A stretch of DNA of 64,000 bases from Candidatus Poribacteria bacterium (GTDB lineage: Bacteria > Poribacteria > WGA-4E > PCPOR2b), in the NCBI GenBank assembly GCA_965208325.1, contig OZ242326.1, positions 3,744,001 through 3,808,000 of the forward strand, read 5' to 3'. Under the pieces are notes generated by a model that had not been told where the DNA came from, did no database searches, and was given only the letters and a program-made list of their open reading frames with translations. Both the position numbers and the translations under genes were made by a program. Below, piece after piece: positions 1 through 64,000 of the stretch; position 1 is the first letter of the stretch; each line of letters opens with the position of its first letter.

Positions 1-545
1 GCAACATCAAGAGACAACTGCATCGGCTTCACCTTGTCTTCCTTTTTGTACCAAAACTCTACCTTATCTTCCTTAATCAACCGTTTGCCATAATCATCGT
101 AGATTAAACGGTTTTTGCCGTAAGGATAGTTGGCATAGTAAGTCGTATTCTGGTCATTCGTCAGCATAATAAACACTTTTTCGCCAACTTCAAACGTGGC
201 TTGTGTGCTAACCCACATGCCCATGACCTCTTCTTTATGCGGAACATAGGCTGTGCCACCGAGCACCATGAACTTGATATAATTAGGCCCGAAATTTGGC
301 TCACCCTTAATCATGGTATCTAATCGAACTAGAACATCGGTACAAATACAATGTTTCTTGGGACCTAACAGGTTCTCCCGATAAACACCAGTTAGAAGTG
401 AAACAGTACCAATGGCAACTATATCGCTGTTATCTATGCTTTTAAGCAAAGAATAGAGCGACAAATCATCGAAATAGCCACCGGCAGCAAACGACGTTGG
501 AACCACCAGTCCCATCACCAGCAAAACTACAAATACATACTTCAT
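1..545 (-). CDS. Secreted partner protein of the peptidase array (runs off the window edge)
   Basis: Read by hand, not in the ORF track. GGAGGG SD then ATG at 545 gives MKYVFVVLLVMGLVVPTSFAAGG...SDIVAIGTV...TDVLVRLDTMIKGEPNFG...FEVGEKV...YGKRLIKEDKV, the same motifs as the other partner copies. Confidence 0.85.
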   Translation of the reverse strand, partial: MKYVFVVLLVMGLVVPTSFAAGGYFDDLSLYSLLKSIDNSDIVAIGTVSLLTGVYRENLLGPKKHCICTDVLVRLDTMIKGEPNFGPNYIKFMVLGGTAYVPHKEEVMGMWVSTQATFEVGEKVFIMLTNDQNTTYYANYPYGKNRLIYDDYGKRLIKEDKVEFWYKKEDKVKPMQLSLDV

Positions 546-566
546 CTGAACCCTCCTTTAGGTTTG

Positions 567-1280
567 TTATGGACCGTACGAATACTTTTGGTCTAAAGCG
601 TACTTATCTTCACAATTCAAACTTTCACGCCAATGCGTATTCTTGCTTGGGAAATGCCCATTCATAGAATAATGCGCATAGTCGGGACTATTTGTTCTGC
701 TTACCGGCAGATCGGGATCGTAATAAACATCTTCTAAACCCGCCACATGCCCCAATTCATGGGCGGCTATCTCTTTGATACAATAATAGAGACCTGACTG
801 CCCGTGCTTCTTAAAGTCTTTGTAATAGTTGAACCCGACATCTAATTCATTTATTCGATTGCCGTCAACATTAACATGGTAGGTGAAAGCAATGGTCGGA
901 TTATGTCGCCCCATACAACTATAAGCCATAACATTGCGGTTGTCTTTCACATTGGCGTAAAATTGGTGCGACTCATTCATGTTGTACTTGAACTTAATCT
1001 CACTACCCTGAAATTCAATTTCCGACCATATTTCACCCGCATCTCCACAATCGGGCGATAAAGAGGGATTGCCCGCAGGTCTAGGGCGATATATATTGTT
1101 TACCCAAACGACAATTTCATACACGCCATCACTGTTTTTTTTCTCAGGTGGCCATACCTTGTTTCCGCGTACTATCATCGGATCTTCAGGGCCAGATCCA
1201 TTATTATGACAGTGGGAATGTCCTAGATTCGGACAAACAATTAAAAGAGCGGCTAGCACCAAGCCAAATCTAATCATCAT
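567..1280 (-). CDS. Secreted metzincin (matrixin/M10-like) metallopeptidase, array copy
   Basis: Signal peptide then HCH; zinc motif HELGHVAGLED; Met-turn YSM; C-terminal ESLNCEDKYALDQKY. Confidence 0.85.
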   Translation of the reverse strand: MMIRFGLVLAALLIVCPNLGHSHCHNNGSGPEDPMIVRGNKVWPPEKKNSDGVYEIVVWVNNIYRPRPAGNPSLSPDCGDAGEIWSEIEFQGSEIKFKYNMNESHQFYANVKDNRNVMAYSCMGRHNPTIAFTYHVNVDGNRINELDVGFNYYKDFKKHGQSGLYYCIKEIAAHELGHVAGLEDVYYDPDLPVSRTNSPDYAHYSMNGHFPSKNTHWRESLNCEDKYALDQKYSYGP

Positions 1281-2014
1281 TTCTTCTCCTTTCTAATAAT
1301 CTTGTCAGATTTCTTTTTCAACTCATCGGCTAACTTCTTTGACACAATGGCTTTGCCGTCGGACTCTCGAACGAGCGTCTTAATTTCGTTCTCCAAAGGC
1401 AATGTTGCATTCGCGTCCTTGAGATATGACTTAAGCAAGGATGTCGCCAACTCTAGCGGCATTTGGACAGGCTTGGCAACCGCATCTTTATTATAGTTAA
1501 ACGACACTTTGCCGTCTTTTACCAAACGTTTGCCAAACGTCATCATGTGCACACGATGCCTGCCGTGCGGATAATTGGCGTAATACGATTCGCCTTCGTT
1601 AGTATTGTTGGCTAAAAACAGTAAGACCTTTTCGCCTACGGCAAACTTAACTTCTTGTAACAAGGCTTGTGTCAAAACACGACCAAGGCTTGGCACATAA
1701 GCACTGCCGCCGTGTATCGCAAATTTAATGTGATCTTTGCCAACATTAGGCTTGCCCTTGATAAGATCGCTTATCTTGACAAGCACATCGGTCATCACAA
1801 AATCGGTGTTGTGTGGCAGGATGTTTTCATAATACTTGGCAGACATCAACACCACTGTGCCGACAGCGATAAAATCGCTTTTATCTGCCATATCAAGTGC
1901 ACCGTGCCACGCAATTTCTTCTGGTGTCAAGCCAGTAAACGAATACGGCTGTCTTTCGCCCCAGCACACTCTCGCGCACAAGAGCGCCAACAATACCACA
2001 AATACACACTTCAT
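1277..2014 (-). CDS. Secreted partner protein (putative OB-fold/NTR-like), array copy
   Basis: Start reassigned to MKCVFVV after a GGGAGG SD. Motifs SDFIAVGTV, TDVLVKI..LIKG.PN.G, FAVGEKVLLFL, FGKRLVKDGKV. Stop overlaps the peptidase start (ATGA). Confidence 0.85.
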   Translation of the reverse strand: MKCVFVVLLALLCARVCWGERQPYSFTGLTPEEIAWHGALDMADKSDFIAVGTVVLMSAKYYENILPHNTDFVMTDVLVKISDLIKGKPNVGKDHIKFAIHGGSAYVPSLGRVLTQALLQEVKFAVGEKVLLFLANNTNEGESYYANYPHGRHRVHMMTFGKRLVKDGKVSFNYNKDAVAKPVQMPLELATSLLKSYLKDANATLPLENEIKTLVRESDGKAIVSKKLADELKKKSDKIIRKEKK

Positions 2015-2282
2015 TTGAAACCTCCCTTTGTTAGCGTCAAAAGAATTATTTCCCAACAATTATACCATAATTGCAGTACCAGCGCCGCCAAACCGCGCCG
2101 GCACGACCTAAGATTTTAATTACCGTTTGTGTTTTTACGGCCTCCAGATATTTTGCAATTATGGCATTATTCGCAATCGGTAAGGGGTGTGACGCTTGCC
2201 AAGCCCGGCGACCGCGCTTACCCAACACTTTCGCACAGTGTAGTTGATTGCGGGGTTGCGAATTCCCAACTAACGTAAAATC

Positions 2283-3220
2283 AATCGAAATTACCATTTT
2301 CAGGCTTGCGCCTATAACCATTTTCCAGTGAATTGTTTTGATTTCCTCTAAACTATTAATTCGTTGGAAGAAATCAGAACTTTCAAGTTAACAACGACTA
2401 CGTTATAATTGCGACGGATTAATTTCCATCAGTCAATTCATCTCATCACCCCTCTTTCTTTTAATGCGTGCGTTAAGTCTTGTACAGCTTGTGGCAATGG
2501 CATAAATGGTTTTTCAATAGTCTGTATTACTGCTGGTTATATATCGTTTGATGCCGTGTGATCATCGGCTTAATAATTCTGGTCGACATCATCGTCGTGC
2601 ATCGCTGACGGGGTCGCCTTCTCAACTTCAAAGTATTCCTCGAGTTGAGCAAGCACATGGTTCGCCCGGCGTTTCCAACCAGCATGCCATTGTTTGAATT
2701 TATCCGGATTGAGGTCTACAAGACGTTGATAATGCGCTAGTTTCTCCTCATGGAATCGAGTAATCAACTCATTGTCGACATCCGGATCGGATTGCAATTC
2801 AATTTCAACGGTTTGTCTCCATGCGGCGACCGCCCCGCTGGTGTTGCGCCCCCATGCACCATCGTCAACGGCGCCCGCCATGCGCTGGACAATCTTGACG
2901 GCAGCCTTGCCGGCATTTACAACGAAGTCGCTATAGATATATTGAAGAAATTCGGGCAGTTCCCATGTATGATAGCGTTCAAGATAATCGACATAAAACG
3001 CCTCAACGATGTCTTGCCGTTTTAGGAGGCCTTCGACGGTCTCAGGCGCGTCCGGGAATCGGTCGAGGTTTTTGGGACGCCAGATCTCCCAGCTCTGTTT
3101 CGTGATACCGTCGCATGATATGCCGCCGACGTTCGCAGGTTCGCTACGGTTAATTCCCTTCTCGCTACCGATGATTAGCTGAATGATTTGTGTTCTGTCC
3201 ATTTGAGTTTAACCTCATTC
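2283..3220. repeat. Segmental duplication copy 1 (GH108 gene plus ~290 bp downstream), paired with ~11820-12777
   Basis: The GH108 coding part is nearly identical between copies. The downstream non-coding part is clearly homologous but more diverged (aaatcagaac, tcaattca.c.catcacccc, ttttcaatagtctgtattac). Confidence 0.9.
2570..3202 (-). CDS. Glycoside hydrolase family 108 lysozyme/endolysin-like, copy 1
   Basis: N-terminal E(K)G...GG...GIT motif, DFVVNAG..A.K..Q, DG.WG..T and C-terminal GWKRR, as in GH108 plus peptidoglycan-binding proteins. Confidence 0.85.
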   Translation of the reverse strand: MDRTQIIQLIIGSEKGINRSEPANVGGISCDGITKQSWEIWRPKNLDRFPDAPETVEGLLKRQDIVEAFYVDYLERYHTWELPEFLQYIYSDFVVNAGKAAVKIVQRMAGAVDDGAWGRNTSGAVAAWRQTVEIELQSDPDVDNELITRFHEEKLAHYQRLVDLNPDKFKQWHAGWKRRANHVLAQLEEYFEVEKATPSAMHDDDVDQNY

Positions 3221-3328
3221 TGTGTCGTGCGTTTATCGTTTCGCAGGTATTCGTTTTAGGGTTGCGCCAGTAAGATGCACACATTCATAACACTCTCATT
3301 TTTTAAACTTCGCTTGACACTATCGTCG

Positions 3329-3475
3329 CTACCGCCAGTCAATAGTTGTTGCATTTGAAGGCGTAAAGCAGAATATAACGTCAAATATTCTTCCTTTAGT
3401 TATAAGCCAAAGGATAACACCAAACCAAATCCAGCCAAACATCATGTCATTTGAAAGCCATTTCTAGCGTTTCAT
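3329..3475 (-). pseudogene. Small hydrophobic membrane peptide, possible decayed holin
   Basis: ATG overlaps the stop of the upstream gene: MKR*KWLSNDMMFGWIWFGVILWLITKGRIFDVIFCF...WR*. Early TAG; a 38-aa product could start at 3445. Confidence 0.35.
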
Positions 3476-3816
3476 TTGAGTAGCATGACAATTACAGCGA
3501 CAACTGCTGCGATGCCGCCCAGTCCACCTATGCCTGTGAACAACCAAGTCAACAGCGAGAGTTGCCCGTCATGCCTATTGCGGTCAGCCTCCAAAACCTT
3601 CACGCGTGTTTCTTGGTCAACAGTCGCTTCGTGCATCGCATTCAAAAGCGTTTCAACTTTTGTGCCCTGCGCTTCCGATGCTTTGAGTCGAGCGTCATGT
3701 TGGCCAATCGTTGCACATTGTTTCTCAAGCCGTTCGTGATGGTGATCCATACGAACTTCCATCCTTGAAACAACATCGAGAATTCTATCCAGCTTTGCCT
3801 CGACTGTGTCAGCCAC
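3472..3816 (-). CDS. Phage-type coiled-coil protein with C-terminal TM helix (holin/XhlA-like)
   Basis: Heptad-rich N-terminus (RLKASE, RVKVLE) plus hydrophobic LLTWLFTGIGGLGGIAAVVAVIVML; lies upstream of the GH108 lysin. Confidence 0.6.
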   Translation of the reverse strand: MADTVEAKLDRILDVVSRMEVRMDHHHERLEKQCATIGQHDARLKASEAQGTKVETLLNAMHEATVDQETRVKVLEADRNRHDGQLSLLTWLFTGIGGLGGIAAVVAVIVMLLK

Positions 3817-4150
3817 CTACGGTACCTCCGCACTTGGTATCATATAACGAATTGGAGATATTGTCTGGCGCGTGCACGGTTAGAGCACGTCACTGATTCT
3901 CGTCACCTTACACGTAACACGCGGTGCCTTAATAAACGTCGAAATGAACAGACAACTTTCCCCACGCCGTTGGTTTCCTAATCGCAAACGCAATTTAATT
4001 CGGAGAGACGTCTTGAGTCTGAGGTGCGCCGAATGTACGCAGAGTATTCCTCTCGTTCTTGAACGCTTCGCCAAGTTCCCTTATTGTTCCGAAAATTGAT
4101 TCCCATGCTTTTTCCCAATCATGTTCTAAGGATGATTAACCCTTATGGGG

Positions 4151-4352
4151 GAGTTAGCACGACTCTTCACTCTTACGAAAGGAACTGGCTAGCATATGCA
4201 CTTCCTTTCGTAAGAGCTTAGCAGTGAAGAGTCCCGGCTAGTTTGCCGTTCGCCTTTGTTTGTGCTCCGGAGTCACAGCCTAATCGTTTCACCTAGATTG
4301 GCAGTGATTTAACACAAGCAAAGGTCACGACAGGTATACTAGTAATTGCCTG
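4151..4352. ncRNA. Unassigned structured non-coding element (three consecutive hairpins)
   Basis: gactcttcac-tcttacgaaaggaa pairs with ttcctttcgtaagag...gtgaagagtc (4161-4233); cctttgtttgtg pairs with cacaagcaaagg (4253-4324); caggta pairs with tgcctg (4331-4352). Confidence 0.35.
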
Positions 4353-4392
4353 CCGCCGCGGAATTCCCCCGCCACTTTTTGTTGCCTTATAG

Positions 4393-5082
4393 TTAATTTA
4401 CATGCTGATCGTAGTGATCTTTGAGGGCGAGTTCATCTTCGCAACTCACAGATTCTTTGATATGTTCGCCGGTGCCAGCTGTGGCAAACATAGTGTAGTG
4501 TACATATTCAGGGCAGTTCGTATTGCTTATTGGCAAGTGTGACTTGTAATTCACGTGACGCAACCCAGCGAAATGGCCCCATTCATGTGCCGCGATGTTT
4601 TGGATGCAATATTCGCTGGAATCTACATTTGTGTGGGTGTCAAAGGAGTGGTAATAGTTGTAGATAATGTCGGCTTCTTTGATTCTGTAGGAAAACTGAT
4701 ATGTCCACAACTGGGTGACGGCGAGGTAATCACTTTCGTGGCCCGTTAATCCACGATAGCCAACGGTGTTTGTGCCATCTTCGATATCCGCTTTCTTTGT
4801 GGTTTCGCCCTCGTAATCTAATCCAAACGGAACGTCAACTTCATCGGCGACGCCATTCCATTCGGCGGCGGCGGCGTTAACATCGGTTGAAAGGTAAGGC
4901 ATGTTGTTCGGATAGCTGTTGTTTACATAGTACGGAATGTCGTCGCTCTCATCCCAATATAAGAAACCGACAACCTGTGAAATGTCCTCGCAATCCATAC
5001 TATCATGACAATCGGCATCAACTGCAATTGGTGCAAAAAGACATATAATCAGAATGATACAGCTTGCAATTCGAACGGTCAT
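4393..5082 (-). CDS. Secreted metzincin (matrixin/M10-like) metallopeptidase, array copy
   Basis: Signal peptide, DCHDSMDCED, IKEADI, HEWGHFAGLRH, YTM Met-turn, ESVSCEDELALKDHY. Confidence 0.9.
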   Translation of the reverse strand: MTVRIASCIILIICLFAPIAVDADCHDSMDCEDISQVVGFLYWDESDDIPYYVNNSYPNNMPYLSTDVNAAAAEWNGVADEVDVPFGLDYEGETTKKADIEDGTNTVGYRGLTGHESDYLAVTQLWTYQFSYRIKEADIIYNYYHSFDTHTNVDSSEYCIQNIAAHEWGHFAGLRHVNYKSHLPISNTNCPEYVHYTMFATAGTGEHIKESVSCEDELALKDHYDQHVN

Positions 5083-5801
5083 TATTCGTCCTCCTCGGCG
5101 GCGTCTATTATCGTTTTGGCGCCGGTTTTAATGTCATTAATAATGGTTTCAGTTAGCGTTGCGTCATCGCTTCTGGCCAGTGTCTTGATTTTGTTTTCCA
5201 ACGGCACTGCTGCATCCTTGTCCGCGACAGCTGCTTGTGCGAGTAGGGATGCCATCTCGACGGGCAACCTAACACCTCTAAGCTTGATATCGCTTTTCTT
5301 GTAAAACATTGTAATCTTATTGTCTTTGATTAACCGTTTGCCGTAAAACTCACTGTTCACGTGCAATCGTCCGTAAGGGAAGTTATCGTAATAACCGTTA
5401 GGCGAATCTCTAGACAGGAACAACATGACCTTCTCACCGACTTTGAAGTCAAGATCGTTTGTGATGACTAAGGTCATGACTTGCTGATGGCGTGGGACAT
5501 AAGCAGTTCCACCTTCAATCATGAACCGGACATGGTTTTCGCCAAAATTGGGTTCGCCCTTGATTTGTGTTTCGACTCTTACCACAATTTCGGACATGAT
5601 GTACGAAGAACCGTCGTTATTACGCGGGTGTTCGACATAAACGCCTGTTTTCAAAGACACAGTGCCGACAACAACAATATCGCACCTCTCCACTATTTCG
5701 AGCAGAGTGTATTTATCAGAGACTTTCAATACAATTGTCCCTGCTACTACGATAACCGGTAAAAGAAACAATAGTGTTGCTGCAATCGTGTGCTTCAACA
5801 T
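5082..5801 (-). CDS. Secreted partner protein, array copy
   Basis: Signal peptide; CDIVVVGTV, IKGEPNFG, FMIEGG, FKVGEKVMLFL, YGKRLIKDNK; TAATG overlap with the peptidase. Confidence 0.88.
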   Translation of the reverse strand: MLKHTIAATLLFLLPVIVVAGTIVLKVSDKYTLLEIVERCDIVVVGTVSLKTGVYVEHPRNNDGSSYIMSEIVVRVETQIKGEPNFGENHVRFMIEGGTAYVPRHQQVMTLVITNDLDFKVGEKVMLFLSRDSPNGYYDNFPYGRLHVNSEFYGKRLIKDNKITMFYKKSDIKLRGVRLPVEMASLLAQAAVADKDAAVPLENKIKTLARSDDATLTETIINDIKTGAKTIIDAAEEDE

Positions 5802-5834
5802 GCACTTTCTCCTCTGATGAGATTAGATGTGTAA

Positions 5835-6160
5835 ACCTTTAACCGTGCCTGGCGAAAGCTAGGCACCCTATGGGATAGTGCATCAGGTGGGGTTACCCCA
5901 TGACCCCCATAAGTGGTACGGCGAACTAAAGGCGTAACCGTACCAGCCTGATGTGCTGTCCCGCCTTGCGGCGGATGAGATGGTCTCCGTTTCCAGTTAC
6001 GCCAGCATTTTTCTAGTGAATACTGGAATTTCTGGGACGCGATGGCTACCATCATCGTAAGGGGGTCATCCGCCGCCACCATCGTATGGCGAGTGACGGT
6101 GCTATACTTCCTCCCGTACAGTTACTTTGTACGCCAGAAACCGTCACTTGCCACCTACTT
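5835..6160 (+). mobile_element. Group II intron remnant (domain I fragment, IIB-like), antisense to the array
   Basis: GNRA hairpin gtgcctggc-GAAA-gctaggcac (5845-5866). A 16-bp stem 5872-5887/5947-5962 has G.U pairs only on the + strand and encloses tggtacgg/ccgtacca. atgaccccc (5900-5908) is complementary to gggggtcat (6061-6069), alpha-alpha'-like. Stem 6087-6099/6141-6153. No GUGYG start, RT ORF or domain V seen. Confidence 0.65.
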
Positions 6161-6168
6161 CTTTGACT

Positions 6169-6861
6169 TCAATCGTCATCGCTATATTTGATATCTAACA
6201 CATACATATCTTCACAAGCGAGCGACTCTGGGGTATGCCAGTCGGGTTGCCCGTAACCTTGCATTGTGTAGTGCGCATATTCCGGGCAATTCCACTCATT
6301 GGTTTCATACCCGTCATAATAATAGACATCCAATAAGCCTGCAACATGCCCCATTTCATGGGTAATGACTTGAAGTAGACAGTATTCGGAGCTATCGGTT
6401 GACCCGTGATAATCCCAGTCAATATAGTAATTTAATACTATGTCTGCTTCCTTTATGCGATCGGAATTGGCGTATCTCCAACGTTGGCAATAGGCAAGCC
6501 AACTATCGCGCTGATCTGGGTCGCCATCATACCCGATGCAACTAAGCCAATCGTTATTGCCGGCACGGGCTGTTGTCGTTCCGGTGATACTGATGTTGAA
6601 CGGGATTGTATCGCCCATAAAAGATACGCTAGACCACTCTTCGGCGGCATCTGGTGCTTCGACACTGGGTAATGGCATGTTGCCCGGAAATGTGTCGTTA
6701 CACTGCATGCTGGCAGTATTGTTGTTATTATTTTCCCAATAATGCGAGCCAAGCATTCGGTCTTCGGGCTCTTCGCACGGTACTGTCTCGTGACAATGAG
6801 AATGTACATTAATCGCAACACAAGATACGACTAGAATTGCCATTAGGATGCTACGTAACAT
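6169..6861 (-). CDS. Secreted metzincin (matrixin/M10-like) metallopeptidase, array copy
   Basis: Start reassigned to MLRSILMA. HCHETVPCEE, IKEADIVLNYY, HEMGHVAGLLD, YTM, ESLACEDMYVLDIKY. Confidence 0.9.
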   Translation of the reverse strand: MLRSILMAILVVSCVAINVHSHCHETVPCEEPEDRMLGSHYWENNNNNTASMQCNDTFPGNMPLPSVEAPDAAEEWSSVSFMGDTIPFNISITGTTTARAGNNDWLSCIGYDGDPDQRDSWLAYCQRWRYANSDRIKEADIVLNYYIDWDYHGSTDSSEYCLLQVITHEMGHVAGLLDVYYYDGYETNEWNCPEYAHYTMQGYGQPDWHTPESLACEDMYVLDIKYSDDD

Positions 6862-6862
6862 C

Positions 6863-7588
6863 TTAATCTTCCTCCCTTGCGTCATCAACAACTTTTTGGG
6901 CTGCTGTTTTAACCTGATTAACAACTGCGGTCGTAAGGTCAGCACCTACATCTTGCGTACGAGCGGCAGACTTGATGCTCTCCTCAATACTTCGCGCGGT
7001 CGCTTCATCTTCAATGAAGGCTTTTCCGAGAACGGACACTAAATCGGTTGGCAATTTCACGCCAATCAACGCACGGCTATTGCGTTTATAAAGCATCATG
7101 ACTTTATTGTCCTTGATTGGCCGCTTACCGTAATAATCGGTATGGATATGCAAACGGTCATAGGGATAGTTGGCGTACCATTGTCCGCCGGGGTTTTTGG
7201 ACAGGAAGATTAACGCTTTGTCTCCGGGTTCAAAATATAGATTGTTAATGACATCGAGCGTTATCACTTCGTCCTCTTCGGGAACGTAAACTGTCCCACC
7301 TTCAATCATAAACTTTACGTGATTACTACCATGATTAGGTTGGCCTTTAATCATGGTAGTAACGCGAAAGGTGATGTCTGAGGTAATCATACGTGCCCGC
7401 CCAGGACGAATATTGCGCCGGAGTACACCTGTTTTGTTGGCCACTTGCCCTATACATACAATGTCACTTCGTTCAATCATTTCGAGTAGGGTGTACTTGT
7501 CAGAAATTTCGCGACGGACAGTACTCGAATCAGAGGCTATTGGAAGCAAGCAACTTACAAATACAATTGCTGTAAAAAGGCGTTTCAT
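6863..7588 (-). CDS. Secreted partner protein, array copy
   Basis: Signal peptide; SDKYTLLEMIERSDIVCIGQV, IKGQPNHG, FMIEGG, YGKRPIKDNKV. Closest to the 5082-5801 copy. Confidence 0.88.
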   Translation of the reverse strand: MKRLFTAIVFVSCLLPIASDSSTVRREISDKYTLLEMIERSDIVCIGQVANKTGVLRRNIRPGRARMITSDITFRVTTMIKGQPNHGSNHVKFMIEGGTVYVPEEDEVITLDVINNLYFEPGDKALIFLSKNPGGQWYANYPYDRLHIHTDYYGKRPIKDNKVMMLYKRNSRALIGVKLPTDLVSVLGKAFIEDEATARSIEESIKSAARTQDVGADLTTAVVNQVKTAAQKVVDDAREED

Positions 7589-7699
7589 GAGATTGTCCTT
7601 TCGGGTTTAATTTGTCAAATTCTATTTTAGCGCATTCCGCTTTTGTGCGAAGCAAAATCGTGCCCATAGTAAATAATGCTGACTAACGTCTTCTGAGTT

Positions 7700-7903
7700 T
7701 TACATAGGAGGCAAGTGAATAAATGGAAAACCCTCATCAACTACCAATAGTGTATACTGTGACGGGTGATGGGCTCCAATAAAGCCAGCCCTCCACTTAC
7801 TCTTCGGCGTCTTCGCTGTCTGCTGTGTCATGACAGCGCGCATACACCGAAAAGCTACCAACGCGCTTAGCAAAACTGCAAACCCTAAAATTCTGGTAAT
7901 CAT
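7700..7903 (-). pseudogene. Truncated and frameshifted peptidase remnant (N-terminus only)
   Basis: Signal peptide MITRILGFAVLLSALV, then in a shifted frame YARCHDTADSEDAEE*VEGWLYW, matching CHD...CED...LYW of intact copies. Catalytic part absent. Confidence 0.65.
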
Positions 7904-8568
7904 TTAGAATCTTCCTCAAATAGTAGTTTAGCGCTCGCCCTTAAGCGAGTCGCGATATCAGCAGGTAATGTGTTACTGGATTGCGCTGCTGTCTTAATGT
8001 CTTGCTCTAACCGCAATGCCCCATCTTTATCCGCGATGAACGCCTTTGCCAAATCGACAGGCCTATTTATTGAGTTGCCGGGTTATCTTATGTTTACCTT
8101 ACCATCCTTAATAAGGCGTTTTCCGTAATCGAATCGGTTCAGCCGATACCGATTATGCGGATAATTCCCAGGCCATTATAAATCATTGTTATTGTCGATA
8201 AACAACATCACCTTTTCGCCGACTTCAAATTCACGCTCGGTGGATACATCCAGCGTCATGACCTCATTTCTCTCCGGCACGAAGAACGTGCCGCCTTGTA
8301 TCATAAATTTGACATGGTTTTTCTCGAGGTTGGGCTCTCCTTTGATTAGCGTGTCGATTCTAACGGTAACATCGGTCGTCACCATGCCCCCGCCATCGTG
8401 CACAATGTTATTGCGTTCATGGTTACTCAGAAGTTGCACGGTTCCAACAACAACAAGCTCACTCTTGTCGATACACTTGAGCAGGCTAAATTTATCCAAA
8501 TCTTTTGTAACCGCGTTTGCCGAAAACGCCCACAAAACCACCACCAACGCCACAAATACATACTTCAT
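7900..8568 (-). pseudogene. Partner protein copy with two in-frame TAA stops
   Basis: MKYVFVAL...; the frame continues past TAA at 8178-8176 and 8085-8083 through NYPHNRY...DYGKRLIKDGKV...LAKAFIADKD...LEQDIK to a TGA overlapping the next ATG. Confidence 0.85.
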
Positions 8569-8579
8569 CTGAACCCCTC

Positions 8580-9278
8580 CTAATACATATGCGCAATCGC
8601 CCACTTATCCTCGCATTCGAGAACTTCTTTGTCATGCTCGTTAGGCCCCGAGCCAGAACGCATAGTATAGGGTATCCATTCGGGGCAATTCCCGTAGCCA
8701 TCATCTTCATCGGGGTCATACACAACATGCTCCAAGCCACCAGCATGTCCAAATTCGTGCATTAACACATTCAACAGACAAAACTCGTCATCACCACCGC
8801 CACCACCTGTGTGCGATTTCCAATCATAATACGGGTTAATAAGTATATCAACTTCTTTCAACGTCGTTCCATTCCACCACCGGCGGGCGCGAGCTAAATC
8901 AGCCTCGTCTTCAGGTTGGCCTATTCAGTTGAAGCCGACCGTGTTTTTCCCGTCTTTGACGTTTGCCCGGTATGGCTGCCCCGGCGCCGACACACGATTA
9001 AACCGCAAATCAACAGTTTCGCCGCCAAAAGAAATGTCCGACCATACCGCCGCTGCGTACAAGACATCACTGGTAATGTCTGGGTCATCACTACCTTTCA
9101 GATAGTCTTTGTTAATGTAAAAATCGACAGTCCTTTTGTTAGTCGGCCATTTAATGAAACTACACAACCTTGCTTCTACTTCTTCACAATCCGTATCATC
9201 ATGGCAATCGGCGTATAGGGCGATTGTAATACCAATCAATAGTCCTAACGCGACAACTGCCGCCGCTATTTTCCTCAT
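8580..9278 (-). pseudogene. Metzincin peptidase copy interrupted by one in-frame TGA
   Basis: ORFs 8925-9278 (DCHDDTDCEE) and 8580-8861 (HEFGHAGGLEH, YTM, LECEDKW) are in the same frame, separated only by TGA at 8927-8925. Confidence 0.85.
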
Positions 9279-9979
9279 TGTTTGCTCCTTTTAACTGCTT
9301 TTGCACTATTGATTAAGCGCGTTGATAGTGCCGACGACACAACTTTGTTTGTGCCTTTGGCTTCTAGCTTTATCTCATTTTCCAAACTGCGTGCGGCTTC
9401 AGGGTTTTTCATAAACGCTTTTGCCAAATTAGCTGCCAAATCCAAAGACATCTTCATAGGCTTCGCCCTGTTGTTTTTGGCATATCTAAATTTGACATAA
9501 TCGTCTTTCACAAGCCGCTTGCCGTAGCGCTGCTTGTAAAGGCGCCGCCCGCCATAAGCGTAAGTCGTATGATACTTGTCGTCATCCCCTTTTTTCAAAA
9601 ACAACATCACTTTTTCACCGACAGTGAATTTTATGCCCGGGCTGGTTTCTTGCGTAAGCACCTCACCTGCACTGGGGACATACGCAGAGCCGTCTTCGTG
9701 CATAAATTTGATATGGGTATCACCTAAATTGGCTTCGCCCTTGATAAGCGTTTCAATGCGAAATGTAACATCGGTACAAATCGAATCAGTGCCGCTCTCA
9801 GTCACATCCTCCCGCCAAACACCCGTTAGCAATTCAACTGTACCAATTGCGACTATATCGCAATTCTCGATTGAGTTCAACAAGCCGTAAGACGGAATGT
9901 CTCGCCTTATGGCTGGCGTTCCCGCCTCGCACATACTCGCGCACAAAAGCGCAATCAACGCCACAAATACATACTTCAT
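9275..9979 (-). CDS. Secreted partner protein, array copy
   Basis: Start reassigned to MKYVFVAL. CDIVAIGTV, TDVTFRIETLIKGE, FTVGEKVMLFL, YGKRLVKD; ATGA overlap with the peptidase. Confidence 0.88.
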   Translation of the reverse strand: MKYVFVALIALLCASMCEAGTPAIRRDIPSYGLLNSIENCDIVAIGTVELLTGVWREDVTESGTDSICTDVTFRIETLIKGEANLGDTHIKFMHEDGSAYVPSAGEVLTQETSPGIKFTVGEKVMLFLKKGDDDKYHTTYAYGGRRLYKQRYGKRLVKDDYVKFRYAKNNRAKPMKMSLDLAANLAKAFMKNPEAARSLENEIKLEAKGTNKVVSSALSTRLINSAKAVKRSKQ

Positions 9980-10002
9980 CTGAAATTCTCCGTTTGTTAG
10001 AG

Positions 10003-10362
10003 TTAGTGAGGCTGCCCGAAGGCAGCCCGTCCTCGGTATGCTAACCACCGATATTGATACCCATATTTGTGGTGCAACGCGAATTTATCTTCGCATTCTA
10101 GAGTTTCTTTGTCGTGATTTTGGTTTGTAGCACCATTCATGGTATAACGTTGATACTCTGAACACTGCGTGACATATACGTCGCGCAGCCCGGCAAAATG
10201 CCCAAATTCGTGACTTAGCGTGTTGCGCATACAGTGATTAAACTTACCCCCATCCATTGGACAGCGAGGGATAGGATTTAAGGTGGAAACCGATGGGAAT
10301 TTGAACGTGCTTATGATGGGCATACAAGCTATTGCAATTACAACTAGAAATCTAACCAACAT
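10003..10362 (-). pseudogene. Internally deleted metzincin peptidase copy
   Basis: Signal peptide joined almost directly to HEFGHFAGLRD...YTM...LECEDKFAL. 119 aa versus ~230 aa for intact copies. Confidence 0.75.
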
Positions 10363-10365
10363 CTT

Positions 10366-11094
10366 TTATTCTTCTTCAGCAGTATCAAGTATTGTCTTTG
10401 CCCCTTGAGTTAAGCTAGTTACCATAGACTCCGAAACAACAACTTTGTCGCCAGAGCTCGCAACAGCCAATGTTTTGATTTGATCTTCCAGTAACTGAGT
10501 AGCATCTTTATCTATAAGTGATGCTTTGCCAAGGTTGACCGCCAAATCTAGTGGCATCTCGACAAGAATTGAAGATAGCCCGCCTTTGCTATATTGAAAT
10601 TTCACTTTATCGTTCTTAATCTTGCGTTTCCCATAAGTGCCAAAGCGTACATAGTAGCCGTCATGTGCATAATTAGCAAACATTCGTGTCGGTGTTTTAC
10701 CTAAGAACACCATTACATTTTCGCCAACCTTGAATTTGGGTCGACCGCTCATGTTCATTTGAAGCAATACGCCTGTCTGCGGATGGGCTGCCATTCCGCC
10801 AATTATCATAAATCTAATACAAGCCCCGTCTTGATAATTTGGCTCGCCTTTAATTTCCGAATCCACTTGGATAACAACGTCAGTCGTTATGATATTGCCG
10901 TCCCCAATGATACCACTGCGCCATACGCCTTGCGTTTGTATTACACTGCCCGACACAACTAGCAGGCTCTTATCGACCATTTTTACCAATGAACGTTTAT
11001 CAAGCAAATCTTCAGTGATGAATGTTGACGCATGAACCGTCGCTGAACCCAAAAGCATTATAAACAGAATCCAAACACAAAGTGTCTTTAACAT
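10366..11094 (-). CDS. Secreted partner protein, array copy
   Basis: Signal peptide; SLLVVSGSV, TDVVIQV..EIKGEPN, FMIIGG, FKVGENVMVFL, YGKRKIKNDKV. Confidence 0.88.
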   Translation of the reverse strand: MLKTLCVWILFIMLLGSATVHASTFITEDLLDKRSLVKMVDKSLLVVSGSVIQTQGVWRSGIIGDGNIITTDVVIQVDSEIKGEPNYQDGACIRFMIIGGMAAHPQTGVLLQMNMSGRPKFKVGENVMVFLGKTPTRMFANYAHDGYYVRFGTYGKRKIKNDKVKFQYSKGGLSSILVEMPLDLAVNLGKASLIDKDATQLLEDQIKTLAVASSGDKVVVSESMVTSLTQGAKTILDTAEEE

Positions 11095-11106
11095 TTTGGT
11101 TCTCCT

Positions 11107-11796
11107 TTATTCTAAGCCATACACATCGTGCATTGCCCATACTTCTTCACATTCAATATCTTCACGGTTATGGAGATTAGTTGAAGTTGGTTGCCACATC
11201 GAATATCTGCTATATTGGCTGCTGCATTGGTGGGCATTTGTCAAATCCAGAAATCCCGCAGCAAAATGCCCAAACTCGTGAGTGGCAACATCACGAATAC
11301 AGATTAAACTGCTGCCACCAGTTACGTGGTCTACGAACGGCGCATAATAATTGAACCCAATATCAGATTCAATAATCAGTCCTGTGCTCATAACAATATT
11401 CATACACGCCGCTGGAATATATTGATCGTCGTCACCCCATGGCAACTCGTCAGTCCAACCGACAATGTTATATCCATCGTTAATGAACGGGTTGTTACTC
11501 ATTTCACCGCCATTGGCGAACGCTATGTCAATTGTGCCGCCATTATAGGGTATTTCACTCCACTGAGAGGCGGCGTGATTTACGTCGGCTGCTAATGGCG
11601 GCATGTTAGGCATTGTTTCATTCATTTGGTATCGAACGGTGTCCGCCGTCCAAAATTCGCCGCTAATCATATCGTTTTCAACGTCTTCACAACTCTGGCT
11701 CTCATGGCAATCCGAACGGGTAATATCCAGATAACCAAACACCATAGCAATAAAGGCTACACAAACGAAAAGTGCAAGCTTAACTGACCGTTTCAT
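11107..11796 (-). CDS. Secreted metzincin (matrixin/M10-like) metallopeptidase, array copy
   Basis: Signal peptide, DCHESQSCED, NDGYNIVGW, IIESDIGFNYY, HEFGHFAAGFLD, YSM. Confidence 0.88.
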   Translation of the reverse strand: MKRSVKLALFVCVAFIAMVFGYLDITRSDCHESQSCEDVENDMISGEFWTADTVRYQMNETMPNMPPLAADVNHAASQWSEIPYNGGTIDIAFANGGEMSNNPFINDGYNIVGWTDELPWGDDDQYIPAACMNIVMSTGLIIESDIGFNYYAPFVDHVTGGSSLICIRDVATHEFGHFAAGFLDLTNAHQCSSQYSRYSMWQPTSTNLHNREDIECEEVWAMHDVYGLE

Positions 11797-11819
11797 TTAT
11801 TGATCCTCCTTTATTTTAT

Positions 11820-12777
11820 CATTCGCAATTAGCAGTTTCAAGCTTGTGCCTCAAACTATTTTCGGGTAAGTAGTTTTGACTTCCTCCCATTACAAATTCG
11901 TCGGAAGAAATCAGAACATCCAATTAAACAACGGCTAGGATATATATGCGAAGCATAAATTTCCATTCGTCAATTCAGCACATCACCCCCTTTCTTTTAA
12001 TGCCTGCTTTAGGTGAAGTACAGCTTGTTTCCATGATTCAAATGGATGTTGCAATGGCATAAATGGCTTTTCAATAGTCTGTATTACTTCTGGTTATATA
12101 CGGTTTGATGTCGTTTGGTTATCGTTGTAATCATTGTGGTCGACATCATCGTCGTGCATCGCCGACGGGGTCGCCGCCTCAACTTCAAAGTATTCCCCAA
12201 GTTGAGCAAGTACATGGTTCGCCCGGCGTTTCCAACCAGCATGCCATTGTTTGAATTTATCCGGTTTGAGGTCTACAAGACGTTGATAATGCGCTAGTTT
12301 CTCCTCATGGAATCGAGTAATCAACTCATTGTCGACATCCGGGTCGGATTGCAATTCAATTTCAACGGTTTTTTTCCATGTGGCGACCGCCCCGCTAGTG
12401 TTGCGCCCCCATGCACCGTCGTCAACGGCGCCCGCCATACGTTGAATAATCTTGACGGCAGCCTTGCCGGCATTTACAACGAAGTCGCTATAGATATATT
12501 GAAGAAATTCGGGCAGTTCCCATGTGTGATAGCGTTCAAGATAATCGACATAAAACGCCTCAACGATGTCTTGCCGTTTTAGGAGGCCTTCGACGGTCTC
12601 AGGCGCGTCCGGGAATCGGTCGAGGTTTTTGGGACGCCAGATCTCCCAGCTCTGTTTCGTGATACCGTCGCATGATATGCCGCCGACGTTCGCAGGTTCG
12701 CTACGGTTAATTCCCTTCTCGCTACCGATGATTAGCTGAATAATGTTTGTTCTGTCCATTTAATTTTAACCTCATTC
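11820..12777. repeat. Segmental duplication copy 2 (GH108 gene plus downstream region)
   Basis: Direct repeat of ~2283-3220; homology ends at aacctcattc just upstream of the GH108 start codon. Confidence 0.9.
12094..12759 (-). CDS. Glycoside hydrolase family 108 lysozyme/endolysin-like, copy 2
   Basis: Nearly identical protein to 2570-3202, with a few substitutions and a slightly longer C-terminus. Confidence 0.85.
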   Translation of the reverse strand: MDRTNIIQLIIGSEKGINRSEPANVGGISCDGITKQSWEIWRPKNLDRFPDAPETVEGLLKRQDIVEAFYVDYLERYHTWELPEFLQYIYSDFVVNAGKAAVKIIQRMAGAVDDGAWGRNTSGAVATWKKTVEIELQSDPDVDNELITRFHEEKLAHYQRLVDLKPDKFKQWHAGWKRRANHVLAQLGEYFEVEAATPSAMHDDDVDHNDYNDNQTTSNRI

Positions 12778-13365
12778 CGTTAGTTTATGCACGAGCGACT
12801 TCAACCTTTTTCGACCGCGGGCCAGTCGATTGTTCACGACTGCCTCGCTGAACCCCAACTCTTGAGCTATCTCCTTATGGCTCATACCGCTCAATCGTAG
12901 TAGTAATGGCTGCCGCTCTGAGTCGGGAAGTTGTTCGATTGCCCTTGCAAGCCTGTCCCGCATGTCGACGAGTTCTTGCTGTTGTTCATCGCGCCGATGT
13001 GCAAGCATTGCGGCGTCATTCGATACCTCCGCTTCATTGGCGTCGCGAGAGAGTGAAAGGCACTCAATCAGTTTTTGGCGTTCTCAATACGTCCTTGCTA
13101 TAATCTGAGATGCTATGCGGAACATCCAGTTTGCAAATTTTTCCGGTTTCTTAATTCGCCACAGATTCCGCGAGATGTCAATAAAGGTCTCTTGGACAAT
13201 GTCTTGAGCATCTTCTTGGTTGCGCATTTTATTGAAAGCGAACGAGAGTAGGGGCGATTCGTACCGACTATAGAGCAAGGAGAAAGCGTCCTTGTCGCCC
13301 TCCAAAACCTGACGCACCAATTCGGCGTCGCTAGATTTTTCGCCAGCTTGCATCCCACTCCCCAA
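12772..13365 (-). pseudogene. ECF sigma-70 factor interrupted by one in-frame TGA
   Basis: Region 2 (DAQDIVQETF...FANWMFRIA) and region 4 (AIEQLP...GMSHKEIAQELG...VNNRLARGR) share a frame across TGA at 13086-13084 (...ARTY*ERQKL...). Confidence 0.85.
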
Positions 13366-13799
13366 ATCTGCAAAAAGTGATTGGGGTGTTTACACCTTAC
13401 CATTGTAAACATGTATGACTATGTGGCTAAAATCTATCACTAAAAATGAAATTTTCTTTTCACGGGCATCGACTTGTAGGGCGATTTATGGTATGATTTT
13501 GCTCACGGAAAGAGCGTTGGGAGTGCAAAATCCAGATTTACGCGGATTCCCTTGAAGCGGTTAGGAAAGCCGAGTCTTGAGGCAGTGAACCTGCGAGGTT
13601 GGGAAGTGGGGGTTGTGTATTGCCAAGCTGTAGTTTTTTGTGAAGAAATTGCTCGGATGTATCCACTAAATTTTGAGTGATAGTTTGTTGAAGTTCTGAT
13701 GTTGCTTGTTACGGTCCTCTCCAAGTATTGATAAATTGCAAATAGGAGAAGGGCCGTTCTGATAGTTTTCTTTCAACAAGCCTATTTTTTTAAGCGGGC

Positions 13800-14366
13800 G
13801 TGCCGATGATCCCTGATGAAGTCTATGTTCAAAAAACTATCGAAGGGGATGTAGAATCATTTAATGAGCTTGTGCAGCGTCATCACACCAGAATTTTCGG
13901 GTTAGCTTACCGCATGCTGTCCAATCCTGAAGATGCGGCGGACGCAACACAAGAGGCGTTCTTGGAAGCGTATAAATCGATAAAATCGTTCCAATTCCAA
14001 TCAAAGTTTTCGACGTGGTTGTACCGAGTCGCAATCAATACGTGCCAACAATGCATCCGCAAATCCGACTCGCGTGCGCGTACGCTGTCGGCATACACAA
14101 AAAGCGTCGCAGAAAACGACGCGCAATATGACAGTGATTGTCCGGATCGGATTTTGGTGAAATCGGAGAGCGATCGGATGGTACAGGAGGCAATCAGCCA
14201 GTTGCCGCCTAAACAGCGGATAGTTGTTAGTCTATTTTACATGCAGCATCTCAAATATCATGAGATTGCCGAAGTGCTAGATTGTCCGGAAGGGACAGTG
14301 GCATCGCGATTAAATACGGCGATAAAGACCCTCAAGTCAAAACTGCAAAACCCGCATAACCTATAA
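13800..14366 (+). CDS. ECF RNA polymerase sigma factor (SigW/RpoE-like)
   Basis: DAADATQEAF, FSTWLYRVAIN, LPPKQR, YHEIAEVLDCPEGTVASRL. Confidence 0.95.
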   Translation: MPMIPDEVYVQKTIEGDVESFNELVQRHHTRIFGLAYRMLSNPEDAADATQEAFLEAYKSIKSFQFQSKFSTWLYRVAINTCQQCIRKSDSRARTLSAYTKSVAENDAQYDSDCPDRILVKSESDRMVQEAISQLPPKQRIVVSLFYMQHLKYHEIAEVLDCPEGTVASRLNTAIKTLKSKLQNPHNL

Positions 14367-14390
14367 TCTTTACGAAACGAGAGGACGGCT

Positions 14391-14921
14391 ATGGATCTCG
14401 ATTGCAAGCGTGTTATTGAAAATCTGAGTCTACATTCGAATCCGGACCTTTCTCACGAAGAGAGAGCTGAGTTCAAAATACATCTCGTTCAATGCCAATC
14501 CTGTCAGAAGGAATATGAGGAGATGTTGCATACGGCGGCAGTTCTTGAAAGCCTTCCTGCGCTCGATCCGCCGCCGGATCTCCTTGGGCGGACTCAAGAA
14601 CGGATTACCCGGGAACATCGGCGGCATGGTTTGGCGTTCTTTGCCAACCCGTTCGCCAGCATCCTTAAGTTACTGAAGCTGGATCCCCATCCGACTTTTG
14701 TCAACTGCACAGCCATGCTCTTTTACCTGATGCTCACAGTTTTTCTGGCGAAATTGACCTTTTTTGACACAACAGAGCCGACGCCGGTGAGCACACCCAA
14801 TAGGTCTTTGCACCCGGATGCACAGATTGTGGGTGTGCCGTTAGGTTCGATAAAGGCAACCGTACAGCGCATTGGGACTGAAGAAGAGTCCAAGGAGGGT
14901 TCAACAAACTTGAATAGATAA
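14391..14921 (+). CDS. Zinc-finger (ZAS) transmembrane anti-sigma factor
   Basis: HLVQCQSC (HxxxCxxC) motif and one TM segment; directly follows the ECF sigma. Confidence 0.85.
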   Translation: MDLDCKRVIENLSLHSNPDLSHEERAEFKIHLVQCQSCQKEYEEMLHTAAVLESLPALDPPPDLLGRTQERITREHRRHGLAFFANPFASILKLLKLDPHPTFVNCTAMLFYLMLTVFLAKLTFFDTTEPTPVSTPNRSLHPDAQIVGVPLGSIKATVQRIGTEEESKEGSTNLNR

Positions 14922-14991
14922 CTGGGTTTTCGCGTTATTGAATCAACACATTTCCAAATTGGCGACGAACATTAGTTATAGCATTTTTGTC

Positions 14992-15030
14992 AATAAGGCA
15001 CGGGTTGTGCAACCCGTGCCTTTTATTTTG
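14992..15030 (+). terminator. Intrinsic terminator after the anti-sigma gene
   Basis: aaggcacgggttg-tg-caacccgtgcctt followed by ttattttg. Confidence 0.7.
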
Positions 15031-15212
15031 TCTGTTCATTGTGCATTTTCACCGGATACCGCTTTTGAGTTGACCAATACATCTGTGAAGCAGTATAATT
15101 TCGCCAAAACCCCTAGTTGTTTGGGACCGCGAATTCAAAACGGCAACCGCGAGGGTTGCCCATTCAACAATTATGTTGCGTTCGATTCTCACGTTTGTAC
15201 GGTGTTTCGGCA

Positions 15213-16037
15213 ATGAATCTCCAACCCACGGATTTTATCCTAGAAATTGGGAGCGGACACAATCCGAAAATTCGATCCGATGTATTATGCGACAAATTTA
15301 TTGATGATGACACCCAGCGGGGAGGAAAGATCGTCGCAGATCGGCCAGTGGTTGAAGCCGATGGACAGTATCTACCATTTGCGGAGGCATCGTTTGACTA
15401 TGTTATTTGTTCGCACGTGTTAGAGCATGTTGAAAATCCCGACTTACTAATTTCTGAACTAATGCGTGTCGCCTCGCGGGGCTACATAGAAACACCGTCC
15501 GAGATTGCCGAGCGGCTTTACGGCTGGGAATATCATAACTGGGTTATCAATTTAATTGACGGTCAGTTAATCATCCAAAAAAATCTGGCCAAAAATCCGT
15601 TCGGTCAGCTTTTCCACACGCTTGCGGCTCGTGATAGAAATTTCGCCAAATTTCACATCGCCCACCATGACATCTTTCTCGTGAAGTATGAATGGGCGGG
15701 CAAAATCGACTACAAAATTCTCCCGCCGGATACATCGCCGCTTGATTTAGATTCACCCGAGACGATTGATACCATGCTAAATCGGGTCAATTGTGTACCA
15801 CTTTGGCAAAGGTGGTTGCGAGTTGCGAGAGGTTCCATTCCAAAACGGGTTGTGTTTAGGACAAAGACTTTTTTAGCCAAGCGGCGCATAACCCCGAAGA
15901 AAACGCTGCAAGAGATTGTTGTGTGTCCGGTTTGTAAAGGAACGGTAGAGTGGGAAACTCATCAAATCTGCTGCGGACACTGTGATATCAACTATCCCAT
16001 TGTCCGAAGAATTGCTCGGATGCGGCCTCCGGCGTAG
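15213..16037 (+). CDS. Class I SAM methyltransferase with C-terminal Trm112-like Zn ribbon
   Basis: ILEIGSG, LPF..ASFDYVICSHVLEHV; C-terminal CPVCKG...CGHC..YPI...I. Start moved to MNLQP. Confidence 0.85.
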   Translation: MNLQPTDFILEIGSGHNPKIRSDVLCDKFIDDDTQRGGKIVADRPVVEADGQYLPFAEASFDYVICSHVLEHVENPDLLISELMRVASRGYIETPSEIAERLYGWEYHNWVINLIDGQLIIQKNLAKNPFGQLFHTLAARDRNFAKFHIAHHDIFLVKYEWAGKIDYKILPPDTSPLDLDSPETIDTMLNRVNCVPLWQRWLRVARGSIPKRVVFRTKTFLAKRRITPKKTLQEIVVCPVCKGTVEWETHQICCGHCDINYPIVRRIARMRPPA

Positions 16038-16291
16038 TGAAATTAAAGAAACCGAGTTTTGAAGAAATAGTATCAAATGACCTGATGATAGTTGGAATGC
16101 GCGTGGTTACTGACTTCGAGCCATCATCAAATGAGCGAGTTATGTTGGCTTAATTAGCTTATCCGTCAAGAAATTCATTTGGTTTGGCTAGAAGCGTGAC
16201 AAAGTATACCAAAATGGCTATGGCGTGCCAAGCCGATGCCAAAGAAAGAGACGTTGTTTTCCCATGTCTAAGCAATAATAGGCGTATGCTG

Positions 16292-17185
16292 TCATTGCAA
16301 GTCTCCTGTAGGTTTGGAACTGGACGGCACGGTGTTATCTTTGCCGTCTTCCAAGTTTGCGTTGATGTCATTCAGCGAATGTTGAGGAATTAGGTCGAGA
16401 TATTGAGAGATGACGCGCTTGGAAAGTTTGGTAATCTGAGAGATTTTGTCAATGTCATCGGTAGCGGTGCGAACAATCTTAACGGACTCATAATCATGGA
16501 TGTATCGGTCAACAGCTTCTTTGGAGTGCTTGGTTTTGGCAGCAATGGTCGGAGTCAGGTGCCCTTGTAGATAAAGGGTAATAATCTCCTTCTTGTGTGT
16601 AATTGCCGCCGATAAATCGTGAATGTTGCCGCGAGTGGGCAAGATTTTTCCACTGGTGCTTTGCCACTCGTTGACATACTCACTCACTACTGGGTCGCGG
16701 ACGTTGAGCAACACAGCCAGGTCTAGTTGAGTCAACAATGCCCCTTGGTCATAGGCTTGATAACACCATCGCACCAATCGATGAATTCTGAGTTCACGAG
16801 AGCTGAAGCCGCTGTAATAGTGTTCAATGTCCTCGGGGGCCACAAAGCTTAAAACCACAGGCTTCATGCGGGTTTTAACGATTGACTTGGCTCTCTGTGG
16901 ATATTCGTCAATCGGCACAGCCATCCAAACCAGTTGACCATAGCTAAGCATTCGTTCATCAGGAAGTTGTTCTCCAGCGGCGAGTTTATCAAGTGGCAAG
17001 CGAATCAGGAAATAGTCTTCAATAGTTTTGACGATGTCATCGACAATGGCTTTGGCAGTCACTTCGCCTTTGTCATACCCATAGGAATTGATAAAGCGAT
17101 GAATCAGCAACTGCCGCAACGATTTATCATTGATACGTCTGATTTTCTTCTCGTTGATTTCGGTTCGAGTCAATGATTTACTCAT
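16292..17185 (-). CDS. DUF1670-like protein B
   Basis: R..R...QAYDQGALLTQLDLAVLL, PTRGNIHD...THK..II.LYL.G, T.HS..AVDRY; paralog of the upstream gene. Family name is from motif recall. Confidence 0.8.
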   Translation of the reverse strand: MSKSLTRTEINEKKIRRINDKSLRQLLIHRFINSYGYDKGEVTAKAIVDDIVKTIEDYFLIRLPLDKLAAGEQLPDERMLSYGQLVWMAVPIDEYPQRAKSIVKTRMKPVVLSFVAPEDIEHYYSGFSSRELRIHRLVRWCYQAYDQGALLTQLDLAVLLNVRDPVVSEYVNEWQSTSGKILPTRGNIHDLSAAITHKKEIITLYLQGHLTPTIAAKTKHSKEAVDRYIHDYESVKIVRTATDDIDKISQITKLSKRVISQYLDLIPQHSLNDINANLEDGKDNTVPSSSKPTGDLQ

Positions 17186-17982
17186 GAGTTTTCCCCCTTT
17201 TTTTCATCAACGGGTTCAGGATGAAGTAAAGTCGTCATTCGCTCTGTATGTTCGTATTTATCATACAGGGAGAGATACTCACGAATCAATCGGTCAGAGA
17301 GATGGGTGATGAGCCGTATCTGTTCCTTTGGAAAGTCTTGATGATGGAGGGTTGCTACCTGAGTGAAATTACGCAAGTATCTCAACACGGCGCGTTCGGT
17401 GTGGTTCGTCTTTCGCTCAATGTCGGTGAATTGATAGCCTTTAAAGTACAGTTCTAGGATTTGGGTTTTATGAGAGATGCCGGGGCCCATGTCGTGTTTG
17501 GCGCCGCGAGTCATTACAAAAAACCCTTGCTGTTTCAACTGTCGAATGTCTCGTTTGACGGTCGCCGGGCTGGTGGTTAATAGCACCGCTAAATCTTCAT
17601 AGCTGAGCAAAGCGTCTTGGTCATAGGCTTGTTTGGTTAACCGTAAGATTCGATGTCGTCTGAGTCCTGCAAGTCCATAGTTGGCTAACACCTCAAGATC
17701 GGTGTGCACATCATTGAGGGTGAGTTGGCAGGAGACCTTTTTGGCTAAGGCAATGTGTTTACCTGCGGGTTCGTCGGCGGCTACGGCTTCATAGCAGATT
17801 TGGCCTGATGTGAGTTTAATATCGGCGTGTTGGGCAAAGTAGGAAGAAATCTGATTATAGTAGGCTTCGGCAAGGATAGGCATCAGATTGAAGTCTGACG
17901 CAATCTTCTGAATAATTGCCGCTCTCGCCGTCTTTGATTCCAGACGATTGATACCGTAGTTTGAATGACTTTGTGGTTTCAT
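17182..17982 (-). CDS. DUF1670-like protein A
   Basis: RRHRILRLTKQAYDQDALLSYEDLAVLL, TRGAKHDMGPGISHK, TNHTERAVLRY; GGAGG SD before ATG 17982; ATGA overlap with protein B. Confidence 0.8.
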   Translation of the reverse strand: MKPQSHSNYGINRLESKTARAAIIQKIASDFNLMPILAEAYYNQISSYFAQHADIKLTSGQICYEAVAADEPAGKHIALAKKVSCQLTLNDVHTDLEVLANYGLAGLRRHRILRLTKQAYDQDALLSYEDLAVLLTTSPATVKRDIRQLKQQGFFVMTRGAKHDMGPGISHKTQILELYFKGYQFTDIERKTNHTERAVLRYLRNFTQVATLHHQDFPKEQIRLITHLSDRLIREYLSLYDKYEHTERMTTLLHPEPVDEKKGENS

Positions 17983-18202
17983 AATGACCTCCATGGATTC
18001 ATGGTAATTGATGGAAATAACATCTGTTATCAGTTTAACTCATGGGGTCATTTGATACAAACTATAAAAAACTCGGTTTAAAGCACCACGGTTTACGCCG
18101 CTGGGAGGCAAGAACATAACGTTAGCGACTATCTACATTCTACATGACCATAAAAAAACGGAGAAAACTGACCAAAAGCTGGAATAAGGAGTGCTCACAC
18201 CA

Positions 18203-19174
18203 ATGGAAGACCTTCAAGATACATTCAATGATTCGGAAGAACGCAACGTCATCATTATCGGCGGCGGTACGGCTGGCTTTGCCGCTGGCGTTTACACCTC
18301 GCGGGCAATGCTTGAACCGCTGCTCATTACTGGCGATGCGCTCGGCGGACAGCTTTCGTTGACGCTAGACCTGGAAAACTATCCAGGCTTCTTCGGCACG
18401 GAAGCCGTGGAATTCATCCAAGGCATGCAGAAACAAGCCGAGCGCTTTGGGACGGAAGTGCGGTTCGACACCGTGACAGCGGTCGATTTCAATCGCCATC
18501 CGTTCTATGTGAAGACGTATGAAAAGGAGTATCATGCCAAGGCGGTCATCATCTGCACCGGCGCCTCGCCGCGAACACTGAATATCTCCGGTGAAGCAGA
18601 ATACGGCGGGCGCGGAGTTTCGTACTGCGCAACTTGTGACGGATTTTTCTTCCAGGACCAGCGCCTGATTGTTGTCGGCGGGGGCGATGCGGCGCTTGAG
18701 GAAGGGCTGTTTTTGACAAAGTATGCCTCGGAGGTTTATGTGGTTCACCGCCGCGATCAACTCCGTGCAAGCCAAATTATGCAGGCACGCGCCTTCAAGA
18801 ACGATAAGATGAAATTCATTTGGGACACGGTCGTTGAAGAGATTCAGGGCAATAGCGGGAAGGTTACAGGGGCGCTGCTCAGAAATGTAAAGACCGATGA
18901 AAAACAGGTGTTTCCTATTGATGGTGTGTTTATCTTCATCGGGCATATCCCGAATACAGACCTGTTCAAGGGTATTATTGACATGGACGACCAAGAATAC
19001 GTCGTCGTCGATAACCTCCAGCAGACCAATATCGAAGGCGTTTTTGCAGCAGGTGACGTGCACGATCACGTCTTCCGCCAGGCTATTACTGCCGCTGGTA
19101 CGGGGGCAGCCGCAGCCATCTCGGCAGAGAAATTTATCGCTGCGTTGGAAAACCGCACCTACCCCGGGCAGTAG
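18203..19174 (+). CDS. trxB: Thioredoxin-disulfide reductase
   Basis: IIIGGG, GGQL..T..LENYPG, GVSYCATCDG, VGGGDAALEE, HRRD, GVFAAGDV.D..FRQAITAAG. Confidence 0.97.
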   Translation: MEDLQDTFNDSEERNVIIIGGGTAGFAAGVYTSRAMLEPLLITGDALGGQLSLTLDLENYPGFFGTEAVEFIQGMQKQAERFGTEVRFDTVTAVDFNRHPFYVKTYEKEYHAKAVIICTGASPRTLNISGEAEYGGRGVSYCATCDGFFFQDQRLIVVGGGDAALEEGLFLTKYASEVYVVHRRDQLRASQIMQARAFKNDKMKFIWDTVVEEIQGNSGKVTGALLRNVKTDEKQVFPIDGVFIFIGHIPNTDLFKGIIDMDDQEYVVVDNLQQTNIEGVFAAGDVHDHVFRQAITAAGTGAAAAISAEKFIAALENRTYPGQ

Positions 19175-19216
19175 GATCGGCGTGCGTCATTAGGTTACGT
19201 CGGATATTCTCTCGGT

Positions 19217-20584
19217 ATGTCAATTATCCGGTATGCCAAAACGGTCTTCTCAAAATTGGCGTGGTGTGTATATAACACCTACCGCCAAGGCGTGCATTTC
19301 CGGCGAAAACTCGCCGAAACAGAAAGGCGGTTGAACGGCAGCCGTGAGGATATCCTTCAATTTCAGTGGAACCGCGTGATTAGGATGCTCAAGCACGCGT
19401 ACGAAACGACGACGTATTACCGCGAGCTATTTGACTCGCTGAGAATCAGGCCTGAAGCCATTCAACGTCCATCAGATTACCTACAGATTCCGACGCTGGA
19501 GAAATCATCAGTTCGGGCGCGGTTAGGCGACCTTGTCTCCAACACATACCCAAAAAATCAGCTAAAGCAGAACGCCACGGGCGGATCATCGGGCACTCCG
19601 ATAGTCTTCTATCAGGACAACGGATATTGGAACAGGCGTAATCTGAGCGTATACTACTTTGACCGGTGGGCAGGTTGGGATTTCGGAGAGCGGCAACTGA
19701 TTATTTGGGGGCTTCCGGCGAATCACTCAAAAGCGGGCAGGGCGAAAGAACAACTGAACAGCTACTGGAGAAATCACTGGCGGTTCAATGGGTTTAACAC
19801 GTCCGAAGCGAAGATGGTGAATCTCTCCAAGGAGATGGAGCGGTGGCGTCCTCAAACAATTCTCGCCTACGCGTCGTCGCTCTATCAATTTGCGCAATGC
19901 CTTCATTGTAACGGACTCACACCCGACTGGGGGATTAAAGGCATCATCTCCTCCGCGGAGATGTTGTACCCGCACTACCGTGAACTCGCCGAACAGGTTT
20001 TCCAAACAAAGGTTCATAACCGCTACGGGAGCCGGGAAACTGGCCTCATCGCTATGGAGTGCAGCGCTGGGCGTATGCATATCAACTGTAATGACATTTA
20101 CCTAGAAATTGATAGCGATGAACCGTATACGAAACCCGGCGAAATCATTATCACCCACCTGAACAATTACGGCATGCCATTTGTACGCTACCGAATTGGC
20201 GATGTCGGTGTGCTGTCCAACGAGGTTTGTCCGTGTGGAAATCGCACCCCAATTTTGGGGGATTTATTGGGGCGGACGACGGCAACCTTCCGCAGCAAAG
20301 ACGGGCGGTCGATACACGGCGGGTACTTTACCCAACAGTTTTATGGGATAAAGACGGTAAGCCAGTTCCAATTGATCCAAGAGAGTTACGATTTGTGCAA
20401 GCTGAAACTTGCCGTAGACGACGCATTTACGGATGACACGCTCGGATGGATCGTCCACAAAATCAAAGACGCGCTTGGAGCTGATGTGCACGTCGAAACC
20501 GATTTTGTCGAGAGTATCCCTAAACCGCCATCCGGGAAAATGGCGTATACCATATCCAAGGTGACGGCTAAAGAGCGCCGATGA
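19217..20584 (+). CDS. Phenylacetate-CoA ligase/CapK-like adenylate-forming protein
   Basis: TGGSSGTP, YGSRE, MPFVRYRIGD, LLGR, SGK motifs. Confidence 0.88.
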   Translation: MSIIRYAKTVFSKLAWCVYNTYRQGVHFRRKLAETERRLNGSREDILQFQWNRVIRMLKHAYETTTYYRELFDSLRIRPEAIQRPSDYLQIPTLEKSSVRARLGDLVSNTYPKNQLKQNATGGSSGTPIVFYQDNGYWNRRNLSVYYFDRWAGWDFGERQLIIWGLPANHSKAGRAKEQLNSYWRNHWRFNGFNTSEAKMVNLSKEMERWRPQTILAYASSLYQFAQCLHCNGLTPDWGIKGIISSAEMLYPHYRELAEQVFQTKVHNRYGSRETGLIAMECSAGRMHINCNDIYLEIDSDEPYTKPGEIIITHLNNYGMPFVRYRIGDVGVLSNEVCPCGNRTPILGDLLGRTTATFRSKDGRSIHGGYFTQQFYGIKTVSQFQLIQESYDLCKLKLAVDDAFTDDTLGWIVHKIKDALGADVHVETDFVESIPKPPSGKMAYTISKVTAKERR

Positions 20585-20680
20585 TTGCCGTTTATCAAGC
20601 ACGCCGGTAAAATCGGGCGTTCGATGCAATCCACGGAACGCCTTGTATCGTTATTCTCTGCCCGGTGACGCTAACGGATA

Positions 20681-20800
20681 CTATAGTCGTTGCAACTAAA
20701 AATTTTACATGTACTCATTGGTTTGTGAGAGAGGCTTCCTAGCCTCGATTATCAATCAGTCAATCCCGCCTTGCCTAAATATGAACCTAGATGACTATAG
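20681..20800. mobile_element. MITE-like element (120 bp)
   Basis: Ends CTATAGTC...GACTATAG, with internal hairpin gaggcttcctagcctc, between convergent genes. Confidence 0.55.
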
Positions 20801-20837
20801 CGTTCGGTCAGATGGCGACGCGTAGAGCCGAAGCATC

Positions 20838-21611
20838 TTATTTGGTATTCGATTGGACTTGAGCAGCGCTCCGGTTTTTTGCACGATCGGTTTTGGGAAG
20901 CGTCGGCTTTTGTCCGACATAATACACCGCTGACGCCAGAATATGCGAATGTTTATTGCGCATCAATAGGTAGTCCAACCACACCAACGGAAACGTCAAC
21001 CAGCCCACAATCAGGGAAATCAGTTTCGCCGCCAACAGATTGCCAAAGGATAAGGCAAGGCCCACATATTCTCTAAAAATCCAGTGCAGCGACGCGGTTG
21101 GTCCCGCACAGTCGCCACCCTCAATCTTCGTGAATGCCCGGAACAGATAGTCAAAGCCGGGAACAGTATATCGCTGGTAATCGTGCGGCGAAGCGTGAAA
21201 TGCTTGCAAAAACGGTACGCCGGCGCACACATATCCACCGTCTTTGAGCGTCCGATGGATTTCGGCGGCTACCTGAATGGGCTCCCGAACATGCTCTAGT
21301 ACCGCTTCGGTGATTACCGCGTCGAAGACCTGATTCTTGAACGGCAAGCAATGTCCGTCTGCCAGAATATCAACGTGAGGGGTTGCTTCGATTTCAAGAT
21401 TGATTACGTTGGGCGCACGCCGATCCATTCCCGAACCGAGATCGAGGATTTTCGCGTCGGGTCCGACTAGCCGGATAATCCGTTTTACGGCTTTTTCCCA
21501 ACGCGGTGCGGGATACGGACATCCCATGAAAAGCGATAGAAGGCGGGATTGACGTAACCGGCGTTTGATTTGGGCGATGCGGTCTGATGGAGGGGGTTTT
21601 TGGGACGACAT
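20838..21611 (-). CDS. Class I SAM-dependent methyltransferase
   Basis: ILDLGSG, LPFKNQVFDAV..EAVLEHV, PF...H..PHDYQRYT. Confidence 0.9.
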   Translation of the reverse strand: MSSQKPPPSDRIAQIKRRLRQSRLLSLFMGCPYPAPRWEKAVKRIIRLVGPDAKILDLGSGMDRRAPNVINLEIEATPHVDILADGHCLPFKNQVFDAVITEAVLEHVREPIQVAAEIHRTLKDGGYVCAGVPFLQAFHASPHDYQRYTVPGFDYLFRAFTKIEGGDCAGPTASLHWIFREYVGLALSFGNLLAAKLISLIVGWLTFPLVWLDYLLMRNKHSHILASAVYYVGQKPTLPKTDRAKNRSAAQVQSNTK

Positions 21612-21715
21612 AAAAGACTAGGATTGCCAGCGGAGCGATGCGTGCGGTATTCTGAGAATTCCGATTTAGTATATTACACCTTCTTAGCCCTGTCAAGCCG
21701 ATCCCTGACGAGTCG

Positions 21716-22968
21716 CAGGGCAAAGGCATCTAAATTTTGTGCTTGACATGAGAGGAATTTGGGATATGCTTGTGTAAAATCTTCCAGAGGCGCATTCCCC
21801 ATGTCTAATCCCCCTATTTCCTCTATTGAAGCGCATTTTGAGTCATTGCCAGATCCTAGACGAGTTGATTGTCGCACACCCCATAAATTGCTTGATATTG
21901 TCGTAATTACTATCTGCGGGGTTATTTGCGGCGCCGATAATTGGGTGGCAATTGAAGCATTCGGAAACGCCAAGCATGAATGGCTAGCCAAGTTTTTGGA
22001 ATTACCGAAAGGCGTCCCGTCGCACGATACATTCAGGCGTGTGTTTAGTGCGATGAACGCTGCCAAATTCGAGGCATGTTTTATCAACTGGATGCGGAGT
22101 GCCATTGAAATGACACAAGGTCAAGTGATTGCCGTTGACGGAAAACAGCTTCGTCGTTCCTATGATACTCATAACAACAAATCAGCCATTCACTTGGTTA
22201 GCGCTTGGGCCTGCCATCAAGGGGTAGCGCTAGGACAACTTAAAGTTGCCGACAAGTCGAACGAGATTCCAGCCATACCCCAATTGCTTGAAGTATTGGA
22301 CGTGTCAGGGTGCATTGTTACTATTGATGCGATGGGTTGTCAAACCGACATCGCTCAAACCATTGCGGATTCAGAAGCCGACTACGTTTTCGCGCTTAAA
22401 GCCAATCAAGGACAGTTGTATGAAGATGTTCAACTTCTGTTTGATGGCGTCTCAACCGGCGGCATAAGAGATATAAAGGTTGACTCGACGCAAACAATTG
22501 ACGGCAATCATGGACGTATTGAAACCCGTTCTGCTTATGCGATTGCAGACCCCGGTGTAATTTCCACGCTTAGAGCAAGTGAAAACTTTGTCAATCTCAA
22601 CTCAATCGTCAAAGTTACTGCCGAGCGCGAAGTCAACCAAAAGATAACCACGGAGTCACGTTACTACATTTCTTCACTTCCCGGTGATGCACAACAGTTG
22701 CTTGAAGCCACCAGACATCACTGGCGGATTGAAAACTCATGTCATTGGGTGTTGGATGTTGCTTTCCGTGAGGACGCCTCTCGGATTCGTAAAGATAACA
22801 GCGGAGAGAACTTCGCCATTATCCGACGCATCGCGCTCAATTTACTCAAGGCTGAAAAGTCAACCAAACTTGGCGTCGCAAACAAACGGCTCAAAGCCGC
22901 ATGGGACAACAATTACTTGACTACTATTTTAGAAACTCTATTCTGAATAATCAGGTGCGTTTGCCCTG
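21716..22968 (+). mobile_element. ISAs1-family insertion sequence
   Basis: TIRs cagggcaaaggcatctaa and tcaggtgcgtttgccctg; 10-bp target duplication tgacgagtcg (21706-21715) and tgacaagtcg (22969-22978), one mismatch. Confidence 0.95.
21801..22946 (+). CDS. ISAs1-family DDE transposase
   Basis: DPR, PSHDTFRRV, AVDGK, KSNEI.AIP, TIDAMGCQ, HGRIETR, HW.IEN..HWVLDV.F.ED. Confidence 0.97.
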   Translation: MSNPPISSIEAHFESLPDPRRVDCRTPHKLLDIVVITICGVICGADNWVAIEAFGNAKHEWLAKFLELPKGVPSHDTFRRVFSAMNAAKFEACFINWMRSAIEMTQGQVIAVDGKQLRRSYDTHNNKSAIHLVSAWACHQGVALGQLKVADKSNEIPAIPQLLEVLDVSGCIVTIDAMGCQTDIAQTIADSEADYVFALKANQGQLYEDVQLLFDGVSTGGIRDIKVDSTQTIDGNHGRIETRSAYAIADPGVISTLRASENFVNLNSIVKVTAEREVNQKITTESRYYISSLPGDAQQLLEATRHHWRIENSCHWVLDVAFREDASRIRKDNSGENFAIIRRIALNLLKAEKSTKLGVANKRLKAAWDNNYLTTILETLF

Positions 22969-23010
22969 TGACAAGTCGTGAGTTATGGACGTGCGCCGAA
23001 TTCCACAGGA

Positions 23011-23040
23011 TTGACTTTTTGACGATAAATCGGGTATAAT
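23011..23040 (+). promoter_or_regulatory. Sigma-70-type promoter
   Basis: TTGACT-N18-TATAAT upstream of the 23135 gene. Confidence 0.55.
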
Positions 23041-23134
23041 TATCGTCGCCGCGGCATGTTTCGTTATGTAACCGGGCGTCTTCGAATGAGGGAGATTCAG
23101 GATTAACACGTTATAAAACTGGGAGGGAAATACA

Positions 23135-23788
23135 ATGAAGAAAGTTTGGACTTTAACCGTAGTAACACTTCTGATTACGGTTGCGGGTGCGTTTGCGGCG
23201 CAAACAACAACCGTGCGGGGCGATTACCTGGAAGCGCGTTCCGTTAGTGTCTATGTGGGCGCGTGTCACGCACAGTCCGAGGTGGTCGAAGGCGGGAGAG
23301 AGGCAACGCTCGTTTGGAACATTCACCAAGGGGAGTGGAACGGTGTCTCACTCGATAATTTAACCGTTGTTGCGGTTGTAACTGCAAAGAAAAACCTCGA
23401 AATGGATTCCGAGAGCCGACGAAGTGTACTATATCTCGACACGGAGACCACGATAGAACAACGCGCCGCGTTGGTTAATCTGATAACCACCAAACGCAGT
23501 GCGGTTGTAGGAGAAATCGCTAGCACGAAAATAGAGCCCATCGAATTCACCAAACAGGATTTGAAATATGAACTTCGTGTTGGCGAAATGTTGTCCCTAT
23601 CCGCGTTGCGCAATCCTTGCGAATATTGCACCCAGCCGCATGAGGTCTGGTACAAGCCCCTGGAAACAATTGACACCGCCGTTGTCGGGAAATCCAATAT
23701 CTACCGGTATAAGGACACAGTTCTCGCTGTAACGTGGAATCGCAGCGAACCGTCGAACAACATTTTCGTTGGGAGATTCGTCATGTAA
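23135..23788 (+). CDS. Secreted DUF1326-like protein
   Basis: Signal peptide; GDYLEAR...Y.G.C...E..GREA...W.I..G...GVSLD.L.VVAV. Confidence 0.7.
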   Translation: MKKVWTLTVVTLLITVAGAFAAQTTTVRGDYLEARSVSVYVGACHAQSEVVEGGREATLVWNIHQGEWNGVSLDNLTVVAVVTAKKNLEMDSESRRSVLYLDTETTIEQRAALVNLITTKRSAVVGEIASTKIEPIEFTKQDLKYELRVGEMLSLSALRNPCEYCTQPHEVWYKPLETIDTAVVGKSNIYRYKDTVLAVTWNRSEPSNNIFVGRFVM

Positions 23789-23869
23789 ACTGTGCCTCCG
23801 CCACCATGGACATACTTTGTGGGTTAGTTCAACTGGGAGTACCGACGTTCAAGAGGAGAATAGATTGTT

Positions 23870-25030
23870 ATGAGTTCTTGGAGACGCAAATTACGAATGG
23901 GTATGATTGGCGGCGGCCAGGGCGCCTTTATCGGTGGGGTGCACCGTATCGCAGCCGCGCTCGATCAACAGATCGAACTTGTCGCCGGCTGTTTCTCACG
24001 GGATACTGAAAACACTCGGATTACCGGCGAACAACTTCACCTCTCCGCCGCGCGTTGCTATGCGACCTATGAAGACATGGCCGCGGCTGAAGCCAATCTT
24101 CCCGAAGATGAGCGAATTGACTTCGTCAGCATCGTGACACCGAATGTCTCTCACTTCCCTATCGCAAAGACATTCCTAGACGCGGGGTTTCACATCATCT
24201 GCGATAAGCCGATGACCTACACGCTCGAAGAAGCGAAATCGCTCGCCAATCTTGTGGAGAAGACGGGGCTTGTCTTTGCAGTAACTTACAACTATACGGG
24301 GCACCCGCTGATAAGGCACGCCCGCCATCTATTCCGTTCCGGCGAAATGGGCATAGTCCGCAAGGTTGTTGTCGAATACTTCCAAGATTTTCTCATGGTA
24401 CCGCACGAGAAACTCGGCCAGAAACAGGCTGCTTGGCGGGTTGACCCTGCACAGTCCGGAATTGGCGGCACTATGGGTGATATTGGCACGCACTCTGTGA
24501 ATTTGGTTGAATATGTTACCGGCGATTCGATAACTGCGCTGTGTGCCGACAAAAGCACGTTTCTTCCGGATCGGACGCTTGATGAAGATGTAAACGCGTT
24601 GCTCCGTTTCAAAGGCGGGGGAAAGGGCGTATTGACTGTCAGCCAAGTCGCTACAGGGGAAGAGAACGGGCTGATTCTTCGCGTCTATGCATCCGAGGGC
24701 GCTGTCAAGTGGGCTCATGAGAATCCGAATTATCTTGAACTCTATCGTTACGGTGAGCCGAGACAAACGCTGGGGCGCGGCCAAGGCTATCTTTCTGAAT
24801 CAGCAGCCGCGTGCACACGCATTCCGCCCGGACACCCGGAAGGATATCTGGAAGGATTCGCTACAATTTACGTTGGCGTTGTTGAGGCAATCCAACGGCA
24901 CATTGATGGCAATCCCATGAAGACTGAAGAATACAATTTTCCGACCGTTTATGACGGTTTACGCGGCATGGAGTTTATCTATAAGACCGTGGAGTCTTGC
25001 AACAACGGCTCGACTTGGGTGAACCTGTAA
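23870..25030 (+). CDS. Gfo/Idh/MocA oxidoreductase
   Basis: GMIGGGQGAFIG.VH, TPN..H, ICDKP, GDIGTH, PGHPEGYLE. Confidence 0.95.
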   Translation: MSSWRRKLRMGMIGGGQGAFIGGVHRIAAALDQQIELVAGCFSRDTENTRITGEQLHLSAARCYATYEDMAAAEANLPEDERIDFVSIVTPNVSHFPIAKTFLDAGFHIICDKPMTYTLEEAKSLANLVEKTGLVFAVTYNYTGHPLIRHARHLFRSGEMGIVRKVVVEYFQDFLMVPHEKLGQKQAAWRVDPAQSGIGGTMGDIGTHSVNLVEYVTGDSITALCADKSTFLPDRTLDEDVNALLRFKGGGKGVLTVSQVATGEENGLILRVYASEGAVKWAHENPNYLELYRYGEPRQTLGRGQGYLSESAAACTRIPPGHPEGYLEGFATIYVGVVEAIQRHIDGNPMKTEEYNFPTVYDGLRGMEFIYKTVESCNNGSTWVNL

Positions 25031-25094
25031 ACGCCGGTAATTCTTTACACAAGCGCGGTGCAAGGAACAACGGGGTAACAACACGGAACTGGAA

Positions 25095-25937
25095 TTGTTG
25101 GACGTGAATGATAATGCATTTTCTCAACATAGCCTTGATGGATTGGTCGCGGTAGTTACCGGCGCTGCGCAAGGGTTGGGATTGGAAATCGCCAACCAGC
25201 TCGCGCGCCACGGCGCGGCGGTGATTATGGCGGACCTGCAATTGGAAAAGGCGCGAGCAACTGCAGGCGAGTTGCGAGAGATTGGCTTAACTGTACAAGC
25301 AGCATATCTGGACATTACTGACAGCAGCGGTGTGACCACTTTCTTTGAGCAAACGGCTGGCGAATACGGGCGACTGGACATTTTGGTCAATAATGCCGGT
25401 ATCGGGCAGAATGTGACTCCTATTGTCGATCTGAGCGATGAGGAATGGGGACGGGTGTTAAACGTCACCTTAACCGGTACGTTTTACTGCTGCCGCGCGG
25501 CGGGCGCAATCATGGAGCGTCTGGAGTCGGGGAGTATTGTCAATATCGCGTCCGTCAACGGTCAAAGTCCGGCCGCGCTAGTTGGGGCGTATAACGCGGC
25601 AAAGGCAGGCGTGATTAGTTTGACGCGTACACTGGCTCTGGAGCTGGCGGCTTACGGCGTTCGGGTGAACTCGGTGAGTCCGGGGCCCGTATACACCGAG
25701 TTTAACCGAAAGGGTATGGCGCAGCGCTGCCAAACCTTGAACATCACCGAAGATGAGATGATTGAACGCGTACGCAACGCCATTCCGTTAGGGAGGTGGG
25801 GCGAACCGGTTGACATCGCACAAGGCGTCGTGTTCCTTTGTAGTCCGGCAGCTTCGTGGATTACAGGCGAGGTTTTGAGGGTTGGCGGGGGATTGGAAGG
25901 TGTGTCAGCTACACCGCCGAAGCGCCCTAAACATTGA
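25095..25937 (+). CDS. Short-chain dehydrogenase/reductase
   Basis: TGAAQGLG, NNAG, YNAAK, VNSVSPG. Confidence 0.95.
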   Translation: MLDVNDNAFSQHSLDGLVAVVTGAAQGLGLEIANQLARHGAAVIMADLQLEKARATAGELREIGLTVQAAYLDITDSSGVTTFFEQTAGEYGRLDILVNNAGIGQNVTPIVDLSDEEWGRVLNVTLTGTFYCCRAAGAIMERLESGSIVNIASVNGQSPAALVGAYNAAKAGVISLTRTLALELAAYGVRVNSVSPGPVYTEFNRKGMAQRCQTLNITEDEMIERVRNAIPLGRWGEPVDIAQGVVFLCSPAASWITGEVLRVGGGLEGVSATPPKRPKH

Positions 25938-26064
25938 GCCGTTCATTGCATTATTGATGCAAAAGGGCTTCAATCCGCCGAAAAATGCTAGTTCTCAATC
26001 TATACCGGTTTGGGATTGAATTGCCCTAACTCAAAGTCCTAATGTTCAAGGGCGATGTATGATT

Positions 26065-27945
26065 TTATTGTATATGTAGTATAACGAGAGTGTTATCCGC
26101 AGCATTAACCGGGTTGTTATTGTTAAGCGACATTGGCAAAAATGACCTTTCCAACCAACCGAGCAGTATAGACCCCTCCTCTTGCACGAGATAGCGCAGT
26201 AAGCCCTCGCCCGCAAGTATTTTCGCAAATTCTTCCCGCCGCGTTCCAACCAATTCTTGAGGAAATGTCCACTTCTCCGTTTTTGCTTTTATTTCGATAG
26301 GCGTTTTTGGCGGAACTGATCCAAGGTAAGCGTATCTGCCACTATCAATAAGCCACGCGTTTTGGAGCACATCAGGCAAATTTTGCTGAACGTAACTAGA
26401 GTTTAACTGGACGCGGGTAGAAGGGACATTTACGAACGACTCTGCAAGATAAGTCTGTGTCATCCACGCATCTACAGTAGTGTCGTGTAGTTGAAATCCT
26501 TCTCTTGCCTCAATTAGTTGTAATGGAGGCGCAGCGGTGGGCGTTAGGGGCCTTATCAAAGTCTCCACTCCAAACATTATTGGCGTTTTTAAATTGGTAG
26601 AGGCGATCATGCCGATGTAGCTTTGCAAGTGTGCACGCTCTCTTTCGGCATAAACGGATAAAATCGAAAAGCTGTTTAAAGATACCCAACCGGGCGCGGC
26701 GTTGCGCGGGATAATTACGACGCACGAGAAAAACACCGGCAGCACCAAACCGCCAATCCAATACAACTTTGGTTTATTTTGACGGCGACCCGTAAACCAT
26801 AATAATCCGCCGAGACTCATCACATAAACAGTTAAGAATCCGGCTAACAAAAGGATTAACGGTGAGCGCGTCGACGGACGGGTTATGAGTAAAGCCTGGA
26901 TTTTTTCGTTGTGCCTGCGATAGGCGCCATAGCGCGCTTCCTCAATGTGGCGCGGGGATCTGCCCGCTTCTCTGAATAGCGATTCCCAATAATTTTCCGC
27001 GCCGGGCGAATCAGAAAAAGGGGGCGCCGTGTAATCAAAAGCGAGGCTTATGACGCTCCCGCTGCCCAAATGTTTTCTTGCAACATAAATTTGCTGTTCG
27101 TGCCCGATAAGGATATTTCCGCCGGGTTGACGCTTAAAATCAATGAGATCGAAAGCGGAATTCTTTGACGTGAAACCGAATTTCTGCATCGATTCAGATA
27201 GCTTTTTCCTCGTTTGGAGTGTAGCAAGCTTTACAGGCATGAATGGTTCAATAAAACTTCCGCGGAGCCCATGCAAATTACTCCCGCCCGCTGTAAGTAG
27301 CGTGCCGCCCCGCTGAATCCAATCGAGTATGGCGGTTTGTTGAGGCGCAGAAATATTGCGTTCGGATAACGTAACGCCGCGAAGAATGAAGAGATCAACG
27401 GAATCATACCCTTTCCAATGTGTCGGCAGATACTTTGGATTGCCAACATAGGCAACGAAAATGTTCCCTTCCACCATATCAGCAATCTGATTCCCATCCC
27501 AGCGGCTCAACAAATCTCGGCTCGGCGTCAGTGCAAGTGCAATGAGGTCTGTCGTTTGCTTTGGAGGTGCAGTGGAGATTCCTTGAGATGTTCTAATTCG
27601 TCCGTTCTGGTCAATCAATTTCAGTATTAGTTTGGTGGATATACCGGGCAGGAAGATGTAGAGCGTTTTTCGCTGACGATCGGTTCGAGTTAGGCTGAGC
27701 GGCGTGGAATACGATTGAATCAATTTTCCCGATGAGGCGTTGTGAATATCGGTAGAGACTTGGCCGCTGAAGGATTCGTTTTGACTCGTGACAGTTACTT
27801 GCAGCGGCGACCATCGATCCCGTTTGTGGGTACCGTTTAACCCGAGTTCGACGGATTCAATTTCAATTGCGGCGCAGGCTGCAGAAACGGACACAATGAG
27901 GAGAAATGGAATCAGGTATAAGCGAGAAAGATATAGAATGGACAC
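26065..27945 (-). CDS. Exported/membrane protein with GATase-like middle domain, unknown function
   Basis: Signal peptide, W.PLQV.V, LP..WKGYDSVD, WI..GG.L, G.GSV; two TM helices. Confidence 0.7.
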   Translation of the reverse strand: MSILYLSRLYLIPFLLIVSVSAACAAIEIESVELGLNGTHKRDRWSPLQVTVTSQNESFSGQVSTDIHNASSGKLIQSYSTPLSLTRTDRQRKTLYIFLPGISTKLILKLIDQNGRIRTSQGISTAPPKQTTDLIALALTPSRDLLSRWDGNQIADMVEGNIFVAYVGNPKYLPTHWKGYDSVDLFILRGVTLSERNISAPQQTAILDWIQRGGTLLTAGGSNLHGLRGSFIEPFMPVKLATLQTRKKLSESMQKFGFTSKNSAFDLIDFKRQPGGNILIGHEQQIYVARKHLGSGSVISLAFDYTAPPFSDSPGAENYWESLFREAGRSPRHIEEARYGAYRRHNEKIQALLITRPSTRSPLILLLAGFLTVYVMSLGGLLWFTGRRQNKPKLYWIGGLVLPVFFSCVVIIPRNAAPGWVSLNSFSILSVYAERERAHLQSYIGMIASTNLKTPIMFGVETLIRPLTPTAAPPLQLIEAREGFQLHDTTVDAWMTQTYLAESFVNVPSTRVQLNSSYVQQNLPDVLQNAWLIDSGRYAYLGSVPPKTPIEIKAKTEKWTFPQELVGTRREEFAKILAGEGLLRYLVQEEGSILLGWLERSFLPMSLNNNNPVNAADNTLVILHIQ

Positions 27946-28550
27946 CAGGAGTTTTTCTTTCTATTGAGATGTGGGGAATTTGCTGCACGTCGATAAGTGT
28001 GCCTCTTGAGCTGATTGCCGCCGGTTGAAAGGCAAGATGTACATCATCGAATATCTTAACATAGATATCCCTGTATTTCATCGGAATTGTGGGTGCGTTA
28101 AATGGAATCCCGTTGCAATTCAAGTAAGCGCAGGGGTTTTAAAAGTCGCGGATGGTCCGAGACATCGGCCGCGCCGTCTTCTGTCCAATTTGTCTAGCCG
28201 CCCCAATGCGCAATTACGGCGATTAACCACTGCTCTGGATTGGGTTTATCTCATAATTGATCCTTGCACAACAAAGCAGTATGTGATATTATTTTGCGGA
28301 TCTTTTTTAAGATGAAGGGGCTTTTGACGAAACACATTGTTTGTTTTGGAGCAGCAGTGGCAAGTGTTGCAGAATTACAACACATATGGTGTCGATAGAA
28401 TCTCCGCGGCGAATACTTTCCAAAGCCCAATCGCAGCTATAACTTGGCGAAGGTAGAAACGCAGAAACGGTGTACACATTAAGTCTCTTCTCAGTTGTTC
28501 ACCTTCGTTTCCCTCGGAATATTTTTGAAACTGGAATGTCCTTTAGCCGA

Positions 28551-28566
28551 TGGCATGAAGCTTGCG
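28551..28566 (+). promoter_or_regulatory. Sigma-54 (-24/-12) promoter
   Basis: TGGCATgaagcTTGC with exact GG-N10-GC spacing, ~60 bp before the 28628 gene. Confidence 0.6.
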
Positions 28567-28627
28567 TCAGCACGGATTTATCACAGTTAATGTCGTAAAA
28601 CTCAATTCGCTTAAAGGAGAATAACCT

Positions 28628-29446
28628 ATGTTGACGCAAGCACACCGAATTTTGATACCAGTTTTTCTGATGTCTACGTTTCTGATGAATATCGGATGTG
28701 GATCTTCAGACGATGCTATTGAGCTAGATACAGAACCCCCCGCTATTCCACGAGGTGTGGAAAGTACCACTGGGAATGGCAAGGTGGAAATTGAATGGTT
28801 CCCCAACGGTGAAATCGATCTCGCTGAGTATAAGGTTTGGCGGAGCCGGGATAATGAAACCTTTAACCTGTTGGATAGGGTTTCAGCAGACGAATTTCGA
28901 TACGTCGATTGGGATGTCCAAAACGGTGTCACCTATTTCTACGCTGTTTCTGCCTTGGACTTCGAAGGCAATGAAAGCGAGTTAAGCCCAGAAAATATCT
29001 CTGATACACCGCGTCCATCGGGTAAAAATGTCACATTAAATGACTTTACACTACTTCCAAATCGAAGCGGTTTTGATTTTTCTCAACCTGAAAATGGCGC
29101 GATTCCGTGGGATTTGCCCATGACCGATGTCTATTTCGGACCGACTGAAGTCTTTTCCGAATATGACGTATCGTTCACTGTGCCCTATCTCTATTCTGAT
29201 AATTTTACTGAGATGCAAGACATGGGTTACCACGAAAGATTCGACGAAGTTAATGTCTCACCGTTCTTAGGCTTCACAACCGAATTTGTCGAGTTGATTG
29301 AAGGTCACGTTTATGTCTTTTATACTCCCGACGGAAACTACGCTAAGATTCATGTTGTCGCAATTTCAGATAATTCGGTAACTTTTGATTGGGCATACCA
29401 GATTGACCCGGATAACCCGGAACTTGCCCCGCCTTTATATCATTAA
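28628..29446 (+). CDS. Lipoprotein with fibronectin type III-like domain
   Basis: Lipobox NIGC; PPAIP.G....G.G.V..EW, Y.VWRS, TYFYAVSA.D..GNES. Confidence 0.8.
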   Translation: MLTQAHRILIPVFLMSTFLMNIGCGSSDDAIELDTEPPAIPRGVESTTGNGKVEIEWFPNGEIDLAEYKVWRSRDNETFNLLDRVSADEFRYVDWDVQNGVTYFYAVSALDFEGNESELSPENISDTPRPSGKNVTLNDFTLLPNRSGFDFSQPENGAIPWDLPMTDVYFGPTEVFSEYDVSFTVPYLYSDNFTEMQDMGYHERFDEVNVSPFLGFTTEFVELIEGHVYVFYTPDGNYAKIHVVAISDNSVTFDWAYQIDPDNPELAPPLYH

Positions 29447-29663
29447 CTGATAATGGCTAAACTTGTGAGAATTCGGACAGATCTACGGCACAAAAAAAGA
29501 GCGGATGAACGCAAAGAAAACGTGTGGATAACGTCGTACGTGTTGACATCTCTGGAATAACTACGCAGTACAACAGGCGAAGAATTCCAGCGCAGGGGCA
29601 ACAAAACTATATTGAGGGATCGATTCCCCACCTTTGGAACATCCTGCCTTTTAGGAGATTCAG

Positions 29664-30428
29664 TTGATGCACCGAGTGAAAAACCTAATTTCCGTGTGGT
29701 TTTTTATGTGTCTGAATCTGTCCCTGACGGCATTGCCTACCCATTCGTTGATTAATGCCGCAAAACTTGACCACTGTCCATTCACAGTTGGCGAGATTCT
29801 CACCTACAATGTCAAAATTGCTGGATTGTCCGCCGGAACACAGGTGACCCAAGTTACAGATAAAACAGTGTTAAATGGGCACCAAGTATACCGCTTCGTT
29901 TCAGAATCTCAGACGGATAGTGTCTTTAGAAAACTGTATCACTTTCGGGATCGGCAGGAGAGCTACGTTACAACCGATCAACTACACCCGCTGCGGCATG
30001 TGAAAGACCTTGAGGACCGAAAATACCGAGCACGCGTCGAAATTGATTTTGACATTGAGCGGGGGGTTGCCCAGTATACCAAAAATGAGAACGGTAAAGT
30101 CTTTGAAATCCCGACTGGTATACAGGATGAATTATCCATGGTTTACTTCCTGCGTTCAAAGGAGTTAAACGTTGGTCAGACCTACAATTTCCCCGTATTG
30201 ATTAAGGATAAAACTCAGGATGTCACAGTCAATGTCTATCGGCGCGAAATGATGAAGACGGAGGCGTTGGGGCGTGTAGAGACGTTAGCGATACGTACCT
30301 CGCACGGCTATTTGATTTGGCTCACGAATGACGCTCGCCGTATTCCCGTTCGGATCGAAGCAGCAACTCGAATTGGTAAGTTAATTGGTACGATTGAAAA
30401 GGTTGATTCAAGGAAAAAGATGAGGTAA
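29664..30428 (+). CDS. DUF3108-like exported protein
   Basis: PF.VGE.L.Y.V, QDELSM.Y.LR, IWLTND.RRIPVRI. Confidence 0.75.
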   Translation: MMHRVKNLISVWFFMCLNLSLTALPTHSLINAAKLDHCPFTVGEILTYNVKIAGLSAGTQVTQVTDKTVLNGHQVYRFVSESQTDSVFRKLYHFRDRQESYVTTDQLHPLRHVKDLEDRKYRARVEIDFDIERGVAQYTKNENGKVFEIPTGIQDELSMVYFLRSKELNVGQTYNFPVLIKDKTQDVTVNVYRREMMKTEALGRVETLAIRTSHGYLIWLTNDARRIPVRIEAATRIGKLIGTIEKVDSRKKMR

Positions 30429-30479
30429 GCCGCATTCGCCGCTCTCGATCTGGTGGATTCCTGAGATTCGTAATACATT

Positions 30480-33400
30480 ATGAAAGATTTTCTTCGTCGG
30501 ACGGATAGCTATCAATCCCTTGTTGAAATTCTATCTAACCTGCATACAACTTCCACGCATCAAATTGACCCGCCTACCCAGCCAGAACAACACTCTGCGC
30601 TTGATGATGGGATACCTAGCAGCAGCGATCCGAACAGTTTAGCATTGGACGCTCCATGGTTGTGGGGATTGCATGGCGCATCAGTCGCCCACTTGTTGAG
30701 TACACTTTCATCAGATTTCTCCGATTCGTCTTTCCTAGTTATCCTCCCCTCACATCACGAGGCTGAAAAAGTTGTGCAGGACCTCCCCACCTACGGTTTT
30801 GAAGATGCGTTGTTTTTCCCAGAGTGGCAAGACATCTTCTATGAAGGCGTTTCCCCGACCAGGAAAATTGTCGCGGAGCGAATGACCTGTTTGCGACAAC
30901 TGCTGGATGGGAATTGCACAACAATTGTCACATCAATCAAAGCGTTAATGCACCGAATTGCTCCCAGATCGGTTTTATCCGCATTTTTCGAAACATTGCG
31001 AGTTGGTGACGAAATCGCACCTGACGATATTTTCGCGTTCCTACTACGCAGCGGTTACCAAAGAGTTGACCTCGTAGAGGCAAAAGGAGAATTTGCGCGC
31101 CGCGGTGATATTTTGGACGTTTATCCGTTAATTGCCGATAACCCCGTCAGAGTTGATTTTTGGGGCGATAATATTGATGCTATTCGCACGTTTGACCTCT
31201 CCTCACAGCGTTCTATAGCGAATCTGCGGCAGGTGTCCTTAAGTCCTATGCGGGAGGTCTTCTTGACGCCCGATGCGCTTACCCAGTGGAAAGCACGGGT
31301 AGAGGGGTTTATTGAATCAAATCCCTCCCCGGAATATAAAAACGTGATTCATGAGATTACACAACGCCTTGAGGGCGGAACGGATTTGGACGGTATTGAA
31401 TCTCTTCTTCCAATGTTATACGCGAATCCTGGCCTTCTTACCGATTATCTCTCCGCGTCGACAACGGTTTTACTCGTCGAACCAGCATGGGCGATGAGAG
31501 AGGGAAAGCGAACTATTGAGGAAGCGAACGCACTTTACGCGAGAAAAATGGAACAAAATCAATTCATGGTTCCATCAAACGAGACATTCGCACTCGTTGA
31601 ATCGGTAATCCCCGTTTTACAACGGTACCCCGTGCTTCACATATCCTTGACACAACCTGAACCTGCACCGGGAGAGCGGATTGCCGAAATTGACTTTGGT
31701 ATGCGTCCGCCGGGCGTGCATCGCGGGAATCTTCAGATGGTCATGGACCAGATAAAAGGGTGGGCGGATGAAGGCTATCATGTAAACATCTTCAGTGATA
31801 ATTCGGCGGGCACCAAACGATTGAATGAGATTCTTGCAGGCCGAAGCATGCTCACCGCGCAAACTGCTGTAAGAATCGGCAGCGTCAGCCAGGGATATCT
31901 CAATAAAGAACATAAGTTTGTTGTTATTTCTGAAGATGAGGTGTTTGGCCGCGAGTATCGCCGGCGCCGCCGCACTGGCTTCAAAGAAGGCGCGCCAATT
32001 CTGAATTTGGTCGATCTCAAAGAAGGGGACTATGTTGTACATGTATCACATGGTATCGCTGTCTATACAGGGATTCGCCGTCTGGATATTGACGGCAAGC
32101 CTCAAGATTTTTTGGTTCTGAACTACGCGGGAGGAGACATACTTTACGTTCCCACTCACCAGATTGATTTCGTACAGAAGTATGTCGGAGGAGATAACGA
32201 GGGAAAAGGCCCCCGATTGGACAAACTTGGCGGTACCTCGTGGCAGCGGGTTAAATCCAAGGTGAAAGCGTCCATAGAAGAAATGGCGGAGGAACTGCTT
32301 GAGCTCTACGCAATTCGCGAAGCGCGAAAGGGATTTGTTTTTTCGCCGGACACATCGTGGCAGCGTGAATTTGAGGCAATGTTTCCTTATGAAGAGACGC
32401 CCGATCAACTACAAGCAGTTGAAGAAGTCAAAGAGGATATGGAGCGGGTACGCCCCATGGATCGGTTAATCTGCGGAGATGTGGGATACGGAAAAACAGA
32501 AGTTGCGCTCCGATCGGTGTTTAAGGCGGTGATGGATGGCAAACAGGCCGCTGTTCTTGTGCCGACGACAGTTCTCGCTCTGCAACACTTTAACACGTTT
32601 AAAAATCGATTCGAACATTTTCCTGTCAGTGTAGAGATGCTGACACGCTTCCGAGCAACTAATGAAGCGAAATTTGTAAAAGCGGGTTTAGAAAAAGGTG
32701 CCGTTGACATCGTCATCGGCACCCATAGTCTGCTGTCGGATACCCTCAAGTTCCACGATTTAGGTCTACTAGTAATTGATGAAGAGCATCGCTTCGGGGT
32801 TAAACATAAAGAGAAAATCAAGCAGATTAAGCAAGTGGTTGATGTCATCACCTTGACAGCAACGCCGATTCCGCGTACACTACACATGTCCCTAATTGGA
32901 ATCCGCGACTTTAGTGTGATTAACACACCCCCTGAAAATCGACTGCCAATTGAGACCTACGTGATGGAGTATAACCCCGATGTGGCAAAAGACGCAATTT
33001 TGCGTGAGATGGAGCGGGGCGGGCAGGTCTATTTTGTCCACAATCGTGTGCAGAGTATCGCAAGTATTGCTGCGTCAGTTCAAAGACTCGTACCGCAAGC
33101 CCGGGTGAGCATCGCACATGGACAGATGGCCGAACGTCAACTAGAAAAAGTCATGATAGACTTTATTAACCACAAATCCGACGTTTTGGTGTGCACCATG
33201 ATTATCGAATCGGGGCTTGACATACCTAACGTCAACACAATTCTGATTAACCGTGCTGACGCGCTCGGATTGGCGCAGCTTTATCAATTGCGCGGGCGCG
33301 TTGGGCGCGCACAGTATCAGGCATACGGTTACCTTTTCTATCCTCAAGGGCGTGCGATTACTGAGAATGCACAGAAACGGCTTCGAGTTATTGAGGAGTT

Positions 33401-34013
33401 TACTGATCTTGGGTCAGGGTTCAAAATTGCGCTTAGAGACCTCGAAATCCGTGGAACCGGCAACATCCTTGGTCCCCAACAACACGGCCATATCGCTGTG
33501 GTGGGTTATGATATGTATTGTCGGTTGCTTGAAGAAACCGTACGCAAACTTAAGGGCGAAAAGATTGAAGAATCAGTCGAAACGCGAATTAGCTTGCCAG
33601 TGGAAGCATATTTGCCTGATGAGTACGTGCCCGACAGTCGGCAGAAGGTTTCGCTCTATAAGAAAATTGCCGCATTGAAGACGGAAGCGGATCGGAAAAG
33701 TCTTTCAGAAGAAATCATCGATCGATATGGCAAAATCCCCGAACCTGTCGAGATGTTGCTTGAAATTGCCGAGCTTAAACAGCTTTGTCAATCATGCGGC
33801 GTTGAAGGGATTGTTTCGGGGGGCGGTAATGTAAAGATTTCGTTGGATGAAGCGAAGTCGAATGTTGACCCTAGTAGGTTTGTTCAGGTAATTCAAGGCG
33901 ATAAAAGACTCTCACTTTCACCGCCTGGCCGCCTGATGGTCAATACAAAAGGGTTGGTTGGCAAATCCCTCTTACTCGCTCTCAAGCGAATCCTCGTCAG
34001 AGCGTTTCGTTGA
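30480..34013 (+). CDS. mfd: Transcription-repair coupling factor
   Basis: GEFARRGDILD, GDYVVH..HGI, MDRLICGDVGYGKTEV, DEEH, TATPIPRTL, QLRGRVGR, TRCF C-terminus. Confidence 0.98.
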   Translation: MKDFLRRTDSYQSLVEILSNLHTTSTHQIDPPTQPEQHSALDDGIPSSSDPNSLALDAPWLWGLHGASVAHLLSTLSSDFSDSSFLVILPSHHEAEKVVQDLPTYGFEDALFFPEWQDIFYEGVSPTRKIVAERMTCLRQLLDGNCTTIVTSIKALMHRIAPRSVLSAFFETLRVGDEIAPDDIFAFLLRSGYQRVDLVEAKGEFARRGDILDVYPLIADNPVRVDFWGDNIDAIRTFDLSSQRSIANLRQVSLSPMREVFLTPDALTQWKARVEGFIESNPSPEYKNVIHEITQRLEGGTDLDGIESLLPMLYANPGLLTDYLSASTTVLLVEPAWAMREGKRTIEEANALYARKMEQNQFMVPSNETFALVESVIPVLQRYPVLHISLTQPEPAPGERIAEIDFGMRPPGVHRGNLQMVMDQIKGWADEGYHVNIFSDNSAGTKRLNEILAGRSMLTAQTAVRIGSVSQGYLNKEHKFVVISEDEVFGREYRRRRRTGFKEGAPILNLVDLKEGDYVVHVSHGIAVYTGIRRLDIDGKPQDFLVLNYAGGDILYVPTHQIDFVQKYVGGDNEGKGPRLDKLGGTSWQRVKSKVKASIEEMAEELLELYAIREARKGFVFSPDTSWQREFEAMFPYEETPDQLQAVEEVKEDMERVRPMDRLICGDVGYGKTEVALRSVFKAVMDGKQAAVLVPTTVLALQHFNTFKNRFEHFPVSVEMLTRFRATNEAKFVKAGLEKGAVDIVIGTHSLLSDTLKFHDLGLLVIDEEHRFGVKHKEKIKQIKQVVDVITLTATPIPRTLHMSLIGIRDFSVINTPPENRLPIETYVMEYNPDVAKDAILREMERGGQVYFVHNRVQSIASIAASVQRLVPQARVSIAHGQMAERQLEKVMIDFINHKSDVLVCTMIIESGLDIPNVNTILINRADALGLAQLYQLRGRVGRAQYQAYGYLFYPQGRAITENAQKRLRVIEEFTDLGSGFKIALRDLEIRGTGNILGPQQHGHIAVVGYDMYCRLLEETVRKLKGEKIEESVETRISLPVEAYLPDEYVPDSRQKVSLYKKIAALKTEADRKSLSEEIIDRYGKIPEPVEMLLEIAELKQLCQSCGVEGIVSGGGNVKISLDEAKSNVDPSRFVQVIQGDKRLSLSPPGRLMVNTKGLVGKSLLLALKRILVRAFR

Positions 34014-34336
34014 TTTTGGAAATGCCGCTAAAAGCCGTCAACACAGTCCTGTCGCAAGAATTGCTGGACAAAACAGCTGGCCCCATCACCATCAATAGAA
34101 TCAAGAGCCGCACGGCTTATGATTCCGCAGCGCGATAGATACTCAGCAGTGAGCACGTTTGTGTTGAGTCGGCATGCCGTTTTTTATGTTTCTAGGCAGA
34201 TGTACATTTTTGCCTAGTTCCTAGTTCCGTCAATGAATGGGACGATGAAGCAGGTGCAGGTCTTTAGCATTTACGAGTTTACCTACACCAAATACACAAC
34301 ACTTAGCATATACAATATAGAAAGGAGTGGCACACA

Positions 34337-35338
34337 ATGAAGTATACCTTGAGCGTGTTAGCTGTGATTGTAGCAATATGTTTTACCGCTTGGCGGGTTG
34401 TTCAATCGCAAGATTTGGATTCATCTACAGAATCTGTAGATGAAAGTCAAATAACAGTAGCGGAATACAACTGGGAGGGTAACGCGAAGCAGATTTCACT
34501 CGCCGATCTGAAGGCGGCGATTGAAAAGTTGCCGCCCCACCGCCAAGAGAAATACGGCGATAGAACTAGTAAGGCGGAGTATTTGGACGAATTGATTGCA
34601 GAAAAACTGAAACTCCTCGCCGCCATTGAAAGGGAATTTGACAAAGACGAGGAATTCCTAAAAAAGGCAGAGGACTATAAACACCAGCTTATGGTTGAGC
34701 GGCTAACCGAAAATGAAGTCGATAACAAAATCTCCTATACTGAGGAAGACATCAAGCAATACTACGAGACGAATAAAAGCGAATATATTGAAGAACCTGA
34801 GGTTCAAGCAACTTGTATTGCCTTGCTGGATGAGGACCGAGCGCAGGAAGTATTGGAGGAGATTAAGGCTGGTAAAGACATCGTCGCAGCGGCGAAGGAA
34901 CTCTGGGAAGTTGGTGAATTAGAAGGGCCCGGCGTCAACGAAGAAGAACCCGGACGTACTCGCTTTTTCTCGCGAGATGAGGCCAATGAATGGAAAGAGT
35001 TAATCGATACCCTCTTTGAAATGGAAATTGGTGAAATGACTCAAGAGGTCTTTGAAACTGACATCCGAGATAAAACTCACTTCATGATTTTCAGTAAAAG
35101 GGATCACAGGCCTGAACGCCAAAAAGAGTTAGATGAAGTCAGAAATCGCGTTGAACGGCAAGTAGAGCGTGAAAAGAAACGCCAACGAATCACAGAGTGG
35201 GTTAAAGCATTTACAACCGAAGGCAAACTCAAGACTTTTCCGGAACGTATTCCCGAGCCTCAACCGGATGAAGAAAGTGAAGAGGAAACCTCGCCGGCGA
35301 CGGAAGAAGCTGCGGAAGAAAAATCTGAGGATATGTAA
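34337..35338 (+). CDS. Parvulin/PrsA-SurA-like exported chaperone
   Basis: Signal peptide; helical N-domain, EEDIKQYYE.NK..Y.EE..V, divergent PpiC domain, acidic tail. Confidence 0.8.
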   Translation: MKYTLSVLAVIVAICFTAWRVVQSQDLDSSTESVDESQITVAEYNWEGNAKQISLADLKAAIEKLPPHRQEKYGDRTSKAEYLDELIAEKLKLLAAIEREFDKDEEFLKKAEDYKHQLMVERLTENEVDNKISYTEEDIKQYYETNKSEYIEEPEVQATCIALLDEDRAQEVLEEIKAGKDIVAAAKELWEVGELEGPGVNEEEPGRTRFFSRDEANEWKELIDTLFEMEIGEMTQEVFETDIRDKTHFMIFSKRDHRPERQKELDEVRNRVERQVEREKKRQRITEWVKAFTTEGKLKTFPERIPEPQPDEESEEETSPATEEAAEEKSEDM

Positions 35339-35427
35339 ATCCTAAGAACAAAATTCGCCGCCATAAGCGAGTTTGTTCATTATGGGTGGCGAAAGCCAAC
35401 AAAAAGTATGATTATGGAGGAATTATT

Positions 35428-36435
35428 GTGAAGAAACTGGGAAATATTTGTTGCATTTTGCTTAGCGGGTTTGTACTCAACATCGTTTTCATCGGCTGCG
35501 GCGGAAAAGCAACCGGTGCTGACGGAACAGTGATTGCAGAGTTTGAATGGGATGGCAAACATCACATTACCCTTGAAGAGATGATGGCGGAGATTGACGA
35601 ACTCCCGGACTACAAAAAACGGCAATACAAAGAGAAGCAGGAGCTCGAAGAATATATGACCCTCATGGCAGAGAGTCGGTTGATACTCTGCCTTGCAAAA
35701 GATCAAAAACTCGATGAAGATGCAGAGATTCTGGAAAAAGTGCACGATTATCTGCATGAATTGATGGTTGATAAGCTTACCGAACTCGAAGTTGACCAGC
35801 AGCTAACAACAACTGAAGAGGACTTTAGGCTTTACTTTGAGGAGAATAAAGACAGATTTGTCGAACCTGAACAGGTACGGGGGATTGCCATAGCTGTTGC
35901 AAACAAAGCCCGTGCCGAGGAAGTGCTTCAGCAGATAAAAGACGGCAAAGATATCGTTGAAGTTTCTAAAGAACTAATAGACAGGGGCGAAATGGAAGGC
36001 CCAGGTTCAAACCCGGCGGACCCCGGCGCAACGGGATTCTTTTCGCGCCACTCTTATCCCGAAGAGGCGCAGCCTTTTGTTAAGGTGGCGTTCGATTTGG
36101 AGGTCGGCCAAACAAGCGATGAGATTATTGTTATCGAATTTGGGCGGCCGTATTACATGATTTTCCGCAAAGATGAACATAAACAAGAACGCCAACAAGA
36201 ACTTGAGGAAGAATATGTGCGCCGCAACGTGGAAAGAGCTGTCGAACGCGACAAACGTAAACAACTGATGCAAGCATGGATTGAGCAGCTCCGCGAACGC
36301 GCGAAGGTGAAGACGTACATCGATCGAATTCCGGAGGCACCAAAGGAAGACGATGCCGGCACAGAAACTGAAGCTGCTGAGGATGATTCTTCTTCCGCCG
36401 ACGATCCCATTGAAAGTAAGTCTGAGGAACAGTAA
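35428..36435 (+). CDS. Parvulin/PrsA-like lipoprotein chaperone, paralog of the previous gene
   Basis: GGAGG SD plus GTG; lipobox FIGC; YFEENKDRF.EPEQV, AFDLEVGQTS, W...LRERAKV. Confidence 0.8.
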   Translation: MKKLGNICCILLSGFVLNIVFIGCGGKATGADGTVIAEFEWDGKHHITLEEMMAEIDELPDYKKRQYKEKQELEEYMTLMAESRLILCLAKDQKLDEDAEILEKVHDYLHELMVDKLTELEVDQQLTTTEEDFRLYFEENKDRFVEPEQVRGIAIAVANKARAEEVLQQIKDGKDIVEVSKELIDRGEMEGPGSNPADPGATGFFSRHSYPEEAQPFVKVAFDLEVGQTSDEIIVIEFGRPYYMIFRKDEHKQERQQELEEEYVRRNVERAVERDKRKQLMQAWIEQLRERAKVKTYIDRIPEAPKEDDAGTETEAAEDDSSSADDPIESKSEEQ

Positions 36436-36530
36436 TGTGAGTCGGGTATTTGGCTTTAGGTGAGATCGTAACCTTTAATGCCTATGCCCAACTCAAATTT
36501 CCAATTGGATTTTACGGAGGTACATCCTAT

Positions 36531-37847
36531 ATGCGCTCCGCGAACTTGATTTGCCAAACTCTCCTTATATTGTTTTTTGTGGCAGTCGGGCACAACTCTC
36601 TGTTTGCGCGGACATTTGATGAAATTATCGCTTATGTCAACGACTCCGTAATAACCAAATGGGAACTCGAAAACGTCGTGAAACAACGCGCAATGGAACT
36701 ACAGACCGCGCATCAATTCAGTCCACGTGAAGCTATGGAAAGAGCGGAACAAGAACGCCAAGAGCTGCTTGACCGTCTGATTCGCCAAATGCTCCTCGTA
36801 GAAACTGCATTAAGCTTGAAAATTGAGGTGACGGATGAGGAAGTGGAACAATACATCCAAAACTTTAAGAAAAATGCAAAAATTGAAACAGAAGAGGAGT
36901 TCATAGAACAGCTGAAAAGAGAGGGATATACCCTGAGTGCCTTTCGAGAGCAAGCGAAGCGGAACCTAATGGCGGAGCGGCTTTTAATGCAGCGTGTACT
37001 GCCAAAACTCCAGGTCAGAGATGCGGATGTCATGAAGTTTTTTGAAGAAAACCGGCAGCAATTTACAACGAAAACTGACGAGGTGCATTTGAAGCACATC
37101 TTCATCGCTTTCAAGGCTAGCGACGCCAAGCGGCAAGCCGCGCTTAAAGAGATGGACGCCATTCTTAACGAAATTGAAATGGGCAAGTCATTTGCCGAAC
37201 TTGCCCGCCGCTATTCGGAGGATGAACAGGGTCAGGAGCGCGTTTCATCGAAAGTAGGCGAATTAATTCAGTGGCCGATAGCAGAGATTTCGAATCTCTC
37301 CCAGCCATTCCGAATTGCACTTTCTACACTAAGCGCCGGCGATCTTAGCGAGCCTATTGAAGGGAATGATGGAATTTATCTCTTCAATGTTGAAAGTAAG
37401 ACTAACCAAACGATTTCGTTCCGTTATCTTGTAATCCATCTAACACCAGGTGAAGAAGCTATTGAAAAAGCAAATGAACGCGCCAATCTTGTTCTACAGG
37501 AATTACGCCAGGGCGCGGATTTTAATACGCTCGTTAATCAATATTCGGACGATTTGGAAACGAAATCAGATGGCGGCAATCTTGGTGTGCGTTCACTCAA
37601 CGATTTGAATCCCAATACACGGAAGGTCATTGAGGCACTTGCAGTTGGAGAATATAGTGCACCGCTCAAAACCCCGCATGGACTACACATCTTCACGGTT
37701 GATTCTCGAACTGCCGTCGAACTTACTGAAGCGGAAAAAGAACAAATCCGCCTCGTGTTGCGTGAGCAAAAATTTCAAGAGGGATGGCAGGCTTACACGG
37801 ATACAATTTTGAAGGGTGCATACGTCAAAATCAATCCGATTAAATGA
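36531..37847 (+). CDS. surA: SurA-like chaperone with two parvulin domains
   Basis: IIAYVNDSVIT..EL, V.LKHIFI, F.ELARRYSED, GGNLG, S.P.KT..GLHIF. Confidence 0.8.
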   Translation: MRSANLICQTLLILFFVAVGHNSLFARTFDEIIAYVNDSVITKWELENVVKQRAMELQTAHQFSPREAMERAEQERQELLDRLIRQMLLVETALSLKIEVTDEEVEQYIQNFKKNAKIETEEEFIEQLKREGYTLSAFREQAKRNLMAERLLMQRVLPKLQVRDADVMKFFEENRQQFTTKTDEVHLKHIFIAFKASDAKRQAALKEMDAILNEIEMGKSFAELARRYSEDEQGQERVSSKVGELIQWPIAEISNLSQPFRIALSTLSAGDLSEPIEGNDGIYLFNVESKTNQTISFRYLVIHLTPGEEAIEKANERANLVLQELRQGADFNTLVNQYSDDLETKSDGGNLGVRSLNDLNPNTRKVIEALAVGEYSAPLKTPHGLHIFTVDSRTAVELTEAEKEQIRLVLREQKFQEGWQAYTDTILKGAYVKINPIK

Positions 37848-37863
37848 AGAGAGAAGACACAGA

Positions 37864-40800
37864 ATGGAAGGGAGGGAAAGAAAGCGACCCAAAACTGGAA
37901 GACCAAATAGCCAAGACTCAAATTGGATTTCATTTCCTAAATCTCCCGCTTTACTGTATTCTCATTACGTTTTGTGTGTTACTGGCTGTGCATTACGTTT
38001 TACATCTCACGCATTATCAATAACTTTTCTCGCCTGTTTCTCGCTTGCATCTGTTTGTTCCTTGGCCGCCCAAGATAATCTCCCACCTGCCGCTGGCGGC
38101 GTTGATACCGCAACGGATGTAAAGAATCAATCCGAACCTTCTCCCGATATCCAAGATACTTCCCTAGAAAACGAGAAAAAGCGCAAGTCCCAACTGGATC
38201 CTGATAATACTACCCCCGAAGAAGGTAAAGTCATAGGTGATGGCGATGAGATATTCGTCCAGGAGAATATAGTCCAGATTCACGGAAATGGGCTAATCAA
38301 ATTTGAGGACGTCGTGCTTCACGCAGACCATATTTGGGCGGATTTTGACGAAAATATCATGCGTGCGGCCGGCAACGTGCGTCTCATTGTTGAAAATGAG
38401 GAAACGCATGCGAACGAATTAGTTTACAACCTCGACAACAAAAAGGGAGTTGTGCGGGAAGGATTTACATACAGCGATCCCTGGTATTACCGTGGTACAG
38501 AAATCTTCAAGGTCGAAGCGGATGAATCCTACATCCGCGGCGGTTCACTTACGACCTGTTCCCTCAAACACCCTCATTTCTACTTTAGCGCCTCTAAAAT
38601 CATCGTCAAAATTAACAAAGAATTAATAGCGAAAAACATTGTGCTGAAGGTGGGTGGCATCCCGCTCTTTTATTTCCCGGTCTACCGCCGTGATTTGCGC
38701 AAGGATAAAGTCGCTAAGGTGATTGTAAAACTTGGAACTGATAGCTATCAGGGGCCGTTTGTCAGCATCATTTTGCCACTCGCACGCCGGCAGCGGTATG
38801 ATGGCGCGCTGCTGTTCGATCAGAGTGCACGCCGAGGCGGCGGTAGGGGATTCGAGGGAAAATATCGTGTCAATGACGTCAAATTTCAAGAGATTCTTGT
38901 ACCCATTCCCGATGATGCAACACCAACTGAACGCGCGAATCTTGAAGAAAAAGCCGAAGAGTTATCAGATCGATTGGAAGGCAAATATGACAATTTTAAG
39001 ATGCGCCAGATATTCTTGGAATACAAGATTAGCGAAGACGATGTCGCACGGGCGCATGAGGAAGCAAACGAAATCTACACACAACTCCAGGCGGAAGACG
39101 GCGATTTTGCCGAGATAGCTCAAAGCAGTTCTGACCATCAAGATACCCGTTATCAAGGCGGAAATATGGGTTTTCTGGTGCACGGAGAGCGGGACGAGGA
39201 CGGCGAACTTAGGCTCAATCCAATTTTGGAAAACGCTGCTTTCCAGCTGCAACCCGGGGACATTAGCCCGATTTTGCAGACCGAAACAGGGTTTCACATT
39301 TTAAAAGTAGAACATGTCATTGAGGTGTACGGTGAACGGGAGATTCAGGTGCGTCGAATTGACATTGTGGTGGAACCAAGTGACGCAACTCGAGAATCTA
39401 TTCAAGCTACCGCGGATGAAATTCAGGAACGTGCAAGCGCCGGTGAGACGTTCGATCAGTTAGCTGCCGAATACGAAGAAGCAGAAGCAGCCAGAGTTAA
39501 TCAAGGCGCGTGGATGCCATTAATTGAAATGGACAATCGTTGGCGGTATTCGGTGCGTCAGTTTGAACACCCTGGTGAAATCACACCGCCAGTAAAGACC
39601 AACCTCGGGGTTTATATCTTCCAATTAATTGAAAAGCAGCCGACGCCTAGTTTTGAAGACATTGCTAGCCAATTTGAAGCAGAATGGGCTGCTCTGCAAG
39701 CGGAAAAAGAGGTAATAGAAGCCCGGGAAGACCCAGAGGAACAAGATGGGGCAGAACCAGAGGAGAACGGCGAACCTCAATCGGATAGTACACATGACGC
39801 AATACAGTATACGGAATCTGATAACACAATAGATTCGCCGGAAGAAGAAAACTTGGACGAGGAAAACGGAGAAGAGGAAGCGAAAGTCTACGAGAAGTAC
39901 GGCTTTCGTGGCAAGTGGGAAATGCCGCGGAATGTCGCTTCACAAACCCAACGGCTTTATCGGGGCGAATCGAGCCGCGTTATCAAAACAAAGAAAGGGT
40001 ACCGCCTCGTCAAAGTTGATAGGAAACGCACTTTCAGGGGCGATTTGCTATTTCTCGCCGAAGACCAATATTCGTCTAATCGCAAAAAACCCTTCAGAAC
40101 CGGACAAAAGTGGACCATGCGGTGGGGGCATAACCATGTCATTTATACGCCTTGGGATAGCCGAGCCAAAGGGCGGCGGCCTGTGAGTTGGGTGAGTCGC
40201 GTGCTGTGGGGCGCACGAACTTACAAAGAAGGATTAGGAGAGAATGAGTCGACCATTGACTCCTTTTCCGTGGTGACTTGGGGTTCCGCATTGTCGGCAC
40301 GGGATACGGACGATTATGACGAGGATGGCAATTTGACTTTTTCTCGGGAGACCATCGGAGAGTTCTTGGGGCGTTTACAGGTGAATCACACCTTAGATCT
40401 CACAGGGGAAGGGACAACAACTCTGCAAAAACTGCCTGCATTCACGGTCTCACTGTCTCGAATGCGCTTCAATCGGCTGCCGTTGTTCAAAACGCTAAAT
40501 TCCGGTCTAACCTGGGTTGCTGATAAATTACGCACTGACCGCCCCATTCTTTCAATGGTTTCTTTCCCTACGCTTGAAAACACCAGCTTTGATTTCGACA
40601 CTGCCTTGGGCAACTTCTACCGCGAACGATATAGGGATGAGGAAGATGTGTTCTTGCAGACGATGGATCTTGGCTTCGATCTCCGGAAACAATCGACCTC
40701 ACAAATTATGCCTAACCGCGAGTTGTTGCTTGATGTTACGCTGCAAAGCAACCTAATTTGGCATTCCAAAGACCGAGCTGGCAACCAAAATATCTTGCGT

Positions 40801-41691
40801 GGTGTGTACAGTACACGAGCGACCGCGAGCAATACGCTCTTTCGAATATATGACATCGGCTTTATTCCTGGCGTACGCCGTATGCGGCATCAAATTGATT
40901 CGAGTCTCAAATTGAATTATCAACCACCTGTTGAAAGGGAGGAAGATGACCTTTACCCGTTTGGCCCCAGCACTCACTTCTTTGAAAGAAAAAGTCTCGC
41001 TTATGTTTTCCGTACGAGCATTGAAGTGAAGACGCGCCGCAGCAAATCTGCGCTCCGGCTTCTAGACTTCACAACTCGATTAAGGGCAGACTTTTCCGAA
41101 CGCGCCAAGGAGAGAAATCGAGAATTCGACCTGATTGAAAGCGATTTAAGGATTACTCCGCTGGCGAGCCGTAAGATGACTATTACAATGCGCACAACCC
41201 ACAATCCTAATGAATCAGAGATTGGCGGGGAACGATTCAAAATGGTCGGTTTTCGTACGAATCTCAGATACCGGCGAACAACGTGGCATTTTTCATTGGG
41301 GAGTTCGTTCAATAAAAGGACAACACGTGCCAGACGGGATTACACGGCGAGTTGGAGTTTCCGTCCGAATAGGCTCGTGGAGTTTGACTTCAACCTAATT
41401 TATGATTGGATTGAACAACAGTTCTATTCGCAAAGTATCGCGGTACGACGGAATCTCCATGACTGGAATCTGACCATACGGTGGAATCGCCGCGGCATCA
41501 GGCGCGGTACAGATTCTGACAATGTCCGCCAAGATTTCATTTTTCAAATTAACCTAATCGAAGAGTCTGCAGCTTCGGTTGGGCTTGGGTACGATGCGAC
41601 AACGGACACGTGGGGCTTCCGAAGTCTGCCCGCAGGCGTGCCCTATAATGCCTTTAGCGCTGGAACGACGCTTGGACGTTCTTATTTTTAA
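37864..41691 (+). CDS. lptD: LptD-like LPS-assembly outer membrane protein with inserted parvulin domains
   Basis: OstA-like N-terminus (L.AD.I, A.GNV.L, L.YN.....G, LTTCS...PH, VGGIPLFYFP); internal PpiC repeats; beta-strand-rich C-terminus with RRNLHDW. Start uncertain. Confidence 0.75.
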   Translation: MEGRERKRPKTGRPNSQDSNWISFPKSPALLYSHYVLCVTGCALRFTSHALSITFLACFSLASVCSLAAQDNLPPAAGGVDTATDVKNQSEPSPDIQDTSLENEKKRKSQLDPDNTTPEEGKVIGDGDEIFVQENIVQIHGNGLIKFEDVVLHADHIWADFDENIMRAAGNVRLIVENEETHANELVYNLDNKKGVVREGFTYSDPWYYRGTEIFKVEADESYIRGGSLTTCSLKHPHFYFSASKIIVKINKELIAKNIVLKVGGIPLFYFPVYRRDLRKDKVAKVIVKLGTDSYQGPFVSIILPLARRQRYDGALLFDQSARRGGGRGFEGKYRVNDVKFQEILVPIPDDATPTERANLEEKAEELSDRLEGKYDNFKMRQIFLEYKISEDDVARAHEEANEIYTQLQAEDGDFAEIAQSSSDHQDTRYQGGNMGFLVHGERDEDGELRLNPILENAAFQLQPGDISPILQTETGFHILKVEHVIEVYGEREIQVRRIDIVVEPSDATRESIQATADEIQERASAGETFDQLAAEYEEAEAARVNQGAWMPLIEMDNRWRYSVRQFEHPGEITPPVKTNLGVYIFQLIEKQPTPSFEDIASQFEAEWAALQAEKEVIEAREDPEEQDGAEPEENGEPQSDSTHDAIQYTESDNTIDSPEEENLDEENGEEEAKVYEKYGFRGKWEMPRNVASQTQRLYRGESSRVIKTKKGYRLVKVDRKRTFRGDLLFLAEDQYSSNRKKPFRTGQKWTMRWGHNHVIYTPWDSRAKGRRPVSWVSRVLWGARTYKEGLGENESTIDSFSVVTWGSALSARDTDDYDEDGNLTFSRETIGEFLGRLQVNHTLDLTGEGTTTLQKLPAFTVSLSRMRFNRLPLFKTLNSGLTWVADKLRTDRPILSMVSFPTLENTSFDFDTALGNFYRERYRDEEDVFLQTMDLGFDLRKQSTSQIMPNRELLLDVTLQSNLIWHSKDRAGNQNILRGVYSTRATASNTLFRIYDIGFIPGVRRMRHQIDSSLKLNYQPPVEREEDDLYPFGPSTHFFERKSLAYVFRTSIEVKTRRSKSALRLLDFTTRLRADFSERAKERNREFDLIESDLRITPLASRKMTITMRTTHNPNESEIGGERFKMVGFRTNLRYRRTTWHFSLGSSFNKRTTRARRDYTASWSFRPNRLVEFDFNLIYDWIEQQFYSQSIAVRRNLHDWNLTIRWNRRGIRRGTDSDNVRQDFIFQINLIEESAASVGLGYDATTDTWGFRSLPAGVPYNAFSAGTTLGRSYF

Positions 41692-41897
41692 GGGCAAAGA
41701 ACCTCAGCAATTCCTTCTTACCCTCTATTCCATGTGCTTAATCACGTCCCATAATTTACCTTTCTAGTCTTTATTGTTTGAATTTTCAAATCAGTCAAGG
41801 CTACTTGTTGTTACCCTAGAACTTGTGATATAATCCCACCCGGTAAAACCAAGCTGCCGTATTCAAGTCAGATTTATGTAGTGAGGAGAAATCAACG

Positions 41898-42521
41898 ATG
41901 ATTAATACACTCGTATTTGCCGGCGGGTCTTTGCATGACTGGCAAGGTTGTAGTGAAGCAATCATTGAAATCTTATCCCGGCGTGATGAATTTAAAATCA
42001 CCAAAATCGAAGAGGATCTTGATGCCCTCACCGCTCCTCGGTTGGCTCCTTACGACCTCATCGTTTTCTATTATACCCTTGGCGAAATGTCGGACGCCCA
42101 GAAAAACGGGTTGTTAAACCACATTGCTTCGGGAAAAGGCTTCGCGGGTGTGCATTGTGCCGCCGATTCGTTCAGAGAGTGCCCGGAGTATCGGGCGATG
42201 ATTGGAGGGCATTTCGTCACGCATCCCCGTTACCGGGAGTACCAGGTGAACGTCTCAGATACTGCGCACCCGATTACAGCGGGCATTGAAGAGTTCATGG
42301 TCACGGATGAGCAGTATATTTTAGACTACGATTCCCGCGTTAATGTACTCGCCACGGGGTTGAGTAAGGGCGGCACGATGCCTGTGGTTTGGACCAAAAA
42401 TTGGGGCGCAGGGCGTGTCTTCTATCTTGCTCTGGGGCATGACGCCAAAGCTTGTAGTCAAGAGATATTCGGAACGCTTCTACTGCGCGGCGCGCTCTGG
42501 GCAGCCGAACCGAGCGAATAA
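41898..42521 (+). CDS. ThuA-like domain protein
   Basis: GKGFAGVH.A.DSF, GG.F..HP, HPIT.GI..F...DEQY, WGAGRVFY.ALGH. Confidence 0.88.
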   Translation: MINTLVFAGGSLHDWQGCSEAIIEILSRRDEFKITKIEEDLDALTAPRLAPYDLIVFYYTLGEMSDAQKNGLLNHIASGKGFAGVHCAADSFRECPEYRAMIGGHFVTHPRYREYQVNVSDTAHPITAGIEEFMVTDEQYILDYDSRVNVLATGLSKGGTMPVVWTKNWGAGRVFYLALGHDAKACSQEIFGTLLLRGALWAAEPSE

Positions 42522-43151
42522 ATGAAAAAGCAGATTACCGATATCCAGATTGATGAAAAAAACCCTGACCGATGCGCGCTTTTTCTCGATTGTCATCAGT
42601 TTGGAGTCGTCGATTCAAGTTTAATTGCTGTACTCGGTTTGCGAATAGGCCTGGAAATTGAGGCGGAGGTGCTTCAAAAATTAATTGAAGCGGACGGAGT
42701 CACAAAGACCAAGAACTTCATTCTTAATCTATTGCGAAATCAAACCTATAGCAAACAGCAGTTAATTGATTTGCTCGGACGAAGGGGATGCGGCGAAAGA
42801 ACTATTGATACCGCGCTGGCGGAACTGGAGGAGCTGGGCGTCGTTAAGGGCGAGAACTATGCACGGAGCTGGGTTAATCGTCGTCTGCGCCTTAAGCCGC
42901 GCGGAAAAAGGGTACTGAAGCGCGAATTGGTAAGCAAAGGAATTGACCAATCGACCGCTGACTGTGTCCTTGACACGATAGATGATAAGGACGAATCTGG
43001 GATGGCGTTAAAAGCCGCACGAAAACAGGCGGTGCATTACAAGTCCCTTTTACCGCATGTAGCCAAACGACGCATGCACGATTTTTTACTAAGGCGTGGA
43101 TTTGACGTTGATACAATTCAGCCAGTTATCGATCAAGTGTTAAAAAACTAG
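42522..43151 (+). CDS. recX: Regulatory protein RecX family
   Basis: YA.SWV..R....PRGKR.LK.EL..KGI, FLLRRGF. Confidence 0.85.
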   Translation: MKKQITDIQIDEKNPDRCALFLDCHQFGVVDSSLIAVLGLRIGLEIEAEVLQKLIEADGVTKTKNFILNLLRNQTYSKQQLIDLLGRRGCGERTIDTALAELEELGVVKGENYARSWVNRRLRLKPRGKRVLKRELVSKGIDQSTADCVLDTIDDKDESGMALKAARKQAVHYKSLLPHVAKRRMHDFLLRRGFDVDTIQPVIDQVLKN

Positions 43152-43270
43152 TATTGGACACGTAGCATAGAACCGATGCCTGCAATGCCGACTCATCTCT
43201 GCATAGTCCGCTCCTTCACTCGAGCGGCATCGGAGTGAGATTTTCCGGCTACTGAATATCCCGAAACCGC

Positions 43271-44905
43271 TTAAAACATAGAAAAATCTATCTCTTTGGC
43301 GGTTATGAATTCCAGCAAGGCTGGAACACCTTCCTTAGTTTTCTGAATTCCTCGTTTGATTGCGGGGACAATTTCATCAGGTGTAGTTACCCGTTCCCCA
43401 TATCCGCCGAAGCACCTCGCCATATCTGCATAATGACCGGAAATATCCGTGCTGCGGAATTTCTCCGTAGAAACCGGCATCACCGGCAATTCAATCGCCA
43501 TTGAGAAGTTATTGAACAGCAGCGAAAGGATGGGAATCTGCTCCCTGACTGCGGTTTCGAAGTCCATCCCTGTAAAACCGATGGCAGCATCGCCCCAGAC
43601 GTTGATGCACAGTTTGTCTGGGCTGGCTAGCTTGGTACCCATTGCTAGTCCGAGGCCGTAACCCAGTTGGGTGGTTTTGCCCCAGCCGATATAGGAAAGC
43701 GGGGTAACCGGTTTCCAGAAGGGGGAGAGCTGATCACGGGGGCTTCCCGCGTCGTGTGTGATAATGGTATTTGCCGCATCTACGGTGTGCATCAAGTCCC
43801 AGATTACTCGATAAGGCGAAATCGGAATTTCGTTAGCGGTAAGCTTGTGTTTCCATTGCGCTAGCCATTCTGCTTTGATGGAATTTATCTGTTGCGCTAC
43901 TCGATTGAAATGGCCGCGGGGCTTACCGCCCAAGCGCTCATGGATTTCGGCAACCAATGCTTCCAGGACCAGACGGGCGTCCCCCACTAAAGCGTGTTTC
44001 ACAGCCAGATCTTTGTTGATGTCCGCAGGGTCCAGCGTCGCATGAATAATGGTCTTGTCCGTCGGTATGCGCACACCATAACTGGTGGCGGCGAAGCTGC
44101 ATCCGATACCGAAAATTACATCGGCGTTATGCAAAAAGTCATGCACGGTTTTTGGGATAGAACGCCCGCCAGAACCTAGTGATAAGGGATGAGATTCTGG
44201 GAAGGCGCTCTTGCCGGCAAGGCTGGTGGTCACCGGCGCTTCCAAGATTTCCGATAATGCTCGTAAAGCTTTCCAACCTTTAGCATAATGGACGCCTTGT
44301 CCTGCGTAGATTACCGGATGATTCGCATCCAGCAATGCGCTGGCTACGTCACTTATCACATGCGGGTCTGGGCCAGAACGCAAAATTGGTGTAGGAAAAT
44401 ATTGTAAGGGACCAGAGAGCCCTTCCTGAAACACATCGCTGGGGATTTCCACCACCGCTGGACGAGGACGCCCATTTCGCACCTGGGTAAAGGCTCGCCG
44501 CAATGCTCCCGGTACGGCCTGAGGCAGAGTAACTTGTTCGCAGGATTTGGTGATGTGCCGGTAGTTGATGAAGGAGTTGAAGTTGGGCGGTGTGTTAGTC
44601 AGGGCACGCGAGTAGCCCATCGGTATGACGACGATTGGGACGGAATCCCCATACGCCTGGGCAATACCGCCAAAAGCATTCTCCGATCCTGGCCCGCTTT
44701 GCATGCAGAATACGCCAATCTGTTCACCCGAGGTTACCCGGCTGAAGCCATCAGCCATATGCAGGCCAACCCGTTCTTGGCGAACGATGATTGGGCGAAT
44801 ACCTATCTTCGCCGCGGCTTCAATAGTTGGGTTGACCGGGTAGGCAAATAGATACTTCACACCTTCCCGCTTTAAAATTTCAGCAATAGCATCAGCGACG
44901 TTCAT
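43271..44905 (-). CDS. Thiamine pyrophosphate-dependent enzyme (acetolactate synthase-like)
   Basis: RQER.G.HMADG, GPG, GRP.P..VEIP.D, GDAAIG...NN. Start moved to MNVADA. Confidence 0.92.
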   Translation of the reverse strand: MNVADAIAEILKREGVKYLFAYPVNPTIEAAAKIGIRPIIVRQERVGLHMADGFSRVTSGEQIGVFCMQSGPGSENAFGGIAQAYGDSVPIVVIPMGYSRALTNTPPNFNSFINYRHITKSCEQVTLPQAVPGALRRAFTQVRNGRPRPAVVEIPSDVFQEGLSGPLQYFPTPILRSGPDPHVISDVASALLDANHPVIYAGQGVHYAKGWKALRALSEILEAPVTTSLAGKSAFPESHPLSLGSGGRSIPKTVHDFLHNADVIFGIGCSFAATSYGVRIPTDKTIIHATLDPADINKDLAVKHALVGDARLVLEALVAEIHERLGGKPRGHFNRVAQQINSIKAEWLAQWKHKLTANEIPISPYRVIWDLMHTVDAANTIITHDAGSPRDQLSPFWKPVTPLSYIGWGKTTQLGYGLGLAMGTKLASPDKLCINVWGDAAIGFTGMDFETAVREQIPILSLLFNNFSMAIELPVMPVSTEKFRSTDISGHYADMARCFGGYGERVTTPDEIVPAIKRGIQKTKEGVPALLEFITAKEIDFSMF

Positions 44906-44993
44906 TCCGTTTCTCCCATTTTGGGATATGAACCGCCCTTCATACAATTTTTGGCATTTTCTAGAGTTTCATAACCGCCTCATTCAAATATAC

Positions 44994-45195
44994 TAGGTCG
45001 TGTTGATTTTTTGGTTTGGCTAATGCAACATACGACCGTGTAATTCGCCAAAAACCCAAGTCGGGGCGATGTCTGACGTAAAAGGGCAACCGAAAGGGTT
45101 GCCCCTACAAGGATTATGTAGGGGCAGGTCTTGTGCCTGCCCAATTACTCGCGGCATGGAAATGGATTCAAATTGCCAAATGTCAACAAATCCTA
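44994..45195. mobile_element. MITE-like element containing GTAG-type REP palindromes
   Basis: Imperfect TIRs taggtcgtgttgat and tgtcaacaaatccta; internal gggcaaccgaaagggttgcccctac and gtaggggcaggtcttgtgcctgccc. Confidence 0.55.
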
Positions 45196-45203
45196 ATCAA
45201 TGA

Positions 45204-46040
45204 TTATAGGCTGACGAAAAAAGGGTTATGTTTTTTTTCTTCTCCTACAGTTGTGGGAGGGCCGTGTCCGGGGAAGAGTTTCACATCATCGGGAAGCGAG
45301 AGAAGATGATTTTGAACGCTTGAAATTTCTTGCCTATACGAAATATTTGGACCGCCTACCGAACCCGCAAAAATTGCGTCGCCGACAATCGCCGTGGTGC
45401 GCGTGTAAAAACTGCAACCGCCAGGCGTGTGTCCTGGTGTGTCGAGCGTTTCCACCGTGAGATTGCCGACGCTCACTACATCGCCATGCTTCAGCAACCT
45501 GAGTTGCTGGCTGCTTTGAGGTTTCGGCTCATCCGCGTGGATATAAGTTGGGCAACCCGTTGCGTTTTCAATTGACGGCAACCCGTCCGCGTGATCGCTG
45601 TGCGCGTGCGTCAACAAGATTACAGTCGGGGTAACCCCAATGTCCTGGATTTTTTGGAGGATGACATCTGGATGCGCAGCCGTATCGATTATTGCTGCGT
45701 TATTAGTATCGTTGCAAACCAAAATATAAGCGTTAACCGGATAACCGCCAACATTTGCGCTGACGGTGACTACTTCCAAAGCATCGTCGTATCCCGGTTG
45801 AACAGGTTCTGGTGCCCAGCGTTCCATCGCAATGTCAACCAATTTTGCGCCGTCAAGATTTAACGCTCGAGCGATTATATGAGTTTGATTTTCTGTTGGC
45901 TTTAGGGTGTAGTCTTCCATCTGTGACAATTGTGCCTCGGTCAGGCCAGTTGCGTCTGCGATTTGAGCGGTGCTTAAACCTAGGCCGCGCCTCGCTTTCC
46001 CGATGATATCTCCAAATTCATCTTCAAGTGCATAAGCCAT
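45204..46040 (-). CDS. MBL-fold hydrolase (glyoxalase II-like) with N-terminal XRE HTH
   Basis: DIIGKARRGLGLS...IA..TGL; THAHSDH, TPGHTPG, GD.IF, PGHG. Confidence 0.9.
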   Translation of the reverse strand: MAYALEDEFGDIIGKARRGLGLSTAQIADATGLTEAQLSQMEDYTLKPTENQTHIIARALNLDGAKLVDIAMERWAPEPVQPGYDDALEVVTVSANVGGYPVNAYILVCNDTNNAAIIDTAAHPDVILQKIQDIGVTPTVILLTHAHSDHADGLPSIENATGCPTYIHADEPKPQSSQQLRLLKHGDVVSVGNLTVETLDTPGHTPGGCSFYTRTTAIVGDAIFAGSVGGPNISYRQEISSVQNHLLSLPDDVKLFPGHGPPTTVGEEKKHNPFFVSL

Positions 46041-46295
46041 AACGAGTTCTTCTCCTTCTTGATAATTTGGAAAAGTAGTGTAACACGAAACTAAATGATG
46101 AACAACTTCAAAATTCCGCTTTTCGGGATAACAACAAGCCGTGCTTTCCAAACCGGTGGTAATGTCTCTTCCCACACGTCGCTATGCCCGTTTGCAAATC
46201 TGCTTGACACGCAAAATACCGACAGTTAAAATATATCGGCTTGCCGGAGTTTTGCAAGATTCACGGTAGAGGCAGTGCACGGAGGAAATTAGCGT

Positions 46296-46685
46296 ATGCC
46301 GACATACGAATACAAATGTTTTGATTGCGGCACACGATTTGAGCGTTTTCAAAGCATGACCGAAGAAGCAATTCAAGATTGCCCGGAGTGCGAAGGCAAG
46401 GTCAAACGGTTGATTGGCGCAGGAGCAGGATTGATTTTTAAGGGATCGGGGTTCTACTCGACGGATTACCGGGATGGAAGCTACAAGGAGGCTGAAAAGA
46501 AAGATCGGGATGCTTCATCTAGCGGCACCGACGCCAGCAAGAGCAGCGATGGTAAGAAAAGTGATAGTAAGAGCAGCGAAACGAAAAGCAGTGACACCAA
46601 GAACGCCGATACAAAAAGCAGTGATACAAAAAGCAGTGATACAAAGAGCCCTGACACCGCTAAAACAGCTTCAGACGAGGCTTGA
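46296..46685 (+). CDS. FmdB-family zinc ribbon protein with S/D/T/K-rich tail
   Basis: MPTYEYKC..CG..FE, CPEC, FKGSGFY.TDY. Confidence 0.92.
   Translation: MPTYEYKCFDCGTRFERFQSMTEEAIQDCPECEGKVKRLIGAGAGLIFKGSGFYSTDYRDGSYKEAEKKDRDASSSGTDASKSSDGKKSDSKSSETKSSDTKNADTKSSDTKSSDTKSPDTAKTASDEA
46540..46660 (+). repeat. Imperfect 15-bp tandem repeat encoding KSSDT-like units
   Basis: gatacaaaaagcagt units and variants inside the FmdB gene. Confidence 0.75.
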
Positions 46686-46787
46686 AACTGTAAAAATGAT
46701 ACCCGTCCGAAAAAGTCTGACAGCATACCAGAGTCCAGGGATATTCTGCCGGTTCAAAACTGGGCTATCGATTGATTCACCGTTCTT

Positions 46788-47744
46788 TTGAAGGACAAGA
46801 GGCATGGCATGCATCAACCTCTAGCTGTTGAAGAGAACACAAACGACCACCGCCATCAACACCATCTTCAGCGTAAATTCCGATTCGCGCTTCTGTTCAC
46901 GGGTGTTGTGTTTCTCGTGGAGGTGGTGGGCGGGATTCTGTCGAACAGCCTAGCGTTATTGAGCGATGCGGCGCATGTGTTTTCAGATGTGCTCGCATTG
47001 TCAATAAGCTGGCTGGCAATCTATCTGTCAACACGTCCCGCAACGCACTCTCGGACTTATGGGTTCCACCGAACGGAAGTCTTCGCTGCATTCATCAATG
47101 GGGTTTCACTGTTTGTAATTTCAGGATGGATCATTTATGAAGCCGTACAGCGATTTAAACAACCGGAGCCTGTCGAGAGTCTGGCTATGCTTGTGGTTGC
47201 ATGTATTGGCTTTACCGCCAATGTGCTCATCGTGTGGCTCTTTCACGGGGAAGGGCGTAGAAACCTTAATGTACGGAGTGCTATGCTTCATGTCATCGGA
47301 GACACACTCTCCTCTTTCGCAGTAATCGCTGGCGGGGCGCTCATGTACTGGACGAACTGGTACGTGGTCGATCCGATTTTGAGTTGTATCATAGCTCTGG
47401 TTATTCTTATTGGAGCTTGGCGGGTCGCAAAAGAATCCACTCACATTCTCTTGGAGGCTTCGCCGAAACACGCGGACGCCCAAACCGTAGCCAAGCATAT
47501 CTGCAGTATCTATCCCATAAAAGATATACACGATATGCACATCTGGTCTTTGTGTTCCAACTATTATGCACTCAGTGCACATGTCGTTTTGGAGGACCAC
47601 ACCGAAGAATCCGCAAATGAGTTCCGACAGCAAATTACTCGTGAACTCCAAACACAATTTGGTATCTTCCATACGACGATTCAGATTGAGCGCATCGCTT
47701 GCGCCCAGCAAGGGAACCTCCTATGTAATTTGTCCCATCACTGA
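46788..47744 (+). CDS. Cation diffusion facilitator (CzcD/ZitB-like)
   Basis: SLALLSDAAH..SD, TYGF.R.E, NVRSAMLHVIGD, HDMHIW, HTTIQIE. Confidence 0.95.
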   Translation: MKDKRHGMHQPLAVEENTNDHRHQHHLQRKFRFALLFTGVVFLVEVVGGILSNSLALLSDAAHVFSDVLALSISWLAIYLSTRPATHSRTYGFHRTEVFAAFINGVSLFVISGWIIYEAVQRFKQPEPVESLAMLVVACIGFTANVLIVWLFHGEGRRNLNVRSAMLHVIGDTLSSFAVIAGGALMYWTNWYVVDPILSCIIALVILIGAWRVAKESTHILLEASPKHADAQTVAKHICSIYPIKDIHDMHIWSLCSNYYALSAHVVLEDHTEESANEFRQQITRELQTQFGIFHTTIQIERIACAQQGNLLCNLSHH

Positions 47745-47855
47745 TGGAAAATGGGAGAGAAGGATTTCCAGCCTGCCCTAGTCCGGCATCGCGCAAATGA
47801 CATATCTTCCCAACAATGCACCTGAATTTGAAAGTTTCAGTGCCAAGGAGAATCA

Positions 47856-49454
47856 ATGCCGCCAAAGAAATCCAAAATCACCGGCTATGCGACCCGCGAA
47901 GCTACCTTGACGTTCGCCAACCGGATGCGAACACGATATCCATCTTTCGAGCAAAGTGCGTACCGTTCCCTCGCTGGTACCAATCTAATGACGTCTAAGG
48001 TCGGCTACGGTTGCTACCGCGTTCACAATCAATCTGAAGAACATTTCACGACGCTAACGAATGCGATTGAAGCAGGTTGTAACCTGATTGATACGTCGAG
48101 TAACTACACTGACGGCGGCAGCGAAACATTGATTGGAAATGTCCTCCGCAACCTTATCGCGGCTGAAAAAATTCGGCGTGAGGAAATCATTGTTGTCTCC
48201 AAGGTCGGTTATATGCAGGGGAAGAATTTGGATGATGCGATGCGGCGGGAACGCGCGGGACAGCCTTACCCAGAGGTCGTCAAGTATATGGATGGCTGCT
48301 GGCACTGTATCCACCCTGATTTCTTGATTGATCAGTGGAACCATAGTGCCAACCGGTTAGGGCTTGAGTCAATTGATGTTTATCTCCTGCATAACCCGGA
48401 GTATTTTCTATCTGACGCCCAAAAACACACCAGGAGTTCTGCTGACTTCAACGATAGCCAAGAGGCGTATTACAATCGCGTTTATCGTGCTTTCGTACAA
48501 ATGGAGCAGCTCGCGCTCGACGGTAAAATTCGCTGCTACGGCATTTCGTCGAACACGTTTCCAGCGCCGAGAACTGATTTTGAGCATACCTCGATAGACC
48601 GTGTCTATGAGGCTGCTTGCAACGCGGGCGCGGCCGTGCATGGGAATAGCCGCGCAAATCACTTCAAGGTGATTCAACTCCCGTATAACCTTTTTGAACA
48701 CGGAGCGTTGACGACGGTAAACAGTGAGATTGACGGAAAAGACGTCTCCGTGCTTGAACGTGCACAGTCTCTTGAAATTGGCGTCCTCGTGAATCGCCCG
48801 CTCAACGCCATTGTGAATAATCACATGACCCGTTTGGCGCAACCTCCTTACGATCCAAACCTGGATTATCCCGCAGAGATTTCCAACGCAGAACGCCAGT
48901 TCAGTCAAATTGAAACAAAGTTTGAAGGTGTGTTAAAAAGTTGGGGAATTTTTGATTCCGTGCGTAATCAGGTAAAATTCAACCTCTTTTATGACGTTTC
49001 GCAGCAGCTTCCCCAACTTCTCCCGCATGTCCAAAGTCGAGACCATTGGGAACAAATCTTATACAGAAGTCTCATCCCCGAGATTAATGGATACTTAAAA
49101 AAGACCGCCGAGGTTTGTTCACACGAAGTGCACGCCCAATGGAAGGTATTGCTGCAACAGTACGTAGAGGCGCTCAACGCGCTGTTCGCCATTCTGACGG
49201 ACATCTTTAATCGCAGGGAGGCTGAAAAAGTTGAACCCATTCAGCACGCGGTGGATAGACGTCTCTCAGATGAGGAGAAAATGTTCACACTTTCTCAAAA
49301 GGCGCTGAATTTTGTGACTTCATCCCCGGGCGTCTCTGTTGTGTTAAACGGCATGAAACGAAAAGAGTATGTTCAGGACGCAATGGGTATTATGAGCGCA
49401 CCTGATTTTAAGCAGCCGCCCGCATTGATTGAAAGTGTGGCGCGTGCGGTGTAA
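47856..49454 (+). CDS. Aldo/keto reductase family protein with helical insertion
   Basis: G.G.YR, NLIDTSSNY.DG.SE, VSKVGY, IDVYLLHNPE, YGISSN, IQLPYN. Confidence 0.88.
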   Translation: MPPKKSKITGYATREATLTFANRMRTRYPSFEQSAYRSLAGTNLMTSKVGYGCYRVHNQSEEHFTTLTNAIEAGCNLIDTSSNYTDGGSETLIGNVLRNLIAAEKIRREEIIVVSKVGYMQGKNLDDAMRRERAGQPYPEVVKYMDGCWHCIHPDFLIDQWNHSANRLGLESIDVYLLHNPEYFLSDAQKHTRSSADFNDSQEAYYNRVYRAFVQMEQLALDGKIRCYGISSNTFPAPRTDFEHTSIDRVYEAACNAGAAVHGNSRANHFKVIQLPYNLFEHGALTTVNSEIDGKDVSVLERAQSLEIGVLVNRPLNAIVNNHMTRLAQPPYDPNLDYPAEISNAERQFSQIETKFEGVLKSWGIFDSVRNQVKFNLFYDVSQQLPQLLPHVQSRDHWEQILYRSLIPEINGYLKKTAEVCSHEVHAQWKVLLQQYVEALNALFAILTDIFNRREAEKVEPIQHAVDRRLSDEEKMFTLSQKALNFVTSSPGVSVVLNGMKRKEYVQDAMGIMSAPDFKQPPALIESVARAV

Positions 49455-49506
49455 AATTCCTGCCCAATCGTTAGAATCGTCACACCGGCGAGATTCACAG
49501 GAAGCC

Positions 49507-50316
49507 TCACGAATCCCTTTTTGCGATGAGTCGGTTCAATATCCAGAACAACATGGCGGACAGTATGGCGTAAAATCCTGTCATCCAGACCCAAATCGGT
49601 GCGATTCCCGTTGAAGTGTGCGTTTCAGATTTGACGACAGCAATTAGGACGCACAGGGGACTTAACAACCTCAGCACCTCCTCAAAGCGCGGAGCGGTAA
49701 TTGGCATCTGCGATACAATCAACGGCACAAAAATAATCGATAACACCACGGCGTAACTTCGCGAAATTGCGGTAATGTGGGTGCCGAACAGGGTCAAGAT
49801 AAAGCCGATTAAGTAGAACAACGTAATCGCAGCGGTAAACACTAGGGCGCATTGCAGGAGTTGCCGAAGCCCCAATCCGCCTGTGTAAACCGAAAGCCAA
49901 AATAGCGGGACGGTGAGCCAGATTATCCACAGCGTTCCGAGGATTGCCCCAATTAACTTCCCCAGCAGAATCCGCCATGTGCGCAGCGGCGTGGTTTTGA
50001 GCAGATCCCAGTTGGTGGATAACCGTTCGGATTGAAACGTCTCTATGGCTAGATGCGGAACAGCAAGAGCAATGATGGTGAGGAAGAGGACAAGTACAGA
50101 TGTTGCATATACACCTTCACCCATGCGAGTCTGGGGCTGTGTTTGGCTTGCCGCGAATAGCTCAAATGCCGCTGCAAATAACGAAAGCGCAAGCACGCAT
50201 AAGATGACGAACTGAATGCGGCGAAATTTAGGCTGATGAAAATAAAAACGCAACTCCTTAAGAATGAGTGCAATCATTGTATGCGTTCTCTCGGTAACAC
50301 TTGATATCTTGAGCAT
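49507..50316 (-). CDS. ABC-2-type permease-like membrane protein
   Basis: LILKELR, ER....WDLL.TTPL...ILLGKL, about six TM helices. Start at 50316 or 50277. Confidence 0.75.
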   Translation of the reverse strand: MLKISSVTERTHTMIALILKELRFYFHQPKFRRIQFVILCVLALSLFAAAFELFAASQTQPQTRMGEGVYATSVLVLFLTIIALAVPHLAIETFQSERLSTNWDLLKTTPLRTWRILLGKLIGAILGTLWIIWLTVPLFWLSVYTGGLGLRQLLQCALVFTAAITLFYLIGFILTLFGTHITAISRSYAVVLSIIFVPLIVSQMPITAPRFEEVLRLLSPLCVLIAVVKSETHTSTGIAPIWVWMTGFYAILSAMLFWILNRLIAKRDS

Positions 50317-50591
50317 TATACCATATCCCCCTTCAAACACCGCATAAACTTTTTCTGATTGCCGGTCGTCAAGAAGAACAGTTTTCGAGAAAACTTGAAG
50401 CGTGGATTGCGGCTGTACCCAAGCAAGATTCATCGCCGTTTTGCATTGCTAAACTTAGATTTGCCCTGTAGGATTAGCATCAAAAATGCTTGTACACGGT
50501 AGCGGAAATATGATAATCTATCGCTGTTATCATTTATTACAGATACGTCCTACAACAACTAATGTGGATTTTTATCGATAGGAGAGCAAAA

Positions 50592-51560
50592 ATGCTGAAG
50601 AACTTCTTAAAGACTTCGTTGATTACCACAATAATCGTATTGTTAATCGTTGTTTCATTGATTGACAACCTTCATGCCGAATACAACGGGGAATGTTGGG
50701 TGGTCAGTAATGGTGATACCGTTCGCAAACTCTATCCGGATGGAAAAGCAGACCAAAGAGAAATTCCCAATCTTACTCAGGCGCAAACTGCAGAGGTCAA
50801 TCCCAGAGATGGTACAGTGTGGATTGCCGTATCGGCTGCAAATACGGTCTACAAGTTTAACCCTTCCAGCGGCGAGTTCATTGCAATACCGAACATCAAA
50901 CGGCCGCACTCAGTATCAATTAACCCAGTTGATGGCACGGTATGGATTGGTGGGCTTGACGTGGTCGTCAAGGTGTCGTCGGCTGGTCTGGTCCTCGCCA
51001 CCATCTCCGGCGTGTACGAACCAGAAGTTGCGGTCAATCTAACCGATGGGAGTTGCTGGGTAACCGACTCCAGAGGGAAAATCGCTCGTTATGATTCCAG
51101 CGGGGCGCTTGTGGTAACCTCTCCGGCGAAGCTAACCGAACCAAAATACGTTACTGTTAATTCGAAAACGGGCGATGCATGGGTGGCGGATATGCAGGCG
51201 AATATTCTTGTTAAACTAGACGCTAATGGTCACGAACTTGTGCGTCTCACCGATATCCCTTTGCCGACTTCACCGCAGGTTAATTCTCAAGATGGCAGCC
51301 TTTGGGTTGTCGCCGATTCCTCCTCGTTGATTAAGCTCTCCGCCAACGGTCAGAGGATTAAGGAAATCCAAAACGTTGGGCTGGCAATCCTGGCAATTAG
51401 TCTTGATCCGAAAGACGGCAGTCTTTGGATTGCGGATCAGCTTGGATCGACCTTTCAAGGCGAGGTCAGCAAATTCTCGGCGGACGGGCGTAAGTTGTTT
51501 GGAACCAGCGAAATTCAAATGCCATCCTACGTTTCCGTGGGTTATTGGCCAGGCGAATAA
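50592..51560 (+). CDS. Secreted NHL/beta-propeller repeat protein
   Basis: Signal peptide; repeated P..V.VN..DG..W(I/V) units. Confidence 0.85.
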   Translation: MLKNFLKTSLITTIIVLLIVVSLIDNLHAEYNGECWVVSNGDTVRKLYPDGKADQREIPNLTQAQTAEVNPRDGTVWIAVSAANTVYKFNPSSGEFIAIPNIKRPHSVSINPVDGTVWIGGLDVVVKVSSAGLVLATISGVYEPEVAVNLTDGSCWVTDSRGKIARYDSSGALVVTSPAKLTEPKYVTVNSKTGDAWVADMQANILVKLDANGHELVRLTDIPLPTSPQVNSQDGSLWVVADSSSLIKLSANGQRIKEIQNVGLAILAISLDPKDGSLWIADQLGSTFQGEVSKFSADGRKLFGTSEIQMPSYVSVGYWPGE

Positions 51561-51767
51561 GACACGTGTCCATATTTCAGCAATTGAACCAGTGAATTGG
51601 GTTCGTGACCCGCCATGTTTGCACTGCTTTAAGATTAATCCTCCCGGAATACTATTTGAGTTGCACACCAAGTATGTAGATAACAAGTCCAAACCTGTAC
51701 AGAAAGCCTGCATGGATTTTCTACCTCAATTCTCTCGTGCAGCTTTTACACCATTTTTCGGTTAGAT

Positions 51768-54287
51768 TTGAGGACTATTGTGTGTAAAGTATTTTCCTTT
51801 TTTCTCCTATTTGCGCTCTTTCTCTTCGCTGTTGGTACCCTAGCACTAGCAGCAGCGATGCCGGATTTTTCGGTAGATGCGGCGAGTATCACATTTTCCA
51901 ATCCGTCGCCGCTCGAAGGCGAGGAAATAACAATCCGTGTCACGGTGAAGAACATCGGAGAGGCAGCGTCAACGCGCAATGAAGACCTTGTTGTAAATCT
52001 TTACGAAGGCAATCCTAACGTGGATAATCCGGCGAAAAAGCCCCTTCGTATTCTTTGCAGAGATGCAATCTTTGGGCTAGCTCCCGGCAAATCTGACAGC
52101 GTAAAGACACAATGGCGGCCTCCGCCTGGTACGGTTGAGGTTTATGCTGTCGTTAACCCACCCGGCGATGACAAAGAGATTAAAGAGGTAAACCGGGAAA
52201 ACAACACAGCCCACACATCTATTACAGCAACGCCGCGTACATACCCTAGAGCAACACCGGCACAGATTCAAACCGCAATTCAGAAAGGTGTGAAATGGGT
52301 CAAAGCCCAACAAGGAAAGCACAGCCGAACTTGTGTGCAATGTGGAACTGAGAATCAGCTTATCTCTATCTGTATCATCTGCGGTGCAAACCTGAAAGGG
52401 CTGCCAGAAAATCTTCTGCATGGTCCTGCATGGGATTTTGGAGAAGACAGTCGGCAAGAAACCGCGATTGCTTTACTGACGTTGCTTTCGGCGGGTGTCA
52501 CCGTCTCAGATCCTGTTGTACAAGAAGGGTTGGAATTTTTAACGCATCAGGATATGAACAGTTTGCAAGTTTATCAACTCGCAATCATACTGCCGGCGCT
52601 TGTCGCTGCGAATGATTCGACATACCGTCAGCGCGCCCAGGTTGCGGTAAATCAGCTTGTCAGAAACCAATTGCCGGTTAAAGGTGATGAATTCCGGGAC
52701 CCAAGAGACGATGGCGGTTGGGGGTATGGGACAACTGCGGATGGAGCACATATGCACATGGTGATTTATGCACTCTACGCTGCGAAACAGTGGGGGCTTG
52801 ACATTCCGCGGGATACATGGGAGCGCGCCGAAAAGTGGATTCGACGTAATCAGATGGAAAGCGGCGGCTGGGTCTACAATCTTGTTGATGGTGGATCGCC
52901 TTGGGCGGAGGGAGTCTACGGCAGTATGACTGGAACCGGTCTGTGGGCGCTTCGGGCTTGCGGCGTCCCAGCGGAAGACCCGCAAATCCGGAAAGGGCAG
53001 GCGTGGGTTAAGGAGAATTGGTCGCTCACTCGCAATCCTGGATCGATTTCATGGCACTATTACTATCTTGTTTCGCTGCAGCGATTCTGCGACATCCCTC
53101 CCAAGTTGGAGACGCTTGCCGGGCATGATTGGTACCAGGAAATATCGAACATGCTCGTCGCCGTGCAGCAACCTGATGGACGCTGGATTGATCACGAAGA
53201 CTATTTCCCAACGACCTGTTTCGCATTGATGTTTTTGGCTCGCGCCCTACCGCGCCCCACCTCGCCTAACTTCGGCGCTGTTCATAGGAGCCTTCGCTTT
53301 TCTCCGCCTGCTCCGCGTGTCGGTGAGCCGGTCCGAATTAGCGTAACCCTGACAAATACGGGTATTCAACCCGATGAGTCTATCGTGAAGGTAGATTTCT
53401 ACGATGGAAATCCGGAACGGGATGGCAAAAAAATCGCCGATCAGGAGGTCATCTTTCATCGGGATCTTTACGAGACCACCACCACGGTTAACTGGGTGCC
53501 TACCGAGAAGGGAAGCCGTGAAATCTATGTTCTTGTTGATCCGGATAAACGGATTGACGATTTAGATCTCGAGAATAATACCGTGTCACAGGGGTTGGAT
53601 ATTCGCCCCCAGTCCGCTGCTGCCATTGATATGACGCCAGTCCCTCACGAGATTAGCGATGGCGTCCACCGTATGGGAGATGTGACAGTTGATTTCAACA
53701 AACGCGAAGTCACAGTACCGGGCGAAATAAATATAATTAGCGGAGATACCATCCTCGAATTTTTCGCCGTTGGCAAATTTGGCAAGACACATGAAAGTCT
53801 CATTATGGTCCATGCCGAACCCTCCCACATTTGGCTTGCACTCATAGAACTAGACATGACTCCGGGCATGAACCTCACAATCGAAGGCGATCCCCGCCAA
53901 CCTCAGGGCGATTCAGCCGAGGTTTGGGTCGAATGGGAGCGAGGAACCGAAGTTGTGCGCCATCGCGCTGATGAATTGGTGTGGAATGCCATGAAAGAAC
54001 ATCCGATGCAACAGACCCATTGGGTATTCACCGGTGCACGTATCGAAAATAATCAATTCACCGCGCAGAAATACCACAATATTATTGCGGTGTACCGCGA
54101 CCCGGATTCAATCTTTAATCACCCCTTGCCGGGTGGCAAGGACGATCGTACATACCGCGTCAATACGGATGCCGTGCCGTCAAAAGGTACCCCTGTGAAG
54201 GTCATCATTCGCCCAATTTCTGGCGAGGATAGTGAAAAAAAGTCAATGAATCGGCTTAAAGGTAGCTTAATTGAGGCATGGTCATGA
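51768..54287 (+). CDS. Secreted multidomain protein: CARDB, prenyltransferase/squalene-cyclase-like barrel, CARDB, YdjY-like
   Basis: V.NIG...E....NN.A (CARDB); QW-like repeats DGGWGY, SGGWVY, QQPDG.W; C-terminal LEFFAV..GKTHES...W.FTG. Confidence 0.7.
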   Translation: MRTIVCKVFSFFLLFALFLFAVGTLALAAAMPDFSVDAASITFSNPSPLEGEEITIRVTVKNIGEAASTRNEDLVVNLYEGNPNVDNPAKKPLRILCRDAIFGLAPGKSDSVKTQWRPPPGTVEVYAVVNPPGDDKEIKEVNRENNTAHTSITATPRTYPRATPAQIQTAIQKGVKWVKAQQGKHSRTCVQCGTENQLISICIICGANLKGLPENLLHGPAWDFGEDSRQETAIALLTLLSAGVTVSDPVVQEGLEFLTHQDMNSLQVYQLAIILPALVAANDSTYRQRAQVAVNQLVRNQLPVKGDEFRDPRDDGGWGYGTTADGAHMHMVIYALYAAKQWGLDIPRDTWERAEKWIRRNQMESGGWVYNLVDGGSPWAEGVYGSMTGTGLWALRACGVPAEDPQIRKGQAWVKENWSLTRNPGSISWHYYYLVSLQRFCDIPPKLETLAGHDWYQEISNMLVAVQQPDGRWIDHEDYFPTTCFALMFLARALPRPTSPNFGAVHRSLRFSPPAPRVGEPVRISVTLTNTGIQPDESIVKVDFYDGNPERDGKKIADQEVIFHRDLYETTTTVNWVPTEKGSREIYVLVDPDKRIDDLDLENNTVSQGLDIRPQSAAAIDMTPVPHEISDGVHRMGDVTVDFNKREVTVPGEINIISGDTILEFFAVGKFGKTHESLIMVHAEPSHIWLALIELDMTPGMNLTIEGDPRQPQGDSAEVWVEWERGTEVVRHRADELVWNAMKEHPMQQTHWVFTGARIENNQFTAQKYHNIIAVYRDPDSIFNHPLPGGKDDRTYRVNTDAVPSKGTPVKVIIRPISGEDSEKKSMNRLKGSLIEAWS

Positions 54288-54326
54288 TTTTCACCGGGCA
54301 TCGGGGAAGGATAATCGTAACAACAA

Positions 54327-55703
54327 ATGAACTTTATTGAGAAACTAAGAGATGTCCAAATCCTGGTTATGGACGTTGACGGGGTGTTGACAGACGGAAA
54401 ACTCTACTATTCAGATTCGCGTGAGGAGATAAAGGCTTACAATGTTCGTGACGGACAGGGACTGAAGCTCATCAAAAGTCATGGTATTAAGCTGGCTGTC
54501 ATCTCAGGACGTACAGGCGAGGCTGTTTGGAGGCGTGTGGAGGAACTGCATGTGGACGAGATTCGTCTGGGTGTGAGCGACAAACTTCCCGTTCTGCAGG
54601 ACATTTTGCGGCGGCATAACATATCGTCGGACCAGGCGCTTTACATCGGAGACGATCTCGGCGATATTGGCGTTTTGAACTTCGTTGGGTTGCCCGTTGC
54701 GGTCGCTGACGCCCACGATACCGCGAAGCGCAGCGCCGATTACATAACGCGCAACATTGGTGGAGGCGGCGCCGTAAGAGAGATCTGCGACATGATAATT
54801 TCTCAGAAAGAAGAACGTCCACAGAGTCCAGATGCTGTCGTGAAGCCAATGGACAACCGCCAAGACCGTTATCCCAAGACAAATGTCGTTGCGATAAACG
54901 GTGTTCAGATTGGCGGAGGGCGCCCAATTGCGCTTATCGCGGGACCCTGCGTCATTGAAAGTCGGGATCACACGTTCAAGATGGCTGAAGCAATTAAAGG
55001 CATTTCGGGAAAATTGGGAGTCCCGTTTGTCTTCAAATCCTCGTATGACAAGGCGAACCGGTCCGCCATAAGCTCCTATCGAGGTCCCGGGCTTGTGAAT
55101 GGGCTTTCCATCTTAGCGGAGGTCCAAAAAGAGGTTGGCGTGCCGGTGCTTTCAGATGTACACCGCGTCAATCAGGTTAATCCTGCTTCCTCTGTGCTTG
55201 ACGCGATACAGGTCCCCGCATTCCTTTGCAGACAGACAGATCTGCTCGTTTCGGCTGGAAGCACCGGGAAACCAATCAACGTAAAGAAGGCGCAGTTCAT
55301 GTCGCCGCAGGACATGAGCAATGTTGTTGACAAGATCAAATCCACGGGAAACCAAAATATCCTGCTCACCGAAAGAGGCAGTTGTTTCGGTTACAACAAT
55401 TTGGTCGTTGATATGAGTTCGATTCCTATCATGCAGTCCTCCGGATGTCCGGTTGTGTTCGACGCGACGCACAGCACTCAGTTGCCGGGCGGCTTGGGGA
55501 GAAGCTCCGGTGGACGAAGAGAGTTCGCGGCACATTTAGCGCGCGCAGCTACTGCAGTCGGGATAGACGCACTGTTTATGGAGGTGCACGACCGTCCGGA
55601 TGAAGCGCTTTGCGACGGGGAAAACATGATAAATCTGGAAATGTTGGAATCCATCCTGGCAGCCGTTGTGCAGATAGACAAGGTTGCGAAACATATCCAA
55701 TGA
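54327..55703 (+). CDS. kdsA: Fused KDO-8-phosphate phosphatase (KdsC) and KDO-8-phosphate synthase (KdsA)
   Basis: N-terminal DVDGVLTDG...GDD..D...GGGAVRE; C-terminal AGPCVIES, KSSYDKANRS, QVPAFLCRQTDL, ERG..FGY, DATHS.Q.PG. Confidence 0.95.
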   Translation: MNFIEKLRDVQILVMDVDGVLTDGKLYYSDSREEIKAYNVRDGQGLKLIKSHGIKLAVISGRTGEAVWRRVEELHVDEIRLGVSDKLPVLQDILRRHNISSDQALYIGDDLGDIGVLNFVGLPVAVADAHDTAKRSADYITRNIGGGGAVREICDMIISQKEERPQSPDAVVKPMDNRQDRYPKTNVVAINGVQIGGGRPIALIAGPCVIESRDHTFKMAEAIKGISGKLGVPFVFKSSYDKANRSAISSYRGPGLVNGLSILAEVQKEVGVPVLSDVHRVNQVNPASSVLDAIQVPAFLCRQTDLLVSAGSTGKPINVKKAQFMSPQDMSNVVDKIKSTGNQNILLTERGSCFGYNNLVVDMSSIPIMQSSGCPVVFDATHSTQLPGGLGRSSGGRREFAAHLARAATAVGIDALFMEVHDRPDEALCDGENMINLEMLESILAAVVQIDKVAKHIQ

Positions 55704-55910
55704 CCGCCGGTGTTCCGTTCAGCGTTGCCTGTCGAAGCTGAGCAGCTTAGTCGGACAGGTCCTGCCATCTTCTTCAATTCAGACGTAGTTGACAATGGAA
55801 TGCAAAGTGTGCGTCGATGCAGCGGTGGAACAGAGATGTATCTACCTCATGCATACATATATATGGTTTCATTCTTGTGATAGAGGAGAATCCGCACCCG
55901 TATAAATGTT

Positions 55911-56987
55911 ATGGAACGGCGATTAAATCCTAAAGCCCATGAAATCGCCATACTCGCTGAAGGTTCGTTCGGCATTCTGGAATCAAAAGCAGCCGCCGTT
56001 TTGGTGCGATACCTGACGGACAACGTCGTCGCCGTAATTGATAGCACGAAAGCGGGAAAAGATGCCGGTGAAATCATTGGCGTTGGCACTGGCATCCCAA
56101 TCGTTGGAAGCCTTGCCGAGGCAATGAAACTGAATCCGACAATGTTGGCAGTCGGAATCGCCCCGCCCGGCGGCGAGTTGCTTCCGAAATGGAAATCCAT
56201 GCTGCGTGAAGCAATCGAATCTGGACTGCACATTATGAGCGGGCTTCATTGGTTTCTGAGCAACGACCCGGAACTGGCAGAACTGGCAGCCCGCCGAGAC
56301 GTTATTCTATGGGATGTGCGCAAACCTCCGGCAAATCTCCCGATTGCAACCTGCAAAGCAGCCGATGTCGATGCAACCGTTGTTTTAACCGTCGGATCAG
56401 ATTGCCGCGTTGGAAAAATGGTTGTCGGAATCGAGCTTGCGAATGCGGCAAGAAGACGCGGTTTGAATGCTGCATTCTGTCCAACCGGACAAAATGGAAT
56501 GATGGTCTCTGGATGGGGAATCGCTGTTGACGCCGTGGTGTCCGACTTTTCCGCTGGAGCGGCGGAGCAGATAGTCATTGAAGGCGCCCAAAATCACGAC
56601 CTCCTCATTGTCGAGGGGCAGGGATCGCTAGTTCATCCGGGCTACTCCGGTGTCACGTTGAGCCTGCTGCACGGTTCGATGCCTGACGCGATGATATTTT
56701 GCCATCAACCCTCCCGAAAAGGGATCGCACGTTACACTGTCCCGTTGCCGTCATTAGGAGAGATGATCGCACAGTACGAGATTCTTGCCAATCCCGTTAA
56801 ACCCGCCAATGTCATCGGAATCGCTCTCAACTGTTTTGACCTCGCCGAAAATCAAGCCCGTGAAGCCATCGAATTAGCGGAGCGGGAAGCAGGCTTGCCC
56901 GCCACAGATGTCATCCGCTTCGGACCGCACAAATTGGTTGATGCGATTGTCAGTATGCAAAATCAACGCGCAAAATCCTCTGTGTGA
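55911..56987 (+). CDS. DUF1611 family P-loop protein
   Basis: GIAP.GG.L, SGLH, VG.DC.VGKM, TGQ.G, DF.AGA.E, VEGQGSL.HP.YS.VT..LLHG. Confidence 0.9.
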   Translation: MERRLNPKAHEIAILAEGSFGILESKAAAVLVRYLTDNVVAVIDSTKAGKDAGEIIGVGTGIPIVGSLAEAMKLNPTMLAVGIAPPGGELLPKWKSMLREAIESGLHIMSGLHWFLSNDPELAELAARRDVILWDVRKPPANLPIATCKAADVDATVVLTVGSDCRVGKMVVGIELANAARRRGLNAAFCPTGQNGMMVSGWGIAVDAVVSDFSAGAAEQIVIEGAQNHDLLIVEGQGSLVHPGYSGVTLSLLHGSMPDAMIFCHQPSRKGIARYTVPLPSLGEMIAQYEILANPVKPANVIGIALNCFDLAENQAREAIELAEREAGLPATDVIRFGPHKLVDAIVSMQNQRAKSSV

Positions 56988-57107
56988 CTTTGAAGGCAAT
57001 CTGTGCGCTTTAAACTGGACAAGAGTATAGTCGTCAGAGTGTCAGTCGTGACAATCTCAATATCATTGGAAAAGCGCCGAAGTAATGCAGTTGATGTGCT
57101 CTATGTG

Positions 57108-58871
57108 TCAACTAATGTCTGGATTCAATTCTGACGCTTTCGTGGTGTCTTTAAGACGAAATGGTGCTGCAGTTCGCCCGCCTTTGGGAAGCCCAAGCGG
57201 CAGATGCACATTTAGGAGGAATGGACGCCCCTCTCCTTCGACGACGTCAAGTCCATGGGCGATCGCATCGGGAAGGTAGGATTCATCCTGTACGTGCATG
57301 CCGTCTATTCCAAATCCGTCCGCAAGCTTTACCGGATCCGCCCCATCTAAAACTACACCGGCATATTCGCCGGACCGCTGCATAGTGGTTCCATCCGTTT
57401 TCGAAAAGAGGTTAGCGACAACGCCATAGCATCGGTTGTTCGGTACAATGTAAAGCACAGGAATGCCGTGATGCGCTGCTGTCCACATCCCTGAATCCGC
57501 ATAGAACATCGATCCATCGCCGACTAACCCGACTACAGGCTTATCCGGCGCTGCGAGCTTCACGCCGATTGTCCCGCCGACGCCGTAACCCTCCGAACCA
57601 CCTGCGGGCCGAATATATACGGTGTTGTTGGCTTTATGCACCGCGCCTATATTATCCAAGGGCACCGCAAACTGCTCAATCATGACGTGTCCGCCGCCCA
57701 TGCGTTCCAACGCTGCGTCCAATGCGTCGGCTAGTATCCACGGGCGTACTTTACCGGCCTGAGGTGCTACGCGTTGTGCAGCCTGCATCCGTTGTGCACG
57801 GAGTGCAGTGGCTTGCTCATGCGCCATATTACGGCGTTCATCAAAGCGGTTCGGTGCAAATTCCTTCGTCGCCAGTTCTTTGAGACGTTCCAGCGTTCGG
57901 CACTCGTCCGCCAAAATTGCCAAATCAAGCGTTTGGGTATTTTTCAGATGTTCATTGTCCGAGCCGATAGCGATAATCTCTTGCGCTGCGGAAAATGTGA
58001 CGAAATCCCGGGGATGCCCGGTCCCGGTATGCCGTACTCCGATGCAAACAATGACATCCGGATTGAGCAGCTTTCCCGCTTGATCGAACCGTCCGCAATG
58101 CAGCTTATGCTTAATCGAAACGCCTCGCATATCGCCGGCTATGGGAATGCCGAAATGCTCTGCAATTGCGGCGGCATGAAATCCTGCACCGCTTTTCCAT
58201 ACGCCGTCACCGATATAAAGCAGCGGACGCTCCGCGTCGCACAGCGATCGTGCAACCGCTTCTACGTCATTGTCATCCGGATAGCCTGCACGGAGGTTGG
58301 GGATGTCTCCCTCTATAATGTTCGTGGTTACCTGCTGGTCATGCAGCAGCCGATCGTAAACGGCGAGATGTACGGGTCCGACCGGCGGCGTTTTTGCCAC
58401 CCGTAGGGCGCGGTGGATGGCTTGCGGAAGGCCGTCTGGCTCAATCACCGTCCAATTCGCTTTGGTGAAGGGCGCGGAGATGGAGGTTGGCCCAAAGCTA
58501 TGATCAAAATCCAGTTCGATTTTATCCAAATAGCTGCCGGTGTCGCCCGCAAACGTGATGACGACAACCGGAAATTTACCGCTCCAGATGTTGATAAGCT
58601 GACCCAAGCATTGCGCCAACCCGGCGCCAAGATGAACCAACATGACCGCCGCATCGAGTTTGACTTGGGTGTAACCTCCAGCCATAGCCGCAACGCCTCC
58701 CTCGTGGAGTGCTAAGATGCCGTGTATATCAGGGTGCGCATGTAATGCATCGAAAAAGCGCGCCTCGCGCGAGCCGGAGTTATTGAAAACATACTTCACC
58801 CCTGACGCCGCGAGCTGTTCAATCATAATCTGAGATGGATTTGCTGAGATGGGATTTGTTTGCACCGACAC
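57108..58871 (-). CDS. Thiamine pyrophosphate-dependent decarboxylase-like enzyme
   Basis: LALHE...AAMA.GY, PP.GPV.L, GDGSMFY...NN (benzoylformate decarboxylase-like). GTG start. Confidence 0.88.
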   Translation of the reverse strand: MSVQTNPISANPSQIMIEQLAASGVKYVFNNSGSREARFFDALHAHPDIHGILALHEGGVAAMAGGYTQVKLDAAVMLVHLGAGLAQCLGQLINIWSGKFPVVVITFAGDTGSYLDKIELDFDHSFGPTSISAPFTKANWTVIEPDGLPQAIHRALRVAKTPPVGPVHLAVYDRLLHDQQVTTNIIEGDIPNLRAGYPDDNDVEAVARSLCDAERPLLYIGDGVWKSGAGFHAAAIAEHFGIPIAGDMRGVSIKHKLHCGRFDQAGKLLNPDVIVCIGVRHTGTGHPRDFVTFSAAQEIIAIGSDNEHLKNTQTLDLAILADECRTLERLKELATKEFAPNRFDERRNMAHEQATALRAQRMQAAQRVAPQAGKVRPWILADALDAALERMGGGHVMIEQFAVPLDNIGAVHKANNTVYIRPAGGSEGYGVGGTIGVKLAAPDKPVVGLVGDGSMFYADSGMWTAAHHGIPVLYIVPNNRCYGVVANLFSKTDGTTMQRSGEYAGVVLDGADPVKLADGFGIDGMHVQDESYLPDAIAHGLDVVEGEGRPFLLNVHLPLGLPKGGRTAAPFRLKDTTKASELNPDIS

Positions 58872-59038
58872 ACTCCTAAATCGAAAGTTAGTTTACTGAG
58901 GGAGAGTCAATGAAATCACTCTTATTTTATGTATATGCGCATCAGTGTCAAGCAAAAACTTGAAGATGCGCTTGCCAACTGCACCACATTATTATCTTGC
59001 ATTTTTGGGCAGAAGCGATAAACTATAGTAAAGTCTTT

Positions 59039-59300
59039 GTAGGTTGGGTTGAGCAGAGATTATGAAAAGCGCGCAAATTTTGTAAGCGATTCGTGTGTTT
59101 AAATTGTTTCATAAGCGTAATGATGCAGCGTAACCCAACGCTTTTGGTTTATCGCGAGGTGTTCAATTTATTGAAACCGGATCGGATTCACGAAGAACGT
59201 CGGGTTGCGCTGCGTGTGTATTGCGAACTGCATGGTTCGGTATTCGGAACGGTAGTTGCCGCGTGCACAGCCTTGCGAAAACCCGCTTAAGCCAACCTAC
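59039..59300. repeat. Inverted GTAG-REP pair (BIME/MITE-like)
   Basis: gtaggttgggttgagc ... gcttaagccaacctac, with inner gcagcgtaaccc/gggttgcgctgc. Related units near 59369 and 62347. Confidence 0.6.
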
Positions 59301-59461
59301 GGAAGCTATATTTCCGTTCCACCGGCCGGGGATTGGGTAGACGCAAGACCTCACTCGGTTTAATCCCCGTAGGGGCAGTCCTTGTGATTGCCCTTGATGC
59401 TGAAGTGCGTAACTCCTAACAGTATTGAATTATGCCCATTCAAACGCGAGAGGAATAAAAG

Positions 59462-61303
59462 ATGACAATCTTAGCAAAAAAAGGCCGACTACCCGATTTC
59501 CCAGTTTTTCGGCATAGTGTTTTGTCGTGGATGGGGGTTGGTGTGCTCACCGCCATACTTGCATTTAATGTAATGGGTGAGCAAGTTGTGTTGAATTCCG
59601 ACTCCACTCAGAACGAGGTACTGATTGTGCAAGAGGAGATTAGACACACTAACCAAGGGAATGAAAAGGGGGTCATAGCAGCCGATACGCTCGACTTAGC
59701 TGATCATGCGAAACTCGCTTTGAACTATCTAAAAGGCAACATGGACCTCAGGGGGCTTGGGCGGTACAAAGGTGCTCCCGGGGCGATTTTCCCCGTTGTC
59801 AAGGGACAGCCTTACCACAACGTGATTCTTAATGCCGACCACCCTCTCATGGAACACGTGGTCGGGGACGATGTGGCTTCAATCGGCATGGGCGCCATCA
59901 TACAAGCTCGCAGTATGCTCGGTATTGAGGAGTATCTTGAAGAGGAGAACATCTTAAAGGAATTGATGATGGGGTTTATCCAACCGAACGGAGCCATAGT
60001 GGCTCATGGAACACATCCGGCTTATGCCTTGGATAGCTTCATCACCTGGTATGCAGTTTCAGAAGATGAAGCTGTCAAGGATATGATTGAAAGGGATATT
60101 GAAGCCCTTCAGGGTTCGAACGACCACTATCTAATAGACCCGCTCGCCAGATGGTACGAGATAACAGAAAGCGATTCGGCGCGAGTCCTTGCCGACCGTC
60201 TGACAAGCCGGTTTGTAAACGAATCGTCACGGGTTCGGAGCGATGGAAGTTTCATCCCCACCCCTCAAGGAGAAATCCCTCCGGGTTTTGAAACCGGATG
60301 GGATCCAAATGGTCATGTGGAGTCGAAGATAAGGCCTGGGGCAGGCGTCCTTAGGTTTGCCATAGCGACGGGGAATGTGGAACTGATTGAATGGAGCAAG
60401 AAGTTATTTGACTATGTCGAAAGCTTCAGCGGCGGCATCGGTTGGTACCCTGAAAGCCTCTTCTTTAGGGGTTATTCGGGAGTCTCGGGTTGTGAGACCT
60501 GTTGCATCAGAAGTATGCTGTTGATGGGAATACTTCTGGCAAAGGCCGGCTACCCAGCATATTGGAATAACGTGGAACGCGCTGCAAGAAATCACCTTGT
60601 TGAAAGCCAGTTGCAGGACACAAGTTGGGTAAATCGCCGCGGGCCCAGCCCCGATGAGACGCCGAGAATGACATATCGCGAGGTTCCCGAACGCGTACTG
60701 GGCGGATTTGCCGGATGGAGCGACCCAAACGACTGGGTCGGGAAGCGGATGAGCCGCAAAGGCAGCGTACAGATCATGCACTGCTGTATCTCCGGGACTG
60801 AAGCCCTTTACATCGTTTGGCACAATATCGTGACGCAAGACGAGAGCGGTGTGAGCGTGAACCTTCTTTTGAATCGGGATTCAAACTGGGTTCGAGTCAA
60901 TAGCCACATGCCGTACGAAGGGAAAGTGGAACTTTTTGTCCACAATGCGCCGGCTCTCTCGGTCCGTGTACCTGACTGGGTGAGCATACACGATGTGCAC
61001 GTTTTTGTCGATGACCGGGAGGTTGACGTGTTAGCCGAAGACTGGCACGGCGGTTATGTGCGGCTTACAGGTCTAAAACCCGGCCAGAAGGTCACGATTA
61101 CCTTTCCACAACGAGAGATTGCCGAAGAAAAGTTCTTTGCGGGGCGCACCTACACGCTTTCTTGGCGGGGTGATACAGTGGTGAACATCTCCCCCAACGG
61201 CGTCATCTCTCCCACCTACCAGCGCGGGGACATGCAGCACGGCAGAAGTGCGCCTTTGAAGCGCGTTGTCTACCACGTACCCGACAAAGAGGTGCCTTGG
61301 TAA
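59462..61303 (+). CDS. GH127/GH146-like glycoside hydrolase
   Basis: CETCC, ERAARNHL, HCC..G, P.EG.V, L.VRVP.W, GYV.L, GQ.V.I.FP. Confidence 0.7.
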   Translation: MTILAKKGRLPDFPVFRHSVLSWMGVGVLTAILAFNVMGEQVVLNSDSTQNEVLIVQEEIRHTNQGNEKGVIAADTLDLADHAKLALNYLKGNMDLRGLGRYKGAPGAIFPVVKGQPYHNVILNADHPLMEHVVGDDVASIGMGAIIQARSMLGIEEYLEEENILKELMMGFIQPNGAIVAHGTHPAYALDSFITWYAVSEDEAVKDMIERDIEALQGSNDHYLIDPLARWYEITESDSARVLADRLTSRFVNESSRVRSDGSFIPTPQGEIPPGFETGWDPNGHVESKIRPGAGVLRFAIATGNVELIEWSKKLFDYVESFSGGIGWYPESLFFRGYSGVSGCETCCIRSMLLMGILLAKAGYPAYWNNVERAARNHLVESQLQDTSWVNRRGPSPDETPRMTYREVPERVLGGFAGWSDPNDWVGKRMSRKGSVQIMHCCISGTEALYIVWHNIVTQDESGVSVNLLLNRDSNWVRVNSHMPYEGKVELFVHNAPALSVRVPDWVSIHDVHVFVDDREVDVLAEDWHGGYVRLTGLKPGQKVTITFPQREIAEEKFFAGRTYTLSWRGDTVVNISPNGVISPTYQRGDMQHGRSAPLKRVVYHVPDKEVPW

Positions 61304-61455
61304 GGGCTATCGAATGACCAAGGAAATGAAAAGGTCGATAGTGCTAACCTCCCGTAACCCCTCCTTGGTAAGGAGGGGAATGAAACCATCCCTCATTCGT
61401 TCCGACGATTCCTCTTTTACGCGTAGGTTCGAGTATTGAATCTTGGAGGCTCCAA

Positions 61456-62250
61456 TTACACCTCGTTCAGTGCGCGAAGCTCCTCATCGCTATTGAACTG
61501 AAGTGGTCGCAGATGCAGCCCGCCGTCAACAACCAACTGACTCCCGGTGGTGTAGGCGCTCAATCTGTCGGAGAGCAATAACACCGCTGCAGGTCCCAAC
61601 TCCTCCGGTTTTCCGAACCGGCGCAGCGGAATTTCGCGTTTCAGAATCTGCTCCTGTGTCTCGGTAATTCCTGCCGTAAGGCGTGTGGGATAGTGGCCGG
61701 GCACCAGAAGATTGACGCGGATGCCGAAGGGAGCCATTTCGGTGGCGAGGCTCTCCATCAATACCCGAATTCCGGTCTTTGAGATATGGTAGGAAGTTTC
61801 TGTGAACGATCGATTAAATTGAGCCGTCGATCCAACGATTAAAATGCACCCCTGTCTGCGGGCAATCATATGCTTCCCGACTTCACGCGTTGCCCAAATG
61901 CAGGCTGAAAGGTTAGTATTAATCGTCTGCATCCACGATTCCGTCGTAATTCGGGTAATCGGTTGGTGCCATGCCCAAGCGGCGTTGTTGACGTAGAGAT
62001 CTAAATGTCCGAAGTTGTCGATGACCTGCGCCACGGTATCAACTACCTGATCTTCTTGGCTCACGTCTGCCCGGATGGAAATCCCCCTAACACCGCACGC
62101 TTCAATTTCTTTCTGCGTTTCCAATGGCGGGTTTCGGCTGGCAATCGCTACATCGACACCTTCCTGAGCCAGTGCCAGCGCGATTGCGCGTCCGATTCCC
62201 GTACCGCCGCCCGTAACAAGGGCGGTCTTCCCTTTAAGTCCGCTGTCCAC
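61456..62250 (-). CDS. Short-chain dehydrogenase/reductase
   Basis: TGGGTGIG, NNAA, YHISK, IRVN.L.PG. Confidence 0.95.
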   Translation of the reverse strand: MDSGLKGKTALVTGGGTGIGRAIALALAQEGVDVAIASRNPPLETQKEIEACGVRGISIRADVSQEDQVVDTVAQVIDNFGHLDLYVNNAAWAWHQPITRITTESWMQTINTNLSACIWATREVGKHMIARRQGCILIVGSTAQFNRSFTETSYHISKTGIRVLMESLATEMAPFGIRVNLLVPGHYPTRLTAGITETQEQILKREIPLRRFGKPEELGPAAVLLLSDRLSAYTTGSQLVVDGGLHLRPLQFNSDEELRALNEV

Positions 62251-62409
62251 ACTATCCTCCTACTATTTTTTGGGGGTAAAAAAAATTGTCTGTTACCGCC
62301 TCTCCGGTGAAATCCAGGGCTCCCGCGCTCCTTACTCTGGTCCTTGTAGGTTGCGTTGAGCCAACGGTTAAACGTCACGGTCAACCTGAATCGAAGAAAA
62401 TCGCGGCCG

Positions 62410-63204
62410 TTATTCACTCTCTTGATCAGTCATGATTTCGAGGTAATCACTTTCCCATGTAAACTCGTTGACTTCAAAAAATGTCTCCGGCATCACGAAA
62501 TCACTGAGCTTATGTATCGCCCGTTTGATGTGTTTCTGCCCGCCCCTGACTACAAATACGCCGTGCCCCGGCAATAACACATCAACTTCTAGATTGGCTA
62601 GTTTGTGGATATCGCGCCGATAGTCAGCCATGCTAAATCCATCCAGATTCAATAAACCCAGCTTGCCGGCGTAAAAAACTGTATCGCCCGTGCATAGTGC
62701 GCGCTTCCCATTATCGCTGAATGAAAAACAGGTGGCGTCCTTCGTATGGCCCTGCACCAGTATAGCTTCAACCTCAATGTCCCCGATCTGTATCCGTTCT
62801 CCATCGGCAAATGTGGAAACATTTGGGCAGGCGCGCGGCTTAAACTCGGACGGATAGCGGCCATACTTAAAGTTGAGTTCAATCGCAGGGTCGCCGTCAA
62901 CACTTTCCATTAAACTCGCACCTAGTGTATGCACCCATACCTCGGCGCCTGTGTGTTGGCGAAGTGCATCGGCGCCGCCCCAATGCCCTAAATGCGAGTG
63001 GGTGATTAGTATGTGCTTTAATAGCTCTGGGTCGAAGCCATCGGAGATAATGTTTGCCATAATATCATCCACGCCCATGCCCAACCCCGTATCCACCAAT
63101 CCTAACGCCGTTCCGCCGTCAATTAGAAAACAGTTGCAGTCAAGGGGATAACTTAGCGCAAATTGGTCACTTCCTACCATGTAAACATGGTCACTAATAC
63201 GCAT
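62410..63204 (-). CDS. MBL-fold metallo-hydrolase
   Basis: LVDTG, THSHLGHWGG, GHT, TGD, LLPGHG. Confidence 0.9.
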   Translation of the reverse strand: MRISDHVYMVGSDQFALSYPLDCNCFLIDGGTALGLVDTGLGMGVDDIMANIISDGFDPELLKHILITHSHLGHWGGADALRQHTGAEVWVHTLGASLMESVDGDPAIELNFKYGRYPSEFKPRACPNVSTFADGERIQIGDIEVEAILVQGHTKDATCFSFSDNGKRALCTGDTVFYAGKLGLLNLDGFSMADYRRDIHKLANLEVDVLLPGHGVFVVRGGQKHIKRAIHKLSDFVMPETFFEVNEFTWESDYLEIMTDQESE

Positions 63205-63460
63205 GATACTTACCTCCGTTGCTCCTTTGATATATATTCTTACCTAGCCTTAACGTCTTTTCAAAGTTTGTTCTAATCTATTTGAATACTTCAGTATTGT
63301 TTTGTAGACGAGTTATTGATACACAGCGGAATCGATATGCCGACATTTTCCTATTCCCGGTACGTGTTCCTACAACGTCGGACACCGTCTGTTTGCATCT
63401 CTCGTTTTGCGGCTTTGAGTAGCACACGCATTTCACAATAACACTGTTACTGTATTAGCA

Positions 63461-63877
63461 TCAAACTTCAGGTACAAGATTCTTCTTGATTTCGATAAAC
63501 TCAACGATCCAGCCGCTGGGCGAAATCATAAACGCTACCCTTCGCTCGCCGAAACCCGCTGAAACTTCGGCTATATCCCGCATCATTTCGGCGCCGCCGG
63601 CGAGCGCTTTGTCAACATCTTGATCCAAACTGCTCGACATATAGACCAAATGTGTCATACCGTACGGCAACGTTTTCCCAAGCCAATCCTCGTAGACCAT
63701 CTTCTCCGCCAAGTGCAGATATTTGTCGCCCATCTTGACTAACGGCACGCGGAAAAATTCGCCATCTATTTCGAGTGTCTCGTCTAGCACAATTTCGTTT
63801 CCGATTTGGCGGTGAAATTCCAACTCACGCTCAAGATCCGGAACCTTGATACCGATAGTCCACAAACCGGTTAACAT
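63461..63877 (-). CDS. VOC/glyoxalase family protein
   Basis: IGIKV.DL....F, THL.Y, RVAF..SP.G..VEFIE. Confidence 0.85.
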   Translation of the reverse strand: MLTGLWTIGIKVPDLERELEFHRQIGNEIVLDETLEIDGEFFRVPLVKMGDKYLHLAEKMVYEDWLGKTLPYGMTHLVYMSSSLDQDVDKALAGGAEMMRDIAEVSAGFGERRVAFMISPSGWIVEFIEIKKNLVPEV

Positions 63878-64000
63878 TATCAACCCCCTTTCAAGATTGT
63901 GTGAATCATCGCTTATTGCCTAAACGATGCCGCAGCGTGTTTTGATTCGCTTCCTTCAGGAACAGTACGAACCTTAACTCAGATGATCTAAGCCGCCAAT

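Follow-up and report, generated by a model that had tools for sequence, protein, structure and literature searches.

The window, a 64,000-nt stretch of a Candidatus Poribacteria contig, carries within positions 1-11796 of its minus strand seven loci for a partner protein that alternate with seven loci for a peptidase, as seen in the ORF list, alignments and junction sequences. The initial annotation had described this alternation and an array running beyond the window edge, and both are confirmed by ORFs, alignments and a genome search. In the direction of transcription, the block opens with peptidase M7 (11107..11796), an intact ORF with no partner upstream and a one-residue insertion in its zinc motif (HEFGHFAAGFLD). 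Next come the intact partner P7 (10366..11094, 242 aa; ORF list and alignment) and M6 (10003..10362), a 119-aa deletion derivative in which the signal peptide is fused to the C-terminal half (HEFGHFAGLRD); the HExxH half is kept and the N-terminal sheet is gone. Partner P6 (9275..9979), intact by alignment and with an orthologue in the sister species G002, precedes the M5 pseudogene (8580..9278), a single frame without frameshift that retains HEFGHAGGLEH and has two in-frame stops (TGA, TAG), both confirmed in short-read contigs. P5 (7900..8568) is a shortened pseudogene with two in-frame TAA codons, and the degenerate peptidase after it (7700..7903) consists of a signal peptide and traces of family sequence (E 0.03). 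Three intact pairs follow: P4 (6863..7588, 241 aa; ORF list and alignment) with M3 (6169..6861, 230 aa; HEMGHVAGLLD), whose start is likely the ATG at 6861, 1 nt past the P4 stop; P3 (5082..5801, 239 aa) with M2 (4393..5082, 229 aa; HEWGHFAGLRH and YTM), the two copies that were modelled; and P2 (1277..2014, 245 aa) with M1 (567..1280, 237 aa; HELGHVAGLED and YSM), which lacks two of the five family cysteines, those at the CE and NCP positions, both missing together. The left edge of the window cuts P1 after its 5' 181 codons (1..545); the complete 237-aa gene spans L001 14832-15545 and is followed beyond the window by the intact peptidase M0 (L001 14155-14835), with a 4-nt overlap.

Outside the window the array continues for another ~3.4 kb, to about G000 3740636, where it ends in an IS3 element and remnants. 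A whole-genome search returned seven partner and nine peptidase matches, all at this locus, and no copies of either family elsewhere in the genome. Identity among the paralogues is 29-46%, and chance similarity is not the explanation for the two families because the HMM E-values run from 1e-35 to 1e-155. A chimeric or otherwise artefactual assembly, against which the initial annotation had cautioned, was ruled out by independent contigs: one short-read contig of 8470 bp from run X1 covering 3772-12241, six contigs from a second sample (X4) and pieces in X5, another study's run labelled sponge metagenome, all show 0 differences. The array belongs to a Poribacteria-group sponge symbiont.

At all six partner-to-peptidase junctions in the window, and at the one outside it, the genes overlap or lie no more than 3 nt apart. 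The overlap is ATGA at 1277/1280, 7900/7903 and 9275/9278 and a single base (TAATG) at 5082, and the gaps are 1 nt at 6862 and 3 nt at 10363. A GGAG-type Shine-Dalgarno sequence lies inside the 3' end of the partner gene at every junction and, on this sequence evidence, the initial claim that the six window junctions are always translationally coupled holds. Signal peptides were assigned by visual inspection of the N-termini, together with N-terminal helices that the models place with low confidence; both families have ordinary Sec-type N-termini and are predicted to be exported.

The array is interrupted and flanked by endolysin-like and holin-like genes, also on the minus strand, which the initial annotation leaves unmentioned. 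An endolysin-like GH108 muramidase gene (copy B, 2570..3202; Pfam PF05838 at 28.5 bits against a cut-off of 21.2; PHROG 315 endolysin, E 2e-16) interrupts it. Copy A (12094..12759), 89% identical to B in DNA, lies directly upstream of the array block, and directly upstream of copy A lies a gene for an ECF sigma factor (12772..13365) whose frame contains one stop. A 114-aa protein with a coiled coil and a C-terminal transmembrane helix (3472..3816; second copy at L001 13250-13699) is weakly holin-like, with matches to holin PHROGs at E 0.04-0.09 only. Each array block thus sits directly downstream of a GH108-like gene, joined by the coiled-coil protein at one block and at the copy beyond the window, and these modules are conserved at 90-95% identity in congeners. 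The pairs could on this basis be a phage-derived or lysis-associated envelope module that acts with the muramidase and the holin-like protein on the cell wall of the producer or a neighbour instead of on host proteins, as the Listeria monocytogenes Mtz-Tim system might suggest. According to the available text on that system (PMC8235301), Mtz and Tim are likewise conserved as a pair and often lie downstream of holin-lysin genes, and Tim homologues outside Listeria are unanchored secreted proteins. However, the same text describes a single pair tied to phages and mobile elements, with the metzincin gene before Tim, opposite to the order here, and a Listeria Tim that is a lipoprotein, a substrate of Mtz and active at the cell wall. 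A search of PHROGs (no significant match to either protein, E >= 0.065), tblastn of the peptidase against phage records and a viral contig scan turned up no phage relatives of the pairs and no sequence relationship to Mtz-Tim. The flanks examined showed no other phage genes, the case for a holin is weak, and in other genera the pair occurs without muramidase or holin-like neighbours (for example L012). We therefore regard a lysis-associated role as improbable.

The peptidases (~230 aa) are metzincins with a predicted matrixin fold, as the initial annotation had recognized from the HExxHxxGxx(H/D) motif and Met-turn found in the family. The M2 model (pLDDT 90.7) gave 158 Foldseek matches at E <= 1e-3, the best being MMP-11, karilysin and MMP-12/13/14. 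Neither a PRCGxPD motif nor a canonical propeptide was seen in the window peptidase sequences or the model.

The partner (~240 aa) is predicted to be an OB-type beta-barrel resembling the TIMP N-domain and NTR modules, with a C-terminal helical hairpin. For the P3 model (pLDDT 91.7, pTM 0.85), the best six Foldseek matches were TIMP-2 and agrin NtA (E 4e-3 to 2e-2); in a second look, the best 12 were all NtA, TIMP or NTR, with 109-141 residues aligned. Language-model neighbours with a Pfam family were TIMP, NtA and TIMP/NTR (0.83-0.89), which serve as leads only. The barrel and its flanking helices thus match best, as a predicted fold, the animal TIMP/NTR superfamily (TIMP N-domain, agrin NtA, PCOLCE NTR, complement C345C), and the paired enzyme has a predicted MMP fold, as in animal TIMP-MMP pairs. 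This is a likeness of fold, for which homology is not established: the partner has no Pfam match to TIMP, NTR or NtA. Its alignment also shows neither the N-terminal Cys1 nor any of the conserved disulfides by which TIMP/NTR modules are defined, so that a TIMP mechanism should not be taken for granted. The partner's mature N-terminus reaches ~5 residues past the site aligned to TIMP Cys1.

A second line of evidence comes from single-chain bacterial matrixins of metagenomic and genomic origin (P0150, P0167-P0182), whose N-terminal domain is unannotated and whose two halves are homologous to both window families within one polypeptide. The fusion P0150 was found with the partner profile among 1.84 billion proteins (E 2.8e-7) and is present on five contigs from two sources. 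Both domains occur in 16 of the 21 proteins examined, the partner barrel coming after the signal peptide and before the peptidase, and six of seven fused proteins tested pass Pfam Matrixin (PF00413). In hhalign, the fused family matched the partner at 99.0% (E 2.4e-18, 111 columns) and the peptidase at 99.8% (E 1.2e-27, 173 columns). By this homology, the window partner is a free-standing form of the domain between signal peptide and catalytic domain of the single-chain matrixins, and thus occupies the place of a pro-domain. The fused proteins keep the barrel, lack the partner's C-terminal helices and the CHxxxxCE segment at the N-terminus of the window peptidases, and have extra C-terminal modules (TIG, fn3, dockerin, IPTL-CTERM). 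To our analysis, the TIMP/NTR-like predicted fold and this homology add better evidence of a functional couple than co-divergence of the two families provides.

The pro-domain position by itself does not favour an inhibitor over a chaperone or a targeting module. The partner might be a binding module like agrin NtA or PCOLCE NTR that serves as a targeting or exosite subunit and delivers the peptidase to a substrate (host matrix, for example), or an adhesin-like host-interaction protein that works alone. Some partner-family genes are fused to leucine-rich repeats instead of a peptidase; repeats of internalin-like type are joined to the domain in genus g5 and, among 14 longer family members tested, in 3. 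Moreover, 52 of the 84 partner matches are not followed by a peptidase, and purifying selection holds on P6 although its peptidase is dead, observations that also weigh against the split-zymogen reading set out below. We nevertheless consider a targeting role rather unlikely, since the position directly after the signal peptide and N-terminal to the catalytic domain in the 16 fused proteins is the usual place of latency domains, their binding modules (TIG, fn3, dockerin) are mostly C-terminal, and the tight partner-first coupling resembles inhibitor-peptidase operons in the available account of the potempins (PMC9890683).

The order partner then peptidase, proposed initially as the unit, recurs across genera. 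In a survey of 176 genomes from the phylum, a same-strand partner match lies within 600 bp upstream of 33 of the 51 peptidase matches and downstream of 12; for genera other than the window's, the counts are 18 and 2 of 32. In the comparison that the initial annotation had suggested, partner and peptidase trees largely agree, and distances in the two families are correlated (Mantel r = 0.55; p = 0.002 by within-genome permutation); this co-divergence is explained by duplication as a unit and does not imply interaction. Birth and death is well supported: several copies are dead (pseudogenes, remnants and one deletion derivative), and the sister species, with housekeeping proteins 95% identical, has only one array unit in common. 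That unit is P6, the only one with a clear orthologue in G002 (92.7% amino acid identity, dN/dS 0.20, similar to its neighbours). Its peptidase is dead in both species, so the partner must do something for which the cognate enzyme is not required. The proposed polymorphic repertoire stands as turnover between species. By sequence comparison, the diversity of the array is that of old paralogues differentially kept and not a product of rapid sequence evolution, the sole true orthologous partner pair having a dN/dS of 0.20.

Deep paralogues, pseudogenes, presence/absence differences between near-identical genomes and an orphan partner under purifying selection, as orphan immunity genes are, would also suit an interbacterial toxin-immunity repertoire, with peptidases as effectors, partners as immunity proteins and orphan partners directed against neighbours' enzymes. 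The initial annotation's likening to such systems survives as an analogy only, and we judge this reading very improbable. Both proteins have Sec-type N-termini, no delivery domain (T6SS, T7SS, CDI, Rhs and the like) or secretion-system marker was seen in any copy, and as toxins the fused single-chain relatives would behave just as ordinary secreted proteases do. T9SS sorting tails are present on homologues in genera g2 and g5, and such tails are typical of secreted or surface hydrolases; the window peptidases have none.

We consider it reasonably likely that the array is a repertoire of "split zymogens" shaped by birth and death, each a matrixin with a trans-acting pro-domain or inhibitor, in which the partner is probably the detachable safety catch of its MMP-like protease. 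Only ~25 residues separate the signal peptide of the window peptidases from their first strand, which favours this model; the partner's C-terminal helices, with no counterpart in the fused relatives, speak against it, as do the orphan partners, the leucine-rich-repeat fusions and P6. To the observed gene order, coupling, pair conservation, fused homology, predicted folds, turnover and purifying selection, we add by inference export, binding, inhibition, activation, substrates and a biological role. The partner would be translated first, and the two proteins of a unit would be exported separately through Sec. In the periplasm, the partner might bind its cognate peptidase and, acting as a pro-domain in trans, an inhibitor or a folding aid, hold it latent until release. 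Once freed, the active peptidases could attack proteins outside the cell, with host matrix the most plausible substrate.

Periplasmic inhibitors of a bacterial metzincin that protect the producer and are encoded in the same operon are known from the serralysins (Inh/AprI, MEROPS I38). These are eight-stranded barrels of a different family, with the gene downstream in T1SS operons. They are also named in PMC8235301. Published analogues of the mechanism proposed here are the potempins (PMC9890683) and Mtz-Tim (PMC8235301).

With Mtz-Tim, the potempin/KLIKK pairs of Tannerella forsythia, especially PotA-karilysin (PMC9890683), are the known systems most like this one. Potempins are lipoproteins of 98-132 residues, whereas the partners here reach ~240 aa, lack a conserved lipobox and have a helical hairpin in addition; no potempin appeared among the fold matches listed. 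KLIKK peptidases span different catalytic classes, whereas the window units are all paralogues of one pair; the KLIKK enzymes carry T9SS tails like the g2 and g5 homologues and unlike the window peptidases. In the same account, the units are bicistronic, with the inhibitor ORF immediately upstream, as the partner is here, and its stop codon either overlaps the peptidase start or lies no more than 5 bp away; several units share a locus; and PotA, PotC and PotD are OB-fold barrels, as predicted for the partner. Karilysin, a bacterial enzyme with the MMP fold, is one of the top structural matches to the window peptidase.

We propose that this locus of a sponge symbiont encodes split zymogens of matrixins, each with a partner of TIMP-like fold, in an expanded array of variable content. 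The ORF list and family alignments bear out the initial annotation of window positions 1-11796 as two families alternating on the minus strand. The partners (237-245 aa) are P1 (3-545, truncated by the window edge), P2 (1277-2014), P3 (5082-5801), P4 (6863-7588), P5 (7900-8568, a pseudogene with two in-frame TAA codons), P6 (9275-9979), and P7 (10366-11094). The peptidases, on the same strand, are M1 (567-1280), M2 (4393-5082), M3 (6169-6861), a remnant (7700-7903), M5 (8580-9278, one frame with two in-frame stops), M6 (10003-10362, with an internal deletion), and M7 (11107-11796). The coupling claimed for the partner-to-peptidase junctions holds as well: at 6/6 window junctions, and at one in the locus stretch extending past the window (L001), the partner stop overlaps the peptidase start or lies within 5 bp of it. 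Junction sequences show ATGA overlaps at 1277/1280, 7900/7903, and 9275/9278, a single shared base at 5082, and spacings of 1 nt at 6862 and 3 nt at 10363. The partner 3' end always contains a GGAG-type ribosome-binding site for the peptidase, and these sites also encode the partners' acidic C-terminal tails (EE = GAGGAG). When copy number was mapped by searching the complete 4.71-Mb genome (G000), of which the window occupies positions 3744001-3808000, 7/7 partner and 9/9 peptidase matches fell in this single locus. Approximately 3.4 kb of it lies past the window and comprises the remainder of P1, an intact peptidase gene (M0), a further copy of the gene for a coiled-coil membrane protein, an IS3 element, and two remnants. 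The IS3-family orfA/orfB sit at the decayed end of the array, outside the window (L001 11940-13063; genome positions 3740940-3742063), and are adjoined by a peptidase remnant (genome positions 3740636-3740764) and a possible remnant of a partner signal peptide (L001 11135-11440). Scans for promoters (36 vs 26 ± 6) and terminators (9 vs 13 ± 4) did not rise above shuffled expectation.

The peptidases had been assigned to the metzincins from their zinc-binding motif and Met-turn, and both the retained motifs and the predicted fold reinforce that assignment. HExxHxxGxx(H/D), with D or H as the third ligand, is present in M0, M1, M2, M3, the M5 pseudogene, and the M6 fragment, and is lost in the remnant at 7700-7903; its Gly is often replaced in other genera. 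The Met-turn, Y(T/S)M, is conserved, with a nearly invariant Met among 29 sequences. Window copies remain below the threshold of the Pfam Matrixin family (PF00413; best score 21.2 bits, cut-off 24), and a PDB sequence search returned weak matches to MMP-11 and snapalysin. An AlphaFold model of M2 built from a 29-sequence alignment (pLDDT 90.7) matched 158 PDB chains at E ≤ 1e-3 in Foldseek, the best being MMP-11 (E 1.3e-6), karilysin, and MMP-12/13/14; on this model, the peptidase is predicted to adopt the fold of an MMP catalytic domain. M7 carries a one-residue insertion within the zinc-binding motif (HEFGHFAAGFLD) and has no upstream partner gene; it may be inactive or altered.

Matrixins (MEROPS M10A) carry a propeptide of ~80 residues with a PRCGxPD cysteine switch. 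This canonical propeptide is absent from the window peptidases, in which ~25 residues without a PRCG motif separate the signal peptide from the first strand. A conserved CHxxxxCE segment directly follows the signal peptide, and the family alignment (A5) contains five conserved cysteines. The CE and NCP cysteines are jointly lost in 3/5 sequences that lack either, a pattern that hints at a C31-C190 disulfide. The cysteine of the N-terminal CH motif (Cys25) is almost invariant in the same alignment; possibly unpaired, it could act as a cysteine-switch-like ligand. In genera g2 and g5, homologues have a C-terminal T9SS type A sorting domain (L014 2812-3885, L020 1563-2612, and L028 3285-4412; 3/3 tested exceed the TIGR04183 cut-off). 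This domain is absent from the window peptidases. Pfam and NCBIfam searches of the copies found no delivery or trafficking domain or secretion-system family such as marks polymorphic toxin-immunity systems, and only Sec-type N-termini were seen. The L028 homologue (from genome G010) has QEFGH in place of HEFGH, with Gln at the first zinc-ligand position.

The partner matches no Pfam, NCBIfam, or PHROG family and belongs to a small one, with 405 representatives at E ≤ 1e-3 and 69 at E ≤ 1e-30 among 1.84 billion proteins. An AlphaFold model of P3 from a 79-sequence alignment (pLDDT 91.7, pTM 0.85) consists of a beta-barrel (residues 42-180) followed by three helices, and the modeled barrel appears to be an OB barrel with NTR-type flanking helices. 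TIMP-2 and agrin NtA occupied the top Foldseek ranks (E 4e-3 to 2e-2), and in a second look rows 1-12 were all NtA, TIMP, or NTR; their alignments took in almost all of the target domain, against only 70-80 residues for generic OB proteins. Those neighbors in a protein-atlas language model that have a family were likewise TIMP, NtA, and TIMP/NTR (0.83-0.89), matches that serve as leads only. In sequence searches, Pfam gave no TIMP (PF00965), NTR (PF01759), or NtA (PF03146) match for the partners at E ≤ 1, and the partner profile retrieved only helical and coiled-coil noise from the PDB (E ≥ 0.55). No cysteine is conserved among the 7 window partners or the 79 family members, and mature N-termini are variable. 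The Cys1 (CxC) and disulfides that define TIMP/NTR are therefore absent, which is why we speak of a TIMP/NTR-like fold and do not assign the family to TIMP (MEROPS I35). The partners have a conserved IKGxPN loop. Inspection by eye found no conserved lipobox ([LVI][ASTVI][GAS]C) in the partners. A related-locus search with a narrower partner alignment matched only the congeneric genome G001, and a scan of JGI metagenome contigs with alignment A3 yielded no relative.

The strongest new evidence on the partner, at the level of sequence, is provided by natural fusions. P0150, a match to the partner profile found on 5 contigs from two sources, is a 360-aa protein in which a signal peptide and partner-like barrel (7-150) are joined through a Ser-rich linker to a peptidase domain (190-328) with HEFGHFLNLND. 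Since it lacks a second signal peptide, it is not a read-through of two genes. In a search with it, followed by scoring with both profiles (HMMER), 16/21 proteins examined contained a partner barrel followed by a peptidase, 3/21 the peptidase domain only, and 2/21 neither. Profile-profile comparison (hhalign) aligned the fused family with the partner over 111 columns (99.0%, E 2.4e-18) and with the peptidase over 173 columns (99.8%, E 1.2e-27). Pfam Matrixin was passed by 6/7 fused proteins tested (37-65 bits), and their N-domain was covered by no family. The fused forms retain the barrel only, without the partner's C-terminal helices. Together, the fusions and profile comparisons identify the partner as the free-standing form of a domain found at the pro-domain position in single-chain bacterial matrixins. 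They give direct evidence, in sequence, that the detachable N-terminal domain of these enzymes belongs to an unannotated, TIMP-fold-like family.

Starting from the observed coupling, conserved order, fusion homology, and predicted folds, we infer a course of export, binding, inhibition, activation, and substrates in which the array units would act as split zymogens. The partner would be produced first from the coupled message, both proteins would be exported, and the partner would bind the propeptide-less matrixin as a pro-domain in trans or as an inhibitor, its release giving the active enzyme. Host matrix is a plausible substrate, given that the producer is an extracellular sponge symbiont. 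Predictions of the complex of M2 (24-229), Zn, and P3 (22-239) with alignments scored 0.81, 0.75, and 0.81, and one unrelated control likewise scored 0.81.

Very few operons of a bacterial protease and its dedicated inhibitor are known. By analogy, Mtz-Tim of Listeria and the potempin/KLIKK pairs of Tannerella forsythia come closest as working models. In Tannerella, the inhibitor ORF lies directly upstream with overlapping stop and start in bicistronic units, the potempins are OB-fold lipobox lipoproteins of 98-132 residues, and the system includes the MMP-like karilysin and T9SS tails (PMC9890683). In Listeria, a metzincin/TIMP-like pair is located after a holin-lysin in prophages, and Mtz cleaves Tim (PMC8235301). 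Like the potempin bicistron, the window partner ORF is immediately upstream, with stop and start overlapping or ≤5 bp apart. Unlike in both systems, the window partner is larger, lacks a lipobox, has an extra helical hairpin, and is homologous to the N-terminal domain of fused matrixins, and a single paralogous family has expanded into a variable array. No potempin occurs among the partner's fold matches listed, which leaves room for such a similarity. In print, we found TIMP-like partners of bacterial metzincins only for Listeria, and the papers searched included none joining Poribacteria with "metzincin" or with "matrix metalloproteinase". In a term search, a paper about the transfer of MMP genes between microbes and animals showed no mention of TIMP, pro-domains, sponges, or Poribacteria (PMC12587646).

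The Listeria precedent suggests a rival explanation, in which the array would be linked to a lysis or phage module. A GH108-like, endolysin-like gene precedes each array block (12094-12759 and 2570-3202; Pfam above threshold, PHROG endolysin E 2e-16), and a coiled-coil protein of 114 aa that has a transmembrane end and is only weakly holin-like is encoded at 3472-3816, with a second copy at L001 13250-13699. These duplicated modules flank and interrupt the array, their copies being 89-91% identical in DNA and 90-95% identical in congeners, and are placed as the Listeria holin-lysin is beside its metzincin/TIMP-like pair. A phage relationship was not found, however, in PHROGs (partner and peptidase without significant match, E ≥ 0.065), in 50,697 phage records searched with M2 by tblastn, in a scan of viral contigs, or in a BFVD fold search at E ≤ 1e-3. 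Directly upstream of the 12094-12759 GH108 copy and the array, and in the same orientation, lies an ECF sigma factor gene with a single in-frame stop (12772-13365, minus strand); an intact, divergent ECF sigma/anti-sigma pair follows at 13800-14921.

Independent assemblies support the locus. An 8470-bp contig from sequencing run X1 spans 3772-12241 with zero differences; six contigs of a second sample (X4) and pieces of the locus in X5, a sponge-metagenome run from another study, likewise show none. This agreement rules out an assembly chimera, and it indicates that the pseudogene stops are real. Contig breaks coincide with the repeated non-array modules. A frameshift in M5 was also considered and rejected, as both pieces share one frame and are split by in-frame stops. 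The stop-bearing copies are pseudogenes, and stop-codon recoding is improbable, since three different stop codons are involved and they decay faster than their neighbors (70% vs 88% DNA identity to the sister species, G002). Of the six runs that hold the locus in part (share of words below half), four are labeled sponge metagenome. Among the runs listed as carrying the locus, none is RNA. In another sponge metagenome (X6), a 6065-bp contig matches the P6/M5-pseudogene stretch (8402-9986) with 13 differences in 1585 bp and diverges into unlike sequence on both sides, as would fit units that are exchanged as a mosaic, or rearranged, between related strains.

Between paralogues of the genome, 54-71% of positions differ. 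Partner and peptidase distances are correlated (r = 0.81 over 20 pairs), also within the genus when labels were permuted only within genomes (r = 0.55, p = 0.002), and quick ML trees of the two families have most clades in common, with the exception of G001_c. The pairs have thus co-diverged for the most part, though duplication of whole pairs would be expected to give such agreement, which does not argue for binding. A neighboring 1177-aa protein is 95% identical to its counterpart in G002 (84% in the congeneric genomes G001 and G003). Between this genome and its sister species G002, however, blastn alignments were confined to the P6 unit (88%), the P5 and M5 pseudogenes, both in decay (76% and 70%), and the modules of the muramidase and the membrane protein; the remaining array units had no DNA match in G002. 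The P6 orthologues are 92.7% identical, with a dN/dS of 0.20 similar to that of the GH108 genes (0.15-0.19); we reject fast diversifying selection on this single orthologous partner pair. The peptidase downstream of P6 carries stops in both species, so at least one partner has been kept although its cognate enzyme is no longer live. Synonymous sites are saturated in the other cross-species pairs, which represent old paralogues, not orthologues. From these results, the repertoire consists of old paralogues differentially kept, lost, or exchanged, and not of genes that mutate rapidly. The initial annotation is partly supported, and its birth and death is sharpened in this form. That genomes with 95% identity elsewhere differ in the old paralogues they retain here marks the locus as under unusual selection. 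With 4-5 cognate pairs still live (among them P2/M1, P3/M2, and P4/M3) and only 30-45% identical to one another, this one genome offers a natural panel suited to comparing cognate and non-cognate specificity of inhibition.

Both families' profiles were used to map their range across 176 genomes of the phylum. Of these, 29 have the partner and 20 the peptidase. The partner is confined to families f1 and f3, where the peptidase is also concentrated apart from a single genome in f7 and another in f8; neither protein occurs in the 112 genomes of f2. A partner lies ≤600 bp upstream on the same strand of 33/51 peptidase matches (18/32 outside the window's genus) and downstream of 12/51 (2/32). Only 32/84 partner matches have a downstream peptidase, and lone partners are common (for example at L013). 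Genus g5 has the partner domain in fusion with internalin-like leucine-rich repeats (LRR). Partners that are lone, LRR-fused, or orphaned argue for a further role of the domain by itself; it could be a binder, or an inhibitor of other enzymes, whether those of neighbors or of the host.

A bolder joint reading, which we consider improbable, would make the partner family and the fused N-domains true cysteine-less relatives of the animal TIMP/NTR module. The MMP-TIMP couple would then have begun as a prokaryotic unit of pro-domain and enzyme, split into two genes, and expanded in sponge symbionts to a variable arsenal, with orphan and LRR-fused partners acting on host metalloproteases or matrix. 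If true, the symbiont would at once cut the sponge matrix and protect it. As for the locus itself, it points to a variable set of MMP-like enzymes and possible MMP regulators in extracellular sponge symbionts, which bears on symbiont life in, and perhaps remodeling of, a collagen-rich host matrix.

Two minor observations concern the ends and fusions of the partners. DNA similarity between units of the genome is found only at partner 5' ends, covering the ribosome-binding site and signal peptide (1944-2037 vs 9908-10003 and 8527-8573 vs 9938-9984; 79-89% identity), while identity between the array proteins is just 30-45% elsewhere. The pattern suggests that signals for expression or export are conserved, or that units recombine at their borders. 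In the 750-880 aa LRR proteins (L010 255-2618, minus strand, in genome G011; also P0105, P0113, and P0132), the partner-like domain stands right after the signal peptide and is followed by a long LRR region, and a further relative, P0142, carries HEAT repeats.

Follow-up and report, generated by a model that had tools for sequence, protein, structure and literature searches.

Comparison of copies within and between genomes identifies a segment of the window (the whole stretch of 64,000 nucleotides of Candidatus Poribacteria DNA analyzed here) as a mobile element, an insertion sequence of 1,999 bp (positions 16067-18065, minus strand; ATAG...CTAT) of which there are several identical copies, all with the same sharp borders, and for which an empty site is found. 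The source genome (4.71 Mb) contains four copies of the element, every one in the loop of a hairpin, and these are identical across approximately 2,033 aligned columns save a single-nucleotide indel within the A-run of one junction. The copy in the window is located between two host genes, one encoding a protein with the Methyltransf_11 and Trm112p domains (Pfam) and the other a Pyr_redox_2 protein, for which the name trxB is based on this Pfam match alone. The cargo consists solely of two translationally coupled DUF1670 paralogs, hereinafter A and B. Judging from sequence comparison, the element is clearly active and base-precise, and its only proteins match none of the known classes of transposase enzymes. 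To our knowledge, autonomous prokaryotic transposons employ only DDE/DEDD, HUH, serine, tyrosine or Cas1 enzymes. The balance of the evidence tips slightly toward an autonomous insertion sequence that is specific for site and orientation and belongs to an undescribed family (as judged by names in the literature and by Pfam, NCBIfam, PHROGs and PDB profile searches). In this reading, the DUF1670 pair would catalyze transposition by a chemistry that fits no known transposase class. The suggestion of the initial annotation, which was made from the sequence of this locus, that the pair itself is the transposase is plausible, and the underlying proposal of a mobile element is supported by the three additional identical copies in the same genome and by the empty junction in a sister species described below.

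Gene A (17182-17982, minus strand) encodes a protein of 266 amino acids when read from the ATG at position 17982, with an alternative ATG start possible at 17994, and gene B (16292-17185, minus strand) encodes 297 amino acids. The assignment of both to DUF1670 was confirmed by matches to PF07900 with E values of 7.6e-64 for A (215.5 bits) and 1.1e-59 for B (201.9 bits), at a curated cut-off of 25 bits; the two proteins are 34% identical to each other over 186 residues. The stop codon of A overlaps the start codon of B in the sequence ATGA (17182-17185), an arrangement that fits translational coupling. The tandem A-B pair is present in 71 of 80 distant metagenome loci, the other 9 being ended by the end of the contig, and fused proteins with two or three DUF1670 stretches exist that include no other type of domain. 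The terminal repeats, too, are found at other DUF1670 pairs, as expected for a mobile family: 33 of 55 distant pairs have repeats that score at least 11. Searches of the literature for DUF1670 or PF07900 found no paper by name, and broader searches yielded nothing on the family.

The structure models of A (pLDDT 89.5) and B (pLDDT 75.7) share the same architecture, an array of helix-turn-helix units plus a small N-terminal domain, with a beta content of two strands of at least six residues and one short strand. Fold comparison (VIA-align, wide) matched the models to helix-turn-helix domains only, with best Z scores of 6.8 for A and 6.3 for B, and these matches hardly touch residues 1-95 in A or 1-127 in B. 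The second helix-turn-helix of B superimposes on the DNA-binding domains of resolvases (5cy1_A, Z 5.5, rmsd 1.1 over 41 residues; 2r0q_C, Z 5.5), at scores not above those of unrelated helix-turn-helix proteins. A Foldseek search against PDB and BFVD gave no match at E<=0.001, and a profile of A compared with PDB sequences matched helix-turn-helix proteins only (best E 0.025). The look-alikes in the ESM Atlas that lack PF07900 are small archaeal helix-turn-helix proteins (best score 0.80), which we take as a lead only, and the predicted complex of A and B scored 0.23 compared with the mark of 0.32, in a prediction run without controls that speaks neither for nor against a complex. The models of A and B show no catalytic fold or motif, an observation that speaks against the pair as the catalyst. 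The residues that are invariant in both paralog families are R/K159-G160, H171-K172, H194, Y202 and Y236 (A numbering); Ser170 is invariant in A and is replaced by Thr in B. The most conserved motif, TRGxxxDxGxGxSHK, is modeled as a linker of low confidence (pLDDT 59) and could perhaps be just an arm that binds the minor groove and joins two helix-turn-helix domains.

In agreement with the initial annotation, none of the DDE, HUH, serine and tyrosine recombinase families was matched in searches of Pfam, NCBIfam and PHROGs at their cut-offs. Specifically, Pfam and NCBIfam yielded no match to the RNase H-like domain of DDE enzymes, to the resolvase catalytic domain PF00239 with its nucleophilic serine, to the DEDD transposase of IS110/IS1111 or to an integrase, and the top 50 fold matches of each model include no integrase. 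An RNase H-like match is likewise not listed in the fold searches of A and B, in which the N-termini were barely covered. Invariant R, H, K, H and Y residues are present in A and B but are placed in helix-turn-helix units. With respect to IS200/IS605, Pfam gave no match to Y1_Tnp, and the element has terminal inverted repeats. Nor does it resemble a MITE, given that two conserved genes are aboard and no partner element with the same ends was found in the genome.

These searches bear on an alternative that we consider unlikely, albeit one to be weighed seriously, namely that A and B only recognize the ends and the target, and that the DNA is broken and joined by a recruited host enzyme (a tyrosine recombinase of the Xer type, for example, or a topoisomerase or a nuclease of replication or repair), or else by an unlinked transposase. 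An element of this kind would resemble the XerCD-exploiting elements that carry an activator only. Every autonomous insertion sequence known to us has a recognizable enzyme, and hence proteins that only bind DNA would favor outside help; A and B model as helix-turn-helix arrays whose fold matches are all DNA-binding domains, a catalytic family is absent by the profile searches of Pfam, NCBIfam, PHROGs and PDB, and the junctions, precise to the base and always in the same orientation, resemble those of site-specific recombination. However, the DUF1670 pair is found in Poribacteria and Gemmatimonadota (both according to source names), in Methanosarcina acetivorans (included as a control) and in many metagenomes, so that the helper would need to be near-universal. 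Moreover, the targets are diverse, comprising approximately 100 hairpins as well as dozens of gene ends, as opposed to the single dif-like site of the Xer-dependent elements, and the ends of the element are not shared by any other element of the source genome. An end-sequence search found the end sequence to be restricted to the four copies and relic ends, and therefore detected no second transposase-bearing element with the same ends in this genome. A DDE_Tnp_1 transposase gene does lie 3.7 kb from the element but is part of its own, separate element.

Another possibility, that the segment is not a transposon but a regulatory gene pair that homologous recombination or gene conversion has spread from one hairpin repeat to another, appears very improbable. 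Although A and B resemble transcription factors and the same repeat flanks all four copies, so that a substrate for recombination could have been available, the borders are base-identical at unrelated targets, hairpin loops as well as gene ends, in many genomes, with no change in the AA junction or in the conserved terminal repeats. The span 16067-18065 is the only one that is matched by the copies in relatives (Candidatus Poribacteria genomes), both ends are present in 73 of the 80 loci from these relatives, and all element copies examined are inserted in a single orientation. Copies with internal deletions retain both ends (e.g., approximately 702 bp in genome G010), as many as 14 of the 80 loci listed from relatives are located within one assembly, and numerous DUF1670 homologs reside on contigs of approximately 2.0 kb, a pattern typical of collapsed repeats.

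The terminal inverted repeats are imperfect and span 16-20 bp, namely ATAG-TATCAAATGACC downstream of gene B (16067-16082) and GGTCATTTGATAC-AAAC-TAT upstream of gene A (18046-18065), the latter being 4 nt longer than the other end. They encompass the 13-mer GTATCAAATGACC (16070-16082) and its reverse complement (18046-18058), which, with at most one mismatch, are the only two such sites in the window (mean of 0.11 in shuffled sequences; at least two matches in 0 of 100 shuffles). In an alignment of 30 family members, read in the orientation of the genes, conservation is 99% over the element's first 30 nt and 91% over its last 19 nt, compared with approximately 80% in the coding part.

Outside the borders, AA is present on each flank (16065-16066 and 18066-18067), and the element is inserted between GAAG-AA and AAAACTCGG, within the loop of a hairpin that is repeated across the genome. 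The left half of the target (16049-16066) consists of the left arm AAACCGAGTTTT (16049-16060), the reverse complement of which is at 18068-18079, followed by the loop GAAG and AA (16061-16066), where the AA at 16065-16066 is the junction dinucleotide; the right half (18066-18079) consists of the junction AA and the right arm AAAACTCGGTTT (18068-18079). Within the window, the occurrence of the 12-mer pair is at the chance level (at least two matches in 18 of 100 shuffles); genome-wide, the two 12-bp arms have 100 and 105 exact copies, and the pattern ACCGAGT..ACTCGGT identifies 79 hairpins in the source genome. In G002, a sister species from the same genus, the same methyltransferase-trxB junction contains an intact, element-free hairpin; this empty allele and the 75-79 uninterrupted hairpins of the source genome read ...CCGAGTTTTGAAG+AAAAAA+CTCGG.... 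Logan contigs from two sequencing runs of other studies lead from position 18066 leftwards directly into TTTTGAAG or CCGAGTTTTGAAG; none of the listed sequencing-run contigs bridges the whole locus, and among these contigs an excised form was not seen.

These findings change the delineation of the element. The initial annotation described a 2,031-bp element with bipartite ends and AAAG repeated just beyond them, and the sequence features behind this description are real: the 12- and 13-bp blocks are perfectly inverted, they are separated by 9-nt spacers (16061-16069 and 18059-18067), and AAAG is present at 16045-16048 and 18080-18083. The inner 13-bp blocks are part of the true terminal repeats, but the ends are not bipartite: the 12-bp blocks outside them, together with part of each spacer, are the arms and loop of the target hairpin, which stands uninterrupted in the empty allele and at some 75-79 further sites in the genome. 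The AAAG does not hold up as a target duplication either, given that these positions read GGAG/TAAA, GGAG/CAAA and TAAG/CAAAG in the remaining three copies. An element that comprises the whole segment of 2,031-2,039 bp has practically no remaining probability, despite the perfect inversion of both blocks at both ends, the equal spacers and the outer blocks on all four copies in the source genome, as it is refuted by the empty allele, by the element-free hairpins and by the flanks in relatives, where the outer blocks are wholly absent from 60 of 72 copies.

The flank statistics for relatives refer to the 72 of the 73 copies that have full flanks. The AA dinucleotide closes the left flank in all 72 copies and opens the right flank in 71, so that the junction differs from the TA target duplication of IS630/Tc1-mariner; AA on both sides could reflect a crossover of 2 bp as well as a duplication of that length. 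The same hairpin loop is the site of insertion for 12 of the 72 copies. Among the 60 copies outside the hairpin, 55 have AAR and a stop codon immediately after the element, and 55 are preceded by tails similar to ...TRKMLILK. Approximately 55 copies in relatives are inserted exactly upstream of the final Lys codon and the stop codon of genes for type IX-secreted proteins, and the TIGR04183 Por_Secre_tail domain was detected in both target proteins tested (31 bits, with a cut-off of 23). In this genus, we infer, the element has moved from type IX gene ends to a look-alike hairpin loop.

If the DUF1670 pair is indeed the catalyst, A and B would act jointly, binding each end at its near-palindromic core (GGTCAT/TGATAC) and reading a target of approximately 15 bp that ends in ...GAA|AAR. 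The normal target would be the final Lys codon and stop of a gene that encodes a type IX-secreted protein, with the look-alike hairpin loop taking its place in this genus. A and B would then break and join the DNA at AA, either with a 2-bp duplication or with a 2-bp crossover like that of a serine recombinase, and the invariant residues R/K159-G160, H171-K172, H194, Y202 and Y236 are candidates for catalysis or DNA contact. At the left end, AA-ATAG would restore the Lys codon and stop of the target gene, and insertion would therefore do little harm. A more specific proposal, to which we give somewhat less than an even chance, is that DUF1670 represents a new, helix-turn-helix-only class of transposases or recombinases, in which a hetero-oligomer of A and B would exchange strands at the 2-bp AA via R/K159, H171, K172, H194, Y202 and Y236, with direct reading of the approximately 15-bp target and evolutionary retargeting from gene ends to hairpin loops.

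Several known systems share some of these properties. Insertion sequences that target palindromes include IS1397 and ISKpn1, of the IS3 family, and members of IS110/IS1111. Targeting of repetitive extragenic palindromes by insertion sequences has been described previously (Tobes and Pareja 2006, PMC1525189). Like the DUF1670 element, the palindrome-targeting insertion sequences always enter a repeated intergenic hairpin at the same point and facing the same way, and are present in multiple copies per genome, but they encode DDE or DEDD transposases (and, in the case of IS110, also a guide RNA), whereas no such domain was matched in the DUF1670 element; furthermore, their main target is the palindrome, and that of the DUF1670 family is the gene end. 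The IS630/Tc1-mariner elements have short terminal inverted repeats, a fixed flanking dinucleotide and, for DNA binding, paired helix-turn-helix motifs with a conserved basic linker, all of which are reminiscent of the DUF1670 element and its proteins, and footprint-like short remnants are perhaps also common to both. The DUF1670 element differs from them in having AA rather than TA, two proteins rather than one and a target specificity of approximately 15 bp, and its protein models contain no DDE/D catalytic domain, only two long beta strands. With serine-recombinase elements (IS607 TnpA and large serine integrases), it shares a 2-bp junction without a long duplication and, as a further likeness, an orientation set by a non-palindromic dinucleotide; in contrast to these enzymes, A and B have no resolvase catalytic domain, and the invariant Ser170 of A corresponds to Thr in B. 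Tn7 inserting at attTn7 through the TnsD pathway also chooses a conserved gene end where insertion is harmless, but has five genes that include its own transposase, compared with two helix-turn-helix proteins here. Finally, the XerCD-exploiting elements similarly lack a recognizable recombinase of their own, but they use one dif-like site per replicon, whereas hundreds of sites are potentially open to the DUF1670 element.

Both readings would be without precedent, the one as a sixth transposase class and the other as a widespread insertion sequence dependent on a borrowed host enzyme, and a Pfam domain of unknown function present in bacteria and archaea would gain a function. The element would also provide a compact natural case of programmable, harmless site-specific integration in which the last codon and the stop are rebuilt, and, with its two small genes and two ends of approximately 20 bp, it lends itself to direct testing.

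The 3' non-coding stretch (16083-16291, minus strand) contains no conserved RNA: its conservation among the 30 family members is 0.38-0.68 with many indels, its fold is not better than those of shuffled sequences (z = +0.25), and an Rfam search of positions 15900-18300 gave one chance-level match only (E 0.29). A guide RNA in the style of IS110 was considered and dropped in view of the poor conservation of this stretch. On the other side, the leader (17983-18045, minus strand) includes the Shine-Dalgarno sequence GGAGG (17988-17992). A consensus scan for promoters and terminators gave a count of sites not above that in shuffled sequences, with none in the leader; as read from the alignment, a candidate -35/-10 pair may lie inside the terminal repeat. 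Fold prediction indicates that, in RNA begun outside the element, the leader can pair with the inner terminal repeat, and read-through transcripts would accordingly be predicted to fold with the ribosome-binding site hidden. The fold of the leader has a z score of -2.39, with an equally good fold in 3 of 200 shuffles, and the consensus pairing comprises 15 pairs, each of which is kept, without covariation, in 21-24 of the 24 distinct leaders.

The DUF1670 genes A and B are the sole cargo of a mobile element, as the initial annotation had proposed from the window alone, but the ends of this element had been misread. All sequence statements made there were correct on re-reading, namely the outer 12-bp inverted blocks (16049-16060 and 18068-18079), the inner 13-bp inverted blocks (16070-16082 and 18046-18058), the 9-nt spacers between them at each end, AAAG immediately outside the outer blocks on both sides, and the two DUF1670 paralogs. 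Gene A (17182-17982, minus strand; PF07900 DUF1670, E 7.6e-64) likely starts at the ATG following GGAGG, an upstream ATG at 17994 being a possible alternative, and shares an ATGA overlap with gene B (16292-17185, minus strand; PF07900 DUF1670, E 1.1e-59); the two proteins are 34% identical over 186 residues. The neighbors, the methyltransferase gene and trxB, encode a Methyltransf_11/Trm112p protein and a Pyr_redox_2 protein. Within the window, the 13-mer pair exceeds chance (two matches in 0 of 100 shuffles) and the 12-mer pair alone is within it (18 of 100).

The source genome (4.71 Mb, single contig) contains three further full copies at 100% identity to that of the window. Aligned with their flanks, the four copies show no difference over about 2,033 columns other than a 1-nt indel in the A-run at one junction. 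The outer 12-bp blocks flank all four copies, whereas the AAAG pair, taken at first for a repeat bordering the element, is unique to the window copy, the others being flanked by GGAG/TAAA, GGAG/CAAA and TAAG/CAAAG. A search of 30 relatives for the element and its flanks revealed an empty allele in the same-genus genome G002, where the methyltransferase and trxB flanks are adjacent and the junction reads AAAG-AAACCGAGTTTT-GAAGAAAAC-ACTCGGTTT-AAAG, an uninterrupted hairpin of which the outer blocks are the arms; in two other relatives (G001 and G003), this place lacks both the element and the hairpin. Copies in four relatives (G002, G006, G018 and G029) match positions 665-2669 of the query only, that is, 16064-18068 of the window. 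Occupied hairpins read ...TTTTGAAG-AA[ATAG...CTAT]AA-AAAACTCGG..., and comparing them with empty ones locates the element between GAAG-AA and AAAACTCGG. The element proper therefore spans 16067-18065 (1,999 bp, flanked by AA at both ends), its true borders lying further inward than those of the 2,031-bp segment delineated initially. The flanking AA may represent a 2-bp target duplication or a 2-bp crossover, or one AA may be carried by the element; the sequence fits each. Contigs of public sequencing runs end at 16064-16076 and 18050-18067, which is how contigs would behave at a repeated sequence. In two runs of other studies, the trxB-side contig extends leftwards straight into TTTTGAAG or CCGAGTTTTGAAG and is the empty form, as shown by 8 and 13 letters only. 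Deletion derivatives retaining both ends were also found, for example one of about 702 bp in the relative G010.

The target hairpin is itself a repeat in the source genome. There are 79 matches to the pattern ACCGAGT..ACTCGGT and 100 and 105 exact copies of the two arms, the commonest form being GAAACCGAGTTTT-GAAGAA-AAAACTCGGTTTC. Among the 75 hairpins with loops of at most 14 nt, 46 loops are of the GAAG type, 17 of the CTTC type and 12 of other types, and 23 lie no more than 80 nt from the 3' end of an ORF of at least 120 aa, compared with 10% for random places. Hairpin repeats are located at G000:C1:2032413-2033500 (L003:57-1150), 1894821-1897567, 3456491-3457128 and 4209647-4210877, and many copies belong to tandem arrays whose periods are about 159, 193, 216 or 352 bp. 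Some loops hold about 11 extra letters that consist of the last 7 nt of the window-right end of the element and A's (G000:C1:1973097 and 1973548, outside the window, and a 16067->18059 joint in runs X1, X4 and X5); footprints of excision or an older variant of the loop could account for them.

When one genome was scanned per species, 80 loci were obtained, with A proteins sharing 79-96% identity; the assemblies that contain them are all titled Candidatus Poribacteria or uncultured bacterium. Both ends were detected in 73 of these, 1.9-2.03 kb apart, and not in the other 7. Of the 72 copies with a full left flank (the side downstream of gene B), 12 occupy the same hairpin loop. Among the 60 located elsewhere, 55 run directly into AAR and then a stop codon (AAGTAA, 21; AAATAG, 13; AAGTAG, 9; AAATAA, 7; AAGTGA, 5), and 55 are preceded by reading frames with a tail like ...TRKMLILK, the exceptions being L038, L047, L074, L084 and L107. 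Hence, insertion occurs immediately ahead of the last Lys codon, and the element's own end, AA-ATAG, provides a new Lys-stop. Both target proteins tested carry a C-terminal TIGR04183 type IX secretion sorting domain (31 bits, cut-off 23). The orientation of insertion is constant; all 72 copies have AA at the end of the left flank, and 71 have AA at the start of the right flank. The hairpin and gene-end targets have in common T at -10 and -7, G at -3, AA on either side of the insertion point and R at +2, so that, judged from these positions, the loop appears to imitate the gene-end target. In the source genome, five gene tails outside the window carry relic or miniature ends left by older members of the family, at the Lys-stop of frames ending ...RKMxIxK (G000:C1:2718953, 2657334, 2325643, 2139018-2139404 and 4057022), one of them persisting as a remnant of about 390 bp whose second end is degenerate. 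The gene-end habit is thus the older one in this genome, and the four identical copies in hairpins are of recent date, the target having shifted to the hairpin loop. In G018, a relic left end (AAATAGTATCAAATAACC) directly follows a full copy (L056/L033; G018:C1:245555-247941), which would be expected from regeneration of a target by the left end; this arrangement appears to be a re-insertion at a target regenerated by an earlier copy.

Distant relatives were sought by scanning metagenome contigs with A proteins just 30-35% identical to A. Two tandem DUF1670 reading frames, overlapping mostly by 4 nt, are present in 71 of the resulting 80 loci, and in the other nine the contig or locus stops shortly past A; homologs are often found on contigs about 2.0 kb long. 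There were 60 complete pairs, 5 of which had too little flank. Among the remaining 55, terminal inverted repeats scored at least 11 (a cut-off not calibrated on shuffles) in 33 pairs, with cores GGACATxTGTCC or GGAAATATTTCC and spans of 1.67-2.0 kb, 15 pairs scored 8-10, and 7 lacked an 8-nt seed. Some homologs are single polypeptides with three (P0130, P0133, P0137 and P0140; 930-952 aa) or two (P0155, P0161 and P0216; 513-572 aa) DUF1670 stretches and no domain of another kind, which supports A and B functioning as one unit.

The predicted structure of A, a confident model (pLDDT 89.5), opens with three helices, followed by a beta hairpin (61-88) whose EPAGK loop is conserved. A long helix then leads to a winged helix-turn-helix (124-151), after which come the linker TRGxxxDxGxGxSHK (159-172), invariant yet modeled with low confidence, and two more helix-turn-helix units; B follows the same plan (pLDDT 75.7). 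Residues R/K159-G160, G166, H171-K172, H194, Y202 and Y236 (A numbering) are conserved at 90% or more in both families, and D95, R108, R114 and D130 additionally in the A family only. Foldseek gave no match at E<=0.001 in PDB and BFVD. Among the matches listed by an exhaustive aligner, which scarcely cover the N-terminal parts, only helix-turn-helix domains appear, the best reaching Z 6.8 for A (TrpR, NiaR) and Z 6.3 for B (DesR, sigma region 4, resolvase DNA-binding domains, topoisomerase VI-A winged-helix domain), none above the helical-protein background. Pfam, NCBIfam, PHROGs and PDB profile searches detected no transposase, recombinase or nuclease family.

We lean towards an autonomous insertion sequence with a mechanism not yet classifiable, in which the A/B complex would bind the element ends, read the target and also perform the DNA chemistry itself. 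That A and B guide only, with a host enzyme cutting and joining, seems rather unlikely, although this is the main rival. A non-mobile regulator pair copied by recombination is highly improbable, being contradicted by borders identical to the base at unrelated targets, and the bipartite-end model is refuted by the empty allele, whose intact hairpin holds the outer blocks. The behavior resembles that of palindrome-targeting insertion sequences (PMC1525189). The dinucleotide on both sides and the paired helix-turn-helix DNA-binding region resemble IS630/Tc1-mariner elements, the 2-bp junction with polarity resembles serine recombinases, and the harmless gene-end insertion resembles Tn7 at attTn7; membership failed for each enzyme family wherever it was testable. 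Full-text searches retrieved no paper on DUF1670 or PF07900. The element remains a strong candidate for a novel type of transposable element.

Conservation of the non-coding parts was computed among 30 of 59 distinct family members. In gene orientation, the first 30 nt are 99% and the last 19 nt 91% conserved, compared with about 80% for the coding part and 38-68%, with indels, for the 3' non-coding stretch. Given this poor conservation and the absence of an Rfam match, no guide RNA was seen. In the leader, the ribosome-binding site and the start codon are predicted to pair with the inner part of the terminal repeat, GACCCCATGAG (fold z = -2.39); 15 consensus pairs persist in 21-24 of the 24 distinct leaders, and no compensatory changes accompany them. 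This pairing is presumably the usual device silencing read-through transcripts.

Elsewhere in the window, at a distance of 3.7 kb, a reading frame with DDE_Tnp_1_assoc and DDE_Tnp_1 domains (21759-22946, plus strand) encodes the transposase of another insertion sequence, unrelated to the DUF1670 element. An ECF-type sigma factor identified by Pfam (13800-14366, plus strand) is followed by an ORF (14391-14921, plus strand) that may encode a putative anti-sigma factor, and small ORFs at 12772-13365 (minus strand) resemble, in translation, fragments of another sigma factor that has been split.

Follow-up and report, generated by a model that had tools for sequence, protein, structure and literature searches.

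A DUF1670 insertion sequence in the loop of a REP palindrome in Candidatus Poribacteria

Introduction

The window analysed here is a stretch of 64,000 nucleotides from the genome of a Candidatus Poribacteria bacterium (G000), and all coordinates below are those of the window. Two genes for DUF1670 proteins lie in it between an upstream gene for a SAM-methyltransferase with a Trm112p-like C-terminal tail (15117..16037, plus strand; Pfam Methyltransf_11 1.3e-10, Trm112p 6.1e-05) and a downstream gene for a thioredoxin-reductase-like flavoprotein (18191..19174, plus strand; Pfam Pyr_redox_2 2.2e-53). The host is a sponge symbiont. A repeat search returned a single inverted pair, 16049-16088 and 18040-18079, which is 40 nt long and 80% complementary. 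On the plus strand it comprises an outer left arm AAACCGAGTTTT (16049-16060), an inner left arm GTATCAAATGACC (16070-16082), an inner right arm GGTCATTTGATAC (18046-18058) and an outer right arm AAAACTCGGTTT (18068-18079). A preliminary description of this DNA had located all four arms correctly, and the outer palindrome does begin, as it said, 11 bp downstream of the methyltransferase TAG stop (16035-16037).

Which of these repeats belong to a mobile element and which to its target, and what kind of reaction brought them together? The preliminary description had read the ends as products of site-specific integration into a palindrome, with inverted arms around 9-nt cores as in Tn916, and had set this against an ordinary transposon.

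Results

The target is a REP palindrome of the host

The outer arms belong to a 30-nt palindrome of the host, AAACCGAGTTTT-GAAGAA-AAAACTCGGTTT, with 12-bp arms and a 6-nt loop. With up to two mismatches per arm and a loop of 4-10 nt, we found 118 copies in the genome and only 1 in the reversed-genome control, which bears out the predicted targeting of a genomic palindrome family. The outer arm itself occurs 100 times on the plus and 105 times on the minus strand of the 4.7-Mb genome. ORFs of at least 150 aa cover 83.5% of the genome, and 89 of the 118 palindromes lie outside them (29 inside). The palindrome was found in 28 of 41 relatives, some of which have no DUF1670 genes (157 copies in G010, 176 in G004).

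A single-copy Y1_Tnp (RAYT) gene with an HYH motif has the palindrome on both sides at 11 of 11 orthologous loci, each in its own genome, at distances of 13-144 bp; a paralogue, 38% identical, has no flanking palindromes. Because of its copy number relative to the control and its constant position beside the RAYT gene, the palindrome is a REP family, and the hairpin with its roughly 100 host copies is thus part of a REP-RAYT system. The 118 copies share no GTAG/CGTC head at a fixed distance from the stem, and the CTAC at +30 in 19 of them is part of a neighbouring second repeat. The loops of the two REPs that flank the RAYT gene are inverted relative to each other at L153, L154, L160 and L162 and direct at L152, L155 and L157.

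Empty sites define the ends of the element

In the sister genome G002 the orthologous site is empty and reads ...TTAAAG-AAACCGAGTTTTGAAGAAAACACTCGGTTT-AAAGC..., with the palindrome intact and both AAAG present. Two other sponge metagenomes (X5 and X6) contain contigs in which TTTTGAAG or CCGAGTTTTGAAG is joined straight to position 18066 onward, and these are empty alleles of the locus. At a different kind of target, the empty site in G013 has one AAG TAG, and an occupied site in G018 reads TTG[AAATAG..CTAT]AAGTAA. None of these empty sites (G002, X5, X6, G013) holds an extra copy of any flank. A single AAAG with no palindrome, named in the preliminary description as the mark of an ordinary transposon, is not what G002, X5 and X6 contain.

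Together with near-identical copies, the empty sites bound the mobile element proper as a segment of 2001 bp, AAATAG...CTAT, at 16065..18065, whose genes are all on the minus strand. The insertion point in the REP hairpin loop has GAAG on one side and AAAAAA on the other. The left half of the target (G, arm AAACCGAGTTTT and loop GAAG) occupies 16048..16064 on the plus strand, as seen at the empty sites, and the right half (loop AA and arm AAAACTCGGTTT) 18066..18079 on the same strand, as seen at empty sites and in standalone copies. Since the insertion is in the loop of a hairpin repeat and no bases were duplicated, the outer inverted repeats of the element are its target and not its own. The empty sites in G002, X5 and X6 thus uphold the earlier view that the outer arms are not a TIR and that the AAAG pair is not a TSD. 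Segment 16065-18065 is very probably a mobile element that inserted in a REP, borrowed its outer arms from it and made no TSD. The lesson for annotation is that inverted repeats around an element may come from a palindromic target.

The inverted repeats that do belong to the element are 13 bp long and subterminal. The left one begins 5 nt inside the left end and is kept in related elements of other genomes; the right one ends 7 nt inside the right end and is followed by AAACTAT (18059-18065). The element also carries its own AAATAG (16065..16070, plus strand), a Lys codon and stop, which mimics the AAR-TAR of the target considered ancestral below and, at gene-end targets, substitutes for the gene's own final codon and stop. 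With these ends the 9-nt cores dissolve. The left 9-mer is GAAG of the target loop plus AAATA of the element, and the right one AAACTAT of the element plus AA of the loop; removal of the element leaves the 6-nt loop GAAGAA of the empty sites, and joining the true ends would put 12 nt (AAACTAT+AAATA) between the inner arms of a circle.

The junctions are constant. At the left junctions of related loci, AAA precedes TAG in 64 of 64 cases and AAATA does not vary; at the right junctions AAACTAT is constant in 80 of 80, by construction of the search. Among near-identical copies (at least 98.5%) the right triplet is AAG or AAA and the left always AAA. G000 holds four copies, identical over 2031 bp save one extra A; the flanks of the other three differ and do not match, and two of the four, 94 kb apart, are oppositely oriented. 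Integration occurs in a single fixed orientation relative to the target; it neither duplicates target bases nor leaves variable coupling sequences. Three metagenome runs contain a REP with an 11-nt remnant, GAAGAAA-A-AAACTAT-AAAAAA, and G000 has two copies of a version that differs from it by one base. Should this remnant be an excision scar, the element would not always leave by an exact reversal of its entry, and a conservative recombinase would then be a poorer fit.

The two DUF1670 proteins

The only genes of the element are two paralogous multi-HTH ORFs, in which Pfam finds DUF1670 and HTH families only. Gene 1 (17182..17994, minus strand) encodes P0001, 270 aa as an ORF (PF07900 7.6e-64), and gene 2 (16292..17185, minus strand) encodes P0002, 297 aa (PF07900 1.1e-59). 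The two matches score 215.5 and 201.9 bits over positions 4-220 and 30-220 of the 220-position model, whose curated cut-off is 25 bits, and the two proteins are 34% identical. To judge by the sequence, gene 1 probably starts at the ATG at 17982, behind a GGAGG at 17992-17988; its close homologues are mostly 264-266 aa long. In element L067 both genes are fused as one 564-aa ORF, and double and triple DUF1670 fusions exist in the protein library. Because of these fusions we think that the two proteins act together.

We then have to consider what such proteins could do. By Pfam and the ORF list, the 2-kb element has no tyrosine integrase, Phage_integrase or Xis, and Pfam matches no DEDD (IS110-type) transposase, no Y1_Tnp or HUH protein and no DDE family in it. 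NCBIfam gave no match above cut-off for either protein, and a PDB sequence search with P0001 returned 0 matches. The AF2 models have pLDDT values of 85.5 (P0001) and 85.0 (P0002). Foldseek found no match in the PDB at E<=1e-3, VIA-align gave best Z values of 6.9 and 6.2 with an HTH domain in every match, and ESM Atlas returned HTH clusters only (top score 0.80); these fold searches list HTH domains and no DDE fold, with the N-terminal ~100 residues barely covered. The VIA-align matches include the winged helix of topoisomerase VI-A at Z 5.6 and 6.2, tied with many regulators, which we record as a lead only. Across the DUF1670 family, several His, Tyr, Arg, Lys and Asp residues are invariant or nearly so: His175 and Tyr206 (P0001 numbering) are invariant, and Arg118, Arg163, Asp168, Lys176, His198 and Tyr240 nearly invariant.

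Distribution and derivatives of the family

Among the 41 related genomes, DUF1670 pairs are patchy and multi-copy, occurring in 9, and many homologues sit on contigs of ~2 kb. We found 15 MITE-like derivatives, 208-674 bp long, that have both ends and retain the first 72-157 bp of the 3' non-coding region, which in the window lies at 16083..16291 (minus strand) and shows conserved blocks in the alignment. The copy at 16065-18065 is intact and was active recently, and it represents an insertion-sequence family that had not been described. Hundreds of DUF1670 homologues are found in several bacterial phyla and in archaea, among them a control match in Methanosarcina and a protein that NCBI names as from a Gemmatimonadota MAG, and their annotations all read either hypothetical or 'biotin operon repressor'. 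Literature searches found no mention of DUF1670 or PF07900, and none of the papers listed for insertion sequences, transposases and palindromes in Poribacteria deals with the element.

A search of 15900-18300 against Rfam at E<=1 matched no family, apart from a lone chance snoRNA match of 19 bits. Consensus folding of the ends with the MITEs included gave no structure, owing to the poor alignment.

Choice of target

In Poribacteria relatives, elements with identical ends are inserted 5' of the final Lys codon of type-IX-secretion-tail genes, an example of such a gene end being ...ATGTTGATACGG-AAG-TAA. These gene-end copies contain the same gene pair, are ~2 kb long and are inserted exactly to the base. 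The choice is lineage-specific: all copies are in REPs in G000 (4/4) and in one other MAG (5/5), and all are at tail-gene ends in G018 (5/5), G022 (2/2) and G006 (4/4). The last three offer 270, 60 and 28 exact REPs, respectively. G000 in turn has tail-gene ends, about 40 of 60 regex matches as judged by eye, so that its 4 of 4 copies in REPs would be unremarkable alone. G002 also holds a REP insertion.

In a tree of 44 elements, the REP-targeting ones form one clade, which implies that the choice of target switched once and was inherited. We infer that in Poribacteria the family originally targeted the final Lys codon of type-IX-secretion-tail genes and that the lineage of G000 switched once, on a single branch of the tree, to REP loops. 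The REP- and gene-end-targeting lineages are separated by 23 fixed differences in gene 2 and 7 in gene 1; the columns that separate the clades extend over the whole element and are confounded with phylogeny. Sequence logos, inspected by eye, show no motif common to both target classes upstream of the crossover. The gene-end targets have no conserved hairpin.

Promoter, leader hairpin and circle junction

An outward sigma-70-type promoter, TTGGCA-17-TGgTATACT, is predicted at 16203..16231 (minus strand; 10/12 in the scan, with TG), directed toward + across the left end. Of 44 full-length elements, 41 have an outward promoter at a matching distance from the left end (the -10 ends 136-141 nt away), with a predicted transcript of ~130 nt over that end. 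At the other end, folding predicts a leader hairpin (17975..18058, minus strand) in which the right inverted repeat with its neighbours, CATGGGGTCATT, pairs with the RBS and start region, AATGACCTCCATG (z -2.75 and -2.10). The left-end hairpin does not stand out from shuffled sequences (z 0.38 and 0.15).

In a transcript across the circle junction, the left and right inverted repeats can pair with each other in 13 of 13 positions. The computed probability that the RBS-AUG region is unpaired is 0.16-0.17 in the integrated transcript versus 0.50 in the circle-junction transcript. Averaged over 33 distinct elements it is 0.24 when integrated, 0.44 in the circle and 0.26 in the shuffled control; the effect is moderate, with the circle value higher in 29 elements and the opposite in 4, and the elements are kin and not independent. 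The outward promoter and a masking hairpin that is relieved in the circle transcript fit a circular intermediate, and by these models expression seems to be linked to the circle form. No circle junction was found among the contigs of metagenome runs X1, X5, X6 and X8, contigs being an assembly product that drops rare forms. On balance we consider a circular intermediate somewhat probable.

Discussion

The explanation that we favour as a whole, and consider probable, is that a DUF1670 insertion sequence entered the REP loop by way of a circle and a conservative exchange, after its lineage had switched targets. Both DUF1670 proteins would bind to the target as well as to the subterminal repeats, and would join the ends of the element into a circle with the junction ...CAAACTAT|AAATAGTA.... 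The circle would then recombine with a site similar to the AAATAG that it carries, namely AAR-TAR at gene ends and AAAAAA in the REP loop. Such an exchange would be conservative and att-like and would not be a staggered-cut transposition. Only in the circle would the left-end promoter read into gene 1, and in that transcript the two inverted repeats would pair and free the RBS that the right repeat otherwise masks.

Several other explanations have to be weighed against this one. The presence of AAAG on both sides and the 80% complementarity of the 40-nt ends are what one would expect from an ordinary transposon with a 34-bp TIR, made up of outer and inner arm, and a 4-bp AAAG TSD. This model is refuted by the empty alleles, which keep the palindrome and both flanking AAAG. 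Moreover, the flanks of the other three copies in G000 do not match, about 100 outer arms exist with no element beside them, and relatives that share the inner ends exactly are flanked by quite different DNA; we leave the model hardly any probability. A tyrosine integrase of the Tn916 type would make staggered cuts and leave variable coupling sequences, and the two 9-mers between the arms indeed do not match each other. The coupling sequences of Tn916 differ between insertions, however, whereas the 9-mers here are the same in all four copies save for the one extra A, consisting as they do of a constant loop and constant termini. An element of just 2 kb with no integrase or Xis gene adds to the difficulty, and this mechanism is extremely unlikely. 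Of the reading put forward in the preliminary description, site- and orientation-specific integration into palindromes therefore survives, and the 9-nt cores and the comparison with Tn916 do not. In a single-strand transposition directed by hairpins, of the kind known from IS200/IS605 and integron cassettes, the REP would be folded on the lagging-strand template. This mechanism would explain an insertion in the loop of a 13-bp stem, with no TSD and in fixed orientation, but it is very unlikely given that the ancestral gene-end targets have no conserved hairpin, that the element encodes no HUH protein and that its left end folds no better than shuffles. Besides, the two copies 94 kb apart are oppositely oriented, and the GC skew shows no clean origin or terminus and no clear replication arms.

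Targeting could also be guided by RNA, as by the bridge RNA or seekRNA of IS110/IS1111, with the ~130-nt promoter transcript pairing with target and ends and a change in this RNA explaining the switch to REPs. The anatomy is IS1111-like (subterminal inverted repeats, no TSD, a sizeable non-coding region by one end, lineage-specific targets), yet there is no DEDD transposase and no Rfam match. A search for matches of at least 8 nt between REP and element found no clade-specific one, and the differences between the lineages, though densest in gene 2, extend over the whole element and are not gathered in one RNA loop. The family offers two target classes only for a test of covariation, and we regard RNA guidance as quite improbable. 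Less improbable, though still unlikely, is a division of labour in which recognition of ends and targets is all that the DUF1670 proteins do and a host enzyme cuts and joins, be it the Y1 transposase associated with the REP or a Xer-type tyrosine recombinase acting on the 12-6-12 palindrome with its dif-like form. A catalytic fold was recognised in neither DUF1670 protein, the REP has a dif-like geometry of arm, spacer and arm, and a RAYT of G000 has this REP family as its substrate. On the other hand, the same junction chemistry operates at gene-end targets, which are not palindromes, and G002 has a REP insertion, yet the search there at E<=1e-20 found no orthologue of this RAYT. As the DUF1670 family occurs in distant phyla and in archaea, the helper enzyme would have to be universal. 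The invariant or nearly invariant His, Tyr, Arg, Lys and Asp residues likewise speak against a purely recognising role.

That the DUF1670 proteins are themselves the catalysts is a serious possibility, if just short of probable. More tentatively still, the pair may be a recombinase of a new kind that has no known catalytic fold and perhaps uses a Tyr or a His on an HTH domain. It would move a 2-kb element through a circle, to the base and with no duplication, its target specificity would be heritable and would have been re-set in evolution from the last codon of a secretion-tail gene to a REP loop, and its expression would be gated by the circle through the outward promoter and an RNA switch made of the inverted repeats. 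If the proteins are the catalysts, their enzyme class is new, and the insertion-sequence family that encodes them is widespread and has gone unrecognised. In nature, the target has already been changed from the last codon of a gene to a hairpin loop.

The locus can be compared with several known systems. Like the repeats of other REP-RAYT systems (Bertels & Rainey 2011, PMC3116915; Ton-Hoang et al. 2012, PMC3333891), the target palindrome is short, has about 100 mostly extragenic copies and stands on both sides of a single-copy Y1 HUH gene. Unlike them, it has no GTAG/CGTC head at a fixed distance, its stem is AT-rich and the flanking copies are not always inverted. The host differs as well: a gammaproteobacterial origin of REP-RAYT was proposed, according to Nunvar et al. 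2010 (PMC2817692), whereas the present system is from Poribacteria, for which REP-RAYT is now added.

At its gene-end targets, the family resembles Tn7 at attTn7 (TnsD pathway) in that both use the very end of a conserved gene as a 'safe harbour', in one orientation and with the gene unharmed. In Tn7, insertion takes place downstream of the stop, produces a 5-bp duplication and depends on five Tns proteins with known catalytic folds. The DUF1670 element, in contrast, brings its own Lys-stop and makes no duplication.

Insertion into palindromic repeats also has precedents, IS1397 inserting in the palindromic units of E. coli. The REP-specific insertion sequences have recognised transposases, of the IS110-type DEDD or the IS3-type DDE kind, whereas the present element has only two DUF1670 HTH proteins, and its close relatives target the end of a coding gene. 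The likeness to ISPpu9, ISPpu10, ISPsy8, ISPa11 and ISRm19/22, as described by Tobes & Pareja 2006 (PMC1525189), lies in the highly selective, fixed-orientation insertion in a host REP and in the several copies per genome, every one of them within a REP. For ISPpu9, circular intermediates are reported (PMC8450116, PMC12288879). With IS1111/IS110 (PMC11187229) the element shares subterminal inverted repeats, the lack of a TSD, sequence and orientation specificity, a long non-coding region at one end and lineage-specific sites. It differs from them in having no DEDD transposase, no guide-like complementarity that we could find and two protein genes versus one. Insertion that is precise, orientation-specific and duplication-free is rare and sought after, and the IS110 bridge-RNA systems exemplify it at present. 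The element described here does it at a very small size, and neither of its two DNA-binding proteins matches a known transposase or recombinase.

Ends of the element and point of insertion

At the window locus, the left outer arm AAACCGAGTTTT (16049-16060) is followed by GAAGAAATA and the inner arm GTATCAAATGACC (16070-16082), and the right inner arm GGTCATTTGATAC (18046-18058) by AAACTATAA and the outer arm AAAACTCGGTTT (18068-18079). These arms agree with the preliminary description, as does the position of the palindrome 11 bp after the stop codon of a methyltransferase gene with a Trm112p-like tail; the downstream neighbor is a thioredoxin-reductase-like gene (both Pfam). A repeat search returned the two element ends as a single inverted pair of 40 nt with 80% complementarity. 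Two overlapping DUF1670 genes lie between them on the minus strand, gene 1 at 17994-17182 (Pfam, 7.6e-64) and gene 2 at 17185-16292 (Pfam, 1.1e-59), and their products are 34% identical. Two small ORFs, of 70 aa (16159-16371, minus) and 69 aa (16184-16393, plus), extend over part of the non-coding region and into the end of gene 2. Both also overlap the conserved promoter blocks and are probably not genes; a Pfam scan of the 70-aa ORF gave no match.

In the sister genome G002, the orthologous intergenic region is 95-97% identical, lacks the element and reads ...GTAGTGGAATTAAAG-AAACCGAGTTTTGAAGAAAACACTCGGTTT-AAAGCGCC..., so that the palindrome and both AAAG are older than the insertion. In G001 and G003, of the same genus, another spacer is found here and the palindrome is absent. 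Contigs from two sponge metagenomes of other studies, X5 and X6, match the unique right flank from 18066 onwards with 0 differences in 185 nt and with 4 differences, respectively, and continue leftward into TTTTGAAG and CCGAGTTTTGAAG. The empty allele of the window locus thus occurs in nature, with the sequence GAAG/AAAAAACTCGG. As the palindrome is present in G002, X5 and X6, a plain terminal inverted repeat/target-site duplication model fails. In particular, an element with 34-bp repeats and an AAAG duplication is ruled out by the G002 site, and the ends behave like attL and attR, as had been proposed. A gene-end target provides a second orthologous pair: ...atgcttattttg-aag-tag in G013 versus ...atgcttattttg[AAATAG...CTAT]aagtaa in the occupied G018.

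The exact 20-nt right end occurs in at least 120 stretches of the genome collection, 80 of which were fetched for junction reading; 79 of these are titled Candidatus or uncultured Poribacteria. The left end was detected in 64 of the fetched loci and is preceded by AAA before TAG in all 64. Among the 80 loci fetched from the at least 120, most have a right flank starting with AAR-TAR; 8 instead have a run of A before CTCGGTTTC, reading AAAAAACTCGGTTTC at L023, L035, L052, L067, L078, L083 and L097, and GAAAACTCGGTTTC at L026. Where copies share at least 98.5% identity with one another, the right triplet is AAG in some and AAA in the rest, and the left triplet is AAA without exception. The constant left AAA, the variable right triplet and the empty site with a single AAR define the element as AAATAG...CTAT, window 16065-18065, 2001 bp, inserted 5' of AAR at gene ends and 5' of AAAAAA in the palindrome loop with zero duplicated bases. 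At gene ends, the element-borne AAA-TAG takes the place of the last codon and stop of the host gene.

The 9-nt cores proposed earlier are mixtures of target loop and element terminus, GAAG+AAATA on the left and AAACTAT+AA on the right; standalone palindromes carry a GAAGAA loop, which makes the loop 6 nt, not 9. The analogy with Tn916 does not hold either, since the 9-mers are constant from copy to copy and therefore are not coupling sequences.

The source genome G000 contains four copies (genome positions 79409, 2033859, 3760049, which is the window copy, and 3854593), all within the palindrome; across 2031 bp they differ only by an additional A that the 79409 copy has at its left junction. 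Their outer flanks are unlike one another and share no common duplication. The inner 13-mer occurs 6 and 4 times on the two strands of this genome, and the outer 12-mer 100 and 105 times in its 4.7 Mb.

Two target classes

The gene-end target has the consensus ...AC.CGgAAaATGtTgAT..tg/AAgTAa in 51 distinct loci, where the C-termini of the target genes match FlgD_ig and a type IX secretion sorting domain (PF18962 at 26.9, 25.6 and 35.6 bits with a cut-off of 27; PF13860 over its cut-off). All loci of G018 (5/5), G022 (2/2) and G006 (4/4) belong to this class despite 270, 60 and 28 exact copies of the short host palindrome (REP) in these genomes. All copies of G000 (4/4) and of another MAG (5/5) are in REPs, and of the two G002 copies one is in a REP and the other at a site of neither class. 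At one gene-end locus (L007/L050, G018:C1 ~247749), the right flank starts with AAATAGTATCAAATAACC, left over from an older element of which just the left end remains, and the newer copy is placed exactly 5' of the remnant's AAATAG, as a target-mimicking AAATAG would predict.

A regex search of G000 gave 60 hits, of which about 40 show the ...SG.Y.Y.L... context on visual inspection and count as secretion-tail gene ends; no intact element was found at these ends. Degraded left-end remnants, reading AAATAG/AAGTAG followed by GTATCA.ATGACC..., are present at at least three (2139018, 2325643 and 2657334, outside the window). The genes there end in the remnants, hence their present stop codons are element-derived.

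In a midpoint-rooted FastTree tree of 44 full-length elements, read for its topology alone, the REP-targeting elements (the window copy, both G002-type copies, the five-copy MAG and L067) form one clade, which lies within the gene-end targeters and has a small clade of them as its sister. From this topology, we read the target preference as having changed once and then been inherited. Between seven REP-clade elements (L067 left out) and 31 gene-end elements, gene 1 shows 7 fixed amino-acid differences and gene 2 shows 23, the latter concentrated at residues 111-135 and 163-176. These clusters are a lead to target choice, confounded with phylogeny. RNA-guide-like complementarity was looked for and not found.

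Promoter, leader and excision

The 209-bp non-coding region 3' of gene 2 contains a near-consensus extended -10 promoter found by a promoter scan (TTGGCA-17-TGgTATACT, 16231-16203, minus strand), directed along the gene strand outward through the left end and present at a matching distance from it in 41 of 44 elements. Gene 1 itself has a 70-nt leader, in which the scan detected no promoter of similar quality. The ribosome-binding site (RBS) and start of this gene are paired with the right inverted repeat (folding z of -2.75 and -2.10), and in the predicted fold of a junction-crossing transcript the two repeats pair mutually over 13/13 bp. The unpaired probability of RBS-AUG rises from 0.17 in the integrated form to 0.50 in the circle, compared with a mean of 0.20 and a maximum of 0.53 in the shuffled-left control. 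Averaged over 33 distinct elements, this probability is 0.24 in the integrated form, 0.44 in the circle and 0.26 in the control, with the circle value exceeding the integrated one in 29/33, although these elements are kin and do not amount to 33 independent tests. The promoter and the RBS pairing suggest a circular intermediate, in which a transcript from the outward promoter across the joined ends would let the repeats pair mutually and free the RBS of gene 1. No circle junction was seen in metagenome contigs, which cannot show rare forms.

Fifteen short derivatives of 208-674 bp retain both ends, the left one over 72-157 bp and the right one over 36-125 bp. Both ends also survive in a ~385-bp derivative at G000:C1:2139018-2139403. 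In contigs of X1, X5 and X8, metagenome runs of three studies, 16067 is joined to 18059 with one A between, giving a REP with the loop GAAGAAA-A-AAACTAT-AAAAAA; the shorter side of these joined matches spans 21 nt, too little to place the locus. G000 has two one-base variants (CCAT) of this loop in a tandem array (G000:C1:1973077-1973117 and 1973528-1973568, outside the window); a REP of this kind was found in 0/40 relatives. The loop of these REPs has 11 extra bases, AAAA+AAAC[C/T]AT, that match the element's terminal 7 nt, and it looks like a scar in which what lies outside the inverted repeats has been kept. Such a REP may be a recurrent excision product, or it may go back to one old deletion.

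DUF1670 proteins

One library yielded 946 DUF1670 homologues at E<=1e-3, many of them on ~2-kb contigs, and a second yielded 961 cluster representatives. Fusions with two or three units exist, one bearing a CHC2 zinc ribbon and none another catalytic Pfam domain; in REP-targeting L067 (CAXXCS010000005.1), both genes form a single 564-aa ORF. His175 and Tyr206 (gene 1 product numbering) are invariant across ~100 diverse members, and conservation is 90% or more at Gly64, Leu91, Arg118, Ala123, Gln126, Leu130, Asp134, Arg163, Gly164, Asp168, Gly170, Lys176, His198 and Tyr240. The motif P.RG..HD.G....HK sits between two HTH units. In AlphaFold models of the two proteins (pLDDT 85.5 and 85.0), a small helix/beta-hairpin domain at the N-terminus is followed by a winged helix and another helical HTH bundle. 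Fold searches with both models returned DNA-binding domains only (Z <=6.9), and thus no catalytic agent is recognised. That the DUF1670 proteins nevertheless carry out the chemistry is suggested by how small the element is, by the wide range of its hosts and by the polar residues that do not vary. A literature search found no published description of the DUF1670 insertion-sequence family of which this element is a member.

The host palindrome is a REP

The outer arm mostly occurs in a standalone 30-nt palindrome, AAACCGAGTTTT-GAAGAA-AAAACTCGGTTT, and the element does sit in a genomic palindrome family, as predicted: G000 has 118 copies versus 1 in the reversed genome (<=2 mismatches per arm, loop 4-10 nt). 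Arms are perfect in 70 of the 118, and GAAGAA is the most frequent loop (53), followed by its complement (19). Only 29 of the 118 centers fall inside stop-to-stop ORFs of at least 150 aa, which cover 83.5% of the genome. With exact arms and a loop of 4-8, the palindrome is present in 28/41 related genomes at 1 to 270 copies each with zero control matches, including 23/24 genomes of the same family and 4/5 of a second, and also in genomes without a DUF1670 gene, e.g. G010 (157 copies) and G004 (176 copies).

One of two Y1_Tnp (PF01797) genes in G000, a single-copy RAYT-like gene whose 188-aa product carries an HYH motif (G000:C1:3321300-3322700, L151/L152, outside the window), has a AAACCGAG palindrome 16 bp upstream and three more 49-128 bp downstream. 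Orthologues (72-84% identity) occur in 10/40 relatives, and palindromes stand on both sides, 13-144 bp away, in 11/11 loci; the 38%-identical Y1 paralogue is not flanked by them. In Poribacteria, the palindrome and the 188-aa Y1 gene are a REP-RAYT system, arranged as Nunvar et al. (PMC2817692) describe.

Another repeat, with a GTAG head (bottom strand GTAGGAGCGATCTCCGAATCGCGAC), frequently lies ~10 nt from the AAACCGAG palindrome in the right flank, and is seen as CTAC at +30 in 19/118 palindromes (e.g. G000:C1:1970638-1970700 and 2033468-2033540). Tandem arrays containing the palindrome are found at G000:C1:1894626-1897583 and 4209645-4212497 (~194 bp period), 3456489-3457144 (~159) and 1979158-1980153 (~489); the element copy at 2033859 lies within the last unit of such an array.

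What is new here is the REP-targeting lineage with its apparently single change of target, empty sites resolved to the base in each of the two target classes, the identification of the palindrome as part of a REP-RAYT system, and the proposed promoter/RBS logic. Several insertion sequences are known to target REPs, as reported by Tobes & Pareja (PMC1525189). Compared with the classical REP-RAYT arrangement as outlined by Nunvar et al. (PMC2817692), the Poribacteria palindrome is without a GTAG head at a fixed distance, and the palindromes flanking the RAYT-like gene are inverted in some cases but not in every one.
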